Origin: a bacterium
Lineage (GTDB): Bacteria > Zhuqueibacterota > Zhuqueibacteria > Residuimicrobiales > Krinioviventaceae
Length of the DNA: 64,000 bases
Assembly: GCA_963675755.2 (NCBI GenBank)
Contig: CAXXMD010000003.1
Location: forward strand, 736,001-800,000
Direction: 5' to 3'
A program made the position numbers and the translations under genes. The notes under the pieces are model-generated. The model had not been told where the DNA came from, made no database searches, and saw nothing but the letters and a program-made list of their open reading frames with translations. Below, in pieces: positions 1-64,000 of the stretch (positions are counted from its first letter, which is position 1; each line of letters starts with the position of its first letter).

Positions 1-907
1 ATCCGCCGCCGGCCTGGTAATATACATACAATGTCGTTCCAATAAAAAAGAACAGTGCCGAAACCGGAATGTACAGCAATCCACCAACAATCAAACTCTT
101 GAATGCTTCTTTATCTGATTTTGCGGATTTGTAACGCTGAATAAAATTCTGATCAATTCCAAAATTCTGCAAATTCATTACAATACCAAAAAACAGAACG
201 ATCCAGAATGTTTCGCTGGTTAATGAGGGACCAAAATCACCCAGGCTAAATTTACCATGGGCCATTCCATAGCTAAACACTTGTCCCGGACCATCGGGCA
301 GGCCAAACAACATGGCAACGGTACAAATCAAAGCACCACCAATAAGTACCACACTTTGAATTGCATCGGTCCAGATCACTGCAACAATACCACCCACAAA
401 GGTATACAGTGTAACAGAAATACCCACTACGATAATAATAAGTTCAATGTTCCATCCCAACAGCAGAGATAACGGTAACGCGGTCAAGTACATAACCGCA
501 CCCATACGCGCAATCTGGGTCAGCAGATAACAAACGCTTGCATACACACGCGCCCAGGTACCAAACCGGTCTTCAAGATTTGCATAGGCAGAAATGGATT
601 GGCTGGCACGGTAATAAGGCATAAAATACTTGATTGCTATAATAGTAGTGATGGGCAGTGACAGGCTGAATGTGAAAAAACCCCAATTCTTGTCTGAAAA
701 GGACATGGCAGGAATACCAATAAAACTGAGACTGCTCAAGTATGTGGCAAACATGGACAATCCACAAAGAATACCCGGTAATGAACGATCACCTGCGGTG
801 AATCCCTCGGTAGAGGTGCTTCTTTTGTGAAAATAGAATCCCAATCCTATTGTGCCAAGAAAATAAACGACAAGTACAGCAATGTCTACAAAACCAAATT
901 GAGGCAT
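1..907 (-). CDS. Sodium:solute symporter (SSS family), runs off the left edge
   Basis: Manual translation from ATG at 907 (GGAG SD at 914-917): MPQFGFVDIAVLVVYFLGTIGLGFYFHKRSTSTEGFTAGDRSLPG...SMFATYLSSLSFIGIPA...YTFVGGIVAVIWTDAIQ...NFGIDQNFIQRY, the classic SSS motifs. Absent from the ORF track because its stop lies outside the window. Confidence 0.92.
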   Translation of the reverse strand, partial: MPQFGFVDIAVLVVYFLGTIGLGFYFHKRSTSTEGFTAGDRSLPGILCGLSMFATYLSSLSFIGIPAMSFSDKNWGFFTFSLSLPITTIIAIKYFMPYYRASQSISAYANLEDRFGTWARVYASVCYLLTQIARMGAVMYLTALPLSLLLGWNIELIIIVVGISVTLYTFVGGIVAVIWTDAIQSVVLIGGALICTVAMLFGLPDGPGQVFSYGMAHGKFSLGDFGPSLTSETFWIVLFFGIVMNLQNFGIDQNFIQRYKSAKSDKEAFKSLIVGGLLYIPVSALFFFIGTTLYVYYQAGGG

Positions 908-996
908 GAGTGACTCCTGTAGAATGATGAAGAGGTTACAATTCTTGATATTGCCGGTAATTGATGGGCAAATATTTTTCTTTTTCCGAACTCTTG

Positions 997-1025
997 AATA
1001 TAACTGCTCAGAGATCAGAAATCAA
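997..1025 (-). promoter_or_regulatory. Putative sigma70 promoter of the symporter
   Basis: TTGATT-17 nt-TATATT on the minus strand, about 90 nt upstream of the ATG. Confidence 0.5.
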
Positions 1026-1100
1026 GAAAAAATGCGTAAAATAAAGTAAAATATTATGTTTTATACACTTGGATAATTTGTTCCAATAATACCTGACAAC

Positions 1101-1673
1101 CTATTTTATAAAATCACTTTCCAGTAATGAATAAATAACACTATCTTTGAATTCTTTATTATAAAGGAAATTTTCTCTAAAATAAGCTTCCTTGACAAAT
1201 CCTATCTTTTCGAGCACCTTTTTCGAAGCCAAATTATCCGGGTTAATATTGGCCTCAACACTGTGAAGGTGCAATGTATTAAATCCAAAATCAATCAGTA
1301 CAGATGCTGCTTCGTTCATATATCCTTTTCCCCAATAATCGGGATGTAAAGCATATCCAATTTCAGCTCTGCAATGCCGGGAATCTATTCTCCAAAATCC
1401 AAAATAGCCAATGAAGGTATTTGATGATTTCTCTAAAAGTCCCCAGTTGATGCCCTCGCCCTTGATAAAAGATTCGGTTAGTGATTTTATCAACTCCTCA
1501 GAATCTGCAATGGATTTCATCATATCAGTATCCATATATTTCATGACATCACTATGGGTCCGAATTTCAAACAAGGCGTTAGTATCATTCAAGGATATCT
1601 GACAAAATTTTAACCGCTCACTTTGCAATTCCGGGAATTGTTCAAATACCTGCTTGTTAATTTCAAAATACAC
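1101..1673 (-). CDS. GNAT acetyltransferase, RimJ/RimL family
   Basis: FPELQSERL, AEIGYALHPDYWGKGYM, N.ASKKVLEKIGF motifs. Start reassigned to GTG at 1673 because of the GAGGA SD at about 1682-1686. Confidence 0.88.
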   Translation of the reverse strand: MYFEINKQVFEQFPELQSERLKFCQISLNDTNALFEIRTHSDVMKYMDTDMMKSIADSEELIKSLTESFIKGEGINWGLLEKSSNTFIGYFGFWRIDSRHCRAEIGYALHPDYWGKGYMNEAASVLIDFGFNTLHLHSVEANINPDNLASKKVLEKIGFVKEAYFRENFLYNKEFKDSVIYSLLESDFIK

Positions 1674-1882
1674 TTTTTGAATCCTCTTATTAATATTTGA
1701 AAATGTTATCCGGTCTATACCCAACTCTATTGAAAAAGTTATAATAATAAAAGCAATATCAAAGCCTCTTTTTAAAAACATTAAATATACATTGAATTAA
1801 CAAATGCATTCATTTATTTTATAAATTCAATCACATGCTCAAACGGATAATCATTTGTTATTTTGAGAAAAAGGAAACCCGC

Positions 1883-3103
1883 ATGAAATCACGCCAAAAG
1901 GCCCTGCTCTGGAACGTAATTATTATTTCAATACTGTTTTTGCCAACATTTTTGATTGCAAAAGAAAAAGTCAAAATAGCTATTTGGGGAGATTCACGAG
2001 AAAACTTTTTGGGCACCTGTGAAAACATTGCTCAACATTTGTTGTATAAAACAACAGACTGGGATTTCCAGGTGCATACCGGAGATTTTACTTCTACGGG
2101 CAGCCAGGAATCCTGGGAAAAATCTCTAAATTATAAAGGAGTGGACTCTGTTTTTGTCAAAGACAGATTTTTCATGTGCACCAGCAATCATGATCTGGAT
2201 AGAGAAAACTATAATAAATACACCTCCAATGTCATGCCTATAAATTCTTTGGACAGTACAACCCATTTTTATCATTATCAAAAGGGAAATGTTCATATTG
2301 TTGCGGTAGATGCCTATTTTACAAATCCTGAAGTGATGAACAACTGGCTTGACAGCGAATTGGCCAAAATCCCCGAGGATGATTGGTTAATCGGTTTTTG
2401 GCACAATCCCTGTTATGATCACCTTACCAACAAAGAGGGTTATTATGACACCTGCAGCCCCTGGCTGGAAAAATTCTATGAACATGGCGGTGATTTTATT
2501 TTACACGGACACGCGCACATGTATGTACGTACCCACCCCCTGATGCCGGATGGCAGAGTAGATCCGCAAAAAGGTATGGTGCATATAATAAACGGCTGTG
2601 GCGGAGCAGACTTTAAAGCCCAGCAAGAAGTAACAGAAAAAACGGCCTATACCCCTTCTCAAAGATCCTTTGGGTGTATAACATTTATTTCGTTTGAAGA
2701 AGACAAAGCTACGGTTGAAACGGTAGATGTAAGAACATTGATCAACTATGGTACTATTGATAAATGGACCTGGGACAAATCAGAGATTCAAACTGGCATT
2801 GAACAAAACAATACGCTGTCTTTTACAGATTATCAATTGAAACAAAACTATCCCAATCCCTTTAATCCAACAACAACCATTCGTTATACCCTGGGAACAC
2901 CGGGCTATGTACAACTCGAAATATTTGACATTACCGGTAAAAACATTTCAACACTTGTTCATGAGAACCAAAACGCGGGCAATTATTATTACGACTGGAC
3001 AGCAACAGATGCCCATGGCAATACATTGCCCAGCGGCACCTATTTCTGTCAAATACAATGTGGAGATTATCGACAAACCATTAAAATGCTGCTTTTGCGC
3101 TGA
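1883..3103 (+). CDS. Secreted calcineurin-like metallophosphoesterase with C-terminal sorting domain
   Basis: Signal peptide; WGDSR, HTGDF, SNHD, WHNP and GHAH metal-binding motifs; QNYPNPFNP...KMLLLR tail. AAGGA SD before ATG 1883. Confidence 0.85.
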   Translation: MKSRQKALLWNVIIISILFLPTFLIAKEKVKIAIWGDSRENFLGTCENIAQHLLYKTTDWDFQVHTGDFTSTGSQESWEKSLNYKGVDSVFVKDRFFMCTSNHDLDRENYNKYTSNVMPINSLDSTTHFYHYQKGNVHIVAVDAYFTNPEVMNNWLDSELAKIPEDDWLIGFWHNPCYDHLTNKEGYYDTCSPWLEKFYEHGGDFILHGHAHMYVRTHPLMPDGRVDPQKGMVHIINGCGGADFKAQQEVTEKTAYTPSQRSFGCITFISFEEDKATVETVDVRTLINYGTIDKWTWDKSEIQTGIEQNNTLSFTDYQLKQNYPNPFNPTTTIRYTLGTPGYVQLEIFDITGKNISTLVHENQNAGNYYYDWTATDAHGNTLPSGTYFCQIQCGDYRQTIKMLLLR

Positions 3104-3108
3104 TCAGT

Positions 3109-4809
3109 TTATTTCGATACCGGCTCCAACCGTCCGTTTTCCAGGGGTGCGGTATCATCATCAGCAAACCAGAAACTGTACAGCTTGGCATTTTTCAGAT
3201 AAAACTTTAATGCAATGGCCCTTTTTTCAAAGGGCTTTTTCTTATTACTGTATTTAGCAGAATCTCCAAGATCTAACCAATCCTTGGGGAAATTGTCTAC
3301 AAAATTCTCGTCATGCTTCCAGGCTACCTTGTGATTAATAGCATTACCGGTAAAAGGGATACAATTCTCTGCCCGAAACAGGCCTTGAATATCATCCGAG
3401 TATTTTTCCACTTTTTTCAATTCCACATAATGATAGTCCTGCAATACCTCTACCCGAATCTCTCCTCCGTTGGCATCCGCATTGATGTATAAATGTTTAC
3501 CCTTTGGCCAGAACAGCGTGGTCAGCAGGGTTCCGGTTTCTTCTCCCGCGTCCATAGAAACAAATCCGTCCGTACGCAGGGTTGCCAATCCGGTTCGCAC
3601 TTTGTGGTCACGGGGCTTGATCTCATCGTGATCGTATTTTCTGCCGGTGTAATAAAAATAGAGGCTGTCGCTTTTGACGATTGGTGGACAATTCATCCAG
3701 ACCAGTCCGGCATCCCAACTGTTTTCGGGGCCGGTGGACAGGAACGGTTCGCCCTGACAAACCCGGTCCCAATTGCGGCCGTCATGGCTAAAGGCAAGCT
3801 CACAATGGAATTTTCCAGCCATTTCGGGATCCAGTGAAGCAGGACGATGATACATGACCGGAATTCCAATATACCCGCCAGCGTAACCAGTCACCTGCAT
3901 GAAATAGATATCCGTTGACGGACCATCCTTGGGATCGGCTTCCAGGACAAGCTCGTCATCAGACCAGGTGATACCGTCTGGACCAAAAGTCGCTTCGCTA
4001 AACAGCACCTTGCGCCAGCCGGATACGATCCGGGAGGGTGGGTCCCACAGGCGCAGGTAACAGAGATAACGATTGTGAAAGGGATCGTACGCGGGTTGAT
4101 TGGCTTCACCCAGTATGTCCCGCTGTGTTTGGTTGGGCATGGTCTGCCAGTTCAATCCATCCCGGGACTGGATGATCATAACCTGACGGGGTCGTGGTTT
4201 GGAACGAATAATAATGGCCCGATAGGGATAATCGGTTGCTTCCCGTACTTTGAAAAACGCCGAGTAATACGAAGTAAATGCCTCGCCGTTGAATTGGTTT
4301 AAATTTAAAATATTATTATGTTCGGGGACATCCTTTTTATCCAGTCCCTCCCAAATTTCATGGGACGGGAGCTGATCGGTAATGATGGGTGTGAAAGACC
4401 TGCCATCTGCGGTATGAAAAACCGAGTACAAGGTTTTCTCCTGAAAAGAGCCCACACAATAGGCAATGTGCCCCTTTTCATCCGTATCGGGAACAATGGA
4501 AAAAATTGTTGGGGAATGCATCAGCTTTTCGGAAACGGGTAATGACAGGGGTGCAGTGTATTTGTTTACCGCATGCAAGGTGCGTTTCACATTCCTGCTG
4601 CCCATGATAAAGGTATCATCCAGAAACAGGGCCGGTTCAGCGCCAATGATCCTGCCGGATTGGCGTTTAATGTCCCACTCGGATTGCGGGAAATCGGATT
4701 CAAACCCGATGGTGCGGTCCAGATGATAGACCGTGTTGGTCTGGCTGTATGTAATACCGGCAATCGTAACAATGATGAGGATTATGAGGATTCCGTTTTT
4801 CTTGAACAT
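3109..4809 (-). CDS. Secreted GH32/GH43-like five-bladed beta-propeller protein (putative glycoside hydrolase)
   Basis: Signal peptide; SRDGLNW and SHDGRNW Asp-box motifs; C-terminal 'LRTDGFVSMDA...LYINADA...KLYSFWF' module shared with 21196-22680. Confidence 0.65.
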   Translation of the reverse strand: MFKKNGILIILIIVTIAGITYSQTNTVYHLDRTIGFESDFPQSEWDIKRQSGRIIGAEPALFLDDTFIMGSRNVKRTLHAVNKYTAPLSLPVSEKLMHSPTIFSIVPDTDEKGHIAYCVGSFQEKTLYSVFHTADGRSFTPIITDQLPSHEIWEGLDKKDVPEHNNILNLNQFNGEAFTSYYSAFFKVREATDYPYRAIIIRSKPRPRQVMIIQSRDGLNWQTMPNQTQRDILGEANQPAYDPFHNRYLCYLRLWDPPSRIVSGWRKVLFSEATFGPDGITWSDDELVLEADPKDGPSTDIYFMQVTGYAGGYIGIPVMYHRPASLDPEMAGKFHCELAFSHDGRNWDRVCQGEPFLSTGPENSWDAGLVWMNCPPIVKSDSLYFYYTGRKYDHDEIKPRDHKVRTGLATLRTDGFVSMDAGEETGTLLTTLFWPKGKHLYINADANGGEIRVEVLQDYHYVELKKVEKYSDDIQGLFRAENCIPFTGNAINHKVAWKHDENFVDNFPKDWLDLGDSAKYSNKKKPFEKRAIALKFYLKNAKLYSFWFADDDTAPLENGRLEPVSK

Positions 4810-4976
4810 GCATACTCCCGTTAGGTTGGATAAATTTCTGGTTATAATAACCTGATTTCACGGTTGAGATGCAAGCAGAAAATGTTGGTATTGTAAGATG
4901 GTATAAATGATTTACCGCAAAGGGGATAATGGAATAATGAACCACAGATACATTCGCCCGTGGGCGAACACGCGAA

Positions 4977-5100
4977 GATAAATACAGATCAAATCCATCC
5001 CCCTTGATCGTGACGGGGAAAAGGTCGGTCCCTGAGTGTTCGCCGAAGGCGAACGTATCGAAGGGCCGGGCAATATATTAACCACAAATGAACGCAGATA
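4977..5100. repeat. Left copy of ~120-bp inverted repeat (partner 7707-7830)
   Basis: 5024-5078 is the exact 55-bp reverse complement of 7729-7783; the flanks match imperfectly. Confidence 0.92.
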
Positions 5101-5228
5101 TCTATTTTGCAGATATGATTATAAGATCATGAATCCACACCCGCCCAAATCTCATTTGGGTGGAGAATTGGGTAAAACACTTTGCTTTGGTATTTTAGGG
5201 GTGAGTCGCTGACATGATTAAAAACATT

Positions 5229-5462
5229 AACCACGAAGAAAAGAAGGGCACGAAGGGAGACTATAATTCAGGAATGGTTGAAATAACGAGAACTCATCCC
5301 GTTAGGGATGAAATATTTGTAGCTCACACCGATAACTTCAACCTGCATCCCGTAGGGATGCGATATCATATTTCTATTATTCTATCCCATCCCTACGGGA
5401 TGGTAATCTGTTTTTTTGTTTGTGCTACAAATATCTTATCTCTGACGGGACAATTCATTCCT
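5229..5462. repeat. Repeat unit 1 with 159-bp REPIN-like palindromic core (5294-5452)
   Basis: Near-identical to 7128-7360 and 7410-7643. The core carries hairpins CATCCCGTTAGGGATG, GCATCCCGTAGGGATGC and CCATCCCTACGGGATGG, and arms ATATTTGTAGC/GCTACAAATAT. Confidence 0.95.
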
Positions 5463-6108
5463 TGACCAAACTCCTAAATTTCTTAAAATCTGGTGCACTT
5501 ATACCATTATTAAAATCAACCAAATTAATACTACACCTAATTTTTTCATTCGTCTCTGCAAAGCATTCTAATGTATAATATAAACCATTTTTTATTTTTA
5601 ATGGATTTGTAAATTCTAAAAATATACGAAATTTCCGAATTTCATCTCTTTTCAACTTGATATCCTTAACTAGTATAAAACTCTTTTCTATACGAATTTT
5701 GGAAGGAATTGCACCTATATTTAATTTGACAGTATTCTTGTCTGATTCCTCAAACTCTAATAATGAATCCCCCTCAAAAATCTGTATTTTATTATCAATT
5801 GCAATTCCTTCAGATATATTATCAAAATGCAAATTAAAACCTTTTATCAAAAGTTGATCTGCAACTATAAAATTAGGAATAACTTCTAAATGAATTTGCT
5901 GAAACCATTTGACCTTTTCCGAATTATTTTGGTTTTCTAATATTTGAAATGATATATGAGCATAATAAAATGTTACAAGAACTAATAAAATAGTCCATAT
6001 AGTTATAGGAGTGGAAAAAGCTAATATACACATTTCATTCAGGATTGTTATAATTAAAGCTACAAGCAATAATAATACAAATATAAATACAATAATTTTA
6101 TTATGCAT
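5455..6108 (-). CDS. Hypothetical AT-rich membrane protein (2 N-terminal TM helices + soluble domain)
   Basis: Open frame with GAGG SD before ATG 6108 and two hydrophobic segments. The last codon and TGA stop lie inside repeat unit 1. Confidence 0.65.
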   Translation of the reverse strand: MHNKIIVFIFVLLLLVALIITILNEMCILAFSTPITIWTILLVLVTFYYAHISFQILENQNNSEKVKWFQQIHLEVIPNFIVADQLLIKGFNLHFDNISEGIAIDNKIQIFEGDSLLEFEESDKNTVKLNIGAIPSKIRIEKSFILVKDIKLKRDEIRKFRIFLEFTNPLKIKNGLYYTLECFAETNEKIRCSINLVDFNNGISAPDFKKFRSLVKE

Positions 6109-6221
6109 TTTCGCCTCATAGTTTCTTTTAAGAAAATTTATCAAATCCATTAAAATGTACCTTTATGTTTTCAAAATTAAATATTATATAATCATTGCTG
6201 CGAATGACTACAAGTTTAAAA

Positions 6222-6820
6222 TTATAAATGCAAACTTTTCTTAATATTCTTTCTAAATTCATTAAATTTTTCAATAGATATATCAACTATTGCTTGTAAT
6301 TCCTTTTCACGTTCAAAATAAATAATTCTTTGTTCGTCTTCAGGTGAATCTTTAAGCTCTGGGTAAAGTTTATGTATCCATTGTAAATGATCAGGATTAT
6401 GAGTATCGTTAACAAAAAAATGTTGACTTATGAAAAGCCTAAGATCAAAAAGTTTTTCAACAAAATTATTGAAATCTGTGTTTTTCTTTTTATCATTAAA
6501 CTTGCCCTCTGTAATTTTTGTTAATTCTAAATAATCACTAATTTTTTCTAAATATAATCTATGTATATAGTTATTATACAATTCATCTATAATAAAAGAG
6601 AATTCATTTTCTGCAAGTATATCATTATATCTTTGAAATAAATTTTTATCATGTTGGTAAATGATATCTCTAAATTTTATTTTTTTTTGGATTGTTAATT
6701 CTTGAATTAAATAAGTAGATAAAAAACCAAAAAATACAATCAATGGCTCCCAATCTGGAGTGCGTGATAACCACACTACTGATAACAGTAAAAAAACAAA
6801 TTAGTTAGTCTAATTATCAA
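6222..6820 (-). pseudogene. Hypothetical AT-rich 2-TM protein with an apparent homopolymer frameshift near the start
   Basis: AAAAGGA-7 nt-TTG at 6820 reads MIIRLTNLFF and then leaves frame at the T7 run (6790-6796). One extra T gives LLLSVVWLSRTPDWEPLIV..., joining the ORF 6222-6776. Confidence 0.6.
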
Positions 6821-7026
6821 TACTATATCCTTTTATTATATATTATTTTATATAATTGTGTCCAATAATAACAATTAATAAACACTTCAAGTAATTGATA
6901 TCAAAAAACTTCTCATACTTTCCAAGCCCCCTAATTTTTACTTCATGAATACTTAAATAAGTTAAATTCTCAAACAAAATGCAAGAACAAAATATCTTTT
7001 CATATTTTGTCTTTCTTCGTGGTCGG

Positions 7027-7053
7027 AGTATATCCGCCTAAGGCGGATATACT
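7027..7053. repeat. Palindromic hairpin AGTATATCCGCC-TAA-GGCGGATATACT
   Basis: 12-bp perfect stem read directly, next to an inverted CTTCGTGGT motif. Confidence 0.85.
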
Positions 7054-7080
7054 TCATGGTGGTCATTCAACCTAACTTCC

Positions 7081-7685
7081 CGTGACGGAGACCGCTTCGC
7101 TTAACTCTGTCACGATCAGGGAAAACGAACCACGAAGGAAAGAAGGGCACGAAGGGAGAATATAATACAGGAATAATTAAAAAATGAGAACTCATCCCGT
7201 TAGGGATGAAATATTTGTAGCCCGCACCTATAACTACAACCTGCATCCCGTAGGGATGCGATATCATAGTTCCTTCATTCTATCCCATCCCTACGGGATG
7301 GTAATCTGTTTTTTTGTCTGTGCTACAAATATCTTATCTCTGACGGGACAATTGATTCCAACCGTGACGGAGATCGCTTCGCTTAACTCCGTCACGATCA
7401 GGAAAAATGAACCACGAAGGAAAGAAGGGCACGAAGGGAGACTATAATTCAGGAATGGTTGAAATAGCGAGAACTCATCCCGTTAGGGATGAAATATTTG
7501 TAGCCCGCACCTATAACTATAACCTGCATCCCGTAGGGATGCGATATCAAAGTTCCTTCATTCTATCCCATCCCTACGGGATGGTAATCTGTTTTTTTGT
7601 TTGTGCTAAAAATATCTTGTCCCTGACGGGACAATTCATTCCTCCCGTGACGGAGACCGCTTTGCTTATCTCCGTCACGATCAGG
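7081..7685. repeat. Tandem array of ~282-283-bp units (REPIN-like cores 7192-7350 and 7475-7633; 34-bp CGTGACGGAG...CTC(C/T)GTCACG hairpins at 7081, 7363, 7646)
   Basis: Direct comparison: CGTGACGGAG starts at 7081, 7363 and 7646; AACCACGAAG starts at 7128 and 7410. Confidence 0.95.
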
Positions 7686-7706
7686 GGTATATATTTGATC
7701 TGTGTT

Positions 7707-7830
7707 TATCTGCGTATATCTGTGGTTTATATATTGCCCGGCCCTTCGATACGTTCGCCTTCGGCGAACACTCAGGGACCGACTTTTTCCCCGTCTCGTC
7801 AAGGGGATATGGATTTTATCTTTGTTTATT
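7707..7830. repeat. Right copy of ~120-bp inverted repeat (partner 4977-5100)
   Basis: Reverse complement of 4977-5100, including CCCTTCGATACGTTCGCCTTCGGCGAACACTCAGGGACCGAC. Confidence 0.92.
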
Positions 7831-7873
7831 AGAGCCTATTCGTCCTCTGGCGGATTTTTCGTGGGCTGTTTTT

Positions 7874-8262
7874 CTCTGTGTTCTCCGTGCCTCTGTGGTT
7901 TATTTCTTCCTGGCCTTGCCCTTCGATACGATCCGTCACAAAACGACGGATCACACGGTTCCTGAGCTTGTCCTGAGTTTATCGAAGGGCTTGTCAAAGG
8001 GCAGGGTCCGGCATTTTTCCGTTACGATCAATGGGTATAGGATTTATCTGTGTTCATAGACAGGTGTCTGATCATTTTTTTGGGTTCCAGGGCAGAGCCA
8101 CTGGAACCAGAAACGAGATAACTCGCTTTGTACTTTTGTACATATCGCGCCCGCAGTCGGCCCTTCGATACGGTCGCCTTCGGCGAACACTCAGGGACCG
8201 ACTTTTTTCCTCTGTGTTCTCCGTGTCTCTGTGGTTTATGTATTGCCTCGATCCTTCGATAC
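7874..8262. repeat. Further mixed short repeats: CTCTGTGTTCTCCGTG(C/T)CTCTGTGGTT (7874-7900, 8210-8236) and CCCTTCGATAC scaffold copies (7919-7990, 8159-8206, ~8253)
   Basis: Read directly; same motif families as at 4940-5100 and 7698-7790. Confidence 0.85.
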
Positions 8263-8332
8263 TCTTACTCTATGCCCGGGCAGGCGTTTGAATTATTTCA
8301 ATGCAACACCCAATCAACTTTATTCTCTGCAC

Positions 8333-8361
8333 TTGACAATCACACGGCAATTGATTACGTT
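8333..8361 (+). promoter_or_regulatory. Putative sigma70 promoter
   Basis: TTGACA-17 nt-TACGTT upstream of ATG 8399. Confidence 0.5.
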
Positions 8362-8398
8362 ATGTACTAAAAAATCTGCATGAATTTGAGGGCAAGGC

Positions 8399-11008
8399 AT
8401 GCGTTCCGGTATTTTAAACAGTATCATTATTTTTCTTTTCACATCAATCACATTACTTTATTCAGAAACCTATACCCGTGTGACCATACAAACGGGTGCT
8501 TCCGCGAGCGAGATCGAGCAAAACATTTCCAATCTGCTCGAGGACCGTCTGATCGAGGCCGGTATTGCGGACGTTAAAATCACCGCAGAGCAGACCGCAC
8601 CGCAATCCGGTGAGCTAGTCATCCTGTTGGGCACACCGCAGCATCACGCGGCAATCAAACAATGGATGGATGATCACCGCATCGGGCCGCTTTCTGAGCT
8701 GGCACCGGGTCCCGAAGGCTTTGTGCTGCAATGCTTTCCCCAACAGCACACGCTGCTCGCCGCGGGTGTGGACGAGCGCGGTTGTTTGTACGCTGTGGGC
8801 GAGATATTGCGCCAGTTCACCATCCGTAACGGATCAATCACCGTACCGGAAAACCTGTCTGTCCGTACGGCCCCGGCATTCGAAATCCGCGGTACTCAGT
8901 ACGGTCAGAGCGGTGTTGCCAAACGCCTGGCGCATGTGCGCGACTGGACCGATGCCGAGACCCAGCGCGTCATACTTGATTATGCCCTTGCCGGCGCCAA
9001 TATTTTCAGCACGGGTCCCGGACCCATGTTTGATTTTATCAAATCCTATGGACTCATGACACAGGGAGGTTTTGGCGCCAATACATCGGGACGGGATATT
9101 CCCCCCGAGTGGAACGCTTCCGAGTCCATTGGCCGGCTCGGTTATGTCTGTCTCTCGGTACCGGAAGCGCGCGAGTTTATGCTGAAAAAATGTGAGGATT
9201 ATTTTAAAACCAGTCCCACTTTTGATCTGATTAAATTCCACGGTGGAGACGGCGGTGGCTGCGAGTGCGACAAATGCGATCCTTACGGTCTTGTCTTTAT
9301 CAAAACCGTGGAAGAGATGGCAGCCATCATCCATAAATATCATCCCTCAACCCGCGTCTATTTCACCAATCAAAAATTCGACAATGCCGATGATAACGCC
9401 ATATTTCAGTACCTGCAGGAAAAACCGCGCGACTGGCTCTGGGCCTGGGGTTACGGTCCCGGATCAGACGCCACAAGCTGGCAGCCCGGCCATCGGCAGA
9501 CGCACCGCATGGACCTGTTCCGCTATCCCGGCTTCGGGCCGTACGGACTGTATCCCAAAGAGATTTTACACCAGCTCCCCAAACGTCATGTGCTGGTGTA
9601 TTACAACGAGATCACGCACTGGAAGTATGCACAGCATGCCTACATCCAGATGTATCCGCGGGCGGACAAGAACGGTGATCTACCGCCGCACTGGAGCCAC
9701 GAGATTTACGAGCGCCAACCCGATCAGTTTCTCACCATGGTCTACAACCGCCTCACCTTTTACGCCTGGCCGCGATTTTATCACCGGGTCTTTAACGATC
9801 TGATGCCCTATGGTGTTGGCGATATCACCCACTCGAGCGGCCACCATGACCATTACAATCAATGGATGTGGCAGCGACTGCTGTGGAATCCCCGAATGAC
9901 TGTTGAGGATGTAGTGAATGAATACTGCACCACCTGGTTCGGCCAAGAAGCCGCACCGCTCATGGCAAAGGCTATTTTGCAGCTTGAAAAGAATCTGGAA
10001 GAAATTCCGGGCATGCCCATTACTGAAAAAACGGGTATCGATTCCTGCTATGCATGGACAAAACAGGCCGGAGAGCTCATGCCTGACGAGTTGATGCAGA
10101 ACAACTGGCTGTGGCGCCAATTCATGCAAAAGGTAGCTTTGGACAAATACATCAAGCTGGCGGTACAACAGCAAATGGATTTACAGGCAAAAATCGAACA
10201 ACATGCACAATCCGCGCTCAACAACATTCAAAGCAACACGGAAATTGAAAAAATGCTGACCTGGTTTGGTGATATACCGGAGACAGTCGAAATGACAGCG
10301 CTACGGACAGAAGCGGGCCGCCTGGGTGAGGAGAGCAATGCCCTGTTTGGCGTGCGCAATGACGGATATTTCAATCTTGAACACGATTTCATCGGTCTGG
10401 GATGGTACAAACGTCAGCTTGAGCGTGCAAAAACTGCCAAAGGTGTAGAGAAATCCGAACTGCTTAGCATGATCACAGATTATGAAAATCCGGGCAATGA
10501 CAGTCAATACGACAATCTCGGCACCGCGAATCCCGCTCCCAATGTGGTATTCGGGTATCCGTACGATCACGGACAGCCGTACGTCTCGCAAATGCTGTCC
10601 GAGGGCAACCGTCCCTCCCAGCGCTCCATGCACTTTACCCAGGACGAGGACCAGGGCGTGACCCTGCAATACCGCGATCTGGACCCCAATGCCTCGTACA
10701 AGATCCGTTTTACCTTTGTGCGACCCTGGTACCAGGATCGTTATGCCTTCCGCATGGTGCAAAAAAGCCAGAGCATTTACGCAGATGATCAACTCCTTGC
10801 AGATAATAAAGAAATCCCCTTACAAATGAACGATTTTTTCACTTATGATATACCGCAATCCGTTATACAGGATGGTGAACTGACCATCCGTCTGGAACGC
10901 GCGCCCAATGTTGCCCGCGGCGACCGGGTATCCGTAGAACAGTGGCGCAATTCAGGCGGTTGGGGCACCATTGCTTCCGAAGTCTGGTTAATCAAAAAAG
11001 AGGAATAG
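8399..11008 (+). CDS. Secreted hypothetical protein, putative glycoside hydrolase (GH20b/GH67-like N-terminal domain, TIM-barrel-like core)
   Basis: Signal peptide; 'PGPEGFVL...AAGVDERGCLYAVGEILR...APAFEIRG' N-terminal module; GGDGGGCECDKC; paralogous to the next gene. Confidence 0.55.
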   Translation: MRSGILNSIIIFLFTSITLLYSETYTRVTIQTGASASEIEQNISNLLEDRLIEAGIADVKITAEQTAPQSGELVILLGTPQHHAAIKQWMDDHRIGPLSELAPGPEGFVLQCFPQQHTLLAAGVDERGCLYAVGEILRQFTIRNGSITVPENLSVRTAPAFEIRGTQYGQSGVAKRLAHVRDWTDAETQRVILDYALAGANIFSTGPGPMFDFIKSYGLMTQGGFGANTSGRDIPPEWNASESIGRLGYVCLSVPEAREFMLKKCEDYFKTSPTFDLIKFHGGDGGGCECDKCDPYGLVFIKTVEEMAAIIHKYHPSTRVYFTNQKFDNADDNAIFQYLQEKPRDWLWAWGYGPGSDATSWQPGHRQTHRMDLFRYPGFGPYGLYPKEILHQLPKRHVLVYYNEITHWKYAQHAYIQMYPRADKNGDLPPHWSHEIYERQPDQFLTMVYNRLTFYAWPRFYHRVFNDLMPYGVGDITHSSGHHDHYNQWMWQRLLWNPRMTVEDVVNEYCTTWFGQEAAPLMAKAILQLEKNLEEIPGMPITEKTGIDSCYAWTKQAGELMPDELMQNNWLWRQFMQKVALDKYIKLAVQQQMDLQAKIEQHAQSALNNIQSNTEIEKMLTWFGDIPETVEMTALRTEAGRLGEESNALFGVRNDGYFNLEHDFIGLGWYKRQLERAKTAKGVEKSELLSMITDYENPGNDSQYDNLGTANPAPNVVFGYPYDHGQPYVSQMLSEGNRPSQRSMHFTQDEDQGVTLQYRDLDPNASYKIRFTFVRPWYQDRYAFRMVQKSQSIYADDQLLADNKEIPLQMNDFFTYDIPQSVIQDGELTIRLERAPNVARGDRVSVEQWRNSGGWGTIASEVWLIKKEE

Positions 11009-11010
11009 AC

Positions 11011-13341
11011 ATGAAGAAAACAATACTCCTTTTCATTATACTCTGTCTGGCATTCAGCGGACAGGTCTTTTCGCAGCAAATCGATCTGTCTAGTGCGTCC
11101 ATTCTGGTATCGAAAAACATCAGAAAGCCGGTGAACGAGACACTGGTCCGGATGCTAAAAGAAGAAGTGGGCAAACGCACCGCTCTTGAGCTTAAACAAA
11201 CGACTAAAGTCAAAGATGCAACAGGACCCGTGATTACCATTGCCCTGTCCACTGATAAAAATCTGGGTGGAATCACTGTACCGCATCGTGATCCATCACA
11301 AGCCGAGCACAAGCCTGAAGGCTATCGCATTTTTACAACGGATTTTGAGGGCGCTCCCCTGGTATGGATCGTTGCGGCTGATGCCGGCGGTGCCGTATTT
11401 GGTGTTGGCAAGCTTTTGCGTTCCGCCATCATGATGGATGGACAATTCATTCTTGATCCCCTTGACGTTGCTTCCGCGCCCATGCAGTCCCTTCGCGGAC
11501 ATCAGCTCGGTTACCGCAACACGGCCAACTCGTGGGATGCCTGGAATGTACAGCAATTCGAACAGTACATCCGTGATCTGGCAATATTCGGCACGAATGC
11601 CATTGAAAACATTCCCTTTGGTAAAGACAATGACAGTCCGCACATGCCCATTTCACGCGAGCAGATGAACATTGAGATGAGTAAACTTTGCGACGCTTAT
11701 GACATGGACTATTGGGTGTGGACACCCGCTGAATTTGATCTGAACGATCTTGAAAAACGTTCAGCCATGCTGGAAACGCATGAACAATTTTACAAAGAAA
11801 CACCCCGCCTGGATCAGATTTTCTTTCCCGGCGGCGATCCGGGCCACAATCATCCCAGTCTGGTATTGCCTTTTTTAAAAGACCTGCACGAGTGCTTGAT
11901 CAAATATCATCCCAGCGCAGGTATCTGGATCTCGTTACAGGGATTCAGTGCCGAGCAGGTGGATTACTTTTACACCTATCTTGAAGAAAACAAACCGGAC
12001 TGGCTCCGCGGTGTGGTTTCGGGCCCCAGCAGTCCGCCGATTGCAGATACCCGTCACCGCCTTGATCCGAAATACAAGCACCGCCAGTATCCAGATATCA
12101 CCCACAATGTGCGCTGCGAGTTTCCCACACTCAACTGGGACCAGGCGTTTGCGCTCACCATTGGGCGTGAAGGCACAAACCCCCTGCCGAATTATTACGC
12201 CAAAATCCATGCTACCTATGCACCCTTTACAGATGGATTCGTGACCTATTCCGATGGATGTCACGATGACGTTAACAAGGTGGTTTGGAGCATGCGTGGT
12301 TGGAACATAAACACCCCGGTACACGATATTATTTTGGATTACAGCCGCTTCTTTTTCGGTCCGCAGCTCACGGAAAAAACAACAGACGGTATTTTTGCCC
12401 TTGAACAGAACTGGAAAGGGTCCATCGTTGAGAATGGTGGCATAGAAACCACCTTTGCGTTCTGGCAAAATCTGGAGCATGACAATCCACAACTGGCGGA
12501 CAACTGGAGATGGCAGCTATTGGTACTTCGTTCCTATTACGATACCTATCAGCGTCGCCGCAAGATCTATGAACAGGGTCTGGAAACCGAGGCCAACGCA
12601 GTCCTTGCGCAAGCCAAAACCCTGGGAGCAGACAAGGCAATGGACAAAGCGATGGAAATCGTCAACAAGGCCGATACCGAACCGGTAGCGCAGGACCTGT
12701 ACGTCAAGATCGTGCAGTATTGCGATGATCTGTTTCACTCGATCGGATTGCAAACCAGTGTGGAAAAATACCAGGCATCCGGGGCACAGCGCGGCAGCAT
12801 TCTCGACTTTGTGAACCATCCCCTCAATAACAGATGGTGGCTGCAGGACCAGTTTAACAAAATACGAGGAATGGATTCCGAAGCAGAAAAACTCACGCGA
12901 CTGGAGATCATCCGTACCTGGGAGAATCCGGGTCCTGAAAGCTATTATGACAATATTTCCGACATTGAAACCGGGCCACGTGTACTCACCACCTCTTTTG
13001 ATGCCTGTGATGTAGCCTGGTGGGACAATGGGTTCAGCCGCAAACGGCTGTCATCCCAACTCTTTCAGACCGATCCGGTGCTGGAATATGACAATCTGGA
13101 TTTTAACGGACGCTATATCATCCGTGTTGCGGGCCAGGGAGACGCGCTCATCCGGGTGGATGGTGAACGCCTGGAACCGGTTGTGTATGATAAAGAAATT
13201 GAGGGATTTAAAGAATTTGTGGTCCCCAAACATATAACACGGGACGGCAAAATGCGTGTCACATTCGACCGTCCCGAAGAATCTCATTTAAACTGGCGTA
13301 AATATTCTCACATCTCGGATGTGTGGGTAATCAAACGCTAA
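11011..13341 (+). CDS. Secreted hypothetical protein, paralog of 8399-11008 (putative glycoside hydrolase)
   Basis: Start reassigned to ATG 11011 (GAGGA SD). KPEGYRI...ADAGGAVFGVGKLLR...APMQSLRGHQLGYR, FPGGDPG, YPDITH, SDGCHDD. Confidence 0.55.
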   Translation: MKKTILLFIILCLAFSGQVFSQQIDLSSASILVSKNIRKPVNETLVRMLKEEVGKRTALELKQTTKVKDATGPVITIALSTDKNLGGITVPHRDPSQAEHKPEGYRIFTTDFEGAPLVWIVAADAGGAVFGVGKLLRSAIMMDGQFILDPLDVASAPMQSLRGHQLGYRNTANSWDAWNVQQFEQYIRDLAIFGTNAIENIPFGKDNDSPHMPISREQMNIEMSKLCDAYDMDYWVWTPAEFDLNDLEKRSAMLETHEQFYKETPRLDQIFFPGGDPGHNHPSLVLPFLKDLHECLIKYHPSAGIWISLQGFSAEQVDYFYTYLEENKPDWLRGVVSGPSSPPIADTRHRLDPKYKHRQYPDITHNVRCEFPTLNWDQAFALTIGREGTNPLPNYYAKIHATYAPFTDGFVTYSDGCHDDVNKVVWSMRGWNINTPVHDIILDYSRFFFGPQLTEKTTDGIFALEQNWKGSIVENGGIETTFAFWQNLEHDNPQLADNWRWQLLVLRSYYDTYQRRRKIYEQGLETEANAVLAQAKTLGADKAMDKAMEIVNKADTEPVAQDLYVKIVQYCDDLFHSIGLQTSVEKYQASGAQRGSILDFVNHPLNNRWWLQDQFNKIRGMDSEAEKLTRLEIIRTWENPGPESYYDNISDIETGPRVLTTSFDACDVAWWDNGFSRKRLSSQLFQTDPVLEYDNLDFNGRYIIRVAGQGDALIRVDGERLEPVVYDKEIEGFKEFVVPKHITRDGKMRVTFDRPEESHLNWRKYSHISDVWVIKR

Positions 13342-13343
13342 GC

Positions 13344-15623
13344 TCAGTCACTTACCGGGGCGCTGATTACACCCAAAAAGCGCCCCATCCAATAGGGCAG
13401 TAAAAAGGTATCGCCAGCAGAAAGTTCGTGATGACGGTCACCGGCATCCAGCGTGAACCAACTGCGGTTGTGCTTGAGTGAGGGACGCTCATCCGGGGGC
13501 AGCACCTCGGCGGTTGTTTGTCCCCAGAAATCCTTTTCAACAAATTCTATGTCTTTGCGGTGACTGTTGATATTGGCAAACTGGATCATATCCAGGGGGA
13601 ATTCTTTTAAAGTCCAGACAGATTCATCCAGATCAAATTCCTTTGCACCGGTCAAGGCGTAACAAAAGTTCCACAACGGGTTCTTTTCGGGACGCTCCAT
13701 CTGCCAGTGGTCTTTTATAGCATCAAAATATTGGGTCTTTAATGTATCGTTAAACGCATAGGGATACAGTCCCCAATACGCCAGAAAATACATCTCGTCA
13801 TCCGAGTGGTTCCACTCTTCCGAAAGCATCCTGCTCCAACCATCCGCATCCTCCGGTGCATGCCCAATCTCTGAGAACGGACGCATCAGGTTTTCCAGAT
13901 ATCCGTATTCATTCATCAACTCGAATGCTTTGTCTTTATAAATATCTTTGCCGGTAAACCGGTATGCGGTTTGCAAAAACGCAACAATATTGGACGAACA
14001 GATTTTGCGGTCGCCAATCATGGTATCAAACCGGTTGACATATTCCGGGTTCCAGCGTCCCCACAGAGACGGCAGACCGTTATAATCGATCAAACACATA
14101 TCATTGGCAACAATATAGCCCATCAGATCATCCAGAATTTTTACAGCGCGGTCCCGCCATTCCGCATCCTCAATATATTCTGCAATGAGGGTCATGGCAA
14201 AAATCTGCCCAATGGTCTGATCACTGCTTGCGGAAGCGCGCCAGTCCCACTCGGGATCGTCAGCATGGCGCCAGCTAATGGTGCCCTGGTATCCGTCATA
14301 CCAGTAATGGTTCACATAATCACGATATTCTTTATGGAAATCCTGATAGCCCCGGCGCTCAAATGAACGACCAAACAATCCCTTGATATTATTAATGGTG
14401 TGAAAGCGCTCAAGCGCTTCAAAGGCCTCGTAAGCATTCTGTTTTGCTTCTTCCGAACCCGTTGACAGGTAACGAAAGATCTGACTGCCCAGGTACATGC
14501 TGGTCCACAGGTTGTCGCTGTCTGCCACCCAGTTCTCGGCAGTGGATAAATTATGGTCATTGAGTCTGGATACATTGACATTCACACCAAACCGGATGTG
14601 ACGTTGACGCACCTGTTTTTCATAAACCATGGCCTTTTCTTCCAGGGTCATTTCTTTAAAACAGATCTGTCCCAATCCCATATCGGTTAAAATGAGTACA
14701 GACCCTTCCGGTCCCGGGGCAATATGGGTAACCGCATCTCCGGGGAGCCAGCGACGACCATAATAATAATTGAATTTACCATCATCACGCAGCATAAACG
14801 CGCCTTTTGTGGATCCAAACCATATCTGCCCATTTACTTCCCGGATTGATGTGAGTTCGGTCCAGGGTAGTTTTTCGTTCAGGTCATTTACAAGCGTTCC
14901 GGAAGCATCCAGCACGTAATACCCGGCATCGCTACCCAGATACACTTTGCCGTTGGTTTGAGAAACATCAAAACAGGCCAATGAACCTTTGCTGTCCTGA
15001 AACACGGATTTTAATTTCTTATCCCCACTGGAATATACAAACAGGGTCTTTTGTGTTAATACCCAGTATTTTTGGTTCAAGGCATCATATTTTAAATCCA
15101 GTACACGATCATCTCGTACCGTGTCGAACCAGAGTTTCATGGAATCATTGATTAGCGCAACGGATTGGCCATCCGAGATCATGAATGTAAAATCTGGCCC
15201 GCCGCAAAGCAATTGCGCGGTTGGCATTTGATGTCTCGAGAATAGTTTTCCGGCCCAGGCATTACTGAAAATGGCCTCGTCATTCAGATAGACAAACTGG
15301 TTTTCATAGACAATCATGTCCTTTACATTCTTGTCCTTCATGGGACGATAACGGCGGTCCTGCTCAAGCGAACCGGGGATTTGAAGATGCCCGTTGTAGG
15401 GATTATAGAGATCGTTCGCGGCCAGCACCTGGATCACTTTATTGCGGTCAGCACCCACTTTGTGCAGTCCCTCGAGCTCTGCAGGATATTTCACTGCATA
15501 ATCCTGCAAATAAGGTACATCCTGATACACCGGCTGTCCGGCCTTGTTGACGGTAGAATCGGTAGATGAACAGGAAAAATTCAATAGAGATAACAGTATT
15601 GGAAAAAGAAAATGGATTTTCAT
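13344..15623 (-). CDS. Hypothetical lipoprotein: beta-propeller repeats + (alpha/alpha) barrel-like C-terminal domain
   Basis: Lipobox-like LNFSC after a hydrophobic stretch (ATG 15623); WFGSTKGA and YLGSDAG propeller repeats; DSDNLWTSMY, SSDQ and FLLPYWMGRF in the C-terminal half. Confidence 0.55.
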   Translation of the reverse strand: MKIHFLFPILLSLLNFSCSSTDSTVNKAGQPVYQDVPYLQDYAVKYPAELEGLHKVGADRNKVIQVLAANDLYNPYNGHLQIPGSLEQDRRYRPMKDKNVKDMIVYENQFVYLNDEAIFSNAWAGKLFSRHQMPTAQLLCGGPDFTFMISDGQSVALINDSMKLWFDTVRDDRVLDLKYDALNQKYWVLTQKTLFVYSSGDKKLKSVFQDSKGSLACFDVSQTNGKVYLGSDAGYYVLDASGTLVNDLNEKLPWTELTSIREVNGQIWFGSTKGAFMLRDDGKFNYYYGRRWLPGDAVTHIAPGPEGSVLILTDMGLGQICFKEMTLEEKAMVYEKQVRQRHIRFGVNVNVSRLNDHNLSTAENWVADSDNLWTSMYLGSQIFRYLSTGSEEAKQNAYEAFEALERFHTINNIKGLFGRSFERRGYQDFHKEYRDYVNHYWYDGYQGTISWRHADDPEWDWRASASSDQTIGQIFAMTLIAEYIEDAEWRDRAVKILDDLMGYIVANDMCLIDYNGLPSLWGRWNPEYVNRFDTMIGDRKICSSNIVAFLQTAYRFTGKDIYKDKAFELMNEYGYLENLMRPFSEIGHAPEDADGWSRMLSEEWNHSDDEMYFLAYWGLYPYAFNDTLKTQYFDAIKDHWQMERPEKNPLWNFCYALTGAKEFDLDESVWTLKEFPLDMIQFANINSHRKDIEFVEKDFWGQTTAEVLPPDERPSLKHNRSWFTLDAGDRHHELSAGDTFLLPYWMGRFLGVISAPVSD

Positions 15624-15857
15624 AAGTGCACTCTCTGGATTCATGATAGGATTTCTGGAATTGTTTTGAAATAATACTCATTTTCAACCAGAGAATCAAG
15701 CGTTGGATTGGATTGTGAAATTATTTGAGGGTAAAATGCAAATACGCAAAAACACTTGTAAAATTAAATTTATCATTTTAATGGAATAATTTTTGTTAAG
15801 TTTAGATTAGAAATATAAAAGAACAATAATGATCCATCAACACATATAAAGAAAATC

Positions 15858-15886
15858 TTGACAATTATAAAAATATTGATTACAAT
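15858..15886 (+). promoter_or_regulatory. Near-consensus sigma70 promoter of the NYN gene
   Basis: TTGACA(15858-63)-17 nt-TACAAT(15881-86). Confidence 0.8.
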
Positions 15887-15926
15887 TAATCATATTAGTA
15901 AATAAATAATTTCTATATATTCTCAT

Positions 15927-15990
15927 CCCCCAAGGCATTGTGTCCTTGGGCCCCCCGGGTGTTACGATGCCCGGGGTTTTTATTTGGGGG
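15927..15990 (+). ncRNA. Putative structured leader RNA: hairpin + intrinsic terminator upstream of the NYN gene
   Basis: CCCAAGG/CCTTGGG stem (15929-15950), then CCCCGGGTGT-TACG-ATGCCCGGGG stem (15953-15976) followed by TTTTTATTT; GC-rich island in AT-rich DNA. Confidence 0.6.
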
Positions 15991-15996
15991 CATTTC

Positions 15997-16641
15997 TTGA
16001 AAACCAATTTCCTAATTGACGGCTTTAATTTATATCATTCATTGAACGATGCCAGTAAAGATTTTGGATTAAACGGCAAGGGTATTAAATGGTTAGATAT
16101 AAAAATGTTATGTGAATCTTATTTACATCTTGTTGATAAAAATGCACAAATAAACAATATTTATTATTTTACTGCTTTGGCCAATTATTTAATAAGATTT
16201 AAGCCCCTTAAAGTAGAAAAACATAAAAAATACATTAAAGCCTTAAATTCTACAGGTGTAATTGATTGTAGAGGGAATTTCAAGAAAAAAACCGTATCAT
16301 ACAAAAACCATGCTGTTGATTTAAAATTCTTTAGTCATGAAGAAAAAGAAACAGATGTTGCAATATCCATAAAAATATTGGAAAATTTTATTAAAAACGA
16401 ATGTGATGTTCAAGTTATTATAACCGGAGATACAGATATTGCTCCTGCAATTCGACTTGCAAAAGAATTGTTCACTAATAAATTATTAATTGCCGGTTTT
16501 CCATACAAAAGAAAAAACAAAGAACTCGCAAAATTGGTTGATAAATCATTTTCCATTTCTAAAGAACAATATCTGAAATACCAATTACCCCACATTATAA
16601 ATGTAAATAATAAAAACATCACAAAACCTGAAAACTGGTAA
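15997..16641 (+). CDS. NYN / LabA-DUF88 (PIN-fold) ribonuclease-like protein
   Basis: Acidic motifs LIDGFNLY, EEKETDVAI, ITGDTDIAP. TTG start at 15997 with GGGGG SD at 15986-15990. Confidence 0.9.
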   Translation: MKTNFLIDGFNLYHSLNDASKDFGLNGKGIKWLDIKMLCESYLHLVDKNAQINNIYYFTALANYLIRFKPLKVEKHKKYIKALNSTGVIDCRGNFKKKTVSYKNHAVDLKFFSHEEKETDVAISIKILENFIKNECDVQVIITGDTDIAPAIRLAKELFTNKLLIAGFPYKRKNKELAKLVDKSFSISKEQYLKYQLPHIINVNNKNITKPENW

Positions 16642-16655
16642 ATAAAATACCAAAA

Positions 16656-17951
16656 TTACCGCATCAACACCAATTTTCGGGTTTCGCTAAATCCTCCAGC
16701 CCTCAACCGGTAAAAATAAACACCGGAAGCGAGTTGGTCTGATGATAAAGTTATTTGATAATTACCGGGGGTTTTTTTCTCATTGACCAACTGCTTAACC
16801 AGCTTGCCATTCACATCATATACACTCAATTTTACATGTGCCTGCCCTTGTAGCGCGTATTCAACAACCGTACTGCTGTTAAAAGGATTGGGATAATTTT
16901 GTTTTAACTTGAAAATTTCCGGTTGTTTGATATCTGGTTCTGTTATTTCTGTTACAGGATTATAACAAAACAATCCATTCCCCGTGCCTAAAAAGAGTTT
17001 TTGATAATATTTTGAATACAATAAGGGCAAATTTCTAAAACCACCTTCAAAAGCGTCATTATTGCCACCAACTTTATTCCAGCCAACTTTATTCATTTGC
17101 CTATTGTATACATTAATCTCTGTAGCAGGGAACATGTGCTTACTTATAAACAACAAAGAATCTGTTGCAAAGACGCTGGAAACAGAAGCTTTTTCAGGCA
17201 AACCTGTGTTTTCCTGTTCCCAGGTTATCCCCCCATCTCGGGAGATAAAGAATCCTTCCAGTTGAAAACAAATGATACAAGTAAAAGATGAATCTGTTTT
17301 AATGAATTTCAGATCTCGTATCGTATTGGCTAACGGTTGCTGCCAGGGTTCCCAGGTTTCACCAAAATCCAGACTTTTGTAGATCATATCCGACCTCGCG
17401 TCCGCAGCATATAAAGTCCTTTGATCAGGTCCGGTTTCAAGTACTTGTATCCTCATTGTGGAATCCAGCTTGGTCCATGATAATCCACCATCAAAACTTT
17501 TATACAGAGCAGACTTGGGAAGAAGCCAGTCATAATACTTGGCAGCCAATAACACCTGTGGATGAAGCGGATCGATGCGGACAAGCTCAAGATCATTATT
17601 CCAGCCATTTAATACGATTCCCGAATCAGATGTTACCCAGGATTTTCCGTGGTCAGTTGATTTGTATAAATGGTTGTAACAGGCTACATACAGTGTATCC
17701 GGATTCGTTGGATGAAAAACCATATCAACTACAGCATAATTTTCAAGTATGGAATCCCATGTGTTCCCCCCATCTGAGCTCTTGTAAAGTCCTCCATAAT
17801 TTTCATCAGTAACACATCCGGCCAAAAGTATACTACTGTCTGCAGGATCAGTTTTGATAAAACTGACCATTGTCCCCTGCATACCAACAGGCTCCCACTC
17901 TCCAGCTAATAGTAAACAAGGTAATAGTATAAAATAGAAAATTTTTCGCAT
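16656..17951 (-). CDS. Secreted BNR/Asp-box beta-propeller protein with C-terminal sorting domain
   Basis: Repeated S.DGG.(T/S)W boxes; QNYPNPFNS...KLVLMR tail. Confidence 0.85.
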   Translation of the reverse strand: MRKIFYFILLPCLLLAGEWEPVGMQGTMVSFIKTDPADSSILLAGCVTDENYGGLYKSSDGGNTWDSILENYAVVDMVFHPTNPDTLYVACYNHLYKSTDHGKSWVTSDSGIVLNGWNNDLELVRIDPLHPQVLLAAKYYDWLLPKSALYKSFDGGLSWTKLDSTMRIQVLETGPDQRTLYAADARSDMIYKSLDFGETWEPWQQPLANTIRDLKFIKTDSSFTCIICFQLEGFFISRDGGITWEQENTGLPEKASVSSVFATDSLLFISKHMFPATEINVYNRQMNKVGWNKVGGNNDAFEGGFRNLPLLYSKYYQKLFLGTGNGLFCYNPVTEITEPDIKQPEIFKLKQNYPNPFNSSTVVEYALQGQAHVKLSVYDVNGKLVKQLVNEKKTPGNYQITLSSDQLASGVYFYRLRAGGFSETRKLVLMR

Positions 17952-18050
17952 ATCCCCACCTCATATGTAAACAAGAAATATCTGAGGGAGCGAATCCGCC
18001 TTTCACTCCCCATAGAACAATAACTATTTCATTAAATAAATGCAACTGTT

Positions 18051-20915
18051 TTAGAACGCCATCTCCCCAAACTGCCCGGCAATCACCTCAAGGTCCGGGT
18101 GGCTCACTTCTACCGGTGGTTTGAACAGGTGCGAATTCATATAATCCAATATACTTTTGCGGAACTGTCTGGCAACGGGACGTTCTTCCAGGTTACTGAC
18201 AATGTCGGAACCGCATACCATTATCCGGCCTTTGCCATAACCGGCTTCAAACAGCAGTCCCAGTTTCCGGGCGGTGTTCCAGTCGTCAATGACCTGTACA
18301 ATGGGACGCAGGTCGGCTGGCAGATCGTCAAGAACCAGATCCCGACTGTGCAGGGTCAAATCCCACCATTGCCAGTTGCTGTGAAATTCTGTAGGAAAGG
18401 CTTCTAACGCCGGATGTTCTACCCGGTTCACCAATCCCAGTGCGTATGCAGGCTGCCCGGGGAACCAGAGCTTGTTCCAGAAGATGCTTGCAAAGCCAAA
18501 TGCCTTGTCCTGAGGGATATCGTCCGGAGCACGAGTCAGCAGCACATCTCCACCATTCTCCAGAAAATCTATTATCTTGTCATCCAAATGATTGACAATC
18601 CGCACATCACCGGCATCTATTTCAACTTTTACAGGATACACCCAGAACGACCAGTCATTCTCAAATCCGGTTTCACCCAGCTTAACAACCAGTTTTAATT
18701 GCACGGCAGTATCAAATGTATTCAAGTCAAAGGCAACGCTTCCCAGCTTTTGCGCATTGCCAATTGGGATATTCGTTTTCTCCAAAGAGCCCTGTGCAAG
18801 GGTACGGCCATATAAATCCTTGATTTCCCAAACAGGTTCCACATCCCGCAAAACCTCCGCACCAAAATGCGACACCTCAATATCCGCTGCAAACTGTTCA
18901 TTCGTTGTCCAGGTTAGTTTTTTTATCCGTGCCAGGGGCACTGTGGCGTTGCAAAAGCGGCTGAATTCCGCGGCACTCACATAGCCTTTTTCTTCCCAGA
19001 AGGCATCCAGCACGCCCACAATTGCCGATCCCTGCCCGGGAAAGTCGTGCAGATCCAGCAGTTGGAATCCTGCATGGTTGGGTGTGCGCAGAGCCGCTTC
19101 TACCTCTTCTTTGTACAGGATGGTTTGAAACTTGCCCGAAGCCATAAGAAATTCCTTCGCCTGGTTTCCCATTCCCTTTTCTTCCAGCAGGGTCCTGGCC
19201 AGTTCAAAATTCTTTGCTTTCAGCACACCGGTATATTTTTCGGTTTCATTTAGATTCGGATAAACGCACCATTGCCCAATCTCGTGACTCACAACCGGAC
19301 CTTTAAACATAGCATCCTGTTCGGTATAATCCACTGTCATATCCAGTGGGGCCGCATCAATGCGACTGGTGTAACGGTTCAGCCAGTTGAACACACGCGG
19401 TTCACTGCGAATCTGATAATCCGCTGCGGGGATAGACGGCCATCCCGATCCGCTGGCATATAAATGCCGGTCATCGGCAGCCCGCCAGGATTGGATATTC
19501 TCTGTAAGAAAAATATCCCGATTATCTTCACGATCGGGGCCCAGTTCGTTACCCGCGCACAGCATGGTAAAAGAGGGATGATTGCCATACTCGCGTAAAA
19601 TACGTTTTGCCTCATCAACCATAAAAGCACTGATCAAGGTATCTCCAACCGGATTCGTCCATACCGGAATCTCGGTTTGCAGATACACGCCCTCCATGTC
19701 CGCCGCGCTAAAGGCAGCCTCCGGCGGCGTATACGAATGAAACCGCATATGATTGAGACCATACGCCTTGATCTGGCGAAAGATTTTGAGCCAGCCCTCA
19801 ACCGATGTATCAGGATACCCCGTAAGCGGAAAGATACAGCACTCTAATGTGCCCCTCAAAAAGGTCTTTTGTCCGTTTATCGTGATTTGTGTTCCCCGGG
19901 TTGCAATATTGCGCAGCCCGAACACGGTTTCTTTATGATCATTTTCAGATCCTGATTTCAAATCAATTGCCAAATTATAGACATTGGGCCTGAATTCGTT
20001 CCAAAGGACCGCATCTTCTCCCAAATTCAACGTGAGCCCGTGAATGGATTCACCCGGTAACAGTTCGATTTCACTGGATTTTAAAGCAGCTTTGTGCTGA
20101 TCCGGGCTATTTGCCGTTGTAGCCGCGTTCAGTTCAAGCTGAGCGTTGATTGTGGCGTTGGTGGTATTTTCCACCATAATCTTGACTCGAGCCTGCTTTT
20201 TTTGATAATCGGGATACACCTGCACATCCGCAATTCTCACATCCGGCAAAGCACGCAGAGACAGTGCTCCCACCAGTCCGTTCCAATTGGATTGGGTATG
20301 ATCGCTGACGCTGTGCGCGTCGATACCCACATTGAGCAAATATTCATTGTCCACACAAACCGAAAGTGTATGCTCACCAGGCTCCAAATCCTTAATCGTA
20401 TAACGATGCGGTGCTGCCAGGCTGTTGCATAATCCAATTCGTTCAGAATCCATCCATACGGTTGTCTGCCAGTGCGCCCGTTCAAACACCAGTTCAAGGG
20501 ATTTCCCCTGCCAACCCGCCGGGATTTGTATCTTTCGCTGATACCAGGCCTTGCCCCGGTAATACCTGTCCGGAGTGAGCCAGAACGGTACCTTGTAATC
20601 CGATTCAACATTCACAATATGCTTCCAGGGCTCCTGCTCTAACCAGTCCGGCGTACGAATGCGCCCAATCCATTTCGTATCAGGATTTGGAACCTCGCCG
20701 TATCCCTGCTCCTGCAAAGAGCCGGGCAAATGGATTGTATCCTCAAATTCTGTGGTGTACCATTGCTCATCCACGCCCCTGTCATCGGGATCGAGTTTAA
20801 TCTGCCACTCGCCGGCCAGATCCATTGTATTCCTGTTATTACCACATCCGGATAAAATCATTATGGTGAGAATTAAGAAAAAACAGAAAAGAAAACGAAA
20901 GGATTTCATAATCAT
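18051..20915 (-). CDS. Glycoside hydrolase family 2 lipoprotein (beta-galactosidase/beta-glucuronidase-like)
   Basis: LSGC lipobox; DLAGEW, AWYQRKI, FGLRNI, GLNHMRFHS, NHPSF...GNE (acid/base), VSHEIGQW (nucleophile region). Confidence 0.88.
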   Translation of the reverse strand: MIMKSFRFLFCFFLILTIMILSGCGNNRNTMDLAGEWQIKLDPDDRGVDEQWYTTEFEDTIHLPGSLQEQGYGEVPNPDTKWIGRIRTPDWLEQEPWKHIVNVESDYKVPFWLTPDRYYRGKAWYQRKIQIPAGWQGKSLELVFERAHWQTTVWMDSERIGLCNSLAAPHRYTIKDLEPGEHTLSVCVDNEYLLNVGIDAHSVSDHTQSNWNGLVGALSLRALPDVRIADVQVYPDYQKKQARVKIMVENTTNATINAQLELNAATTANSPDQHKAALKSSEIELLPGESIHGLTLNLGEDAVLWNEFRPNVYNLAIDLKSGSENDHKETVFGLRNIATRGTQITINGQKTFLRGTLECCIFPLTGYPDTSVEGWLKIFRQIKAYGLNHMRFHSYTPPEAAFSAADMEGVYLQTEIPVWTNPVGDTLISAFMVDEAKRILREYGNHPSFTMLCAGNELGPDREDNRDIFLTENIQSWRAADDRHLYASGSGWPSIPAADYQIRSEPRVFNWLNRYTSRIDAAPLDMTVDYTEQDAMFKGPVVSHEIGQWCVYPNLNETEKYTGVLKAKNFELARTLLEEKGMGNQAKEFLMASGKFQTILYKEEVEAALRTPNHAGFQLLDLHDFPGQGSAIVGVLDAFWEEKGYVSAAEFSRFCNATVPLARIKKLTWTTNEQFAADIEVSHFGAEVLRDVEPVWEIKDLYGRTLAQGSLEKTNIPIGNAQKLGSVAFDLNTFDTAVQLKLVVKLGETGFENDWSFWVYPVKVEIDAGDVRIVNHLDDKIIDFLENGGDVLLTRAPDDIPQDKAFGFASIFWNKLWFPGQPAYALGLVNRVEHPALEAFPTEFHSNWQWWDLTLHSRDLVLDDLPADLRPIVQVIDDWNTARKLGLLFEAGYGKGRIMVCGSDIVSNLEERPVARQFRKSILDYMNSHLFKPPVEVSHPDLEVIAGQFGEMAF

Positions 20916-21195
20916 TGCCCTGCCTTAAATTATAAGGTTTTATTGGAATATACTAAAATCAGGGTGGAGGGTAAAGAGGAAAATAATTTTTTCAACAAAT
21001 TTTTCGATTGTTTTGATTGTCTCTTGCATATAATTAAATATTCAAGTAAAAACCATATAAATAGAAGCTTTACTCTCTTAATCCTCATAGATTAATTAAC
21101 TAAGATATAGGATCCCCCACCAGCCCCAATCATCTCCCATGCACCCCCCACTTCTGATCGTTGGAGCAGAGAAAAACACATCACAAATCAACAAC

Positions 21196-22680
21196 CTATT
21201 CTACAAACTGAAAAGCATATAATTTACAGTCTTGCATAACAATCCGTAGTTTTACAGCCTTTCCTGACAGCTCACTTGTATCGCTGGTGTTTTTCCACCT
21301 TACCGGCATCCTGACTGAATTACCGTTGAGGGGCAGAGCATCGGCTCGGGTATAGCCCTTTAATGGCTTGTTGTTTTGGTCAAGAATTTCCACAAAGGCA
21401 GAACCTCCGCCGCTGGTCTGTAAATTCAATTCGAGAGATTTCCCTTTAAATTTTATCAGCGGGGTGACAATTTCACCCCCTTTATAATCTGTATCTAGAG
21501 AAACAAATCCATCCAGACGTAATACCGCCCGGCCAATTCCCGACTCGAGTTTTTCAGCCCCATGCGCCAATTGACCCGAATGGTCCTGATTTGAACCGGC
21601 AAAATAAAACCATAATTCATCTCCCATTTGAATTGGGTTTGGCATTGCCCAAATCATACTTGAATAAAAACTGTTTTCAGGGCCAAGATGAAGGAAAGGT
21701 TTCCGATCTTGCCGGGTAAACGTCTTTCCATCCCGACTGGAAGCAAATCTCACATCAAATGAATTCGGCCCCAACTTTACACTTTTGTCACGAGCAAACC
21801 AATGCCAAAATGCCTGTGCAAGCATAATATACATTCCATTTTCATCGGGATATTTGAAAACCGTAGCGCCATAATAATCCACAGGAGGTTGGTTGGTAGG
21901 TGTATCATATAATGCCCTGTCAATAGAATCGGGTTCAAAAACGATTAGCTCATTATCCCAATTTATCAAATCATCGGATTCAAGTCTACGTACAGTTCTA
22001 TAATTCTCGTTTTTATCCTCGAACCGAAACCATTCCCGAGTATACATAACATAGCGAGATATGGTGGCATCCCAAAATATTATATTCTGAGTGTCCTTGT
22101 CGCCAATTTCGGGCTTGGCAAAAAGTTTCCAGTCAATGCCATCCGGCGAACTGTGCATATACAGCTCACCACTGGGATACGCTTTTGCCTGTGTCTTGTA
22201 CCGCTCATTTGCAGGAGCTTTGGGATCAATCCAAACAGCACAGCCGCCAATTGTTGCAGGCAAAACGCAATTGTTTTGCATTGAACCCTCAACCTCGACT
22301 TTGTTCAAAATCCGTTTTTCAAAATGGATGCCATCGTCAGATTCAGCAAAAGCAACATACCTGTTTCCATTTTCGCTGTCATATAAATCATACCACAGCT
22401 TAATTTTTCCATCATCTTTTAACACACTGCAATAAACGGGAATGTATTTTGTCGCACTATTTTCCCAGGGCTGGTCATTGGTCAACAATATCTCGTTATA
22501 TTGATGAGGCGTGTTCATTGTTCGAGTTATTCCGCTGCTCGTTTCTATAAACTTTTCATCAATGAATAGCTGTTTATTTGATGATACATTTATAATTTGC
22601 TGAGGAACCTGTGCTTTCAAATTCACGAAAAAAAATTGCCATACCAGAGTTAAAAGAATGATAATTTTAAATTTTTTCAT
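21196..22680 (-). CDS. Secreted GH32/GH43-like beta-propeller protein, paralog of 3109-4809
   Basis: Signal peptide from ATG 22680; KQLFID, SDDGIHF, SPDGIDW, SRDGKTF; LRLDGFVSLD...KLYAFQF. Confidence 0.68.
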   Translation of the reverse strand: MKKFKIIILLTLVWQFFFVNLKAQVPQQIINVSSNKQLFIDEKFIETSSGITRTMNTPHQYNEILLTNDQPWENSATKYIPVYCSVLKDDGKIKLWYDLYDSENGNRYVAFAESDDGIHFEKRILNKVEVEGSMQNNCVLPATIGGCAVWIDPKAPANERYKTQAKAYPSGELYMHSSPDGIDWKLFAKPEIGDKDTQNIIFWDATISRYVMYTREWFRFEDKNENYRTVRRLESDDLINWDNELIVFEPDSIDRALYDTPTNQPPVDYYGATVFKYPDENGMYIMLAQAFWHWFARDKSVKLGPNSFDVRFASSRDGKTFTRQDRKPFLHLGPENSFYSSMIWAMPNPIQMGDELWFYFAGSNQDHSGQLAHGAEKLESGIGRAVLRLDGFVSLDTDYKGGEIVTPLIKFKGKSLELNLQTSGGGSAFVEILDQNNKPLKGYTRADALPLNGNSVRMPVRWKNTSDTSELSGKAVKLRIVMQDCKLYAFQFVE

Positions 22681-22925
22681 GACAAATTTCTCCGGTTTTA
22701 TAAATGTGCAAAACATTTTTCAAGGAAATAAACGGATGGCTTCCTGCATTTGTGATTCTTTTTTGAAATTAATAAAAATCAACAATACAATCAATCATTT
22801 AACCAGGCCATTCCGATCGTCAAACGGGACATTTTCTTCTGCTGTGCTGTACATGTGTGTAATATAGAGCCAAAAACCTGAACATTTTCGCCCCAAGAAG
22901 AACAAGACCTGCATAAATCAAACGA

Positions 22926-24503
22926 CTAGAAGGATTCCTCGTCCTTGATTTTTTGCGCTTTCCTGATAATTGCTTCAGGATATCCTTGAATTTCAAGCAA
23001 TTTTATTGCATTACCAGTAAAACAAGGACCTTTTTGAATTTTATAGCTAAAGTAAAATTCATTATTTTTTATATTATCCCCAAAGTGATACATTTCATAA
23101 CTCTCTTTTAACAGACTTTGCAATTCAATATCATGTGTTGTAACAAAGACCTGCCCGTTTTGTCCCAAATGCTCCAAAACTGAAGTTGAAATTGCCAATC
23201 GCTCAACCGTATTGGTCCCCCGAAATATCTCATCAATCAGAAATATAGTATTTCCTTTCTCGTTTGCAATTTGAATAAATTTTTTCAAACCCTCAACTTC
23301 AACAAAAAAATAGCTTTTAGAATGCTCTAAATCTTCTTCCCTTTTTATTGCAGATTTGACCTGATAGCCCGGCAATTCAAAATTTTCAGCATGACAAAAA
23401 TAAAAGGTTTGGGCCAATATTACATTTATACCTATACTCTTTATAAATGTAGTCTTGCCCGACATATTGGATCCCGTGATCAGAATGGATTTATTATTCT
23501 GTTCAAGACTATTGGCAATGGGTTTTTCCAGCAAAGGATGATAGAGATTTGTAAAACTGATTTTCTTTTCATCATTAAATATTGGTTTCGAATAAAAATC
23601 CGTTCCGGAAAGATATGAAGCGACTGAAATATGCGCATCAAGACTGGCAACTTTGACAAAAATGTCACAAACTCTGTCTTGATATTTATTCAACTCATTT
23701 ACAGATCCATAATATGCTATCAAGTCAAACAGAAAAAAAAGATTAAAGTACTCTATGAGGTATATGATGACATCACTCGCACCTTCTTTTTCCAATACAA
23801 ATCGGCCTATTTTCCTTTTCAGCTTTTTAATGTCATCTTTTTGTTTTTTCAAACTGTCTAATTGTGGAATGTTATCATCGGTTTCGAGCTTGCACATTTG
23901 CCCTGCAACGATTAATAATGTATTCAAACTCGAGAATCCTGCAAAATTCTCATACACTTGAGCAGAAAGCTTTTTATTTATAAAAATATTTAAAAGTAAC
24001 ATCCCTACTGTACAATATAGAAAAAATGGTATAAAGTATATCAGAGCAATTGAAAGTATTGATAAAAATGATAAAAATATCAACAAATAATACAAATTGG
24101 ATCGAGGTGGTATATTATGCAGAATTAAACTGGGTATAAAATACGCTTTAAAATCTGATAATTTTGCCAACAGAGCTTGCAGGGAGAATCGAACAGTTTT
24201 GTTTTTGAGGAAATAATGAATCAATCCAGATCTGTCTTTTAATACTGTTTCATTACTTTCATATTTGCGAAGTAGATAATATAAATATTGCTGCCCCGAG
24301 CTCGACACACACCTGTCCATTTTTGTAAAAACAGAATCAAACTCTAAATCTGTCCAGGTTTTCTCATCAACAAAATCGTTTTCATTTTGGGGTCTCATAT
24401 TATCATAATAAATAGAGATAAAATCCATATTCCGGGTTCTTGAAACAGGTTTGCCCCATTGTTGTTCCAAATTTTGTAAAATTTTCTTTTTCTTTGAGAA
24501 CAT
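22926..24503 (-). CDS. MutS-like ATPase (domain V only) with internal transmembrane helices
   Basis: Walker A GSNMSGKTT, DEIFRGTN, TTHD; hydrophobic segment around aa 140-180; no mismatch-recognition domain. Confidence 0.88.
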   Translation of the reverse strand: MFSKKKKILQNLEQQWGKPVSRTRNMDFISIYYDNMRPQNENDFVDEKTWTDLEFDSVFTKMDRCVSSSGQQYLYYLLRKYESNETVLKDRSGLIHYFLKNKTVRFSLQALLAKLSDFKAYFIPSLILHNIPPRSNLYYLLIFLSFLSILSIALIYFIPFFLYCTVGMLLLNIFINKKLSAQVYENFAGFSSLNTLLIVAGQMCKLETDDNIPQLDSLKKQKDDIKKLKRKIGRFVLEKEGASDVIIYLIEYFNLFFLFDLIAYYGSVNELNKYQDRVCDIFVKVASLDAHISVASYLSGTDFYSKPIFNDEKKISFTNLYHPLLEKPIANSLEQNNKSILITGSNMSGKTTFIKSIGINVILAQTFYFCHAENFELPGYQVKSAIKREEDLEHSKSYFFVEVEGLKKFIQIANEKGNTIFLIDEIFRGTNTVERLAISTSVLEHLGQNGQVFVTTHDIELQSLLKESYEMYHFGDNIKNNEFYFSYKIQKGPCFTGNAIKLLEIQGYPEAIIRKAQKIKDEESF

Positions 24504-24738
24504 GAGAATCTCCCTCAAAACACAAAATTCCCTGATGAAATAGCATTATTGTAAATTGTGAACAAAAATAACAGTATTAATGAATTGCAATAATTAACAG
24601 GTTAATAATTAGCTTCCCTTAATTCCCCTAAAATTTTAAGTATTTATTAATAAATGTATATTTATGGATTATTGCAAGAATAAAATAAAAGGTATAATTC
24701 AGTGGATAATTGATTTTGGGTATCAATCAAACAGTAGT

Positions 24739-25446
24739 CTATTTTACCAGCCACACCCGCCAGGTCACCGCACCAATAGGCGGATCTTTGAACGCAACGG
24801 TGCGGATCTCACCAGATGCCAGTCCGTCTGCCTGGGTATGAATAAACTGCGAGTCCCCGCTCATCTCGGTGCCGGAACGATCAAAATAGGTGATACACAC
24901 TTTGAATTCAGGTTTGCTGTTGCGAAACTGCACACTGTCCAGGCGCCCCGTATGCTCCAGCACCTTGACCACCGATTCAATAACCTTTTGCCCCTTGTCA
25001 TTGAATTTGATTGGTGATACACTCAGCACCTTGAGTGCGCCATTATTATCGATTCCCATTTGCTGAACCAGTTGAATACGTCTACGCACCTGGTTCTTTA
25101 ATATGGTATCAAACACCACAGGATCAATGGTGCCAATAACCGTCATACACACCTTGTGGTCGGTTTCGGTTTGTTCAGCGATTTGTATATTCTTGATATA
25201 GGTACCGGTCAGGCTTTGTACAATATCATTGGTGATCTGAAAATTATCTACAATTGCCGCGGCTTCAACAAAAACATGGTAGGATTCGATTGCATTGCGC
25301 AAGGCAAGGGTACGCGTGAGTTGCCGTACTTCAAGCAGAGTTTCGTTATCGCCATACTGGTAGCAATACCGCCCGGTAATCACCTCTTCTGCAGCAAAAG
25401 CACCAACACAGAAGAACAATAATATAATTACAATTCTAACCTTCAT
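24739..25446 (-). CDS. Secreted hypothetical protein (N-terminus reminiscent of LPP20/FlgT-N-like fold)
   Basis: Signal peptide ending AFA; 'ALRNAIES...VFVEA...ITNDIVQSLTGTYIKN' pattern. Confidence 0.5.
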   Translation of the reverse strand: MKVRIVIILLFFCVGAFAAEEVITGRYCYQYGDNETLLEVRQLTRTLALRNAIESYHVFVEAAAIVDNFQITNDIVQSLTGTYIKNIQIAEQTETDHKVCMTVIGTIDPVVFDTILKNQVRRRIQLVQQMGIDNNGALKVLSVSPIKFNDKGQKVIESVVKVLEHTGRLDSVQFRNSKPEFKVCITYFDRSGTEMSGDSQFIHTQADGLASGEIRTVAFKDPPIGAVTWRVWLVK

Positions 25447-25448
25447 GG

Positions 25449-26153
25449 CTAAATATTCTGATTGGTCACCAGATTCACCAGAGAGAACGCCACTTTCAGG
25501 CGGCCCAAAATCTCCTGGGTGCCGGGCACTGCTTGCAATTGCTCGTTTTGCGGAGCTCCGCTGGCATGAAAATGGAATTGCAACTCGAATTTCTTTTCTT
25601 CTTCTTCGTCAGGTATATCAAACTTTTCAAAATACTCGAATTTGGTTTCCATTTTCAGGGTCTGAAACATGGGATTAGCAGATTCAACCTGAAAGGCCAT
25701 TGCACCCAAATAGGGCTGGCGTGCAACCAGTTTCTGTTTCAGGTTTGACGTAACCCGTTTGGGTTTATATCCTTTGGACTTTTTATCCGTAATAAACAGT
25801 TTTGACTTTTTATGAATTTTCTTAAAATCAAGCGAATAGAGTCCCGATTGACCGGGGTCCACATCCAGAATATAAATTGCAACATTCTGCTGTTGAATGG
25901 TGGTTATCAAGGTATTGACACGGTTCACAACATCCTGGTTTGTTTCTGACTGCTGCCAGGCCTGTAATAATTCAGGCGAAAGATAGGTACAGTGAATATC
26001 ACATTGCAGGCTGTTAAAATCGTTCAATGTTGTTTCATAGGTCCATTTTTTAAAAACGTCCCGTAAAGACTGGGCATACACTGTTTCCCAAACAGCAGAC
26101 ACCATCACAAACACGATTAAAATGGGGAAAATCCGTTTCATAGCACCGCTCAC
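25449..26153 (-). CDS. Secreted hypothetical protein
   Basis: Signal peptide (VYA|Q); tightly packed in an operon with both neighbours; alternative ATG at 26141. Confidence 0.6.
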   Translation of the reverse strand: MSGAMKRIFPILIVFVMVSAVWETVYAQSLRDVFKKWTYETTLNDFNSLQCDIHCTYLSPELLQAWQQSETNQDVVNRVNTLITTIQQQNVAIYILDVDPGQSGLYSLDFKKIHKKSKLFITDKKSKGYKPKRVTSNLKQKLVARQPYLGAMAFQVESANPMFQTLKMETKFEYFEKFDIPDEEEEKKFELQFHFHASGAPQNEQLQAVPGTQEILGRLKVAFSLVNLVTNQNI

Positions 26154-26161
26154 ATATTTTA

Positions 26162-26806
26162 TTATAGCTCGCGGATACCCTCTAAAACATCAGCAAAATT
26201 GTTAAATGGCCGGTATGGTTTGCCAGTCTGCTCACATAGTTCAGCCAGAGCATCTTTGGCAAAGGTTATATCTGCTTCTCGCATACCGCAAACATCCGAA
26301 TGACCGTCACCAATATAAACGGACAATTCATCGTCTTGTGTTTCCTGACGCACATGGGTACCCTTGCAGTTGCCGCAATTGCAGCAACCCTCTTTATACC
26401 AGGGATATTCTACAAAAAGCGTACCATCATCGTGCATTTCAAGGTGATTGGCGCGCACCTCAAGATCACCTAAACCATTGTTTTTTAATATTCTTTTAAT
26501 ATAAGCATCCATACCATCACTCACAACATAGACAGGGATGTGATAATCACGGCAAAATTGTACAAAAACGGGAAAATTTGGGTCTATTTTCTGAGTAGCG
26601 GCAAATTCATCCATTTGAGTCGGGGTAATGGGTGTAATGGCAAATTGTTTTCGCCAAAGGTCCCGGCCATCCAGTTCCTCTCGTTTCCATTTATCTACAA
26701 GATCCCACCAATGGGCCGCATCTCCGAATGTTGTTATCAAAACATTGCCCACATCATTCTGAGCAATGGTACCATCAAAATCACAAAAAATTCTAAGCTT
26801 TTTCAT
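26162..26806 (-). CDS. HAD-IB phosphatase, MtnX-like
   Basis: CDFDGT (motif I), VVSDG (II), CKG (III), YIGDGHSD (IV). ATG 26806 with AGGTG SD. Confidence 0.88.
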   Translation of the reverse strand: MKKLRIFCDFDGTIAQNDVGNVLITTFGDAAHWWDLVDKWKREELDGRDLWRKQFAITPITPTQMDEFAATQKIDPNFPVFVQFCRDYHIPVYVVSDGMDAYIKRILKNNGLGDLEVRANHLEMHDDGTLFVEYPWYKEGCCNCGNCKGTHVRQETQDDELSVYIGDGHSDVCGMREADITFAKDALAELCEQTGKPYRPFNNFADVLEGIREL

Positions 26807-26880
26807 ATCACCTTTTTGAATATCGTACAAGAGTAAATTTCAAGTTTGTAATTTAATATTTTTTACATTAAAAATCAACC

Positions 26881-26909
26881 TTGACACAGGTCAACAAATA
26901 ATGTAAATT
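26881..26909 (+). promoter_or_regulatory. Putative promoter with overlapping TTGAC-N4-GTCAA palindrome
   Basis: TTGACA-17 nt-TAAATT; 26881-26894 reads TTGAC ACAG GTCAA. Confidence 0.55.
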
Positions 26910-27018
26910 TAGATAGCAATAAGAAAATTTAAGAGCAATTAATAATTAGGGCAAAATTTACCCTGATATTGTACCATAAAACCACGCAACATAAAAACAA
27001 CTCGTTGTAGGAGGTCTT

Positions 27019-28320
27019 ATGAAAAAATTGATACTGCTCTTCTTTTCCTTCACTTTAATCCATTCTGCCATTGCGGCAACATCCAGTTCTCTTGTATTTG
27101 ACGGATCCGGTGATTATGTCACATGCGGAAACGATGCAAGCATTCAGCTTACCGGTAATATCACCGTAGAAGCCTGGGTAAAAGCAGCAGGTACCGGCTA
27201 TGGGGGACTTGCTTCGAAATTGGTCCATGAAGCCAGCCGAGAGGGATACGAATTAGCTATAAATGCTAATTTAACAATATCTTTTCTGGTTGGCCAAAAC
27301 AATACAAACTGGAATCAGGCTACATCATCGGTTGGCGTCACATATGATACCTGGACCCATGTTGCAGGGACCTATGATGGCAGCAACATCAGAGTTTATA
27401 TCAATGGAACTTTGAGAGGTACTACAGCCTATAGCAATGGCATTATTGATTCCGGAAATCCATTAACTCTGGGTTCAAGAGGAACTGGCAATTATCTAAC
27501 CGGCAGCCTCGATGAAGTCAGAATATGGAATGTTGTCCGCTCCGAAACCCAAATTAATGACAACAAAGATATCGAACTCACCGGCTCAGAATCAGGCCTT
27601 GTTGCCTATTATAAAATGAATGACGGCAGCGGATCTACTTTAACAGACAACAGTACCAACTCCAACACAGGCACGTTAATGGGTGATACCTATTGGGGTG
27701 ATGACAGTTTACCTGTTGAATTAACATCTTTTACCGCCGCAAGTACAACAGAAGGTGTGGAATTGAGATGGACAACTGAAAATGAAATTGACAATCTTGG
27801 ATTTGTATTAGAGCGGGCAGCAAATAAAAACGGCCCATGGCAGGAAATTGCGTCTTTTAATACCCATAATGCGCTTGTAGGACAAGGCACCATTTCTCAA
27901 ACAACAAACTATACATTCATTGATAATTCTATAGAATTTGGTTCGAATTATTTTTACAAGCTATCAGATGTTAACATTAACGGAACGGTTACAACACTCT
28001 CAACTCTGAATGTTAATTTAACAGAAAACACTACAGTACCCAACAAAACAGAATTGTACAATGCGTATCCGAATCCTTTTAATCCGGAAACCAGTATCAG
28101 CTACTATTTAGACAAAGATACAAATGTATCTCTCTCTATCTATAATATTTTGGGAGTAAAAATTAAGGACATTTTTACAGGCACCCAATCCGCAGGTAAC
28201 CACAATTTTAAATGGAATGGAACGGACCAAAACGGTACAAATTTGCCTTCAGGAGTTTATATCCTTCAGCTTCAGACTCTTAACGCCAATCATTATCAAA
28301 ATATTATATTGCTGAAATAA
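27019..28320 (+). CDS. Secreted LamG/concanavalin-A-like jellyroll protein with C-terminal sorting domain
   Basis: SLVFDGSGDYV, WTHVAGTYDG, LDEVRIWNVVRS, LPVELTSFTA linker, NAYPNPFNP tail; AGGAGG SD. Confidence 0.88.
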   Translation: MKKLILLFFSFTLIHSAIAATSSSLVFDGSGDYVTCGNDASIQLTGNITVEAWVKAAGTGYGGLASKLVHEASREGYELAINANLTISFLVGQNNTNWNQATSSVGVTYDTWTHVAGTYDGSNIRVYINGTLRGTTAYSNGIIDSGNPLTLGSRGTGNYLTGSLDEVRIWNVVRSETQINDNKDIELTGSESGLVAYYKMNDGSGSTLTDNSTNSNTGTLMGDTYWGDDSLPVELTSFTAASTTEGVELRWTTENEIDNLGFVLERAANKNGPWQEIASFNTHNALVGQGTISQTTNYTFIDNSIEFGSNYFYKLSDVNINGTVTTLSTLNVNLTENTTVPNKTELYNAYPNPFNPETSISYYLDKDTNVSLSIYNILGVKIKDIFTGTQSAGNHNFKWNGTDQNGTNLPSGVYILQLQTLNANHYQNIILLK

Positions 28321-28324
28321 CATC

Positions 28325-28366
28325 AAATCCCCTGTTTCAGAATTTTGTTTGGAACAGGGGGATTTT
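28325..28366 (+). terminator. Intrinsic terminator after the LamG gene
   Basis: AAATCCCCTGTTTCA...TGGAACAGGGGGATTTT stem-loop immediately after the stop. Confidence 0.65.
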
Positions 28367-28515
28367 CCCCAACTCTTATATATACAACTCGACCAACTCA
28401 TCACAGGCAATTTTATCCAACTTAATTATCTATCAATTTGGTAAGCACAAATTTTCTATTATACTTGATGAAAAGTCATTTCAAGGGGAGGAGAATTATC
28501 AAGATTTCCCTATAT

Positions 28516-28550
28516 AAAAAAAAGGGCACCCGTCGGGGAAACGGGTGCCC
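28516..28550 (-). terminator. Intrinsic terminator of ppdK
   Basis: Perfect 10-bp stem GGGCACCCGT/ACGGGTGCCC followed by U8 on the minus strand. Confidence 0.9.
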
Positions 28551-28572
28551 ATGTATGTATTTGGTACAGGAA

Positions 28573-31293
28573 CTATCCTTCAATAGCAGCCTGTGCTGCA
28601 GCTACGCGTGCGATAGGTACGCGGAACGGAGAACAGGATACGTAATTCATACCAACTTTACAGCAGAATTTAACAGAACTGGGTTCACCACCGTGCTCAC
28701 CACAGATACCAACTTTGAGGTTTGGACGAGCGCTACGGCCTTTTTGAGTACCCATTTCAACCAATTGACCAACACCAGTCTGATCCAGAACCTGGAAAGG
28801 ATCAACTTTGAGGATGCCTTTTTCAAGGTAAACCGGCAGGAATTTGCCAGCATCGTCACGAGAGTAACCAAAAGTCATCTGGGTCAAGTCATTGGTACCA
28901 AATGAGAAAAATTCAGCAGCTTCAGCAACCTGGTCTGCAGTCAAAGCAGCGCGTGGAATTTCAATCATGGTTCCTACCATGTATTCACATTTTGCGCCTT
29001 TTTCTTCAAATACTTTATCTGCAGTTGCACGGATGATGGTTTCCTGCAGTTTGAATTCTTCAATTGTACCAATCAATGGAACCATAATTTCTGGTTTTGC
29101 ATCAATACCTTTAGCTTTACAATTCAAAGCAGCTTCAATAATAGCGCGTGCCTGCATTTCGGTAATTTCCGGATAGGTGTTACCCAAACGACAACCACGG
29201 TGACCCAACATTGGGTTGAATTCTGCCAGATCTTCAACTGTAGCTTTTACTTCTTCTACAGTGATGCCCATTTCGTCGGCCATTTCTTTCTGGTTTTCAT
29301 CTTCGTGTGGAACAAATTCATGCAAAGGTGGATCCAAGAGACGGATAGTTACTGGCAATCCGTTCATAGCTTCAAAGATACCTTCAAAGTCACCACGCTG
29401 CATGGGCAACAATTTAACCAAAGCAGCACGACGACCAGCTTCGTCTTTGCTCAGAATCATTTCACGAACAGCTTTGATACGTTCGCCTTCAAAAAACATG
29501 TGCTCGGTACGACAAAGGCCAATACCCTGTGCGCCGAAATCACGTGCAACTTTAGCATCGTGCGGAGTATCTGCATTGGTACGAACCAATACCTTGGTGT
29601 GTTTTTCACAAAGATCCATCAATGCTCCAAAGTTACCTGACAATTCAGGATCTTTGGTAGAAATTTTGTCTTCGTAAACTTCACCGGTAGAACCATTCAA
29701 AGAGATCCAGTCACCTTCTTTGAGTTCTACGCCATCAATAACCATGGTACGTTTTTTATAATCAATTTTACAAGAACCGGCACCAGAAACACAGCATTTA
29801 CCCATACCGCGAGCAACAACTGCTGCGTGAGAGGTCATACCACCGCGAGCGGTGAGAATACCGTTTGCAGCATCCATACCAGCTAAATCTTCAGGAGAAG
29901 TTTCAATACGTACAAGAATTACTTCTTCTTTTCTGGCTCTCCATTCTACAGCTTCATCAGCAAAAAATACAATACGACCGGTTGCAGCACCCGGAGATGC
30001 AGGCAGACCTTTGGCAAGTACTTTGGCAGATTTGATAGCATCGCCATCAAATACAGGGTGTAACAGTTCGTCCAGTTTTTCAGCTTCAACGCGATTGATT
30101 GCGGTTTTTTCATCAATCATGCCCTGTTCCAACATTTCAATTGCAATACGGACCATTGCAGCACCGGTACGTTTACCGTTACGGGTTTGCAGCAGCCACA
30201 AGCGACCATCCTGAATGGTGAACTCGAGGTCCTGCATATCTTTAAAATAATTTTCAAGTTTGGTTTCAGTTTCAGCCAATTCTTTGTATACAACCGGCAT
30301 AGCTTCTTCAAGAGAAGGGAATTTTGCTTTACGGTCTTCTTCAGAAACACCTGCCAATTCAGCCCAGCGTTTTGAACCTTCTTTTGTGATCTGCTGTGGT
30401 GTACGAACACCGGCAACCACATCTTCACCCTGTGCGTTGATCAGGTATTCACCGTTAAAAATATCTTCACCAGTACCTGCATCACGAGTAAATGCAACAC
30501 CAGTTGCTGAATTTTCACCCATGTTACCAAAAACCATAGCCTGAACGTTTACTGCTGTTCCCCATTCTTCAGGGATCTTGTTCAAACGACGGTAAACAAT
30601 AGCGCGTTCATTCATCCAGCTGTCAAATACAGCCATAACTGCGCCCCAGAGTTGTTCCCAGGGATCTGCCGGAAAATCTTTGCCGGTAACGCGTTTAACT
30701 GCAGCTTTAAAATCCTGAACCAGTTTTTTCAAATCTGCTGTATCTAAATCGGTATCGTTTTCAACACCTTTGGTTTCTTTGGCTTTTTCAATAATTTCTT
30801 CAAAAGGATCAATATCTTCTTTGCTCTCAGGTTTCATTCCCATAACAACATCGCCATACATCTGAACAAAACGACGATAAGAGTCCCATGCAAAACGTTC
30901 GTTACCAGATTTTTCAGTCAAACCTGCAACAGCGTCATCATTCATACCCAGATTCAATACAGTATCCATCATACCAGGCATAGAAACGCGTGCACCTGAA
31001 CGAACTGAAACCAGTAATGGATTTTCTTTGTCACCAAATTTCGCATCCATCATTTCTTCAATAGAAGCAATTCCTGCTTCAACTTCTTTTTTCAATAATT
31101 CAATACTGGCTTCGCGACCTTTTTGATTATAAAATATACATGCTTCGGTAGAAATGGTAAAACCTGCAGGAACAGGAACACCAATCAGGTTCATTTCTGC
31201 CAGGTTGGCTCCTTTACCACCTAACAGGTTTTTCATATCGGAGCGGCCTTCAGCTTTTCCGCCGCCGAATTGATAAACATACTTGTCAGACAT
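28573..31293 (-). CDS. ppdK: Pyruvate, phosphate dikinase
   Basis: LLGGKGANLAEM, LLVSVRSGARVSMPGMMDT, phospho-His motif GGMTSHAAVVARG, GLCRTEHMFF, FSFGTNDLTQ, ICGEHGG. Confidence 0.99.
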   Translation of the reverse strand: MSDKYVYQFGGGKAEGRSDMKNLLGGKGANLAEMNLIGVPVPAGFTISTEACIFYNQKGREASIELLKKEVEAGIASIEEMMDAKFGDKENPLLVSVRSGARVSMPGMMDTVLNLGMNDDAVAGLTEKSGNERFAWDSYRRFVQMYGDVVMGMKPESKEDIDPFEEIIEKAKETKGVENDTDLDTADLKKLVQDFKAAVKRVTGKDFPADPWEQLWGAVMAVFDSWMNERAIVYRRLNKIPEEWGTAVNVQAMVFGNMGENSATGVAFTRDAGTGEDIFNGEYLINAQGEDVVAGVRTPQQITKEGSKRWAELAGVSEEDRKAKFPSLEEAMPVVYKELAETETKLENYFKDMQDLEFTIQDGRLWLLQTRNGKRTGAAMVRIAIEMLEQGMIDEKTAINRVEAEKLDELLHPVFDGDAIKSAKVLAKGLPASPGAATGRIVFFADEAVEWRARKEEVILVRIETSPEDLAGMDAANGILTARGGMTSHAAVVARGMGKCCVSGAGSCKIDYKKRTMVIDGVELKEGDWISLNGSTGEVYEDKISTKDPELSGNFGALMDLCEKHTKVLVRTNADTPHDAKVARDFGAQGIGLCRTEHMFFEGERIKAVREMILSKDEAGRRAALVKLLPMQRGDFEGIFEAMNGLPVTIRLLDPPLHEFVPHEDENQKEMADEMGITVEEVKATVEDLAEFNPMLGHRGCRLGNTYPEITEMQARAIIEAALNCKAKGIDAKPEIMVPLIGTIEEFKLQETIIRATADKVFEEKGAKCEYMVGTMIEIPRAALTADQVAEAAEFFSFGTNDLTQMTFGYSRDDAGKFLPVYLEKGILKVDPFQVLDQTGVGQLVEMGTQKGRSARPNLKVGICGEHGGEPSSVKFCCKVGMNYVSCSPFRVPIARVAAAQAAIEG

Positions 31294-31407
31294 ACTATCT
31301 CCTTTGGTTATTTAATTGACCGATACTTCCGGTCAGTATATTATAACAGTAAATGTTATGAATTAAACAGTAAGTAATTTAAACAATTAATTTAATAATT
31401 ACAACAA

Positions 31408-33126
31408 TCAATTTTTTGACGCCAAATTCACATCCAGTATCTTTTTATATTCTTCAGGTGCATTTAAAATTTCAACTGCTTTTAACAATACCTTGTCGCG
31501 TTCAAAACCTGCTTTATATGCAGCATCATTACCAAATTTTTTACCGGCAAGTTCCCGCTTTATCAAAAACTTGATATCGCCAAGAGATTTTTCTCTTTCA
31601 GCAATTTTGACCTGCTCAAACTCTTTACGAATTGCATCAAAATGGGCTTTCATTTGATCATAATAGCCTTCTTCTCTGGCAATTTCTTCCAGATCTTCAA
31701 GTTCAGACAATCCATCAGGTTCATAATCAAATTCTTTTTCTTCAGTAAATTTATAGAAATCGGATACCATCTCATCTGTTACCGTAAAATCTTCCGTCAG
31801 ATTCTGATGATCTATCGCGTAATTTAGGCTATAATTAAAAAACATGGAATTACGTCGCAACTCTGCAACATATTTTGTGGTATGATCATTCACCAGTTCT
31901 ATTTCTGGTCTAATACCACCGCCACCATACACACTGCGTCCGTTACGTGTGTAAAACTGTTCAGGGATCTCTTCTTTAACTTCTTTTGTTTCATCTTCGT
32001 CTTCAGTGTCCAACAAAACGGAACCACGTTTACGATTAAACACCTGCGGACGTTGAATCAAACGGCCGCTTGGCATAAAATATTGAGCAGTGGTAATTTT
32101 TAATTTTGATTCGCCCTTGTTATCCAGATTTACAACCGTCTGCACCAGCCCCTTACCAAAGGTCTCAGCACCTACTATAACGCCGCGGTCCAGGTCTTGT
32201 ACAGCTCCGGCAACAATTTCTGAAGCAGAAGCGCTGAATTCATCTACCAACAATACTAATGGAAGATCACCCAAAACCGGTTCATGACGTGTACGAAAAT
32301 CCTGACGTTGTTCTTCGTTACGGCCTTGTGTATAAACAACCAGCTCGCCCTTGGGGACAAAACTTTCAAGCACGGATACAGCAACATCCAACAAACCACC
32401 AGGATTACCGCGTAAATCAAAAATCAATGACTCCATACCCTGATCACGCAGTTGCTCAATTGCCTGTTTCACTTGCTTACCCGCACCACGATTAAAACGT
32501 GTCAGACGGACCAATCCTACTCCCGGCTCAACAAATCCGGCAAATTCTATTTCAGAAACAACAATCTCGTCACGGATCAATGTCAGCTCAATTGGCTGTT
32601 CAACACCTACACGTCTGATCGTGATTCGAACTTCACTGCCTTTTTGGGTACCACGCAAACGGGCCGCGGTTTTGGAAAGATTGTCACCTTTGGTTTCTAC
32701 ACCATCAATTTCAATGACCTGATCTCCTTCACGGATATCGGCACGTGCAGCAGGACTATTGGGAAAGGGCTGTTCTGCAACAGTTGGCCATCCATTCCGA
32801 TTGGATATCCGCATACCCACACCATAATATTTTCCGCGGGTCATAATTTCCAGTTCATCTTTGCCTTCATCTTCAAGATAAACGGTATAAGGATCCAACT
32901 CATCCAGCATTCCCTGAATGCCCGCTTCAATGAATTTTTCCGGATCTACTTCCTGTACATAATTATTCAATACTTCTTTATAAATCTGACCAAATATATC
33001 CGTTGAGCGAAGCACAGAGTAGTACATGTCTTTATTGCTGTCACTATACAACTGGGTAAAAACACCTACAGTCAGCAACAAAACAGTAATCAATGTCAAT
33101 ACTAAAAGTCTTTTTCTTGTTCCCAT
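31408..33126 (-). CDS. ctpA: Carboxyl-terminal processing protease, peptidase S41A with PDZ domain
   Basis: LDPYT, DLRGNPGGLL, SASASEIVAG (Ser), TFGKGLVQ (Lys), GGGIRPE. Confidence 0.93.
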   Translation of the reverse strand: MGTRKRLLVLTLITVLLLTVGVFTQLYSDSNKDMYYSVLRSTDIFGQIYKEVLNNYVQEVDPEKFIEAGIQGMLDELDPYTVYLEDEGKDELEIMTRGKYYGVGMRISNRNGWPTVAEQPFPNSPAARADIREGDQVIEIDGVETKGDNLSKTAARLRGTQKGSEVRITIRRVGVEQPIELTLIRDEIVVSEIEFAGFVEPGVGLVRLTRFNRGAGKQVKQAIEQLRDQGMESLIFDLRGNPGGLLDVAVSVLESFVPKGELVVYTQGRNEEQRQDFRTRHEPVLGDLPLVLLVDEFSASASEIVAGAVQDLDRGVIVGAETFGKGLVQTVVNLDNKGESKLKITTAQYFMPSGRLIQRPQVFNRKRGSVLLDTEDEDETKEVKEEIPEQFYTRNGRSVYGGGGIRPEIELVNDHTTKYVAELRRNSMFFNYSLNYAIDHQNLTEDFTVTDEMVSDFYKFTEEKEFDYEPDGLSELEDLEEIAREEGYYDQMKAHFDAIRKEFEQVKIAEREKSLGDIKFLIKRELAGKKFGNDAAYKAGFERDKVLLKAVEILNAPEEYKKILDVNLASKN

Positions 33127-33154
33127 ATTTACATACCTCAGCTTGTTACCAATA

Positions 33155-33787
33155 TTACATTATACGCATAAACTCTTTAAAAATATCCCTGGCAATATTT
33201 CCTACTGAATCATCTCCGTTAATAACCCGGAACCGACCTGCTTCCTGTTCTGCTATAGCCAGATAGCCTTTACGCACACGTTCCTGAAACGCATCACCCT
33301 GCGCTTCCAGACGGTCCGCTTTTTCGTTCACTCGTAAACGTCTTTCAAGAGCCGATTTTACATCAATATCAATCAAAAATGTCAAATCCGGAACCAAACC
33401 CACTGAACCGATACTGTTGGCCCGGTTGACCATTTCCAAATCCAGCTCTCTGCCAAAGCCCTGATACGCACTGGTAGAATCATAAAACCTGTCACAAACC
33501 ACAATTTCACCTTTTTTCAAGGCAGGAATTATAGATTCTTCAACCATCTGCGCACGTGCTGCTTCATATAATAACAATTCCGTCCACTTTGTCATTTCAT
33601 TATGATCATTATCCAAAAGTATGCCCCGTATCTTTTCAGATATACGGGTTGCGCCTGGATCCCGAAGTGCGGTGCACGGAATATTCTGCAATTTCAAATT
33701 TTCTAAAAGTTGCTTTGCCTGTACCGATTTACCAGAATAATCGATACCTTCAAAAGTGATAAACTTGCCTTTATAATCAAATTTCAT
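33155..33787 (-). CDS. tmk: Thymidylate kinase
   Basis: FITFEGIDYSGKS P-loop, ELLLYEAARAQ, CDRFYDSTSAYQG, PDLTFLID. Confidence 0.97.
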   Translation of the reverse strand: MKFDYKGKFITFEGIDYSGKSVQAKQLLENLKLQNIPCTALRDPGATRISEKIRGILLDNDHNEMTKWTELLLYEAARAQMVEESIIPALKKGEIVVCDRFYDSTSAYQGFGRELDLEMVNRANSIGSVGLVPDLTFLIDIDVKSALERRLRVNEKADRLEAQGDAFQERVRKGYLAIAEQEAGRFRVINGDDSVGNIARDIFKEFMRIM

Positions 33788-35124
33788 CAAGATGCCTTGA
33801 CCCTCCAGCTACCCCGATGAAAACGTATATAACTCATACAAAACCGAATTGTTTCATCTGTAAATTGGACACCCCAAAGACCGTAAATACTCCAACCTAA
33901 ACCAAATGCAACCCAGTAATTGATACCAATTTCAAAAACGATTACAAATATTAATGTGGTCCACATTAACCACTGCAGCTCACCAATCCCCCGCATATTT
34001 CCTGCCAAAACATTATTCATTGCTTTGGGAAGTTGAGCCAGCGCAAAAACAATCATCGCTTTTTGTCCCAATGCAACAGTAGCCGGATCAGTAGTAAAGA
34101 TATGTATCATGTGCTTTGAAAAGATTACCATAACAATACCGATAAAAACAACAAAAATTGCCATCACCCAATGTGCAGTTTTTGCCATTTTTTCAGCAAG
34201 TGCATTATCAGATGCACCCAAATTTTTACCCATCATGCTCATGGCAGCAAGAGAAAAACCCATATAAACCATGGAAAGAATGGATTGGATACGCATAAAA
34301 ATAGCGTGTGTAGTTAAAACGGTAACATAGATACTACCGGCGTAACTGGTAACAACAAGCTGACCCAAAGCCCAGGTCATTTGTTCAATAGTTGTAGGCA
34401 GCCCCACCTTGAAGAGCTGCTTAAAACTCTCCCAGTTGGGCGTTGTCATTTCCCTAAATGATAAAAACAGCTGACACTTGCGCGTTCGTAATAAAATAAA
34501 AGTGGCAATAAAGCCCAGGCTGTGCGAAATTCCTACAGCCAGTGCAGCACCCTGTACCTCAAGTCGCGGAAAGCCAAACAATCCAAATATAAGAATAGGA
34601 GACAATACAAGATTAAAACCATTCACACTCAGATTGACCATCATAGAATAATGGGTGTCGCCTACAGCACGAATAATTCCAATCGCTACAAATTGAGTTA
34701 CAAAAAGAGGGGCAAAATAAGATACTGTACGTAAATATGTAATACCCGCCTCTTGAGCTGAAAACGTTCCTGTCTCTTTAATAAATTTAAATATATGTAT
34801 AGCACCAAAGTACCATATCAATGCAAAAGCAAAGGCCATGATGACACCCATCATCATGGCCTGGCCAAAAATATGGTTTGCCTGATAATAATCTTTGGCG
34901 CCAAGATGACGATTAATGATCAAACTGGCGCCAACAACAAAGGTTAACATGACCGCAAAAAACACCAAAATAACCTGAATAGCCATACTGTGTCCTGCAA
35001 GCGCTGCAGCACTCAGTTTTCCAATAAAGATAGCTTCAATGGTCCACATAAGGGTTTGCGATGCAAGATCAATTACAGCAGGCAACGATGTCTTTAACAG
35101 GGTTTTAATAGGTGAAGTTTTCAA
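33787..35124 (-). CDS. MATE family (MOP superfamily) transporter
   Basis: About 12 TM segments; IIRAVGDTHYSM, PILIFGLFGFPRLEVQGAALA, GKNLGA; TGATG overlap with tmk. Confidence 0.92.
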   Translation of the reverse strand: MKTSPIKTLLKTSLPAVIDLASQTLMWTIEAIFIGKLSAAALAGHSMAIQVILVFFAVMLTFVVGASLIINRHLGAKDYYQANHIFGQAMMMGVIMAFAFALIWYFGAIHIFKFIKETGTFSAQEAGITYLRTVSYFAPLFVTQFVAIGIIRAVGDTHYSMMVNLSVNGFNLVLSPILIFGLFGFPRLEVQGAALAVGISHSLGFIATFILLRTRKCQLFLSFREMTTPNWESFKQLFKVGLPTTIEQMTWALGQLVVTSYAGSIYVTVLTTHAIFMRIQSILSMVYMGFSLAAMSMMGKNLGASDNALAEKMAKTAHWVMAIFVVFIGIVMVIFSKHMIHIFTTDPATVALGQKAMIVFALAQLPKAMNNVLAGNMRGIGELQWLMWTTLIFVIVFEIGINYWVAFGLGWSIYGLWGVQFTDETIRFCMSYIRFHRGSWRVKAS

Positions 35125-35176
35125 GAGTATCCTATCAACTTTTTATTCAGAGTCACATTAACAAACTTTAGAATTA

Positions 35177-36493
35177 TCAGTCGTAATAATCGAGTCCCAA
35201 ATGAGTAATCAAATCTTCACCTTTCATATGACGAAGGGTGTTCTTTAATTTCATCAATTGAATGAATGTATCATGTTCGGGATACAGATCTTTAGCAACC
35301 ATTGGGCTCTTGCAATAGAATGATAACCATTCCTGAATGCCGTACATACCAGCGCGACTTGCAAGGTCCATAAACAGTGCAAGGTCAAGTACAACCGGTG
35401 CAGCAAGAATACTGTCACGGCACAAGAAATTGATCTTGATCTGCATGGGGTATCCTAACCAGCCAACCAGATCCACATTGTCCCAACCTTCTTTATTATC
35501 ACCAATAGGAGGATAATAGTTGATACGGACTTTGTGATACAGATCTTTGTACAGATCAGGGTATTTTTCAGGTTGGAAGATATAATCCAATGCTGAGCTT
35601 TTGGTGATTTCTTTTGAACGGAAAGAAAGAGGTTCATCCAAAACTTCACCATCACGGTTACCCAAAATATTGGTAGAGAACCAGCCTTTTACACCCAACA
35701 TACGGGCTTTGATTCCAGGGGCAAGGATGGTTTTCATAAAAGTTTGACCGGTTTTAAAGTCTTTACCAGCTATTGGCACTTTATTCTGTTTTGCCAAAGC
35801 ATCCAATGCAGGAATATCATGAGACATGTGCGGTGCACCATTAAAATAGGGAACGCCCATTTTAATAGCAGCATATGCATAAATCATACTGGATGAAATT
35901 GCATCATGATTTTCTTTTAAACCTTTTTCAAAACTTTCAATGGTTTCCCAAATGGGATCGTATTCCAAATATGTTTCTGTACTACCGGTCCAAACGATAA
36001 CCAAACGGTCAAGGTTATTATCTTTGATGAAATTTTTCATATCATCCATCAATTGTTCAGCCAATTCCATTTTGTTGGCACCGGTTTTTTTATTTGGTCC
36101 ATCAAGACGTTTAACATACTTGGGATCAAATACAGCTTTCATGGGTTTGATTGCTTCCAATTCCGGTCTAACCTTTTCCAGGTCTTCTTTTGACAAAACA
36201 TTGGCATTTACCGCAGATTCATAAGCATTATCCGGGAAAATGTCCCATCCGCCAAACACAATGTCATTCAGATCTGTAAGAGGTACAAAATCTTTGATCA
36301 TTGGTGTATTGTCATCGGTACGTTTACCAATACGAATGGTTCCTATTTGTGTCAAAGAACCAATAGGTTTTGCCAGGCCTTTACGGACCAATTCCGTACC
36401 TGCGATCACTGTTGTTCCAACAGCGCCCAAACCGGGAAGCAGGATGCCTAATTTTCCTTGGGGAGCTTTAATATCTACACCCTTTTCTATCAC
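35177..36493 (-). CDS. ino1: Myo-inositol-1-phosphate (inositol-3-phosphate) synthase
   Basis: GLGAVGTT, FGGWDI, NGAP, GKDFKTGQT, STNILGNRDG, GDNKEGWD, CRDSILAAPVVLDL, FYCKSP. Confidence 0.96.
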   Translation of the reverse strand: MIEKGVDIKAPQGKLGILLPGLGAVGTTVIAGTELVRKGLAKPIGSLTQIGTIRIGKRTDDNTPMIKDFVPLTDLNDIVFGGWDIFPDNAYESAVNANVLSKEDLEKVRPELEAIKPMKAVFDPKYVKRLDGPNKKTGANKMELAEQLMDDMKNFIKDNNLDRLVIVWTGSTETYLEYDPIWETIESFEKGLKENHDAISSSMIYAYAAIKMGVPYFNGAPHMSHDIPALDALAKQNKVPIAGKDFKTGQTFMKTILAPGIKARMLGVKGWFSTNILGNRDGEVLDEPLSFRSKEITKSSALDYIFQPEKYPDLYKDLYHKVRINYYPPIGDNKEGWDNVDLVGWLGYPMQIKINFLCRDSILAAPVVLDLALFMDLASRAGMYGIQEWLSFYCKSPMVAKDLYPEHDTFIQLMKLKNTLRHMKGEDLITHLGLDYYD

Positions 36494-36542
36494 TGTAAAC
36501 TCCTTTCTACTGTGTTACAGCATACCTTTTAGTGATGTAACC

Positions 36543-36905
36543 TTAGTGGTTAATAAGTTTTTTTATACTATTATTTTCATCCACAAGAACAACATTTGGG
36601 CTGTAATTTTCAAGCTCAGAGTCGTCCATTAGTGCGTATGAAATAATAATTACCAGATCATCTTTTTGGACCCATCGCGCAAGTGCACCGTTTATACAAA
36701 TTTCACCGCTGCCACGCTTACCTTTAATGATATACGTCTCGGCCCTGGATCCATTATTAATATTTAATACTTGAACCTTTTCGTATTCCAACATGTCTGC
36801 CGCTTCCAGCAGAACCGGATCAATTGTAATACTGCCTTCATAGTTGAGATCGGCATCTGTCACCCTTGCCCGATGAATTTTCGCTTTGCACATTATTCTC
36901 TGCAT
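36543..36905 (-). CDS. panD: Aspartate 1-decarboxylase
   Basis: [18 protein letters not shown] (Gly-Ser autocleavage site), [15 protein letters not shown]. Confidence 0.97.
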
Positions 36906-36931
36906 CAAATCACCAATTTAAAAAGCTTGAA

Positions 36932-37594
36932 TCAGGCAAATTCATCGTGTTCAACATCTGCCGCCGGGGTTTTCCATTTGGGAGAGTTTTCAATATACCA
37001 GATATGGTATACCCTTTGTATGGCGGTTATATTGGCAAAAACAGCAATTATGACCATGGCAAAAATCAGGGTAACTTCTGAAATCAGACCACCTAAACCC
37101 ACAAGAATAATCCGCTCGGGGCGTTGCAGCAAACCAACTTTGCAGTCAAAGCCCAAACCCTCGGCTCTTGCCCGTACATAACTGACCATAAGAGAACCAA
37201 ATATAGCAACAAAAACAGTCAAAGCAACCAGTAATCCCATCTGATTGCCATCTACAAAACTGTGTATAAAATAAACACCAATACCAAGAAAAATTAAAAA
37301 CTCGGCATAACGATCCAATGTTGAATCGAACAATGCGCCAAATTTTGTTACCCGATTGCTAGTACGTGCAATTTGTCCATCAAAAACATCAAACAATCCA
37401 CCCAACAACATGATCAATGCACCGGTTTTAAAATATCCTTTACTAAAGTAAATACCTGAAATACCACAAAAAACCAAAGAAAGAGCAGTATAAACATTAG
37501 GGCTGATATTAAACTTGACCAGCAGGTCAATCAATGGCTGCAAGATACTTCTTGATCTTTCCTTTACATTGTCAGAGATCATCTCAAACTTCAT
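36932..37594 (-). CDS. CDP-alcohol phosphatidyltransferase, probable phosphatidylinositol-phosphate synthase
   Basis: SPNVYT, DVFDGQIAR...FGALFDSTLDRYAE, SYVRARAEGLG, GLLQRPER. Start moved to ATG 37594, overlapping the rsmI stop. Confidence 0.9.
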   Translation of the reverse strand: MKFEMISDNVKERSRSILQPLIDLLVKFNISPNVYTALSLVFCGISGIYFSKGYFKTGALIMLLGGLFDVFDGQIARTSNRVTKFGALFDSTLDRYAEFLIFLGIGVYFIHSFVDGNQMGLLVALTVFVAIFGSLMVSYVRARAEGLGFDCKVGLLQRPERIILVGLGGLISEVTLIFAMVIIAVFANITAIQRVYHIWYIENSPKWKTPAADVEHDEFA

Positions 37595-38327
37595 ATTTTG
37601 TCCCTTTATATTTTGCATTACGCCGATGTTCCCGAGTAAACCCTTCAACCAGAATAACAAATTCTCCTTTCAGGGTTAACTGGTCCATTTGCTGCAAAAG
37701 ATCAGACAAGCTGCCGCGAATCAATTCTTCAAACTTTTTAGTCAATTCCCTCGCTATGACGGCTTTACGATCTCCCAGGGCTTCGTAAAGGTCGGCAATG
37801 GTCCGCTTGATTCTATTTGGCGATTCGTATATGCATATTGTTCGGGGTTCGGTGCTAAGCTCCATTAATCGCGTTTGCCTGCCTTTCTTCACAGGAAGAA
37901 AGCCTTCAAAAACGAATCTGTCTGTTGGTAATCCAGAAATCACCAATGATGAAACCAGAGCAGTTGCTCCGGGAACAGACTCTATGTGAATATCCCGCTT
38001 TATTGCTTCTCTCACCAGATAAAAAGCCGGATCGGAAATACCTGGTGTTCCGGCATCGCTGATTACAGCTACTGTTTCATCGGCAGTTAATCTTTCGATT
38101 AAAACAGGCGTAACTTTTTCTTTATTAAAATCATGGTAACGTGTCAGGGGAGTTTGAATATTATAATGATTTAACAGTACGGAGCTTTGTCTCGTATCTT
38201 CCGCAGCTATCACATCCACATATTTCAAAGTATCAAGTGCGCGCAGAGTTATGTCGCGCAAATTTCCAATAGGCGTACTGACTAGATATAATGTACCGGG
38301 TGTTATACCCGCTTCCGAAGTGTCCGT
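37584..38327 (-). CDS. rsmI: 16S rRNA C1402 2'-O-methyltransferase, apparent non-canonical ACG start
   Basis: GTLYLVSTPIGNLRDITLRA, AAEDTR, ISDAGTPGISDP, FEGFLP, YESPNR, ARELTKKFEE, KGEFV. The conserved N-terminus lies upstream of the first canonical start (TTG 38261). Confidence 0.92.
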   Translation of the reverse strand, partial: TDTSEAGITPGTLYLVSTPIGNLRDITLRALDTLKYVDVIAAEDTRQSSVLLNHYNIQTPLTRYHDFNKEKVTPVLIERLTADETVAVISDAGTPGISDPAFYLVREAIKRDIHIESVPGATALVSSLVISGLPTDRFVFEGFLPVKKGRQTRLMELSTEPRTICIYESPNRIKRTIADLYEALGDRKAVIARELTKKFEELIRGSLSDLLQQMDQLTLKGEFVILVEGFTREHRRNAKYKGTKYEV

Positions 38328-38378
38328 AAATTAACTCCTCTAACAAAAACCAGATAACTCTTGTATTTTCAAACCATC

Positions 38379-38407
38379 ATTTTACAAAAAATTGTTCAAA
38401 AAGTCAA
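38379..38407 (-). promoter_or_regulatory. Putative sigma70 promoter of the rsmI-led operon
   Basis: TTGACT-17 nt-TAAAAT on the minus strand. Confidence 0.7.
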
Positions 38408-38421
38408 CAAAAAGCATACAT

Positions 38422-39834
38422 TCAATTTCTTGCCGATTGTTGGTAAGATAATCCGTTATCCAGACAATGGCTGCATGCTTGCGGCACGCAAAATGTTTTA
38501 CCCAAGTGGATAATGCCCTGCTGAACACATGCATTGCTGACCAATTTGGTACGAGTTTGATTTTTTAATACGCGTTTTTTTACATTGCGAATTAAATTAT
38601 TTTCAGCAAGACATGGATAATTTTTATATAATTCTAAAATTAAATTACAAGATTTATGATCATCCACTTCTTTAGCAAAAGCATACATTACAGGGAAAAT
38701 AACATTTACCAAAATATCTCTACTTCTGTCTTTGCCCAGTAATGCATGTGTATTTGATTTCTTTACGGGCTCGAACAAGTAATGCTCAGCCCAGAATCCT
38801 TGTTCTTTAACATCAAAGAGCTCTTCCAGTTCCTTATAAACCACCTTGAACTGATTTTCATTCCGATTCAGCACTTTAAAAAAAGTATTTATAAATCCAT
38901 CTTCTAAAAACCTTACAACAAGCCGGGCAGCTGCCGCTATTCTTCGTGTTGGAAAGTTTTGAGGACGCAATCGAAAAAACTTCCACATTTCTTTTTTTAA
39001 TACAAACAACTTTTTACGATACGGGAATTCCCACCAACATGTTTCAAGCTTTTTGGTATAGTCTAATATTTCTGCATCAACAATATGTACAGGTACAACT
39101 GATTGTGAGGGCAACAGCCCTGCAGTACCCATCAAATAGGCCTCGCATTTTAAAACAGCAAGTGAGACAGGATCCTGCCAAATATGTTTCCAGAGTATTT
39201 CAACATGCAAATGGTCTGCAAGATTCCTGAATGCTACCTGATTTTTAGAATAACCCAGTGCTTCCAATAATGAACGATAGCAAACCTGGTCCCAACTGTT
39301 TGTTAAACTTTGTTCTGTAAACTGTTGAACATGAACCAAAAAACGGGCAATGCCGGCTTTTTCCAAGACATTTTGAATTTGTAAACTGCTGCACAAAGAC
39401 AGTGCACATTCACCGGAAATACTTTCCTGATCGAACACTTTTTGTTTCTCAAGTTCTTCTGAATTTGTTTCCAGTAATGAATCCAGGTTTATGGTTGGAA
39501 TATGTGTACCATTCAAGCTTATGGTTTTAAAATCTGCAGGACAGTCCATAGTTACAACATGTAAAATAACCTGATCATAACGCGGGTCCCGATGATGTCC
39601 ATGGGTATACCAGTCTCCCGCTATGGGATGAATTTCCACATCCCCACGTTTTATTTCACCCTGATATTCTATCAGTGCGTTTAAAAAATCAGGACCGGAA
39701 TCAAAATTACGTACACCTTTTTCCCGAATTATAATTTCCTGACCGTTAATGGTATGTATAGTTTCAGATTCAATGTCTTTTTTTTGCCAGATACGATATA
39801 GAAAGGCTTCCCTTGCCGGTTCGGTAATTTTCAT
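38422..39834 (-). CDS. DUF2851 family protein
   Basis: NFDSGPDFLNA, GDVEIH, WYTHGHHRDPRYDQVILHVV, LGYSKN, WKFFRLRPQNFPTRR, C-terminal CxxxxCxxC. Confidence 0.85.
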   Translation of the reverse strand: MKITEPAREAFLYRIWQKKDIESETIHTINGQEIIIREKGVRNFDSGPDFLNALIEYQGEIKRGDVEIHPIAGDWYTHGHHRDPRYDQVILHVVTMDCPADFKTISLNGTHIPTINLDSLLETNSEELEKQKVFDQESISGECALSLCSSLQIQNVLEKAGIARFLVHVQQFTEQSLTNSWDQVCYRSLLEALGYSKNQVAFRNLADHLHVEILWKHIWQDPVSLAVLKCEAYLMGTAGLLPSQSVVPVHIVDAEILDYTKKLETCWWEFPYRKKLFVLKKEMWKFFRLRPQNFPTRRIAAAARLVVRFLEDGFINTFFKVLNRNENQFKVVYKELEELFDVKEQGFWAEHYLFEPVKKSNTHALLGKDRSRDILVNVIFPVMYAFAKEVDDHKSCNLILELYKNYPCLAENNLIRNVKKRVLKNQTRTKLVSNACVQQGIIHLGKTFCVPQACSHCLDNGLSYQQSARN

Positions 39835-39849
39835 ATAACCCCCAAAATG

Positions 39850-39872
39850 AAAAAGGCCGTATCGCTACGGCC
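39850..39872 (-). terminator. Intrinsic terminator after 39882-40325
   Basis: GGCCGTA/TACGGCC stem followed by U5 on the minus strand. Confidence 0.65.
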
Positions 39873-39881
39873 ATGATCTAT

Positions 39882-40325
39882 TTATTTATTATCGTCTTCT
39901 ACAATGTTTGCATCTTCAATATCATCATTGCCGATTCCGGAACTCAGGTTATCATCTTCAACTGTGACTTTTTCCGCATCAGCATCTTTTTTACGATTTT
40001 CGCCACGGTCTTTTCTCTCTTTTTCTTTTTCTTCTTTGACCGTTTTTATTTCATTCTTTTTATCATCCAGTTTTTGCTCAAGCTCTTTTAATTCCGCAAC
40101 AAGCCGTTTCTCTTCGGGATCATCAGCCAGATTTGCATTTTCATCGCTGCTCAGCAATTCATATGTATGCCCGCCAAGTTCAGAAAATAATTTCTCAATA
40201 TTACGTTTAATTGTCAGAATATCTAGTTGCAATTTGCCAATTTTTCCATATTCTTCTGTTTTGTCCACAACAAGTTCAATACCGTCACGAATGCCATCAC
40301 GAATATCTTCAAACAAAGTTCCCAT
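39882..40325 (-). CDS. Hypothetical coiled-coil protein with acidic tail
   Basis: AAGGAG SD; amphipathic N-terminus, heptad-rich middle, D/E-rich end. Confidence 0.75.
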   Translation of the reverse strand: MGTLFEDIRDGIRDGIELVVDKTEEYGKIGKLQLDILTIKRNIEKLFSELGGHTYELLSSDENANLADDPEEKRLVAELKELEQKLDDKKNEIKTVKEEKEKERKDRGENRKKDADAEKVTVEDDNLSSGIGNDDIEDANIVEDDNK

Positions 40326-40359
40326 AACGTTCTCTCCTTTTTATTAATTTCCCCAAATG

Positions 40360-42591
40360 TTAATTTAATAATAACATTTTATGATATTTTTCAAAATCGC
40401 CGGATTTGAATTTAAGAAAATATACACCGCTGGCAAGCCGATAACCCAGATCGTCCCTGCCATCCCAAACAAATTGGTGCGGACCGGCTGTTCTGGATGC
40501 GTCTAAAATATTACGCACCCGTTGACCCAAAATATTGTATACCGCCATCTCTACATACTGGGTACTGGTTTTAACAGGAAGCTCGAATACTATATTCACA
40601 CTTTCCTTAAAAGGATTCGGATATGTTTCTAATATATAATCATAATCCTCATCCTCGCCCAACGATCCTTGCAGTGCTGTAAAAACATTCATCTTGCCAT
40701 AACCCCAGTCATCATTGGGCAGACTGCCGGTCAAGTTGCTGCCGGTTGCCGAATTGACTAACAGATCTCTAATTACAGTTGCCGTTGTAGATACATTGGT
40801 AGAATCTTTATACTTTTCAAAGATCAGCGCAACCGCACCGGTTACATGCGGGGCTGCCATACTGGTACCGCTGGAAAGTGCCTGTACCCCGGATTCAGAG
40901 ATCAATGCATTAGGCAATTCATCATCAGCCCCATAAAAAATACTGGAACTACTGGTGGGCGGTGCATCTATTGAATAACTGCTCTCAATAATGTGCCCGG
41001 GAGCTGTCAGGTCCGGCTTGACGCGACCATCACGGGTTGGCCCCGGACTAGAAAAGTAAGCAATGTCCTCAAGCTTAACCAATCCTGTGGTATCAAAAGA
41101 TAAATAATTACCATCCAGATCCGTCCAGGTCTTTTTACTCACATAAGCACCAACGGTTATTGCATTTTTAGATGTGCCAGGCACAGATATTTTACCATTA
41201 TCTACCGCCCCTGTTCCAAACTCTACAGCCATGGTGGCATTTGCAATCCAGGCATCTACATTGCCCTCTGTTCCACTGAAACGGAGTTTCCATTCACCCG
41301 CTGCCGGAGGCTGTGTCATGTTTTCATCGCTTACTTCTACATAGATCTCGTAACTGCCAATAATTGGTGAAGCGCCCATCACATAACCGCCTTGCTGTTC
41401 ATAAAACCCATTCCAGACATATACAGTGCCGTCATCCGTTTGATCTTCTATAACATCTCCCTGACGAATCGGACCGATAGTTCTTCCCTCCGGTGTTACC
41501 ACCGTTACAGACACATTCTGGTCACCATCATACCAAATATCCAAACCCACAAAATCATTGGCATTACCCAGATTTGCCGAGTATGGAGAAATGTTGAATG
41601 TAATTTCTTTACTGGTGGTACTGCCGCTAAATACAGCCTGTCCGTGAATATTTAAATCTCTGTCGTTTCCGGCAACATTTACAACCGCTTTGCCAGGCTT
41701 ACCAGGCCCCACCAAACCATCTATAACACGTTCAACACTGGAGGTGCCGTTATGAGCTCCCCAATGACCTCCCAGGCTCATATTCACAACATAAGGCATG
41801 TCTAAATAGGTTGCCAGACTGTCAATAAAATGCAGAGCGATTATCTGATCGGCAGTTAAAAACTCACTGCTCAATTGATCACGGGTAGCTTTAACAATGA
41901 TTAAATCGGCTTCCGGCGCAACACCACAATACTTTCCGAATCCCGCACCATCACTTCCATCACCGGCAGCAATACCAGCCACATGCGTTCCATGACCAGA
42001 ATAATCCCGTTGCGCAACTGTTCCCGCTCCCTTTAGCGCATTGTTGATATCATCTTCTGTATATAGTGTGCCTCCATATACAGAACCATCTTTACTGAAA
42101 TCCAACAGATATTTGATACGGGTATTCTGCTCTGCGTCTATAAAATCCTGATGGGTCCAGTCAATTCCGGAATCAATGATACCAATCAAAACACCTTTGC
42201 CGGTGTAACCCAGCTGCTCGCGCGCGTTAACCGCACCAATGTACGCGGTGCTTTTATCCAGCAAGGGTTTATCTGCAACGGACATTTGCACATACTGAAC
42301 ATTATCAAGCGATGCCAAATCATTCAACCGATCCACTGACAACTCGAGAATAGCCCACTGTTTGTGAACACATCGAATATGACCCAGTTTGGCCAATTCC
42401 GCTACATCACCATCAAATTCTACAATGGTTTCAACTTGCCAGCCAGAAGCGGTTTTTTTTAAACCCTGTTCCTGCAAGCCTTCTGCGCGCTGAGGATATA
42501 GTGTCAGTAGTCCCAATTGCGGGCCAAGCTTTTCAATCCCTGCCCACAACTGGCTGCATAATATTAACAATAGAATTATATATTTTTTCAA
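40360..42591 (-). CDS. Secreted S8 subtilase (CspA-like inserted domain) with C-terminal sorting domain
   Basis: Triad IIDSG / HGTHVAG / SGTSMAAPHV, ~150-aa insertion after AGND, TYPNPF...KMLLLN tail. Confidence 0.93.
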   Translation of the reverse strand: MKKYIILLLILCSQLWAGIEKLGPQLGLLTLYPQRAEGLQEQGLKKTASGWQVETIVEFDGDVAELAKLGHIRCVHKQWAILELSVDRLNDLASLDNVQYVQMSVADKPLLDKSTAYIGAVNAREQLGYTGKGVLIGIIDSGIDWTHQDFIDAEQNTRIKYLLDFSKDGSVYGGTLYTEDDINNALKGAGTVAQRDYSGHGTHVAGIAAGDGSDGAGFGKYCGVAPEADLIIVKATRDQLSSEFLTADQIIALHFIDSLATYLDMPYVVNMSLGGHWGAHNGTSSVERVIDGLVGPGKPGKAVVNVAGNDRDLNIHGQAVFSGSTTSKEITFNISPYSANLGNANDFVGLDIWYDGDQNVSVTVVTPEGRTIGPIRQGDVIEDQTDDGTVYVWNGFYEQQGGYVMGASPIIGSYEIYVEVSDENMTQPPAAGEWKLRFSGTEGNVDAWIANATMAVEFGTGAVDNGKISVPGTSKNAITVGAYVSKKTWTDLDGNYLSFDTTGLVKLEDIAYFSSPGPTRDGRVKPDLTAPGHIIESSYSIDAPPTSSSSIFYGADDELPNALISESGVQALSSGTSMAAPHVTGAVALIFEKYKDSTNVSTTATVIRDLLVNSATGSNLTGSLPNDDWGYGKMNVFTALQGSLGEDEDYDYILETYPNPFKESVNIVFELPVKTSTQYVEMAVYNILGQRVRNILDASRTAGPHQFVWDGRDDLGYRLASGVYFLKFKSGDFEKYHKMLLLN

Positions 42592-42647
42592 ATATCACCT
42601 GCATGTTTATGAATAAATACGCAAATATTCCATCAGGGTTCCATCCA

Positions 42648-45600
42648 TTAACGATTGCTAAGCTGGTCCCGTTTTTTTCTGGCAGGTTCATAATCAGAAT
42701 CCAGCAACAATGCACGGTCCAGTTCGGATACAGCTTCTTTGACCATCCCCTTCATTTCATAAGCCTGGGCCAGATAAAAATGCGCAGGGACAAAGTTAAA
42801 ATCGACTTCTGTCGCTTTTTTGAAATTTCGAAATGCCGGATCAAGCTTGCCCATTTTCCAGTAACACATTCCGGCATAAAAATAAGAGGCGCCATAGCCT
42901 GGGTCCAGCTGCTGGGCCTGTTCCAGTTCACGCAAGGCAATATCCGGGCGATTTTGCATATAATAGATCACACCCAAATGATGATGCGGCTGAGCATACT
43001 GCGGATCAAGCTGCACTGCCTTGTTAAACATCTGAAACGCAGATTGAACATTCCGCTCTTCCATATAAATCTCACCCAGTGCCTGGTGCGCACGTGCATT
43101 ACGCGGATTCAACTGGATCATTTTTTCCAGTTCGCCTTTCCGGCGATCAATCAACCCATCCAGATATAATGTATTTTGGTTTCCGGGACTTTTTTCAAGC
43201 GCCTGATTATAAAACTCGTGTGCTTTGTCATACTCACCCATCCAGGCCATTACCTGTCCTTTTGAAACCAGCGATTTGGTATCATCCATGCGTTTCAGGT
43301 TTTCCTGCACGGTATCCGGTTTAGCAACATTGTACAAATATGGCCATGCTGAACCTTTAAGGTATCCTAAACTTGTCATTACTTCTGTATTAACTGACAC
43401 ACTCATTTCCCGAGAAAACTCGATAAACGGCAAGTCATCTGAATTGATAGGTGCGGGTTCACCGTACTCGTACAGTTTATCATCCGCAATCAAAAAACAA
43501 CTCAACAATTCATATGGATCTTCCATATTGACTTCACGCAGGTCTTTATTGACTTCCGGAATGGATAAGCGCTCAAGTAATCTTGCATAATCAATTTTAA
43601 AGGGCTGCATAGTGGCCATTAACAACATGTGCGAGGGGTTTACATACCACAATGAGCTGTGGGGATATACATGACAAAATGTATTGATCAATGACTGGTA
43701 TTCCAGTTCAGTAATAGCATTGGGTGGCAGCCATGCGATAATAATACCATCATCTGTTAAAATCTCTTTACACATTTCATAAAATTCAAGTGTATACAGA
43801 TTGGGACTGATTTTAGGATGGATTGCGTTAAACGAAATCACATCATATTTTTTGTTCGTGCCCTTTATATATTCTCTACCATCTGCAAAGATCAGATTGT
43901 AATTGGGATGATCAATTACATTATGGTTCTGCTTTTCAAAATAGGGTGCGGTATCAATCTCGTCTTTAACCAGTTCAACACAGTCCACCTGTACATCAGG
44001 ATACAGTACAGACGCCCAGGATGTACTTCCGAACCCAAATCCCACAACCAGAACATCCTGAGGATCGGGATGAATCAGCAGCGGCAAATGGCCCAGCAGT
44101 TTGTGGACCTGCATATCCTGGTATATGGTAAAAGCAGTAGATTCACCATTGATATTCAATTCCCGTTCACCGGTTATGCGGTCCTCAAGCACAGCTATGG
44201 AAGCATCAATACCCTCTTTATAGTGCAACAGATCATAACGCTTCATTGAACCTTCAAACTCTACACTGGAAAGTACAATAGGATCTCTATTGGTATTAAA
44301 GGCAACCAGCACCATAGCCAGTATGGCAATAGCAGACCAGATATAACGATTGTTGCGTTTGATATCGGGATGATAAAGAAAAACAGTTAATCCCACTAGC
44401 AGGTTGATCATGACCACAATTGCAATACTTAACCGTAGTCCGGCAAAGGGTATTAAAATAAATCCTGCGGCAAAAGAGCCCGCAATAGAACCAATTGTAT
44501 TCGCGGCATAAATTTTACCTACATTTTCACCAATTCCCTTTATGCTTTTGTTGTAACTTTTAACAACGATGGGAAAAGTGGCACCCATTAGCAATGTAGG
44601 AACAAGCATAACCAGGAATGACAATAAAAATTTAACACCTACATTAGACCACCAGTCATTGTAGCCCAAACTCATTCTCAGATTGTTGCTAATGTCATAC
44701 ATGTTTCCAATCAACGGAATCACGGCAAGTGCAGACAAACCAATCAAAACCTCTATAATAGCAAACAGCTTCAAATGGTCTTTGACCTTGTCCACAAACC
44801 GGGAGGCAAAGAAACTACCCAGAGCTATACCTACCAGAAATGTTGTTAAAATTGTTGTAAACGTATAAGTTGTGAGTCCCAGAAAGTAAAGCAGTGAACG
44901 CGTCCATAAAATTTCATAAGCAAGTGAAGCCAATCCGGAAAAACCAAAACCCCACAGCAGCAGACGGTAAACCCGTTTTTCGCTCTTGTCTGCAATTTTT
45001 TGTTCTTCAACAATCTCACTCTCGGGAACCGGTTTGGCACTTATGAGCATAAACTGACCGATCAGAATTGCACCCGCACCAGCCAGGATATTAATTGCAG
45101 CAGCAATAAAAACAGTAACTTGTACACCAAACAACTTGATCAAAAAGAAACCGGTCACAAACGCACCAATGACCGCTCCCAGCGTATTAAAAGAATACAA
45201 ATAGCCGGCAAGTCTGCCCACATGTCCTTTTTTGTTCACAAAGAATTTGATCAGAATTGGCAGCGTTCCGCCCATTAACACGGTAGGAATCAAAATCACA
45301 ATGAATGCAACCACAAACCGGATAATTGAAAATACAGCAAAATTGGGTGAAAAAGCCACATAGATAAGAGTATATAGCTGATCAAGCAGTTTAAAGATAA
45401 ACAGAGAGGCAAGCGCGTAAAGTCCTACACCTACTTCAAGGTACCCATATAATCGCAATGGAGAGCTGGAATGGTCTGCCCGCTTACCAAAGTACCAACT
45501 GCCGACCGACAACCCAGCCATATATGCAGAAACAACTGTACTTGCCGCAAATGCGGTAACTCCAAAAATCAGCTTCAGCATGCGCATCCATACAACCTGG

Positions 45601-45740
45601 TAAACCAGGCCGCTGATGCCTGAAAACAGAAACAGAGCAAGTACGAGGATTTGAATTTTATAATTCCAAAACAAGGGAACCAGTTGTGTTTTTTTCGTTT
45701 GAATCGGTTTTTTTTCGCTTCTATTCTTATTGCGTGCCAC
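42648..45740 (-). CDS. Fused multi-TM (MFS-like) / spermidine-synthase-like / TPR protein
   Basis: SGISGLVYQVVWMR and SGLASLAYEILWTR duplicated TM halves; VLVVGFGFGST SAM-binding loop, DGREY; C-terminal TPR repeats. Confidence 0.88.
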   Translation of the reverse strand: MARNKNRSEKKPIQTKKTQLVPLFWNYKIQILVLALFLFSGISGLVYQVVWMRMLKLIFGVTAFAASTVVSAYMAGLSVGSWYFGKRADHSSSPLRLYGYLEVGVGLYALASLFIFKLLDQLYTLIYVAFSPNFAVFSIIRFVVAFIVILIPTVLMGGTLPILIKFFVNKKGHVGRLAGYLYSFNTLGAVIGAFVTGFFLIKLFGVQVTVFIAAAINILAGAGAILIGQFMLISAKPVPESEIVEEQKIADKSEKRVYRLLLWGFGFSGLASLAYEILWTRSLLYFLGLTTYTFTTILTTFLVGIALGSFFASRFVDKVKDHLKLFAIIEVLIGLSALAVIPLIGNMYDISNNLRMSLGYNDWWSNVGVKFLLSFLVMLVPTLLMGATFPIVVKSYNKSIKGIGENVGKIYAANTIGSIAGSFAAGFILIPFAGLRLSIAIVVMINLLVGLTVFLYHPDIKRNNRYIWSAIAILAMVLVAFNTNRDPIVLSSVEFEGSMKRYDLLHYKEGIDASIAVLEDRITGERELNINGESTAFTIYQDMQVHKLLGHLPLLIHPDPQDVLVVGFGFGSTSWASVLYPDVQVDCVELVKDEIDTAPYFEKQNHNVIDHPNYNLIFADGREYIKGTNKKYDVISFNAIHPKISPNLYTLEFYEMCKEILTDDGIIIAWLPPNAITELEYQSLINTFCHVYPHSSLWYVNPSHMLLMATMQPFKIDYARLLERLSIPEVNKDLREVNMEDPYELLSCFLIADDKLYEYGEPAPINSDDLPFIEFSREMSVSVNTEVMTSLGYLKGSAWPYLYNVAKPDTVQENLKRMDDTKSLVSKGQVMAWMGEYDKAHEFYNQALEKSPGNQNTLYLDGLIDRRKGELEKMIQLNPRNARAHQALGEIYMEERNVQSAFQMFNKAVQLDPQYAQPHHHLGVIYYMQNRPDIALRELEQAQQLDPGYGASYFYAGMCYWKMGKLDPAFRNFKKATEVDFNFVPAHFYLAQAYEMKGMVKEAVSELDRALLLDSDYEPARKKRDQLSNR

Positions 45741-45810
45741 TCAATACTCCGGGATTATGTCATCGTTTATATTAATATAGAATAAATTCAAATAAAAAGC
45801 AGGTAAAATC

Positions 45811-48800
45811 TCATCGCAGCAGTAAAACTTTGGTAACCCGTGAGAAAGCATCTGTTTGCATTTTGATCAAATACATACCGGAACCAGCTTCATCATGAGC
45901 ATCTGTGTGTCCATCCCAGTGGACCCGATGTACACCGGGCTGTACCCACTCGTGCGCCAGTGTTCTTATTTTTTGCCCCAGCACGTTATAAACGGCAATA
46001 TCCACGATTGCACTTTTCGGCACCGTATATTCCAGGGATGTACCCGCATTAAAGGGATTGGGATAGCTGCTGCTCAAATTCCACTCAAGAGGTGCGGAAA
46101 TTTCATTTTCTATATCAGAAGTGGATTTGTCGTACAATTTAAAATCATCAATATACCAACCCGCGTCTTCAGTCTGGGCTGTACTGACAAAATGGATACG
46201 AATCAGTACAGTTTGGTTTAAATAATCTGCAAGGTCAAAAGTCGCAAGCTGCCATGCTGAAATAGCCCCGCTAAATGCAGGTTCGTTTGGCAATGCTGTC
46301 AGGCTTTCACAATCATAACCTGCTTGTGGCTGCAATACCGTCCAGGTTGCGCCATCATCAATAGAGATCTTTACATTGCCGCCATCAAAACCACTGTTTA
46401 GATAATCCATTTGATAGTATTGCCGAAACTCGAGAAAAGGTTCAGCCATACCATCCAGATCCACAGGCAGTGTTGTTATTGAATTGTCGGCATTTGCTGT
46501 ATAGTCTCCATCCAGCTCGGTTCCCCAGCAATTCATACCGGAAAATGCAGTTTCAGGACCTCTGAACTGTAAACCGGGGCCGGGTTCTCCCCATTGCCAT
46601 AAACCATCCGTTTGCAGCAATCCGGGACCGGATTCAAAATCTACAAAAAATTCATCAGTTCCAAATGTTAGTGTAAAATTCAAATCACTCTTGCCCGTTT
46701 CCGGAATTGAAACCAGGGTATCCAAAAAACTTGACGACGGGGCATTCACATAAAACCTGACTTTACCCGGCAGGACCGCACCAAACTCAAAGGCACCATC
46801 ATCACCAGAAACAGTTTTTGTGTTTTGATCAATCAGTATAACTGAGGCGTTCCGCAAAGGCGATCCGGAATCCGTATAAACATGGCCCTGCACTGAAACA
46901 GGATCCATCTGTTCAAGCTCATAATCAAATACCATATCATCCATATTGACTGCAACGGTATCGATTAAAGTTCCAAACCCGTTAGCACTTAACTGTACAA
47001 TATATTTTCCAATGGGGAGATCATGGATTTCATACAACCCATTTTCATCTCCTGCAACAGACAGAGTATACTCACTCCACAGAGCGTTCAGTTCAACAAG
47101 AGGATTCGGGACAGCTCCCTCACCCTGGGTTACCTGGCCTGATATTTCGGCAAATTCAGAGTCTACGATAAAGGATTTGGACTGGATCATGTAGCCAGCT
47201 TTAGCGGCTTTGATTGACAATTCACCATCATATTGGGGGATAACAGAAAAATCAGCGCTTGCATACACCGCATCTAAACCACAGCCCGAAACGTAAAACG
47301 AATCCGCCTCGGGAACAGCTGTTACCGTAACGTTTGTCAGCACACCCGGCATGAATAAAATATTGTCAAGCGCAATAGCCGGTTCTGCGGAGACCGTAAA
47401 TGCAGTAAATACTGAACCGGATTGTACGGGAAGCACACCGGAATATAAAAGGATTTCATCTCCGACTCTGTTGCCGGTTATGATCAAATCCTGTCCGTAC
47501 AATGAAAGCAATTCCAGGCTTGCGTTACCATTTTCGTCGGTAATACAATTTAGAGTGCCTGATACACCAACACCTGCAACATGGATCTCAAAATCGGGTA
47601 CAGGGCCTATACCGGATTGCTGAACGTGAAATTCTACTTGTTGATTTTCACCAACTGTCAGGTATGTGGGATTTGTTGTAATGGTTATATCGGTATCAAT
47701 GTATATAGACTTGATCGCTGTTTCATGCCCAGGTTGACTGACCGTCAACAAGATATTATCATATAATGCCAGATCACGATCAATGGCTATTTCTGCAATG
47801 CCCTGTTGGGTATATGCGCTTCCCAGCAATTCTCCCTGAACGCTGATTGCCGCCAAGGCGTTGCCGGCGGAGCCTGATGAAACAGATACCGTAACCCTGT
47901 CAATATTGGCCGGCAAGGTATCGGGTGCGGTTACAGCAAGCGCCTGGGGCTGCCCCATCCAGACCGGCAGTGTGGGATCACCCAATATATTGTAAATTTC
48001 CTGATAAATATCATAATAGGCATATCCACGCGTAAACAGTTCAAACCTTGCAGCCATAACACTTTCGGATATTGTCGAATATCCACCATTATCAATGGCA
48101 TTGAACAGGCGGTCCTGCAAAAAATAATCCTGATACCACATGGAAAGGTCTGTAGAGCCCAGGAACAATGCGGCACCGGTATTTTCATATTTCAACCAGC
48201 TTTCGCCCAAACATTCAACCTGCCCATAATCACCTGCGTTACAACCAAAACTAAACACCAATGGGTACCGGTCCATATTGTTAAAATAATAAATATCCAC
48301 CAAATTAAACGGCTCAACAGCGGTGCCCAAGTCACTCCAGTTGCCAATACTGCCATGCCCGGAATAAACCACACTGGCAGTACCGCGCTCAAAAGCCTGG
48401 TTCAGTGGAGTTTTGTCGGGAGAATCAAACGTCCAGATAGAATCGCTGGATACACTATTGGGGGTAAAATATCTTGAAATACTTTTCCGATGCCCGTCTT
48501 GAACAAAATCATAAAAATTCTCATCTTGTGTTGCTATAAAGGTAGCATAATCCAGCCAACTCTGGTCCGTGTCATTCAATTGCTCATATGAGAGGCTTTT
48601 TGAGACCATAATCGCCAACTCGGATGCGGAGGATGCGGGGAAACGGCCTACAAACAGATCGGTAAACACATCCCCGCCACCATCCATCTCGCCATAATAC
48701 AGATCTGTGGTGTGTGTAACGTATGGGTTCAGCGTATGCCCACCATCAAACGCAGGTATCACCTCTGTCCCTCCTGCCAACAGAACATACTGTGGAGGAT

Positions 48801-49668
48801 TTTCCCATGTATAATAAGCATTTTGAATGTATTGACGAATGGACGCGGTATCGCTTCCGGTTTGGGCAAGAGTCGCAACTGTAACATTGTAACCTTTTTG
48901 ACGCTTCCATGTAACCAGCGGAGTTATTGCATTTACAAATGATTCCGGAGTAATAACCAGCAATACAGGCGGGGCCTGAACGGCTTCAAATGTTAATTGG
49001 GGATTGGAAACAAAAGTATCCAATACGGAATCAAAACCTGAAACAGGGTATTTACTGCTTACGGGCACATAACCGTGCTGCACCTCGAATGACAGTTCCG
49101 GATAGTAGCGAATTTTAGCAGTAACCGGATTGTATTGCAAAGGATAATAATCAATCCTGACATAACGTTTTCCCCGGATTCGAGCGAATCCTCCAACAAC
49201 AACCGGTTCAGCCGGAAAGAACTCATCGTTTCTGTAAACATCCCCTTTATCATAGACAGGTGGTTGTGACGCATCTGTTATGTTATAAGATGCAACCGGT
49301 ATAATGGGGTGAGCCCAACCGCTCTTTTCAAGATCCATCAACTCCATTGATCCGGGATGAATCTCAATATGCACATCACCTTTAATCGGAACCTCTAACA
49401 AACGATACATAACCGGTAACTGGGGAAATCCGGGTTGTTTGCTTAAATCCGTACCTGGAATTTCTACCTTGCACCAGTCAGCGTCTTGAGCACGTTGGTC
49501 CGTTATTTCAAAACCGGTAATTCTCACATTAAAGACAGAACCATTCTCCTGAACATCAAGAGATGTCTGTTCTGTACCAGTCTTTAAATGGGAAACCCAG
49601 CGAGCAAAAACATCGCCGGGTTTTCCAATAAATACTAGTAAAAATATGTAGAATAAAACATGTCTCAC
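45811..49668 (-). CDS. Secreted C25 (gingipain-like) cysteine peptidase with propeptide, carboxypeptidase-regulatory-like repeats, adhesin-like domain and sorting domain
   Basis: PGFPQLP propeptide, WKRQKGY, YVLLAG, TDLYY, VGRFP, catalytic YSGHGS and FGCNAG, YNILGDP; SSYPNPFN...KVLLLR. Confidence 0.92.
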   Translation of the reverse strand: MRHVLFYIFLLVFIGKPGDVFARWVSHLKTGTEQTSLDVQENGSVFNVRITGFEITDQRAQDADWCKVEIPGTDLSKQPGFPQLPVMYRLLEVPIKGDVHIEIHPGSMELMDLEKSGWAHPIIPVASYNITDASQPPVYDKGDVYRNDEFFPAEPVVVGGFARIRGKRYVRIDYYPLQYNPVTAKIRYYPELSFEVQHGYVPVSSKYPVSGFDSVLDTFVSNPQLTFEAVQAPPVLLVITPESFVNAITPLVTWKRQKGYNVTVATLAQTGSDTASIRQYIQNAYYTWENPPQYVLLAGGTEVIPAFDGGHTLNPYVTHTTDLYYGEMDGGGDVFTDLFVGRFPASSASELAIMVSKSLSYEQLNDTDQSWLDYATFIATQDENFYDFVQDGHRKSISRYFTPNSVSSDSIWTFDSPDKTPLNQAFERGTASVVYSGHGSIGNWSDLGTAVEPFNLVDIYYFNNMDRYPLVFSFGCNAGDYGQVECLGESWLKYENTGAALFLGSTDLSMWYQDYFLQDRLFNAIDNGGYSTISESVMAARFELFTRGYAYYDIYQEIYNILGDPTLPVWMGQPQALAVTAPDTLPANIDRVTVSVSSGSAGNALAAISVQGELLGSAYTQQGIAEIAIDRDLALYDNILLTVSQPGHETAIKSIYIDTDITITTNPTYLTVGENQQVEFHVQQSGIGPVPDFEIHVAGVGVSGTLNCITDENGNASLELLSLYGQDLIITGNRVGDEILLYSGVLPVQSGSVFTAFTVSAEPAIALDNILFMPGVLTNVTVTAVPEADSFYVSGCGLDAVYASADFSVIPQYDGELSIKAAKAGYMIQSKSFIVDSEFAEISGQVTQGEGAVPNPLVELNALWSEYTLSVAGDENGLYEIHDLPIGKYIVQLSANGFGTLIDTVAVNMDDMVFDYELEQMDPVSVQGHVYTDSGSPLRNASVILIDQNTKTVSGDDGAFEFGAVLPGKVRFYVNAPSSSFLDTLVSIPETGKSDLNFTLTFGTDEFFVDFESGPGLLQTDGLWQWGEPGPGLQFRGPETAFSGMNCWGTELDGDYTANADNSITTLPVDLDGMAEPFLEFRQYYQMDYLNSGFDGGNVKISIDDGATWTVLQPQAGYDCESLTALPNEPAFSGAISAWQLATFDLADYLNQTVLIRIHFVSTAQTEDAGWYIDDFKLYDKSTSDIENEISAPLEWNLSSSYPNPFNAGTSLEYTVPKSAIVDIAVYNVLGQKIRTLAHEWVQPGVHRVHWDGHTDAHDEAGSGMYLIKMQTDAFSRVTKVLLLR

Positions 49669-52600
49669 TTTATCAATATCATCTTTTTCACATTTACAAA
49701 AGATTCGGTTTTAATTTTGTAAAAATAAACACCGGATGATACTTTAACGCCATTATCGTTCAATGCGTTCCAGACGACTTTGTATCGACCAGCCTGATGT
49801 TCGCGATCTACAAGTGTCGCAATGCGTTCACCCAGAATACTGTAAATCTCGATACTAACCTGACCTGCTTTAGGAAGTTCATAAGCAATGGTTGTTACCG
49901 GATTAAAAGGATTCGGATAGTTTTGCATTAAACTGTATTCTGTAGGAACAGATTCTTCTTGAGAATCAATAGCATTTACACCGTCGGCAAGAATATAAAT
50001 ATCATCAAGATAAACACCGTCACCAACATTATTATCACCATCCGCTACCAGATTAAAACGGATCTGAACATTTTCATTTCCTGCACCTACATAATCATTC
50101 AAAGAAACCTGTTCTTCAATCCAGGAGTAACCGGATTCACCCGTATAGGTTTTCAGAGTTTGCCAGTTGGTGCCGTCACGGGATGCTTCAAAATACAGGG
50201 CATCGCCATCACTCAGGATGTAAATCATGTAAAAAGAAACTGTAATTTCGCTTCTTGCAGAGAAATCATAACCATTAACCAGTGTCAAAACAGACTGGCT
50301 ATTGGGTTCGTAGAATCCCAATGGGCTGTCAGTTAATGAATTGTTACCCTGGTGAGAAAAGAAATTGGTTTCCCAAACTGAACCAAGATCCCATTTTGTG
50401 AGTTCTGATTCAAAATCATCAACCAGCAATGTACTGACAATAGAGAAAACAACCGGTTCACTGGTAACACTGTTTGCAGATGTAGAAAGATCTTTGGCAG
50501 TTAAAGTATAACTTACCTGATCACCACTGGTTAAATTACGACTAAAAGTCAGCTCTGCTGTATAGGTTTCATCACCATTAGCAGTCATGGTAACCTGCTG
50601 AGCTTCTTCTTCATTCAACTGGTAATCTATAACTACAGTAGCATCATCAACACCCAGATTATCTGTAATTGTCGCGGTTACAGTAAACGGACCTTCTGCG
50701 TTAAACGTATCCGGAATTTCGGTCATATCAGAAATTACAGGTGCTGTATTATCTGCACCGGCGTAAAAGCTGTATGATTGAACCGGAGCGGTATTGGGAG
50801 ACAGGCTTGAACGGCCCACTTGATCCGTAGCTTTGATATAATATTGAACCTGTTTTTCAGATTGTGCGGGAATGTTTGCAGTCCATGCATCTTCAATAGC
50901 GGCAGACATGCTAACAACGCTAAATGTCTCTTCGCCTTCAGTTTTCCAATACAAATCAGCAGATACAACCTGACCATCACTATTGGTAAGATCTGCAGTA
51001 ACAACATAGGGATTTGCAACATCTTCTGTATCTTTTAAAGGTGAGTGGTTGATAACAATTGAAGACGGTGCCAACACATTGTATTTGGTATGTGCTGCCT
51101 GAGCATTGGCCTTAATGTCTGCAAGGTCGTCACCACCCAGTACAGCAAAAGAAACAACCTGAAGTTCTCCCGGAGCCAGAGTAAAAGGACCGGCAGAGAT
51201 CAAATTTGACCAGTCATATGCATAATCACTTGCAGTAACTACCATACCTTCGGTCATAAACTGATATTTCAACGCATCTGTTAAAGCATTGTCATATAAA
51301 TACTGACTATGATCAATCGCTCTATAGCTTGCAACCTCGGGGTACAACACACTTACACCATAATAATTTGCACCAGATGATGTCATGTATCCTAAACTGG
51401 TTTCAGCATCATAACCTACTGTGTTCAAATTATCTACTGCAATATCAATATCCCAGTCCATAAACAAACCAGCATACAGATCTTCCATGGCCTCATTAGT
51501 ATTGTTCATCAGGGTGTATTCTATAATCACATAATCATCATCGCCAGAATTGTTCCATGCATAACTTTTTTGAACCACATCCAGGCCAATGGGATTTTCA
51601 GCGCGGGAATCGTTAAACATTGCCACACCATCCTGATCAGAAACATCGGCGCTGCCCATTTTCAGATTACCACCTTCACTGGTAATCCAGTCATAGTGAT
51701 CATAGGATGCGTTACCATAAGCACAGTCTGAAACCTGGTCGGGAGCAGCTGCAACACAGAATGCACCCATATATAATGCACTTTCGGTACCTTTGGGGTA
51801 CTGAAAACCGGTTCCAAATTGCTGTCCGGTTTCGGCATAATCGTTATATCCGTAAATACCAAAACTGGTTACTGTAAAATCTACATTATTTATATTATGA
51901 TTATTATACAAGGGTTGAATTATTACATTAATAAATTTTGTTTTTTTGTATGCACCGTCATTACCGGTAATATCCAGTTTTAGAGATACATATTCACCAA
52001 TGGGAGTATCAGAACTTGAAGTCATTACAAATGGACTTGTAGTATTGGTAACACTCTGATCTTTCATTATTGAACCATAAGAAATCGTTGTATTACTCAA
52101 TGTCACATATTCATTTTCAGTACTCATGCTTATACTGACATTTGAAACGTTGTCAAGATAACTTTTCAACTCTACAAAGATGTTGATAGACTCACCAATG
52201 TCAATAATACCGTCATTGTTGCCTGTGGGATCTGTAAAAGAAAAAGACTCTACCTGTACAGAAGAAGGAGATTCTGTCAATGCACGGTAAGCATTAACAC
52301 GTCCCGATCCCAACAATCCCTGATAATCAGGATTGCGATCATCAACCGGATCAGCAGTTTCAAGCAGCTGCAAAGCAACGCGATCACTGCTCCAACCGGG
52401 GTTATTTGCCCAAACCAAACCGGCAATACCTACAACAACCGGACATGCCTGAGATGTACCAGACAAGTAACCATAGCGGTTGCCCGGCAATGTACTGTAA
52501 ATAGTAGTTCCGGGAGCACAAATGTCTACCCATTCACCGTAATTTGAAAAACTGGATTTAATATCAATATCATGAATTGTAGCAGCAACATTCATTACAT

Positions 52601-53747
52601 GGTCATATCCACTGGGATAAGGCAACTGATCTGTATCATCATTTCCTGCTGAACTGATAACAAGCACATTATGCTGCCATGCGTAATCCATTACATCCTG
52701 TTCAATCTGGCTGTAACCGCCGCCACCCCAGCTCAGGTTCAAAATATTAGCGCCATTATCAACAGCATATACAATACCGTTATATCCCCAACCTATAGAT
52801 CCGGTACCACCCTGGTTCTGATACCCTGCTTTGATTGCCATAATAGAACAGCCCCAACCGGCGCCGGCAACACCAACACCATTGTTGGTAACAGCAGAAG
52901 AGATACCCGCAACATGGCTGCCGTGTCCATCAAAGTCTGTAGGATCATTATCCGGAACGGTACCATCTTCACCAACAGCAGGTTGACTGTCTTCAGCCCA
53001 ACTTGAAGGGACATCAACAAAGTCCCAACCGCGGAAATCATCAATATAACCATTATTATCATCATCAATATTGTTAATATCGGCAGCTGTGATCACACCA
53101 TCACCATTTGCATCTTCACCCATATTTTCCCAGATATGATCTGCAAGATCTTCATGGTTCCAGTCTACACCGGTATCAATTATACCAATAACAACATCAC
53201 TCGAACCTTGACCAACTTCCCAGGCTTCTTCAACATCTACAATGTCCCAATGGAACTGCTGAGAATATCTGGCATCATTGGGAACAACATGGGTATAGCG
53301 AATGATAACCGGTTCCGCATATTCAACAGCAGAATCAGATGAGAAATCCTGTGCAAGATCAACTACATTTTGATCAGCTGAAAATTGAATTTCATAGATT
53401 CGAGACAAGTCCACGAGATTTGCATCAACAGGTGCTGTTTTATTAGGGAATGCTTTGTCAATTTTTTGAACATTCCACTTGCTCATTTTGGCATCAATGG
53501 TTGGAATGCCCACAGAAGGACCGCTGGCTCCCTGACGATACAAGGCAGAACTCACATCTGACTTGAATTTAATCATCAATTTACCAGGCATATACTCAAT
53601 TTCCTGAGGTGTAGTATTAACCTGCCAGGCGGGTTGTGTGTAATTTCGATTGTTCAGTTTCATATCCTTGGCGGCTGACAGTGGCAAAACACCAACTACC
53701 AGTAACGCAAGAACAGCTACTAATAATAGTCTTGTTTTTTTCATCAT
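49665..53747 (-). CDS. Secreted S8 subtilase, multi-domain, with sorting domain
   Basis: IIDTG / HGSHVAG / SGTSQACP; DDDNNGYIDDFRGWDF insert; QNYPNPFNP...KMILIK. Confidence 0.93.
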   Translation of the reverse strand: MMKKTRLLLVAVLALLVVGVLPLSAAKDMKLNNRNYTQPAWQVNTTPQEIEYMPGKLMIKFKSDVSSALYRQGASGPSVGIPTIDAKMSKWNVQKIDKAFPNKTAPVDANLVDLSRIYEIQFSADQNVVDLAQDFSSDSAVEYAEPVIIRYTHVVPNDARYSQQFHWDIVDVEEAWEVGQGSSDVVIGIIDTGVDWNHEDLADHIWENMGEDANGDGVITAADINNIDDDNNGYIDDFRGWDFVDVPSSWAEDSQPAVGEDGTVPDNDPTDFDGHGSHVAGISSAVTNNGVGVAGAGWGCSIMAIKAGYQNQGGTGSIGWGYNGIVYAVDNGANILNLSWGGGGYSQIEQDVMDYAWQHNVLVISSAGNDDTDQLPYPSGYDHVMNVAATIHDIDIKSSFSNYGEWVDICAPGTTIYSTLPGNRYGYLSGTSQACPVVVGIAGLVWANNPGWSSDRVALQLLETADPVDDRNPDYQGLLGSGRVNAYRALTESPSSVQVESFSFTDPTGNNDGIIDIGESINIFVELKSYLDNVSNVSISMSTENEYVTLSNTTISYGSIMKDQSVTNTTSPFVMTSSSDTPIGEYVSLKLDITGNDGAYKKTKFINVIIQPLYNNHNINNVDFTVTSFGIYGYNDYAETGQQFGTGFQYPKGTESALYMGAFCVAAAPDQVSDCAYGNASYDHYDWITSEGGNLKMGSADVSDQDGVAMFNDSRAENPIGLDVVQKSYAWNNSGDDDYVIIEYTLMNNTNEAMEDLYAGLFMDWDIDIAVDNLNTVGYDAETSLGYMTSSGANYYGVSVLYPEVASYRAIDHSQYLYDNALTDALKYQFMTEGMVVTASDYAYDWSNLISAGPFTLAPGELQVVSFAVLGGDDLADIKANAQAAHTKYNVLAPSSIVINHSPLKDTEDVANPYVVTADLTNSDGQVVSADLYWKTEGEETFSVVSMSAAIEDAWTANIPAQSEKQVQYYIKATDQVGRSSLSPNTAPVQSYSFYAGADNTAPVISDMTEIPDTFNAEGPFTVTATITDNLGVDDATVVIDYQLNEEEAQQVTMTANGDETYTAELTFSRNLTSGDQVSYTLTAKDLSTSANSVTSEPVVFSIVSTLLVDDFESELTKWDLGSVWETNFFSHQGNNSLTDSPLGFYEPNSQSVLTLVNGYDFSARSEITVSFYMIYILSDGDALYFEASRDGTNWQTLKTYTGESGYSWIEEQVSLNDYVGAGNENVQIRFNLVADGDNNVGDGVYLDDIYILADGVNAIDSQEESVPTEYSLMQNYPNPFNPVTTIAYELPKAGQVSIEIYSILGERIATLVDREHQAGRYKVVWNALNDNGVKVSSGVYFYKIKTESFVNVKKMILIK

Positions 53748-53781
53748 ACAGTTCCCCTGTATTAGGTTAGAGTTTAGTTAT

Positions 53782-56700
53782 TTATCTTAATAAGATCATT
53801 TTGTTAATTTTATTGAATGTACCTGATTTTAATTGGTAAAAATACACACCTGAAGCAGCCTGATTACCATTTGCGTCTTTACCATTCCAGACAAATTGGT
53901 GCGAGCCCGCATTCATGGAGGCATTTAACAATGTTGCTACTTTATGCCCCATTACATTATATATTGTCAATTCCGTATATTCTGACTGAGGCAAATCAAA
54001 AGATATAACCGTTTCCGGATTAAAAGGATTCGGGTAGTTTTGTTCCAGGCGAAATACTGTTGGAATATGATCAGCCTCAACATCATCTATCCCGGACGTT
54101 GAATTTTCTTTAAAACCGATATAATCAATATAAATTCCATCATCCGCAACTGTATCATCATCCAGTAAAAGTCTAAACCGGAAACGAACATTATCATTTC
54201 CCGGACCGGTATATTCTGTCATAGAAAAGGACTCTTTGATCCATTCATCGCCACCCTGGCCAGTATAAGCTTTAAAGGTTTGCCAGTCTATACCGTCACG
54301 TGTAACCTGAAGCAGGCATGAATCGCCTTCTTCCAGACCATATTTAACATAATATTGCAAAGCAATATCCATATTTTGAGAAAAATCATACCCAACCGTC
54401 AAAGCAGCATCTTCAGTATAATTGGACATTAAGGCATATGCATACATGTAAGCATAGGAATAATAACCTTCATAAGCAGTATAGCTATAATCCCAAACAT
54501 AACCGTTATCATAATCCCAAATGTCTCGATCATCTTCAAAGTCATCTACCAGTAAAAAATCAACAATATCAAAAGTAATTATATCGCTCAATGCATTATT
54601 GGCAGCAGTTGATATATCAAAAGCAGAGATATAATAACTGATTCGATCTCCAGTTACTAAAGCCCTGTCAAAAGTTAATTCAGCTGAAAATATTTCATTG
54701 GCCCCTTTATTCATTTTTTTATTAAACGGACCCTCTTCATTCAGATAGTAAATCAATTGAACATTTGTAGTATCGACACCAAAATTATCAGATATGCTTG
54801 ACTCTATAATAAAAGGCCCTTTAATCAGGGTATTTTCCAACTGTGTGATATCATTAATAACTGGCCGTATAGTATCCGCTCCAGCATAAAAGTGATATGA
54901 TAGTGCCGGAGCTGTTACAGGTGAAAAAGCCGATTGATCATTATCATTTTTAATACTGAAAAAATATTCTATTTCTTTATCATTTTGAGCAGGAATTTCT
55001 GCATACCATGTTTTTCCGCTTTTCAAATCCATGGGCAGCGTTTCAAATTGTGTTTCTCCTGCAATTCTCCAATACAACTCTGCAGCAGTAATATTTTCCG
55101 TTACACTAGAGAGATCTACCTGCACCGGATAGGGATTATCAATATTCTCAGTGTCAGGCAAGGGAGAAAAATCAATCGTTATATCATTTAACCAGCCAGA
55201 GAAATGCTTTTGTCTGGCAGCGGCAACATTGGCTTTAATATCACTTAGATCATTACCTCCCAATACTGCAAAAGCCACTTTTTTTACTTTTCCCGGAGCC
55301 AATGTAAATGGCCCGGCAGAAATTACATTTGCCCAGTCATGTGCTTCATTGCTCGAAATGATACTAAACCCTTGTGACAAATATTGATATTTCTGTTCAT
55401 CCTGAATCACTGAATATTCGCCTTGACCAAGATCAATTGCTCTGAATCCTGCGGTTTCAGGATACAAAACACACGTCCCGTAATAATTTGCACCATCAGC
55501 GGTCATATACCCCAGGTCGGATTCAAAGTCGTAATTCACGGAATTTAAATTCCCGGCTTCGTTTATAATATCCCAGTCCATATAGAGCCCCGCATAAAGA
55601 TCAGACAACTCTTCATCGCTGGTATTAACAAGGGTATATTCTAAAATTATATAGTCTTCGTCAACCGGATTATTCCAGGCAAAACTTTGTTGCAATACAG
55701 TCAAGCCCATAGAGAAACCATTTTCGGAATCATCAAAGAGCGCATTCCCATCCTGATCAGAAAAGTTGGTTTCATTAAACTCTAGTTCTCCACCATCAAC
55801 CGTAATCCAGTCATAATAACTGCCTGTACTGGAACAGTCGGCAACATTTTCAGAACTCGTACCCGCCCAAAATGAACCCGCTTGCAACGCATTCATGCTT
55901 CCCTTGGGATATTGAAATCCTTCACCCTGCTGTGTTTTGGTATTGGTACGATCATAGTAACCGTAAATACCAAAACCTGAAATTGAAAAATTGATATTAT
56001 TTATATTATGCGTTTTATACAGAGGGTTAATTGTAATTTTTTGGCTCTCTGTTCTTACATATTCTCCATCATTGCCCGAAATCTGTACCTCTAACAAAAC
56101 AGGATGGTCCTCCGGAGTATCCTGTGAGGCAGTCAAAACAAATGGGGCCATCAAATTTGATACAGATGCGTTTGTGGCGAGATTCCCAAAGTTTATATCT
56201 GAAACATCAATAGAAACATAAACATCCTGTGTAGTGATACTGACCAGAACATTCTCAACATCTTTATAACTGCTTTTCAGGGTCACAAATAATTCTATTG
56301 TTTCCCCACTATCAAAAACACCGTTTGAATTGCCTTTTGAATCATCCAGTGTAAAAGATTCCACTTTAATCATAGACGGCTCTTCTGTTAAAGCACGAAA
56401 AGCGTTTATCCTTCCGGCACCCAACATACCCCGGTAATCGGGATTCACATCATCAATGGGATCAGCGGTTGCAATCAACTGATCCGTAATCTGTTCAATA
56501 CTCCAATCCGGATGTTGTGACCATAGCAAACCAGCAATCCCGGCAACAAGTGGCGCTGCCATAGAAGTGCCGGATTTGTATCCATAACGATTGCCATTCA
56601 AGGTACTGTAAATAGAGGAGCCCGGTGCACTCAGGTCAATCCAATCACCATAGTTTGTAAAAGAATAAACCTGATCATTATCATTGCCGGTTCCGGCAAT

Positions 56701-57810
56701 ACTAAATACATGGTCATAACCCGGGGGGTAAATCGGAATTTCAGAGGCATCATTTCCTGCTGACGCTATACATAAAACCCCATGTTCCCAGGCGTAATTC
56801 ACCAGATCCTGATTTAACTTGCTATATCCTTCACCGCCCCAACTCATATTAATGATATTCGCGCCATTATCTACAGCGTAATAAATAGCTTTATAACCTT
56901 CATAGATATAACCTTCCATTGTTCCCCGAGCTACCCATCCACATTTTAATGGCATAATAGAACAGCCCCAACTTGCGCCAGCTATACCTATTCCATTTCC
57001 ACTTGTCGCTCCTGCAATACCTGCAACATGAGTTCCGTGACCGCCCATTCCCCATGGATCATTATCGGGATCTTTACCATCGGAACCATCCAAAGGCTGC
57101 CAGAAATCTGACCAGTCATCAGGGATATGCATAAAATCCCATCCTATGAAATCATCTATATAGCCATTATTATCATCATCAATATTGTTAATATCTGCTT
57201 CTGTTATTTTGCCATCGCCATTAATATCTTCACCCAAATTATTCCAGATACTCTCGAACAGGTCTTCATGATACCAGTCTACACCGTCATCAATAATAGC
57301 AATCACAATATCCCTGGAGCCTTTGCCAACATCCCAGGCTTTATCAAGCATTACTGTTTGTAAATAATTTTGGTTACCAAAATTGGGATCATAGGGAATT
57401 TCAAACTTTTTGTACAAATACACAGGTTCTGCATACTCTACATTCTCACATGCTGCAATATCAGCCGCAATTGCTGTAACATCAACATCAGCAGCAAATG
57501 ACAACTCGTAAACACAGGACAAATCAGTTTTTGATGTATCAAAGGGACGTTTAGCATTCGCAAAAGTTTTATCTGCTTGCTGAACATCCCAGTTTTTTAA
57601 TTTTGCGTTTATTAAAGCAAATTCAGCATTATTCCTGACAGATTTCGCAGGATCATAATTAAACTCACTGCTCCCGCTTTTGAATTTCACTACAATTTTA
57701 CCAGGTGCATAGAGGGACTGCTCTTGTGAGCTAGCCACACCAGTACCGTTTGCAGCCCAGACCTGCAATTGTGTAACCGTCAAAAATAAAACCAGAAATA
57801 ATTTTCTCAT
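53782..57810 (-). CDS. Secreted S8 subtilase, full-length paralog of 49665-53747
   Basis: IIDDG / HGTHVAG / SGTSMAAP; colinear domains with the neighbour; QNYPNPFNP...KMILLR. Confidence 0.93.
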   Translation of the reverse strand: MRKLFLVLFLTVTQLQVWAANGTGVASSQEQSLYAPGKIVVKFKSGSSEFNYDPAKSVRNNAEFALINAKLKNWDVQQADKTFANAKRPFDTSKTDLSCVYELSFAADVDVTAIAADIAACENVEYAEPVYLYKKFEIPYDPNFGNQNYLQTVMLDKAWDVGKGSRDIVIAIIDDGVDWYHEDLFESIWNNLGEDINGDGKITEADINNIDDDNNGYIDDFIGWDFMHIPDDWSDFWQPLDGSDGKDPDNDPWGMGGHGTHVAGIAGATSGNGIGIAGASWGCSIMPLKCGWVARGTMEGYIYEGYKAIYYAVDNGANIINMSWGGEGYSKLNQDLVNYAWEHGVLCIASAGNDASEIPIYPPGYDHVFSIAGTGNDNDQVYSFTNYGDWIDLSAPGSSIYSTLNGNRYGYKSGTSMAAPLVAGIAGLLWSQHPDWSIEQITDQLIATADPIDDVNPDYRGMLGAGRINAFRALTEEPSMIKVESFTLDDSKGNSNGVFDSGETIELFVTLKSSYKDVENVLVSITTQDVYVSIDVSDINFGNLATNASVSNLMAPFVLTASQDTPEDHPVLLEVQISGNDGEYVRTESQKITINPLYKTHNINNINFSISGFGIYGYYDRTNTKTQQGEGFQYPKGSMNALQAGSFWAGTSSENVADCSSTGSYYDWITVDGGELEFNETNFSDQDGNALFDDSENGFSMGLTVLQQSFAWNNPVDEDYIILEYTLVNTSDEELSDLYAGLYMDWDIINEAGNLNSVNYDFESDLGYMTADGANYYGTCVLYPETAGFRAIDLGQGEYSVIQDEQKYQYLSQGFSIISSNEAHDWANVISAGPFTLAPGKVKKVAFAVLGGNDLSDIKANVAAARQKHFSGWLNDITIDFSPLPDTENIDNPYPVQVDLSSVTENITAAELYWRIAGETQFETLPMDLKSGKTWYAEIPAQNDKEIEYFFSIKNDNDQSAFSPVTAPALSYHFYAGADTIRPVINDITQLENTLIKGPFIIESSISDNFGVDTTNVQLIYYLNEEGPFNKKMNKGANEIFSAELTFDRALVTGDRISYYISAFDISTAANNALSDIITFDIVDFLLVDDFEDDRDIWDYDNGYVWDYSYTAYEGYYSYAYMYAYALMSNYTEDAALTVGYDFSQNMDIALQYYVKYGLEEGDSCLLQVTRDGIDWQTFKAYTGQGGDEWIKESFSMTEYTGPGNDNVRFRFRLLLDDDTVADDGIYIDYIGFKENSTSGIDDVEADHIPTVFRLEQNYPNPFNPETVISFDLPQSEYTELTIYNVMGHKVATLLNASMNAGSHQFVWNGKDANGNQAASGVYFYQLKSGTFNKINKMILLR

Positions 57811-57815
57811 AAGCC

Positions 57816-60623
57816 TTATCGAACCAGAACCATTTTTCTCAATTCATTAAATGTACCCGACTGCAACTTGTAAAAGTATACACCGGATGCTGCATTGTTG
57901 CCATATTGATCACGACCATCCCATATTGTTTGATGTTGGCCAGCCTGCAATTCAGTATCGGTTAATGTTGCAACCTCATGACCCAAAATATTATAGATCT
58001 TGATGGTTGTTTTGCCAGGTTTAGCCAATTCAAAAGCAATCGTCGTTTCCGGATTAAACGGATTGGGATAATTCTGCATCAACTGGTAAGAGGAAACAAT
58101 TTTTTCAGTTTTGTCATCTACGCTGACGGGTACATTATTTACGGCACCCTGCAGCCAGTCAATAACATTTCCCATAACTTCTTTACGGGTAATATTATCT
58201 GTACCAAACTCGTTTATTGCTTCAAAACTGAATGACAAATAAACCAGTTTGTAATCACCTTTATATTTAATACCGGCTGCCTTGCCCATCAAGCCAGTAC
58301 CAAAATATTCAAAAACATTGCTAGAGGGTTCAATGGGTTCAATGATATCAGGAGATGTATTGTTATTTGCTCCATTACCTTCCGATGCAAAAAAGTAGGG
58401 TGTAAAGTCCTGAGATATAACTTCATCACTCACACCACGCATTAATTTTTGAGGAGCATCAGTCGCTACATCCTGCACATAGTTGGCATGTAAATAGGTC
58501 TTATAAAAAGCCATAGATTCTTCAGTTCCGGTTTCAACCAGATCAAATCCGGCATTTTGACTGATCAGAAAAACATCTCCTCCAATATCCATAAAAGAGG
58601 CCAAAGCCTGTTGTTCTTCTGCATTCAACGTGTTTGCCTGACTACCGGTAAACCAGATAACCGTACCATACTCTGCCAGAACGTCTTGACCGGGTACACC
58701 TGATGTGTACACCCGCCAGGAATCATAATAGTTGATATCAAGCGCATCAAGTGCATTTTCATAGTATTCAATAATACGGACTAAATTTTCATCCATCTCA
58801 CCTCTTGAATCATCAACCAGCAATATATAGATATTCTCCATCATGATCACAATATCGAACTGATTGGTATATCCGTTATCTGCTGTCAGACTCAATCTAC
58901 ATTTCACAGGATGAACGATTGCATCTTCAGATGCAGTTATAGTCATCATATCATCCGTATTTTCAATGGTATTATCTTCCAGAATAACAGGATAGACTGC
59001 TGTGGAATCAGATATAGTAATAGAAGGATCATCTGTACTCAAAACGATGCTTACATTATTTGCAGTTTCACCATAATTTTCAAGCTTGAATGTCAAAGTG
59101 CCGGTTTCACCCGGATCAAGAAATCCATTCCCGTCACCGCTTGCATCATCCAAAGTATAGGTAATATAATCAATATCCCGGGCGTTTACTTGCAGGTCAG
59201 CATACATGGAATCACCAGGATCACTAATATTTGAAACAGCTACTTTGGTAATGGCTTCATCATAATCCAGACTGTTCGGATTGCTTGTACGGTTAAAGGT
59301 ACGATTGTTAGACGTTCCGGGATAAATATCACCGGCATCGCCCCGGTTTCTGCCATAATCCAGATCAAACAAACCATCCGCAGCTTCCAGGTCTACCAGC
59401 TTGTGAAATTCATCATCATTTTGGCCGTATACAGTATTGTCTACATGCCAAACCAGAATTCCTGAACCTTCTAATGTACCATCAAAACCTTTTTGTTGAC
59501 GATTTTCAATCAAAAAGTATTCTTTACCAATATTTCCACCGCCACCCTGGGCAGAAGAATATACATAAGGTTCAACCTCACCTTTGGTCCAGAGTTTATA
59601 TACAACGTCGGTATCTTCAACCGCAGGAATCAGTTTATTGTACTCATTTTCTTCAATCATGATGGGTTCAATCCAGCCCATTACCTCTTTACACCATGCA
59701 CTCATATGCGCGGGAGAGTAAGAAGAACTTCCGTCACCACCATATGATCCACCAGCCATCAAACACCAGTTACCTACACCTTCAGAAGTTTCCGCGGGAT
59801 CTTCATCGCGGTCATACAAATCCGGTAATCCCAGTGCGTGTCCAAACTCGTGACAAAAAACACCAATCTCTATCATATTACCGCTTGAAACTGCAGGTTG
59901 GATGATATAATCATTAATGCGGATAAAGCCGCCATTTACAGAAGCATCGTTGGTCACAAAGGGACCATTTCCATAGTATTGATAAGACCAGGAGTGAGAC
60001 CAGATTCCCGGGCCGCCGGCCTCGCCACCAGCACCGGAATGGATAATAGCAATAGTATCTACATATCCATCATCATCGCCAGAATTTGGAATGCCATCGG
60101 GACCATCATTGTCAAACTGGCCATAATCTACTGAATCATCAGAAGCCTGGAACAATTCAAGCAAAAACTCTCCGGTGTGATTATTTTCTCTTTCATAATA
60201 ATCAAAGGTGCCGCTTACCTGGTACCAGCCATAAACCTCTCCGGTCAGATCAAACTGACCATAAGAAATCTCGTTATAATAGTCACGCATTGAACCGGTA
60301 TCCCATTCACCAAACAACTGGTTTTGCATATCCTCTGCATCCCATTCGAGTGTTGCGTCAGAATATTGACCACACAAAACCGGTATACTGGCATGTAGAA
60401 AAGGAGCTGTGTAATCAGCCGTGCGTTGTGTTTTTGCCAGTTCTTTTTGTTTTTTAAATCTTTCAACTTGAGGAACAAAGCCTTTGGAAGGCATATAATA
60501 TGATGGATTGCTCTTGATATTATTCAACATATCTGCAGGAATTTGTACACCTTTTTGGGGTGGAGCAATTGCCCATGCAGCCATAGAAAATATGGCTAAT
60601 AAAAGAACAGTTAATTTTTTCAT
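57816..60623 (-). CDS. Secreted M6 (immune inhibitor A-like) metalloprotease with sorting domain
   Basis: SMRDYYNEISYG, HEFGHALGLPDLY, WCLMAGGSY, PAHMSAWCK, EYFLIENRQ, GILVWHVD; QNYPNPFNP tail. Confidence 0.93.
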   Translation of the reverse strand: MKKLTVLLLAIFSMAAWAIAPPQKGVQIPADMLNNIKSNPSYYMPSKGFVPQVERFKKQKELAKTQRTADYTAPFLHASIPVLCGQYSDATLEWDAEDMQNQLFGEWDTGSMRDYYNEISYGQFDLTGEVYGWYQVSGTFDYYERENNHTGEFLLELFQASDDSVDYGQFDNDGPDGIPNSGDDDGYVDTIAIIHSGAGGEAGGPGIWSHSWSYQYYGNGPFVTNDASVNGGFIRINDYIIQPAVSSGNMIEIGVFCHEFGHALGLPDLYDRDEDPAETSEGVGNWCLMAGGSYGGDGSSSYSPAHMSAWCKEVMGWIEPIMIEENEYNKLIPAVEDTDVVYKLWTKGEVEPYVYSSAQGGGGNIGKEYFLIENRQQKGFDGTLEGSGILVWHVDNTVYGQNDDEFHKLVDLEAADGLFDLDYGRNRGDAGDIYPGTSNNRTFNRTSNPNSLDYDEAITKVAVSNISDPGDSMYADLQVNARDIDYITYTLDDASGDGNGFLDPGETGTLTFKLENYGETANNVSIVLSTDDPSITISDSTAVYPVILEDNTIENTDDMMTITASEDAIVHPVKCRLSLTADNGYTNQFDIVIMMENIYILLVDDSRGEMDENLVRIIEYYENALDALDINYYDSWRVYTSGVPGQDVLAEYGTVIWFTGSQANTLNAEEQQALASFMDIGGDVFLISQNAGFDLVETGTEESMAFYKTYLHANYVQDVATDAPQKLMRGVSDEVISQDFTPYFFASEGNGANNNTSPDIIEPIEPSSNVFEYFGTGLMGKAAGIKYKGDYKLVYLSFSFEAINEFGTDNITRKEVMGNVIDWLQGAVNNVPVSVDDKTEKIVSSYQLMQNYPNPFNPETTIAFELAKPGKTTIKIYNILGHEVATLTDTELQAGQHQTIWDGRDQYGNNAASGVYFYKLQSGTFNELRKMVLVR

Positions 60624-60684
60624 TCGTTCGTTACCTTTATATTTACATAATCAGACAATTCTACCGAATTTATAATATAATAAT

Positions 60685-63465
60685 TTATTTAACCAATGCC
60701 ATCTTTTTTATTTTCCTTTCCCCGTTTATGTTTAAAACGCTAAAGTACACGCCGGTTGGCAAAACTTTGTTCTGATCATTTCGGCCATCCCACTGAACTG
60801 AATACTCTCCAGGTGCCTGACGGGTTTGAACCAGAGTTCGAACCTTTTTGCCCGTCACATCATAAATTGATAAATTTGTTAAACTGGTTTTGTCTATTTT
60901 ATAGCGAATTTGAGTTTCCCCATTAAAAGGATTAGGATAATTATTATACAACTTGAAACTTTTTATAGTTTCACTATTTTCCACCTGTGTATCAGTTGTT
61001 GACCCGTCACCGCTTTTTAACCAATCCACAATATTTTTCATCAGTAATGCTCTGTGCTCTGCGGCATCATTTCCCACTCCTACTGCCTCAAATCCAAATG
61101 CAAGATACACCAGACGATAACGGCCATCATATGTTATTGCCGAGCACCCCTCAGGAAAAGATGGATCATTGTAATAAAACAAGGGCTTTGACAAAGAATC
61201 CGGGCGTATAATACTGGGAGATTCAAGCATATCGGAAGCCAGTTCAATGTATGGAACAAAATCCCCTGAAACAGCATTTCCGGGAATGCCCTCAATTCGC
61301 AACCCTGTCGTATCTGGGACCGATTCACTAACCAGATCTGCGTGCATCCAGTCTGTAAAAAATTGGGGTGCCAACGGATCAAGTTCTGATAGCAAATGCG
61401 AACCAAAGTTTTCACCAGAAAGCAATACCTTTCCACCCAAATACATAATGTTTCTAAAATTAGCCATCTCGTAGGATGTCAACGTATACCCCTTTGTGCC
61501 GGTAAACCAGATGACAATATCATATTCCCACATCACCATGCGAGTGGGATTCATTAGCTCCAGTACACTCCAAACATCATATTCAACATCACCCATCTGG
61601 TCCAATGCTTCTGTATAGTAATCGAGAATCCGATTGCCATTATCATCTGTCTCGTCACTACTGTCATCAACCAGAAAGATGCGTCGCTTTTCCATATTGA
61701 CTGTAAAACTCAACTGCGATGTATAGCCGTCACTGGTTTCAAAATCCAAATTAAACTGAATTGGATGTATGGGAGAATCTTTAGCCACGGAAACAACAAA
61801 ATAATTCAGCTTGTTACCCAAAACATCATCTTTAACAATTCGGGTATAGCGACCGGTTTCGTCATTCACCGTAACATAGGGATCGTCAGATGACAACGTT
61901 GCATCTACCCATTCTACTGTCATACCATTATTTTGGAGGTATACATACAATCCAATATTATCATCACCAGGAAGTAATATATTATCCAGATCAGACTTGT
62001 TGGTTAAATCAAAACGATCAAATGTCAAATCAGGAGTTATTGTATGCAGATCCGCTACAATGTCTTCACCGGATTCAAAAACATTATATGTGGCTGTTCT
62101 ACTGGTATTACCATCATACAACAAGCTATTAGGTGTTGTATAACGGGTAAAAGAATGTATTACATTTCTCCCCGGAAAAGGATCACCACTGTCACCATTG
62201 CTTTCTTTATTATCAAGTTGGCCTAATCCATCTGCCTCTTCAAGATCAACCAGCCGATGTACATCATTGGTATTTCCATAATAATCTGAAACGGTATGAT
62301 CAATATGCCAAACAAGCAACCCGCTTCCCGGCAAACCACTGTCAAACCCTTTTTGCTGACGATTTTCAATTAAAAAATACTCTTTATCCACATTTTCATA
62401 ATAACCCAGATGATTTTCATACACATAGCTTTCCAACTCGCCATTGTTCATCAACTTGTAAGCGACAGGAGATTCTTCAATTGGAGGTATGGTCTGGTCG
62501 TAAACATTACCAGCCAGAACAACCGGCTCTAACCAACCCAAACGCTCTTTGCACCATGCACTCAAGTGTACCGGACGCTCGGGAGATCGCCTGTCTCCAC
62601 CCCATGACCCACTACCCATAAGACACCAAACCCCAACACCCATAGAGCTGTAATCCAGGTCGTACAAATCCGGCAGCATAAACGCATGCCCCAATTCATG
62701 CGCCGCGACACCAATTTCTACCATACCATCACGTTGTACAGCAGGTATAATCAAATAATCATCAATATAAACAGGTTTATTATTAGCCCTTACATCCCGT
62801 GTTTCAAAAGGTGATCCTGTGTAAAAGCTGTAATTCAAAAAATGAGACCATATCTCAGGTCCCCCGGTTTCCTCAGCACCTTTTCCGGAATGAACAACAA
62901 AAACAACATCAACAAATCCATCATCATCACCCGAATTGGGTATATTGTCAGGACCGTCATTATCATACATTCCAAAGTCAACAGAATCATCCATCATGGT
63001 AAACAATTCAGTCAACAGATCACCCATATTGGAATTTTCTCTGTCATAATATTGAGCAGGATGCGTCACCTGACTCCATCCGTAAACCTGGCCATCTATG
63101 TTCAATGCTCCATAAGAATTTTCCAGATAATAATCTTTCAAAGACCCGGATTCCCACTCGCCAAAAAACTTTTGCTGTAGCTGTTCTGTTTCCCACTCTG
63201 TTTCATAAATATCAGAATACTGTGCACACAACACAGGAATGTACAACCTGGCAGGGTTGTCAACATCTCGTGCCTGGTTAGTCAGAATATCAGATGATGC
63301 AGATTTGTGAATAGATAATGGATGTTTGGGACTGGAATACAGGGCCGGATTCTCATTCAGCGCTTGCTGTATATCCAGAGGAAATGTTGCTAACGGATCT
63401 TGAGGAGGAACGATAGCAAAAACTGGCAATGCAAAGAATAATAAAATCGTTATAAAATATTTCAT
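60685..63465 (-). CDS. Secreted M6 metalloprotease, paralog of 57816-60623
   Basis: HELGHAFMLPDLY, WCLMGSGSW, EYFLIENRQ; signal peptide from ATG 63465; NNYPNPFN...KMALVK. Confidence 0.92.
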   Translation of the reverse strand: MKYFITILLFFALPVFAIVPPQDPLATFPLDIQQALNENPALYSSPKHPLSIHKSASSDILTNQARDVDNPARLYIPVLCAQYSDIYETEWETEQLQQKFFGEWESGSLKDYYLENSYGALNIDGQVYGWSQVTHPAQYYDRENSNMGDLLTELFTMMDDSVDFGMYDNDGPDNIPNSGDDDGFVDVVFVVHSGKGAEETGGPEIWSHFLNYSFYTGSPFETRDVRANNKPVYIDDYLIIPAVQRDGMVEIGVAAHELGHAFMLPDLYDLDYSSMGVGVWCLMGSGSWGGDRRSPERPVHLSAWCKERLGWLEPVVLAGNVYDQTIPPIEESPVAYKLMNNGELESYVYENHLGYYENVDKEYFLIENRQQKGFDSGLPGSGLLVWHIDHTVSDYYGNTNDVHRLVDLEEADGLGQLDNKESNGDSGDPFPGRNVIHSFTRYTTPNSLLYDGNTSRTATYNVFESGEDIVADLHTITPDLTFDRFDLTNKSDLDNILLPGDDNIGLYVYLQNNGMTVEWVDATLSSDDPYVTVNDETGRYTRIVKDDVLGNKLNYFVVSVAKDSPIHPIQFNLDFETSDGYTSQLSFTVNMEKRRIFLVDDSSDETDDNGNRILDYYTEALDQMGDVEYDVWSVLELMNPTRMVMWEYDIVIWFTGTKGYTLTSYEMANFRNIMYLGGKVLLSGENFGSHLLSELDPLAPQFFTDWMHADLVSESVPDTTGLRIEGIPGNAVSGDFVPYIELASDMLESPSIIRPDSLSKPLFYYNDPSFPEGCSAITYDGRYRLVYLAFGFEAVGVGNDAAEHRALLMKNIVDWLKSGDGSTTDTQVENSETIKSFKLYNNYPNPFNGETQIRYKIDKTSLTNLSIYDVTGKKVRTLVQTRQAPGEYSVQWDGRNDQNKVLPTGVYFSVLNINGERKIKKMALVK

Positions 63466-63542
63466 AATCAGTTCAATAAATTCTTTCCATTTTATTAATA
63501 CAAAAATTTTCAATCAAAACAAACAATATTTTAAGATTTTAA

Positions 63543-63571
63543 TTGACATTTATTAAAATTATAATTATTCT
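63543..63571 (+). promoter_or_regulatory. Putative promoter of the TonB-dependent receptor gene
   Basis: TTGACA-17 nt-TATTCT in the divergent intergenic region. Confidence 0.45.
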
Positions 63572-63634
63572 AGATTAACAGGCGCGTTAACTCACTTTAT
63601 TTCCATATCATAACATAAAAATCAGGAAAACCTC

Positions 63635-64000
63635 ATGAAAAAAAGGTCAATAACCATTTTGGTCTATTGTGTTTTATTTACTGCAAATTATGTCTTTGCA
63701 GGAATTTCAGGAACACTGGCAGGTAAAGTTCTTGACAAAAGTACAGGCAATCCGTTACCAGGCGCCAATGTGATCATCGTGAACAGCCACTTTGGCTCTG
63801 CTTCAAATGAAAAAGGACAGTTTCTGGTTAACAATATTCCTGCAGGTACGTTTACAGTCAAGGCCACAATGATGGGTTACAATACCTTGATCATTGAAAA
63901 AGTAACAATCCTGATGGATCTTCGGACCTCGTTGACAATAGAATTAGAACCCAAAGTTCTGGAAGGGCAGGAAGTAACAGTTACAGCAGATGCTTCCATG
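63635..64000 (+). CDS. Probable TonB-dependent receptor, N-terminal carboxypeptidase-regulatory-like domain (runs off the right edge)
   Basis: Manual translation: MKKRSITILVYCVLFTANYVFA|GISGTLAGKVLDKSTGNPLPGANVII...ASNEKGQFLVNNIPAGTFTVKATMMGY...LEGQEVTVTAD (TonB-box-like EVTVTA). The barrel is outside the window. Confidence 0.75.
   Translation, partial: MKKRSITILVYCVLFTANYVFAGISGTLAGKVLDKSTGNPLPGANVIIVNSHFGSASNEKGQFLVNNIPAGTFTVKATMMGYNTLIIEKVTILMDLRTSLTIELEPKVLEGQEVTVTADASM

Follow-up and report, generated by a model that had tools for sequence, protein, structure and literature searches.

The DNA examined here, a bacterial stretch of 64,000 nucleotides (the window), carries a putative nuclease gene behind a strong promoter and a structured leader that includes a terminator. 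This arrangement raises the question of whether the leader RNA is a partner that restrains the nuclease, as in some toxin-antitoxin loci, or serves only to control the gene that follows it. A preliminary description had proposed an RNA antitoxin or an attenuated toxin behind a switch-like leader. In this study, we analysed the gene, its leader and the corresponding loci in other genomes, viral contigs and metagenomes.

The window protein is an NYN-family putative ribonuclease. It matched PF01936 (LabA/DUF88-like) over residues 5-183 with 31.5 bits, above the curated cut-off of 24.2 (E 3e-7), and its residues 6-214 aligned to positions 7-202 of 203 in the PADLOC HEC-09 profile (PDLC04163; E 1.8e-39). 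Translation from the TTG start brings the N-terminus into register with homologues of about 212 aa, and the acidic residues, previously noted as intact, were identified as D8, D120, D145 and D147, which show no variation across 29 aligned sequences, that of the window protein among them. A search with the AlphaFold model (pLDDT 93.4) gave 2qip (E 3.4e-7, TM 0.74 on the target) and the MARF1 NYN domains 5yaa and 6fdl as the best PDB matches, and the protein is predicted to have a PIN-like NYN fold. In total, 1332 NYN homologues were found at E ≤ 1e-3.

The gene and its leader lie together in AT-rich DNA. GC content was 27-32% over positions 15550-16749 versus 42-55% in the flanks. Homology to a genome of the same genus (G001) stopped at position 15676 (91% identity) and restarted at 16657 (98% identity); that genome lacks the cassette, and the slot is occupied there by a gene for a 273-aa TonB_C-domain protein. 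These results support the view that the cassette is an accessory insert, as had been proposed. The neighbours of the NYN gene in the window are a protein without a Pfam family and a T9SS-sorted BNR/sortilin-like protein. No defence family was found among them, nor the embedding in Hma or another defence system that is a hallmark of HEC-09. Among 135 neighbours of NYN homologues, few had a link to defence (ResIII in 4 and Lon/BrxL in 2 are examples), and the neighbours varied in strand, size and family. A distant prophage NYN copy sits between an integrase and a repressor. The neighbours of the homologues included no conserved protein partner, and no small ORF that could be a protein antitoxin was common to more than two loci, in agreement with the earlier statement that no protein antitoxin adjoins the gene. 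tRNA genes of mixed identities were present at 8 of 60 NYN loci and absent from the window, and were not taken as meaningful.

The features of the window copy are listed in Table 1. The promoter, both hairpins and the U-tract that had been described are all present. The promoter ranked top among promoter-like sites in the region 15400-17000. Between the end of the -10 box and the conserved RNA motif lie 35 nt, versus 5-11 nt in most family members, so the window RNA is expected to carry an AU-rich 5' extension, estimated at roughly 28 nt. The P1 arms are CCCAAGG and CCTTGGG. Seven of the ten P2 pairs are G-C, and in the terminator scan P2 was followed by TTTTTATTT, running to 15985. The P2 terminator pattern occurred once in the 64-kb window versus 0.05 occurrences expected by chance. 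The folding energy of the 116-nt leader was unexceptional for its composition (z = -1.28), which means that its special nature is not detectable from energy alone. Leader and NYN gene are each present in one copy in the 6.48-Mb genome, and a repeat or mobile DNA element was ruled out as the identity of the leader because it is single-copy. A terminator belonging to the upstream gene was also ruled out, since that gene is divergent in the window, the strands of the neighbours vary and, in the family, a promoter abuts the motif.

Table 1. Features of the NYN cassette in the window.
Feature	Position	Strand	Basis
AT-rich accessory insert holding the whole cassette	15677-16656		GC content; homology break against G001
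Sigma-70-type promoter, TTGACA-17-TACAAT	15858-15886	+	11 of 12 consensus positions
-35 box TTGACA and -10 box TACAAT, spacer 17 nt	15858-15863; 15881-15886	+	
Conserved RNA element, 64 nt, NYN-leader RNA family (R1)	15922-15985	+	Full-length R1 match
5' single-stranded tail UCAUCC	15923-15928	+	Alignment conservation
Hairpin P1, 7 bp, loop CAUUGUGU	15929-15950	+	Folding of the window copy
Hairpin P2, intrinsic-terminator stem, 10 bp, loop UACG	15953-15976	+	Terminator scan
U-tract UUUUUAUUU, predicted 3' end of the short RNA	15977-15985	+	Terminator scan
G-run GGGGG, SD-like sequence of the window copy	15986-15990	+	Sequence
NYN-domain nuclease gene, 214 aa, TTG start, PADLOC HEC-09 family	15997-16641	+	PF01936 and HEC-09 profiles

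A covariance model, R1, was built here from NYN leaders. From 5' to 3', the modelled element comprises a UCAUCC tail, hairpin P1, a CC linker, the terminator hairpin P2, whose loop is of the UNCG type, and a U-tract. The window leader matched R1 over its full length with 62 bits (E 9.8e-15), and it was the only strong match in its genome. When the search started from NYN, 83 homologous genome loci had upstream sequence to test. In 80 of these, as in the window, R1 matched the sense strand immediately before the gene. Of the R1-matching loci, 19 were absent from the set used to build the model, and an additional match appeared at L074 with the filters off. Each locus carries one motif, a T-tract follows P2 in nearly all of them, and the R1-NYN loci span over a dozen phylum-level groups as named in the sequence records. 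Cultured carriers named there are Lentisalinibacter sediminis C23 and Thalassobacterium maritimum SDUM461003. The described layout of promoter, structured RNA, terminator and nuclease is therefore real and conserved with NYN across phyla. In IMG/VR viral contigs, R1 precedes NYN in 19 of 39 loci, including proteins just 27-29% identical to the window NYN. At 18 further viral NYN loci, a terminator-like hairpin was present within 100 nt upstream in 13, versus 23 of 346 other ORFs.

The association was also seen when the search started from the RNA. A 19-base pattern was found at 80 metagenome loci, of which 32 match R1, and 28 of the 30 complete R1 copies are followed at once by NYN in the same orientation. 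Of the 132 R1-positive places examined in all, 129 have the RNA in cis fusion with NYN. Three loci have other arrangements. At L027, the NYN gene is leaderless; the motif, at full score and behind its own promoter, is instead found immediately beyond the NYN stop on the other strand. Only one of 80 relatives of that genome has an NYN gene (49% identity), with the motif in the usual place, so the uncoupled arrangement is a single case that these relatives do not confirm. At L180, an intact motif directly precedes a PIN-like pair, DUF433 and DUF5615. L160 has retained the promoter and the RNA and lost NYN. A weak match in genome G019 (28.4 bits) was rejected as a family member; it lies between convergent genes with no NYN and was read as an unrelated terminator. 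No R1 match was obtained on small plasmids of E. coli, Salmonella and Klebsiella that carry an NYN of 35% identity. By eye, a palindrome with a T-run was seen there about 28 nt before the annotated NYN start; the terminator scan did not list it.

In an Rfam search, which had been suggested for this leader, no Rfam 15 family reached its gathering score on the window leader or at 40 NYN loci. The Rfam riboswitch and leader families likewise gave no match there beyond weak generic similarities, all of them to sRNAs of the seed-plus-terminator type (anti-hemB at 17.7 bits, Spot 42 and PsrR1). RF03535 (TEG147), a GC-richer sRNA of about 60 nt that is listed as bona fide in S. aureus HG003 (PMC5826253), gave no match at E ≤ 10 on the window leader or at L024, none at the gathering score at 40 NYN loci and none in the window's genome, with no hit in the control genomes either, which leaves a relationship to the NYN-leader RNA unsupported. 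A search of article texts for NYN with type III toxin-antitoxin systems, RNA antitoxins, ncRNA or structured RNA returned nothing relevant, and NYN, DUF88 and LabA are absent from the main text of Weinberg 2017. The NYN-leader RNA is a conserved family absent from Rfam 15.

Both R1 helices covary strongly. In a MAFFT alignment, 92.2% of cells were paired versus 74.2% in shuffles and 30-55% in slid controls, and 210 double-change cells were counted versus 58 in shuffles, with none of 500 shuffles as high. In the 49 sequences outside the seed, 92.1% of cells were paired versus 79.3% in shuffles, with 105 versus 25.9 double-change cells (0 of 500 shuffles) and 14 pairs changed on both sides; this alignment was fitted to R1 and is hence biased towards the structure, and the MAFFT-only alignment agrees with it. 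P1 is variable in length and loop, while the base of its stem covaries: all 8 modelled pairs, and 7 of the 8 when the independent set is used, have changes on both sides. In P2, 96.3% of cells are paired and 7 of 10 pairs have changes on both sides. A G-U pair occurs 34 times at one P2 position, which identifies the + strand as the RNA. Outside the helices, the tail positions U, C, A, C and C are each at least 90% conserved in a 63-sequence alignment, and the CC linker is at least 90% conserved across phyla. Both P1 and P2 are frequently capped by generic stable tetraloops, which points to folding, rather than recognition of the loops, as the selected property. These results show that the two-hairpin motif sought upstream of the NYN homologues is a covarying structure.

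We examined the position of the motif relative to promoters and start codons in 81 elements. A sigma-70-like promoter (at least 9 of 12 consensus positions) was present within 70 nt of the motif in 59 elements, and in 49 of these 5-11 nt separate the end of the -10 box from motif position 1. The R1 element thus sits at the 5' end of the transcript. On the other side, the start codon lies within 5 nt past the motif in about 22 of the 81 elements, a separate SD is absent in 46, and an SD-like sequence is found solely within the P2 3' arm in 18. Where the start codon abuts the motif or the SD lies inside the P2 3' arm, the hairpin must hinder initiation.

The leader had been called switch-like, and an alternative pairing between CCCCCAA (15927-15933) and TTGGGGG had been proposed. 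The duplex of CCCCCAA with UUGGGGG does exist in the window copy, with 8 bp and -13.3 kcal/mol. Duplexes between the tail and downstream sequence in the 81 elements had a mean of -5.70 kcal/mol for cognate and -5.43 kcal/mol for non-cognate combinations, and the cognate mean was attained in 239 of 2000 permutations. Cognate duplexes were therefore no more stable than the others, and pairing between CCCCCAA and the G-run is a peculiarity of the window copy that is not conserved. Antitermination was assessed by comparing duplexes across loci; this replaced constrained folding, because the P2 5' arm can meet the constraint by folding on itself. No segment covaried with either of the P2 arms (753 and 919 of 2000 permutations versus 0 of 2000 for the positive control), in a test that invariant C-rich or G-rich segments recognised by a factor would escape. 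Since no segment covaries with the P2 arms, the terminator looks constitutive, and the switch-like character of the leader was not borne out. As a whole, the earlier reading of this locus is partly supported.

From these findings, a self-contained mobile cassette may be proposed that combines a conserved small RNA with a conserved NYN putative ribonuclease. The strong promoter would start transcription at or just before the UCAUCC tail, and the nascent RNA would fold P1 and then P2, a predicted intrinsic terminator of very high stability. Most transcripts should end near 15985 as a small RNA of about 65-75 nt in most members and, owing to the longer 5' end, about 90 nt in the window copy. The NYN frame would be carried by read-through transcripts alone, with its start codon a few to a few tens of nt past the terminator. 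Given the terminator and this start codon position, little NYN is expected to be made, with transcription and the initiation of translation both limited. To place an almost ideal terminator straight behind a promoter so close to consensus would be wasteful, which suggests that the short RNA itself is wanted. The abundant short RNA could be the cognate partner of NYN, which it would bind and restrain. If the RNA supply were lost, through phage shutoff of host transcription or loss of the element, NYN would be freed to cut cellular or phage RNA.

We put forward the reading that a constitutive terminator yields an abundant short RNA and rare NYN mRNA, with the short RNA restraining the nuclease as an antitoxin or inhibitor, and we do so tentatively, at somewhat under an even chance. 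The efficiency of termination, the toxicity of NYN and inhibition by the RNA in trans are the inferred parts of this reading. In its favour are the association of RNA and NYN, the covariation, the position at the transcript end, the lack of a protein partner and of a switch, the L027 arrangement and the accessory and defence context. Against it stand the near-universal cis fusion, the motif at L180, the generic tetraloops, the lack of tandem repeats and the published negative result for HEC-09. A bolder form of this reading is that the two-hairpin RNA binds protein and serves NYN as an antitoxin or sensor. RNA and nuclease would then make up a new RNA-protein class of system for toxin-antitoxin function or abortive infection, close to type III but with an RNA free of repeats and a toxin of the PIN fold, and horizontal transfer would have carried it across more than a dozen phyla of bacteria as well as into prophages and plasmids. 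We consider this form possible, though rather doubtful.

The fusion in 129 of 132 places is explained equally well by a leader that acts only in cis. A constitutive attenuator or insulator of this kind would set a low, context-independent level of the nuclease, might be an autoregulatory target of NYN and would give the short RNA as a by-product; we take it seriously, while expecting that it probably does not hold. It accommodates the fusion upstream of NYN in nearly all copies, the start codons close behind the motif and the SD-like sequences confined to the P2 3' arm. The terminator-like hairpins before distant NYNs, in 13 of 18 viral loci and, by eye, before the small E. coli plasmid NYN, also speak for it, and the motif before the PIN-like toxin pair at L180 is more readily understood as a portable cis leader than as an antitoxin specific to NYN. 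Near-consensus promoters would be odd, however, if low expression were the sole aim, and the conservation of the UCAUCC tail and CC linker across phyla goes beyond the needs of a terminator. A purely cis function also sits poorly with L027, where the RNA gene is kept as a separate convergent unit, and with L160, where promoter and RNA outlived NYN.

The leader might instead respond to a signal, with a ligand, a host or phage antiterminator protein or an RNA opening P2 or suppressing termination and so turning NYN on, as in a riboswitch or processive-antitermination sensor. A terminator between promoter and gene, the occluded ribosome-binding region, the 8-bp pairing of the 5' region with the G-run in the window copy and a conserved single-stranded tail that could be a binding site would all suit such a device. 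We nevertheless judge it unlikely, because no alternative helix covaries with either P2 arm, the window pairing is not conserved, no Rfam riboswitch matched, and the RNA has two simple hairpins of variable length rather than a multi-helix junction or pocket. It is very improbable that the RNA is an ordinary base-pairing sRNA, with the 5' seed UCAUCCCC and a terminator, that regulates other host or phage mRNAs while NYN merely shares its promoter. The architecture does resemble seed-plus-terminator sRNAs, the class of all the weak Rfam similarities, and C-rich unpaired stretches are present. One seed would, however, have been kept in over a dozen phyla without an obvious common target, and the RNA travels almost exclusively with NYN.

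The locus belongs to a widespread and strongly covarying RNA family, new to Rfam 15 and tied to one nuclease family. If the RNA inhibits NYN, RNA-antitoxin systems would extend to PIN/NYN nucleases and to a far wider bacterial range than that of type III. Even if it acts only in cis, the compact promoter-terminator lock would be a general design for taking a dangerous gene from one host to another.

Type III toxin-antitoxin systems (ToxIN, CptIN and TenpIN) consist of a promoter, a structured ncRNA, a Rho-independent terminator and an endoribonuclease gene expressed by read-through. They have no protein antitoxin, are mobile, have links to phage defence and are found on plasmids and on DNA of prophage type; the toxin is defined by the ToxN/AbiQ endoribonuclease fold. 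To our knowledge, all described type III antitoxin RNAs are tandem repeats. The cassette shares the gene order, the mobility, the link to phage defence, the plasmid and prophage-like settings and the lack of a protein antitoxin, and to this extent the likeness drawn in the preliminary description stands. In contrast, its RNA is a single two-hairpin unit, as judged from the sequence and from one R1 match per locus, and its nuclease is a PIN-like NYN rather than ToxN/AbiQ. The absence of tandem repeats and the NYN fold place the cassette outside the known type III families. E. coli rnc, rne and pnp encode RNase III, RNase E and PNPase, ribonucleases that act on their own 5' leaders in autoregulation. 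These too have a structured leader before a ribonuclease gene, and the NYN leader may likewise be recognised by its own ribonuclease. However, the rnc, rne and pnp leaders are not intrinsic terminators at the extreme 5' end behind a strong promoter, and they are chromosomal housekeeping features, whereas the NYN leader belongs to a mobile cassette.

HEC-09 was described as a candidate defence gene embedded in Hma (PADLOC PDLC04163; Payne et al., bioRxiv 10.1101/2024.01.29.577857). According to the main text of that preprint, the HEC-09 clone included about 150 bp of the native upstream region and did not protect against the tested phages; toxicity is not reported there, and an ncRNA or terminator is not mentioned. 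The window protein belongs to the same family, with the MARF1-like NYN fold and three conserved aspartates given for HEC-09 in that text, and differs in not being embedded in an Hma system. If the antitoxin or sensor reading is true, the built-in terminator would explain the negative test behind the native upstream region. The conserved leader turns HEC-09 from a single-gene candidate into a two-component RNA-protein module, which is a reason to retest it with and without the leader.

The upstream regions of 84 loci homologous to the NYN gene were printed and compared, and a single architecture was found nearly everywhere. It consists of a promoter, 5-11 nt, a tail (A/G)UCAUCC, a first hairpin (P1), a CC linker, a terminator hairpin (P2), a T-tract and the start codon, in this order. 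P1 varies in length and has the base CCAG...CUGG or a compensated variant. P2 is G-C-rich, with 9-11 bp and a UNCG-type loop (UUACGA or UUGCGA), and the NYN start codon lies 5-70 nt past its stem. In a MAFFT alignment of 63 elements, 92.2% of cells were paired compared with 74.2% in shuffles, and both sides had changed in 210 cells compared with 58; 0 of 500 shuffles reached the observed values, and slid-register controls gave 30-55% pairing. The unpaired tail and linker were at least 90% conserved. At one P2 position a G-U pair occurred 34 times, which shows that the structure is that of the + strand RNA. Another 49 sequences from outside the seed of the covariance model (R1), aligned by fitting to that model, were 92.1% paired compared with 79.3% when shuffled, with 105 double changes compared with 25.9 (0/500). 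These results demonstrate that both helices are supported by covariation, and that the conserved two-hairpin motif sought by the preliminary description exists upstream of NYN homologues.

R1 matched the window at full length (62 bits), immediately 5' of NYN and in the sense orientation. It had the same placement at 80 of the 83 loci having upstream sequence, and 19 R1-matching loci lay outside the model seed. One locus (L074) matched only with filters off, and no match was found upstream of a 28%-identical NYN (L013). The window's genome contained one strong match; among 60 relatives, the only strong match was in the genome that also bears the closest NYN (G013). Metagenome contigs were scanned RNA-first with a 19-base pattern from the tail and P1 base, which gave 117 stretches; 80 were retained as loci, of which 32 matched R1. 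NYN was immediately downstream on the same strand for 28 of 30 complete motif copies. The other 48 loci were chance pattern matches in which P2 was absent. On IMG/VR contigs, 39 loci carried NYN relatives and 19 had R1 upstream, including NYNs only 27-29% identical. In 13 of 18 further viral loci, a terminator-like hairpin was present in the 100 nt preceding the start, compared with 23 of 346 other ORFs in the loci analysed; by eye, most of these viral loci retained the tail-hairpin-linker-terminator layout with diverged sequence.

The NYN ORF matched PF01936 (E 3e-7), and its N-terminus aligned in register with homologues of ~212 aa. The nearest structures to its AlphaFold model (pLDDT 93.4) were the LabA-like NYN protein 2qip and MARF1 NYN domains. 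The acidic residues, previously described as intact, are D8, D120, D145 and D147, all invariant in the alignment with homologues. The protein also gave a full-length match to the PADLOC profile HEC-09 (E 1.8e-39). It belongs to the NYN/LabA-like family and to the HEC-09 candidate family. With a threshold of E <= 1e-3 there were 1332 homologues; of the best 120, almost all had lengths of 206-259 aa. The genome collection held at least 551 NYN loci. Record titles of the best 80 loci named Chloroflexota, Acidobacteriota, Desulfobacterota, Bacteroidota, Eisenbacteria, Fibrobacterota, Omnitrophota, Actinomycetota, Planctomycetota, Gemmatimonadota, Verrucomicrobiota, Pseudomonadota, Lentisphaerae, Chlorobiota/Ignavibacteria, Zixibacteria and others. 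Distant NYNs (~35% identity), with a divergent HTH gene alongside, were found on enterobacterial plasmids of 3.5-5 kb. In those that are ColE1-like and come from E. coli and Klebsiella (L103:1330-1440, L104, L105), a GGCCTGCA...TGCAGGCC palindrome between A and T runs lies ~28 nt before the annotated NYN start; R1 did not match these loci. In Mycobacterium phage prophiGD43A-1 (L107:3001-3621), a homologue with 28% identity lies between the integrase and the immunity repressor, which is a typical site for prophage-borne defence genes. It adjoins divergent HTH genes.

In the window, the promoter, first hairpin, terminator stem and TTG-start ORF were all found where the preliminary description had placed them. 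The P2-type terminator pattern occurred once in the 64-kb window, with 0.05 expected. The folding energy of the leader was ordinary for its composition (z = -1.28), so the functional case is based on sequence comparison and not on energy. The window copy is atypical: 35 nt separate its -10 box from the motif, compared with 5-11 nt in most family members. From this spacing (region 15858-15921), the transcript would either carry additional AU-rich sequence at its 5' end or start from another promoter that was not recognised.

Features of the NYN cassette in the window
Feature	Position	Strand	Description
Promoter	15858-15863 (TTGACA); 15881-15886 (TACAAT)	+	TTGACA-17-TACAAT; 11/12 consensus positions
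Hairpin P1	15929-15950	+	CCCAAGG/CCTTGGG
Hairpin P2	15953-15976		10 bp, 7 G-C, loop TACG, then TTTTTATTT; from terminator scan
G-run	15986-15990	+	
NYN ORF	15997-16641	+	TTG start

The AT-rich insert described earlier was borne out: GC content was 27-32% over 15550-16749 compared with 42-55% in the surroundings. In a complete genome of the same genus (G001), the genes on either side are present (91% and 98% identity) with no cassette between them, which puts the insert bounds at ~15677-16656. The slot is variable, and in G001 (L099:2845-4059) an AT-rich gene for a 273-aa TonB_C-domain protein takes the place of the cassette. The leader and NYN gene are present in one copy each in the 6.48-Mb genome, and only 4 of 60 relatives have a homologue of the protein. 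No recurring neighbour family was found around the NYN homologue loci and no small ORF was common to more than two, in agreement with the earlier view that there is no protein antitoxin. The product of the convergent downstream gene (16656-17951, - strand) is a BNR/sortilin-like protein bearing a C-terminal sorting domain for type IX secretion (T9SS); the host therefore comes from a lineage with T9SS. Of 60 loci scanned, 8 (L018, L025, L036, L044, L050, L055, L062, L068) had tRNA genes of mixed identity no more than ~1.5 kb from the cassette, and at L036 an int-alpA RNA match was found just upstream of the leader. A cobalamin riboswitch (L047:3854-4053, 104 bits), ~200 nt downstream of an NYN gene, is probably unrelated to the cassette.

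A sigma-70-like promoter (at least 9/12) was present within 70 nt in 59 of 81 elements. In 49 of these 59 the -10 box ended 5-11 nt before motif position 1, which makes the motif the transcript's 5' end. P2 and the U-tract after it form a predicted near-ideal intrinsic terminator. Since the stretch up to the start codon is too short to hold another promoter, the NYN mRNA must, judging from the sequence, come from read-through. The start codon was no more than 5 nt past the motif in ~22 of the 81 elements. Downstream of P2, an SD-like 4-mer was present in 17 elements; in 18 it occurred only inside the P2 3' arm, and 46 had none between -17 and -4. The preliminary description had proposed a switch in which CCCCCAA pairs with UUGGGGG. 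This duplex is real in the window copy (-13.3 kcal/mol), yet it is not characteristic of the family: the mean energy was -5.70 kcal/mol for cognate duplexes and -5.43 for non-cognate ones, with a value this low in 239 of 2000 permutations. No upstream segment covaried with either P2 arm (753 and 919 of 2000 permutations) in a test that is blind to pairing between invariant C-rich and G-rich segments; as a control, the two P2 arms covaried with each other (0/2000). Taken together, the promoter position, terminator, translation, switch and partner evidence lead us to describe the cassette as a putative constitutive device, in which a strong promoter would yield an abundant short RNA and the nuclease mRNA would be scarce and poorly translatable.

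We weighed the evidence for and against a role of the RNA in trans. The near-consensus promoters and the conservation of the tail and linker were counted in favour, together with two unusual loci. At L160, the promoter, motif (504-568) and first NYN-like codons remain and the NYN gene is gone, so that the RNA gene is retained; an unrelated PIN-domain (VapC-like) pair (749-1353) follows the orphan motif. At L027, the motif (3649-3718, - strand, 71.3 bits) has its own TTGACA-type promoter and lies convergently, 13 nt past the NYN stop, as a separate opposite-strand unit; the NYN gene (2989-3636) lacks a leader and is preceded by a histidine kinase gene. These observations suggest, tentatively, a type III-like system in which the RNA may combine attenuation in cis with inhibition in trans.

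Several points weigh against action in trans. The L027 arrangement was seen only once in 132 R1-positive places, and the hairpin loops are generic. At L180, an intact motif (483-549, - strand, 61.7 bits) lies 13 nt before the gene pair replacing NYN (3-469, DUF433 and DUF5615, PIN-like) and so serves another toxin pair. An attenuator or autoregulatory leader acting only in cis is accordingly plausible, with somewhat less weight than the type III-like reading. By the same weighing, an attenuator that responds to a factor is unlikely, and an unrelated base-pairing sRNA is very improbable.

The RNA family appears to be undescribed in the sources searched. The Rfam search proposed for the leader returned no family at gathering scores (Rfam 15) on the window or on 40 loci; the best matches in 131-nt searches were generic two-hairpin sRNAs such as anti-hemB (17.7-18.3 bits, cut-off 49.5). 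Literature searches turned up no relevant paper connecting NYN with type III systems, RNA antitoxins, ncRNA or motifs of structured RNA, and NYN, DUF88 and LabA do not occur in the main text of Weinberg et al. 2017. HEC-09 has been described in a preprint as an NYN candidate embedded in Hma defence systems (Payne et al., bioRxiv 10.1101/2024.01.29.577857). The construct, in which an inducible promoter had been added ahead of ~150 bp of the native upstream DNA, gave no protection against the phages tested. The main text of the preprint does not contain the words ncRNA, non-coding, noncoding or terminator. Unlike the HEC-09 of Payne et al., the window copy is not embedded in a defence system. 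As for the type III-like reading, the cassette resembles type III toxin-antitoxin loci in gene order and RNA-excess logic, and the likeness first proposed holds for the layout of promoter, RNA, terminator and nuclease. It does not extend to the components: the RNA has no repeats, unlike those of the type III families, and the putative toxin has an NYN fold instead of the ToxN/AbiQ fold. The cassette therefore lies outside the known type III families.
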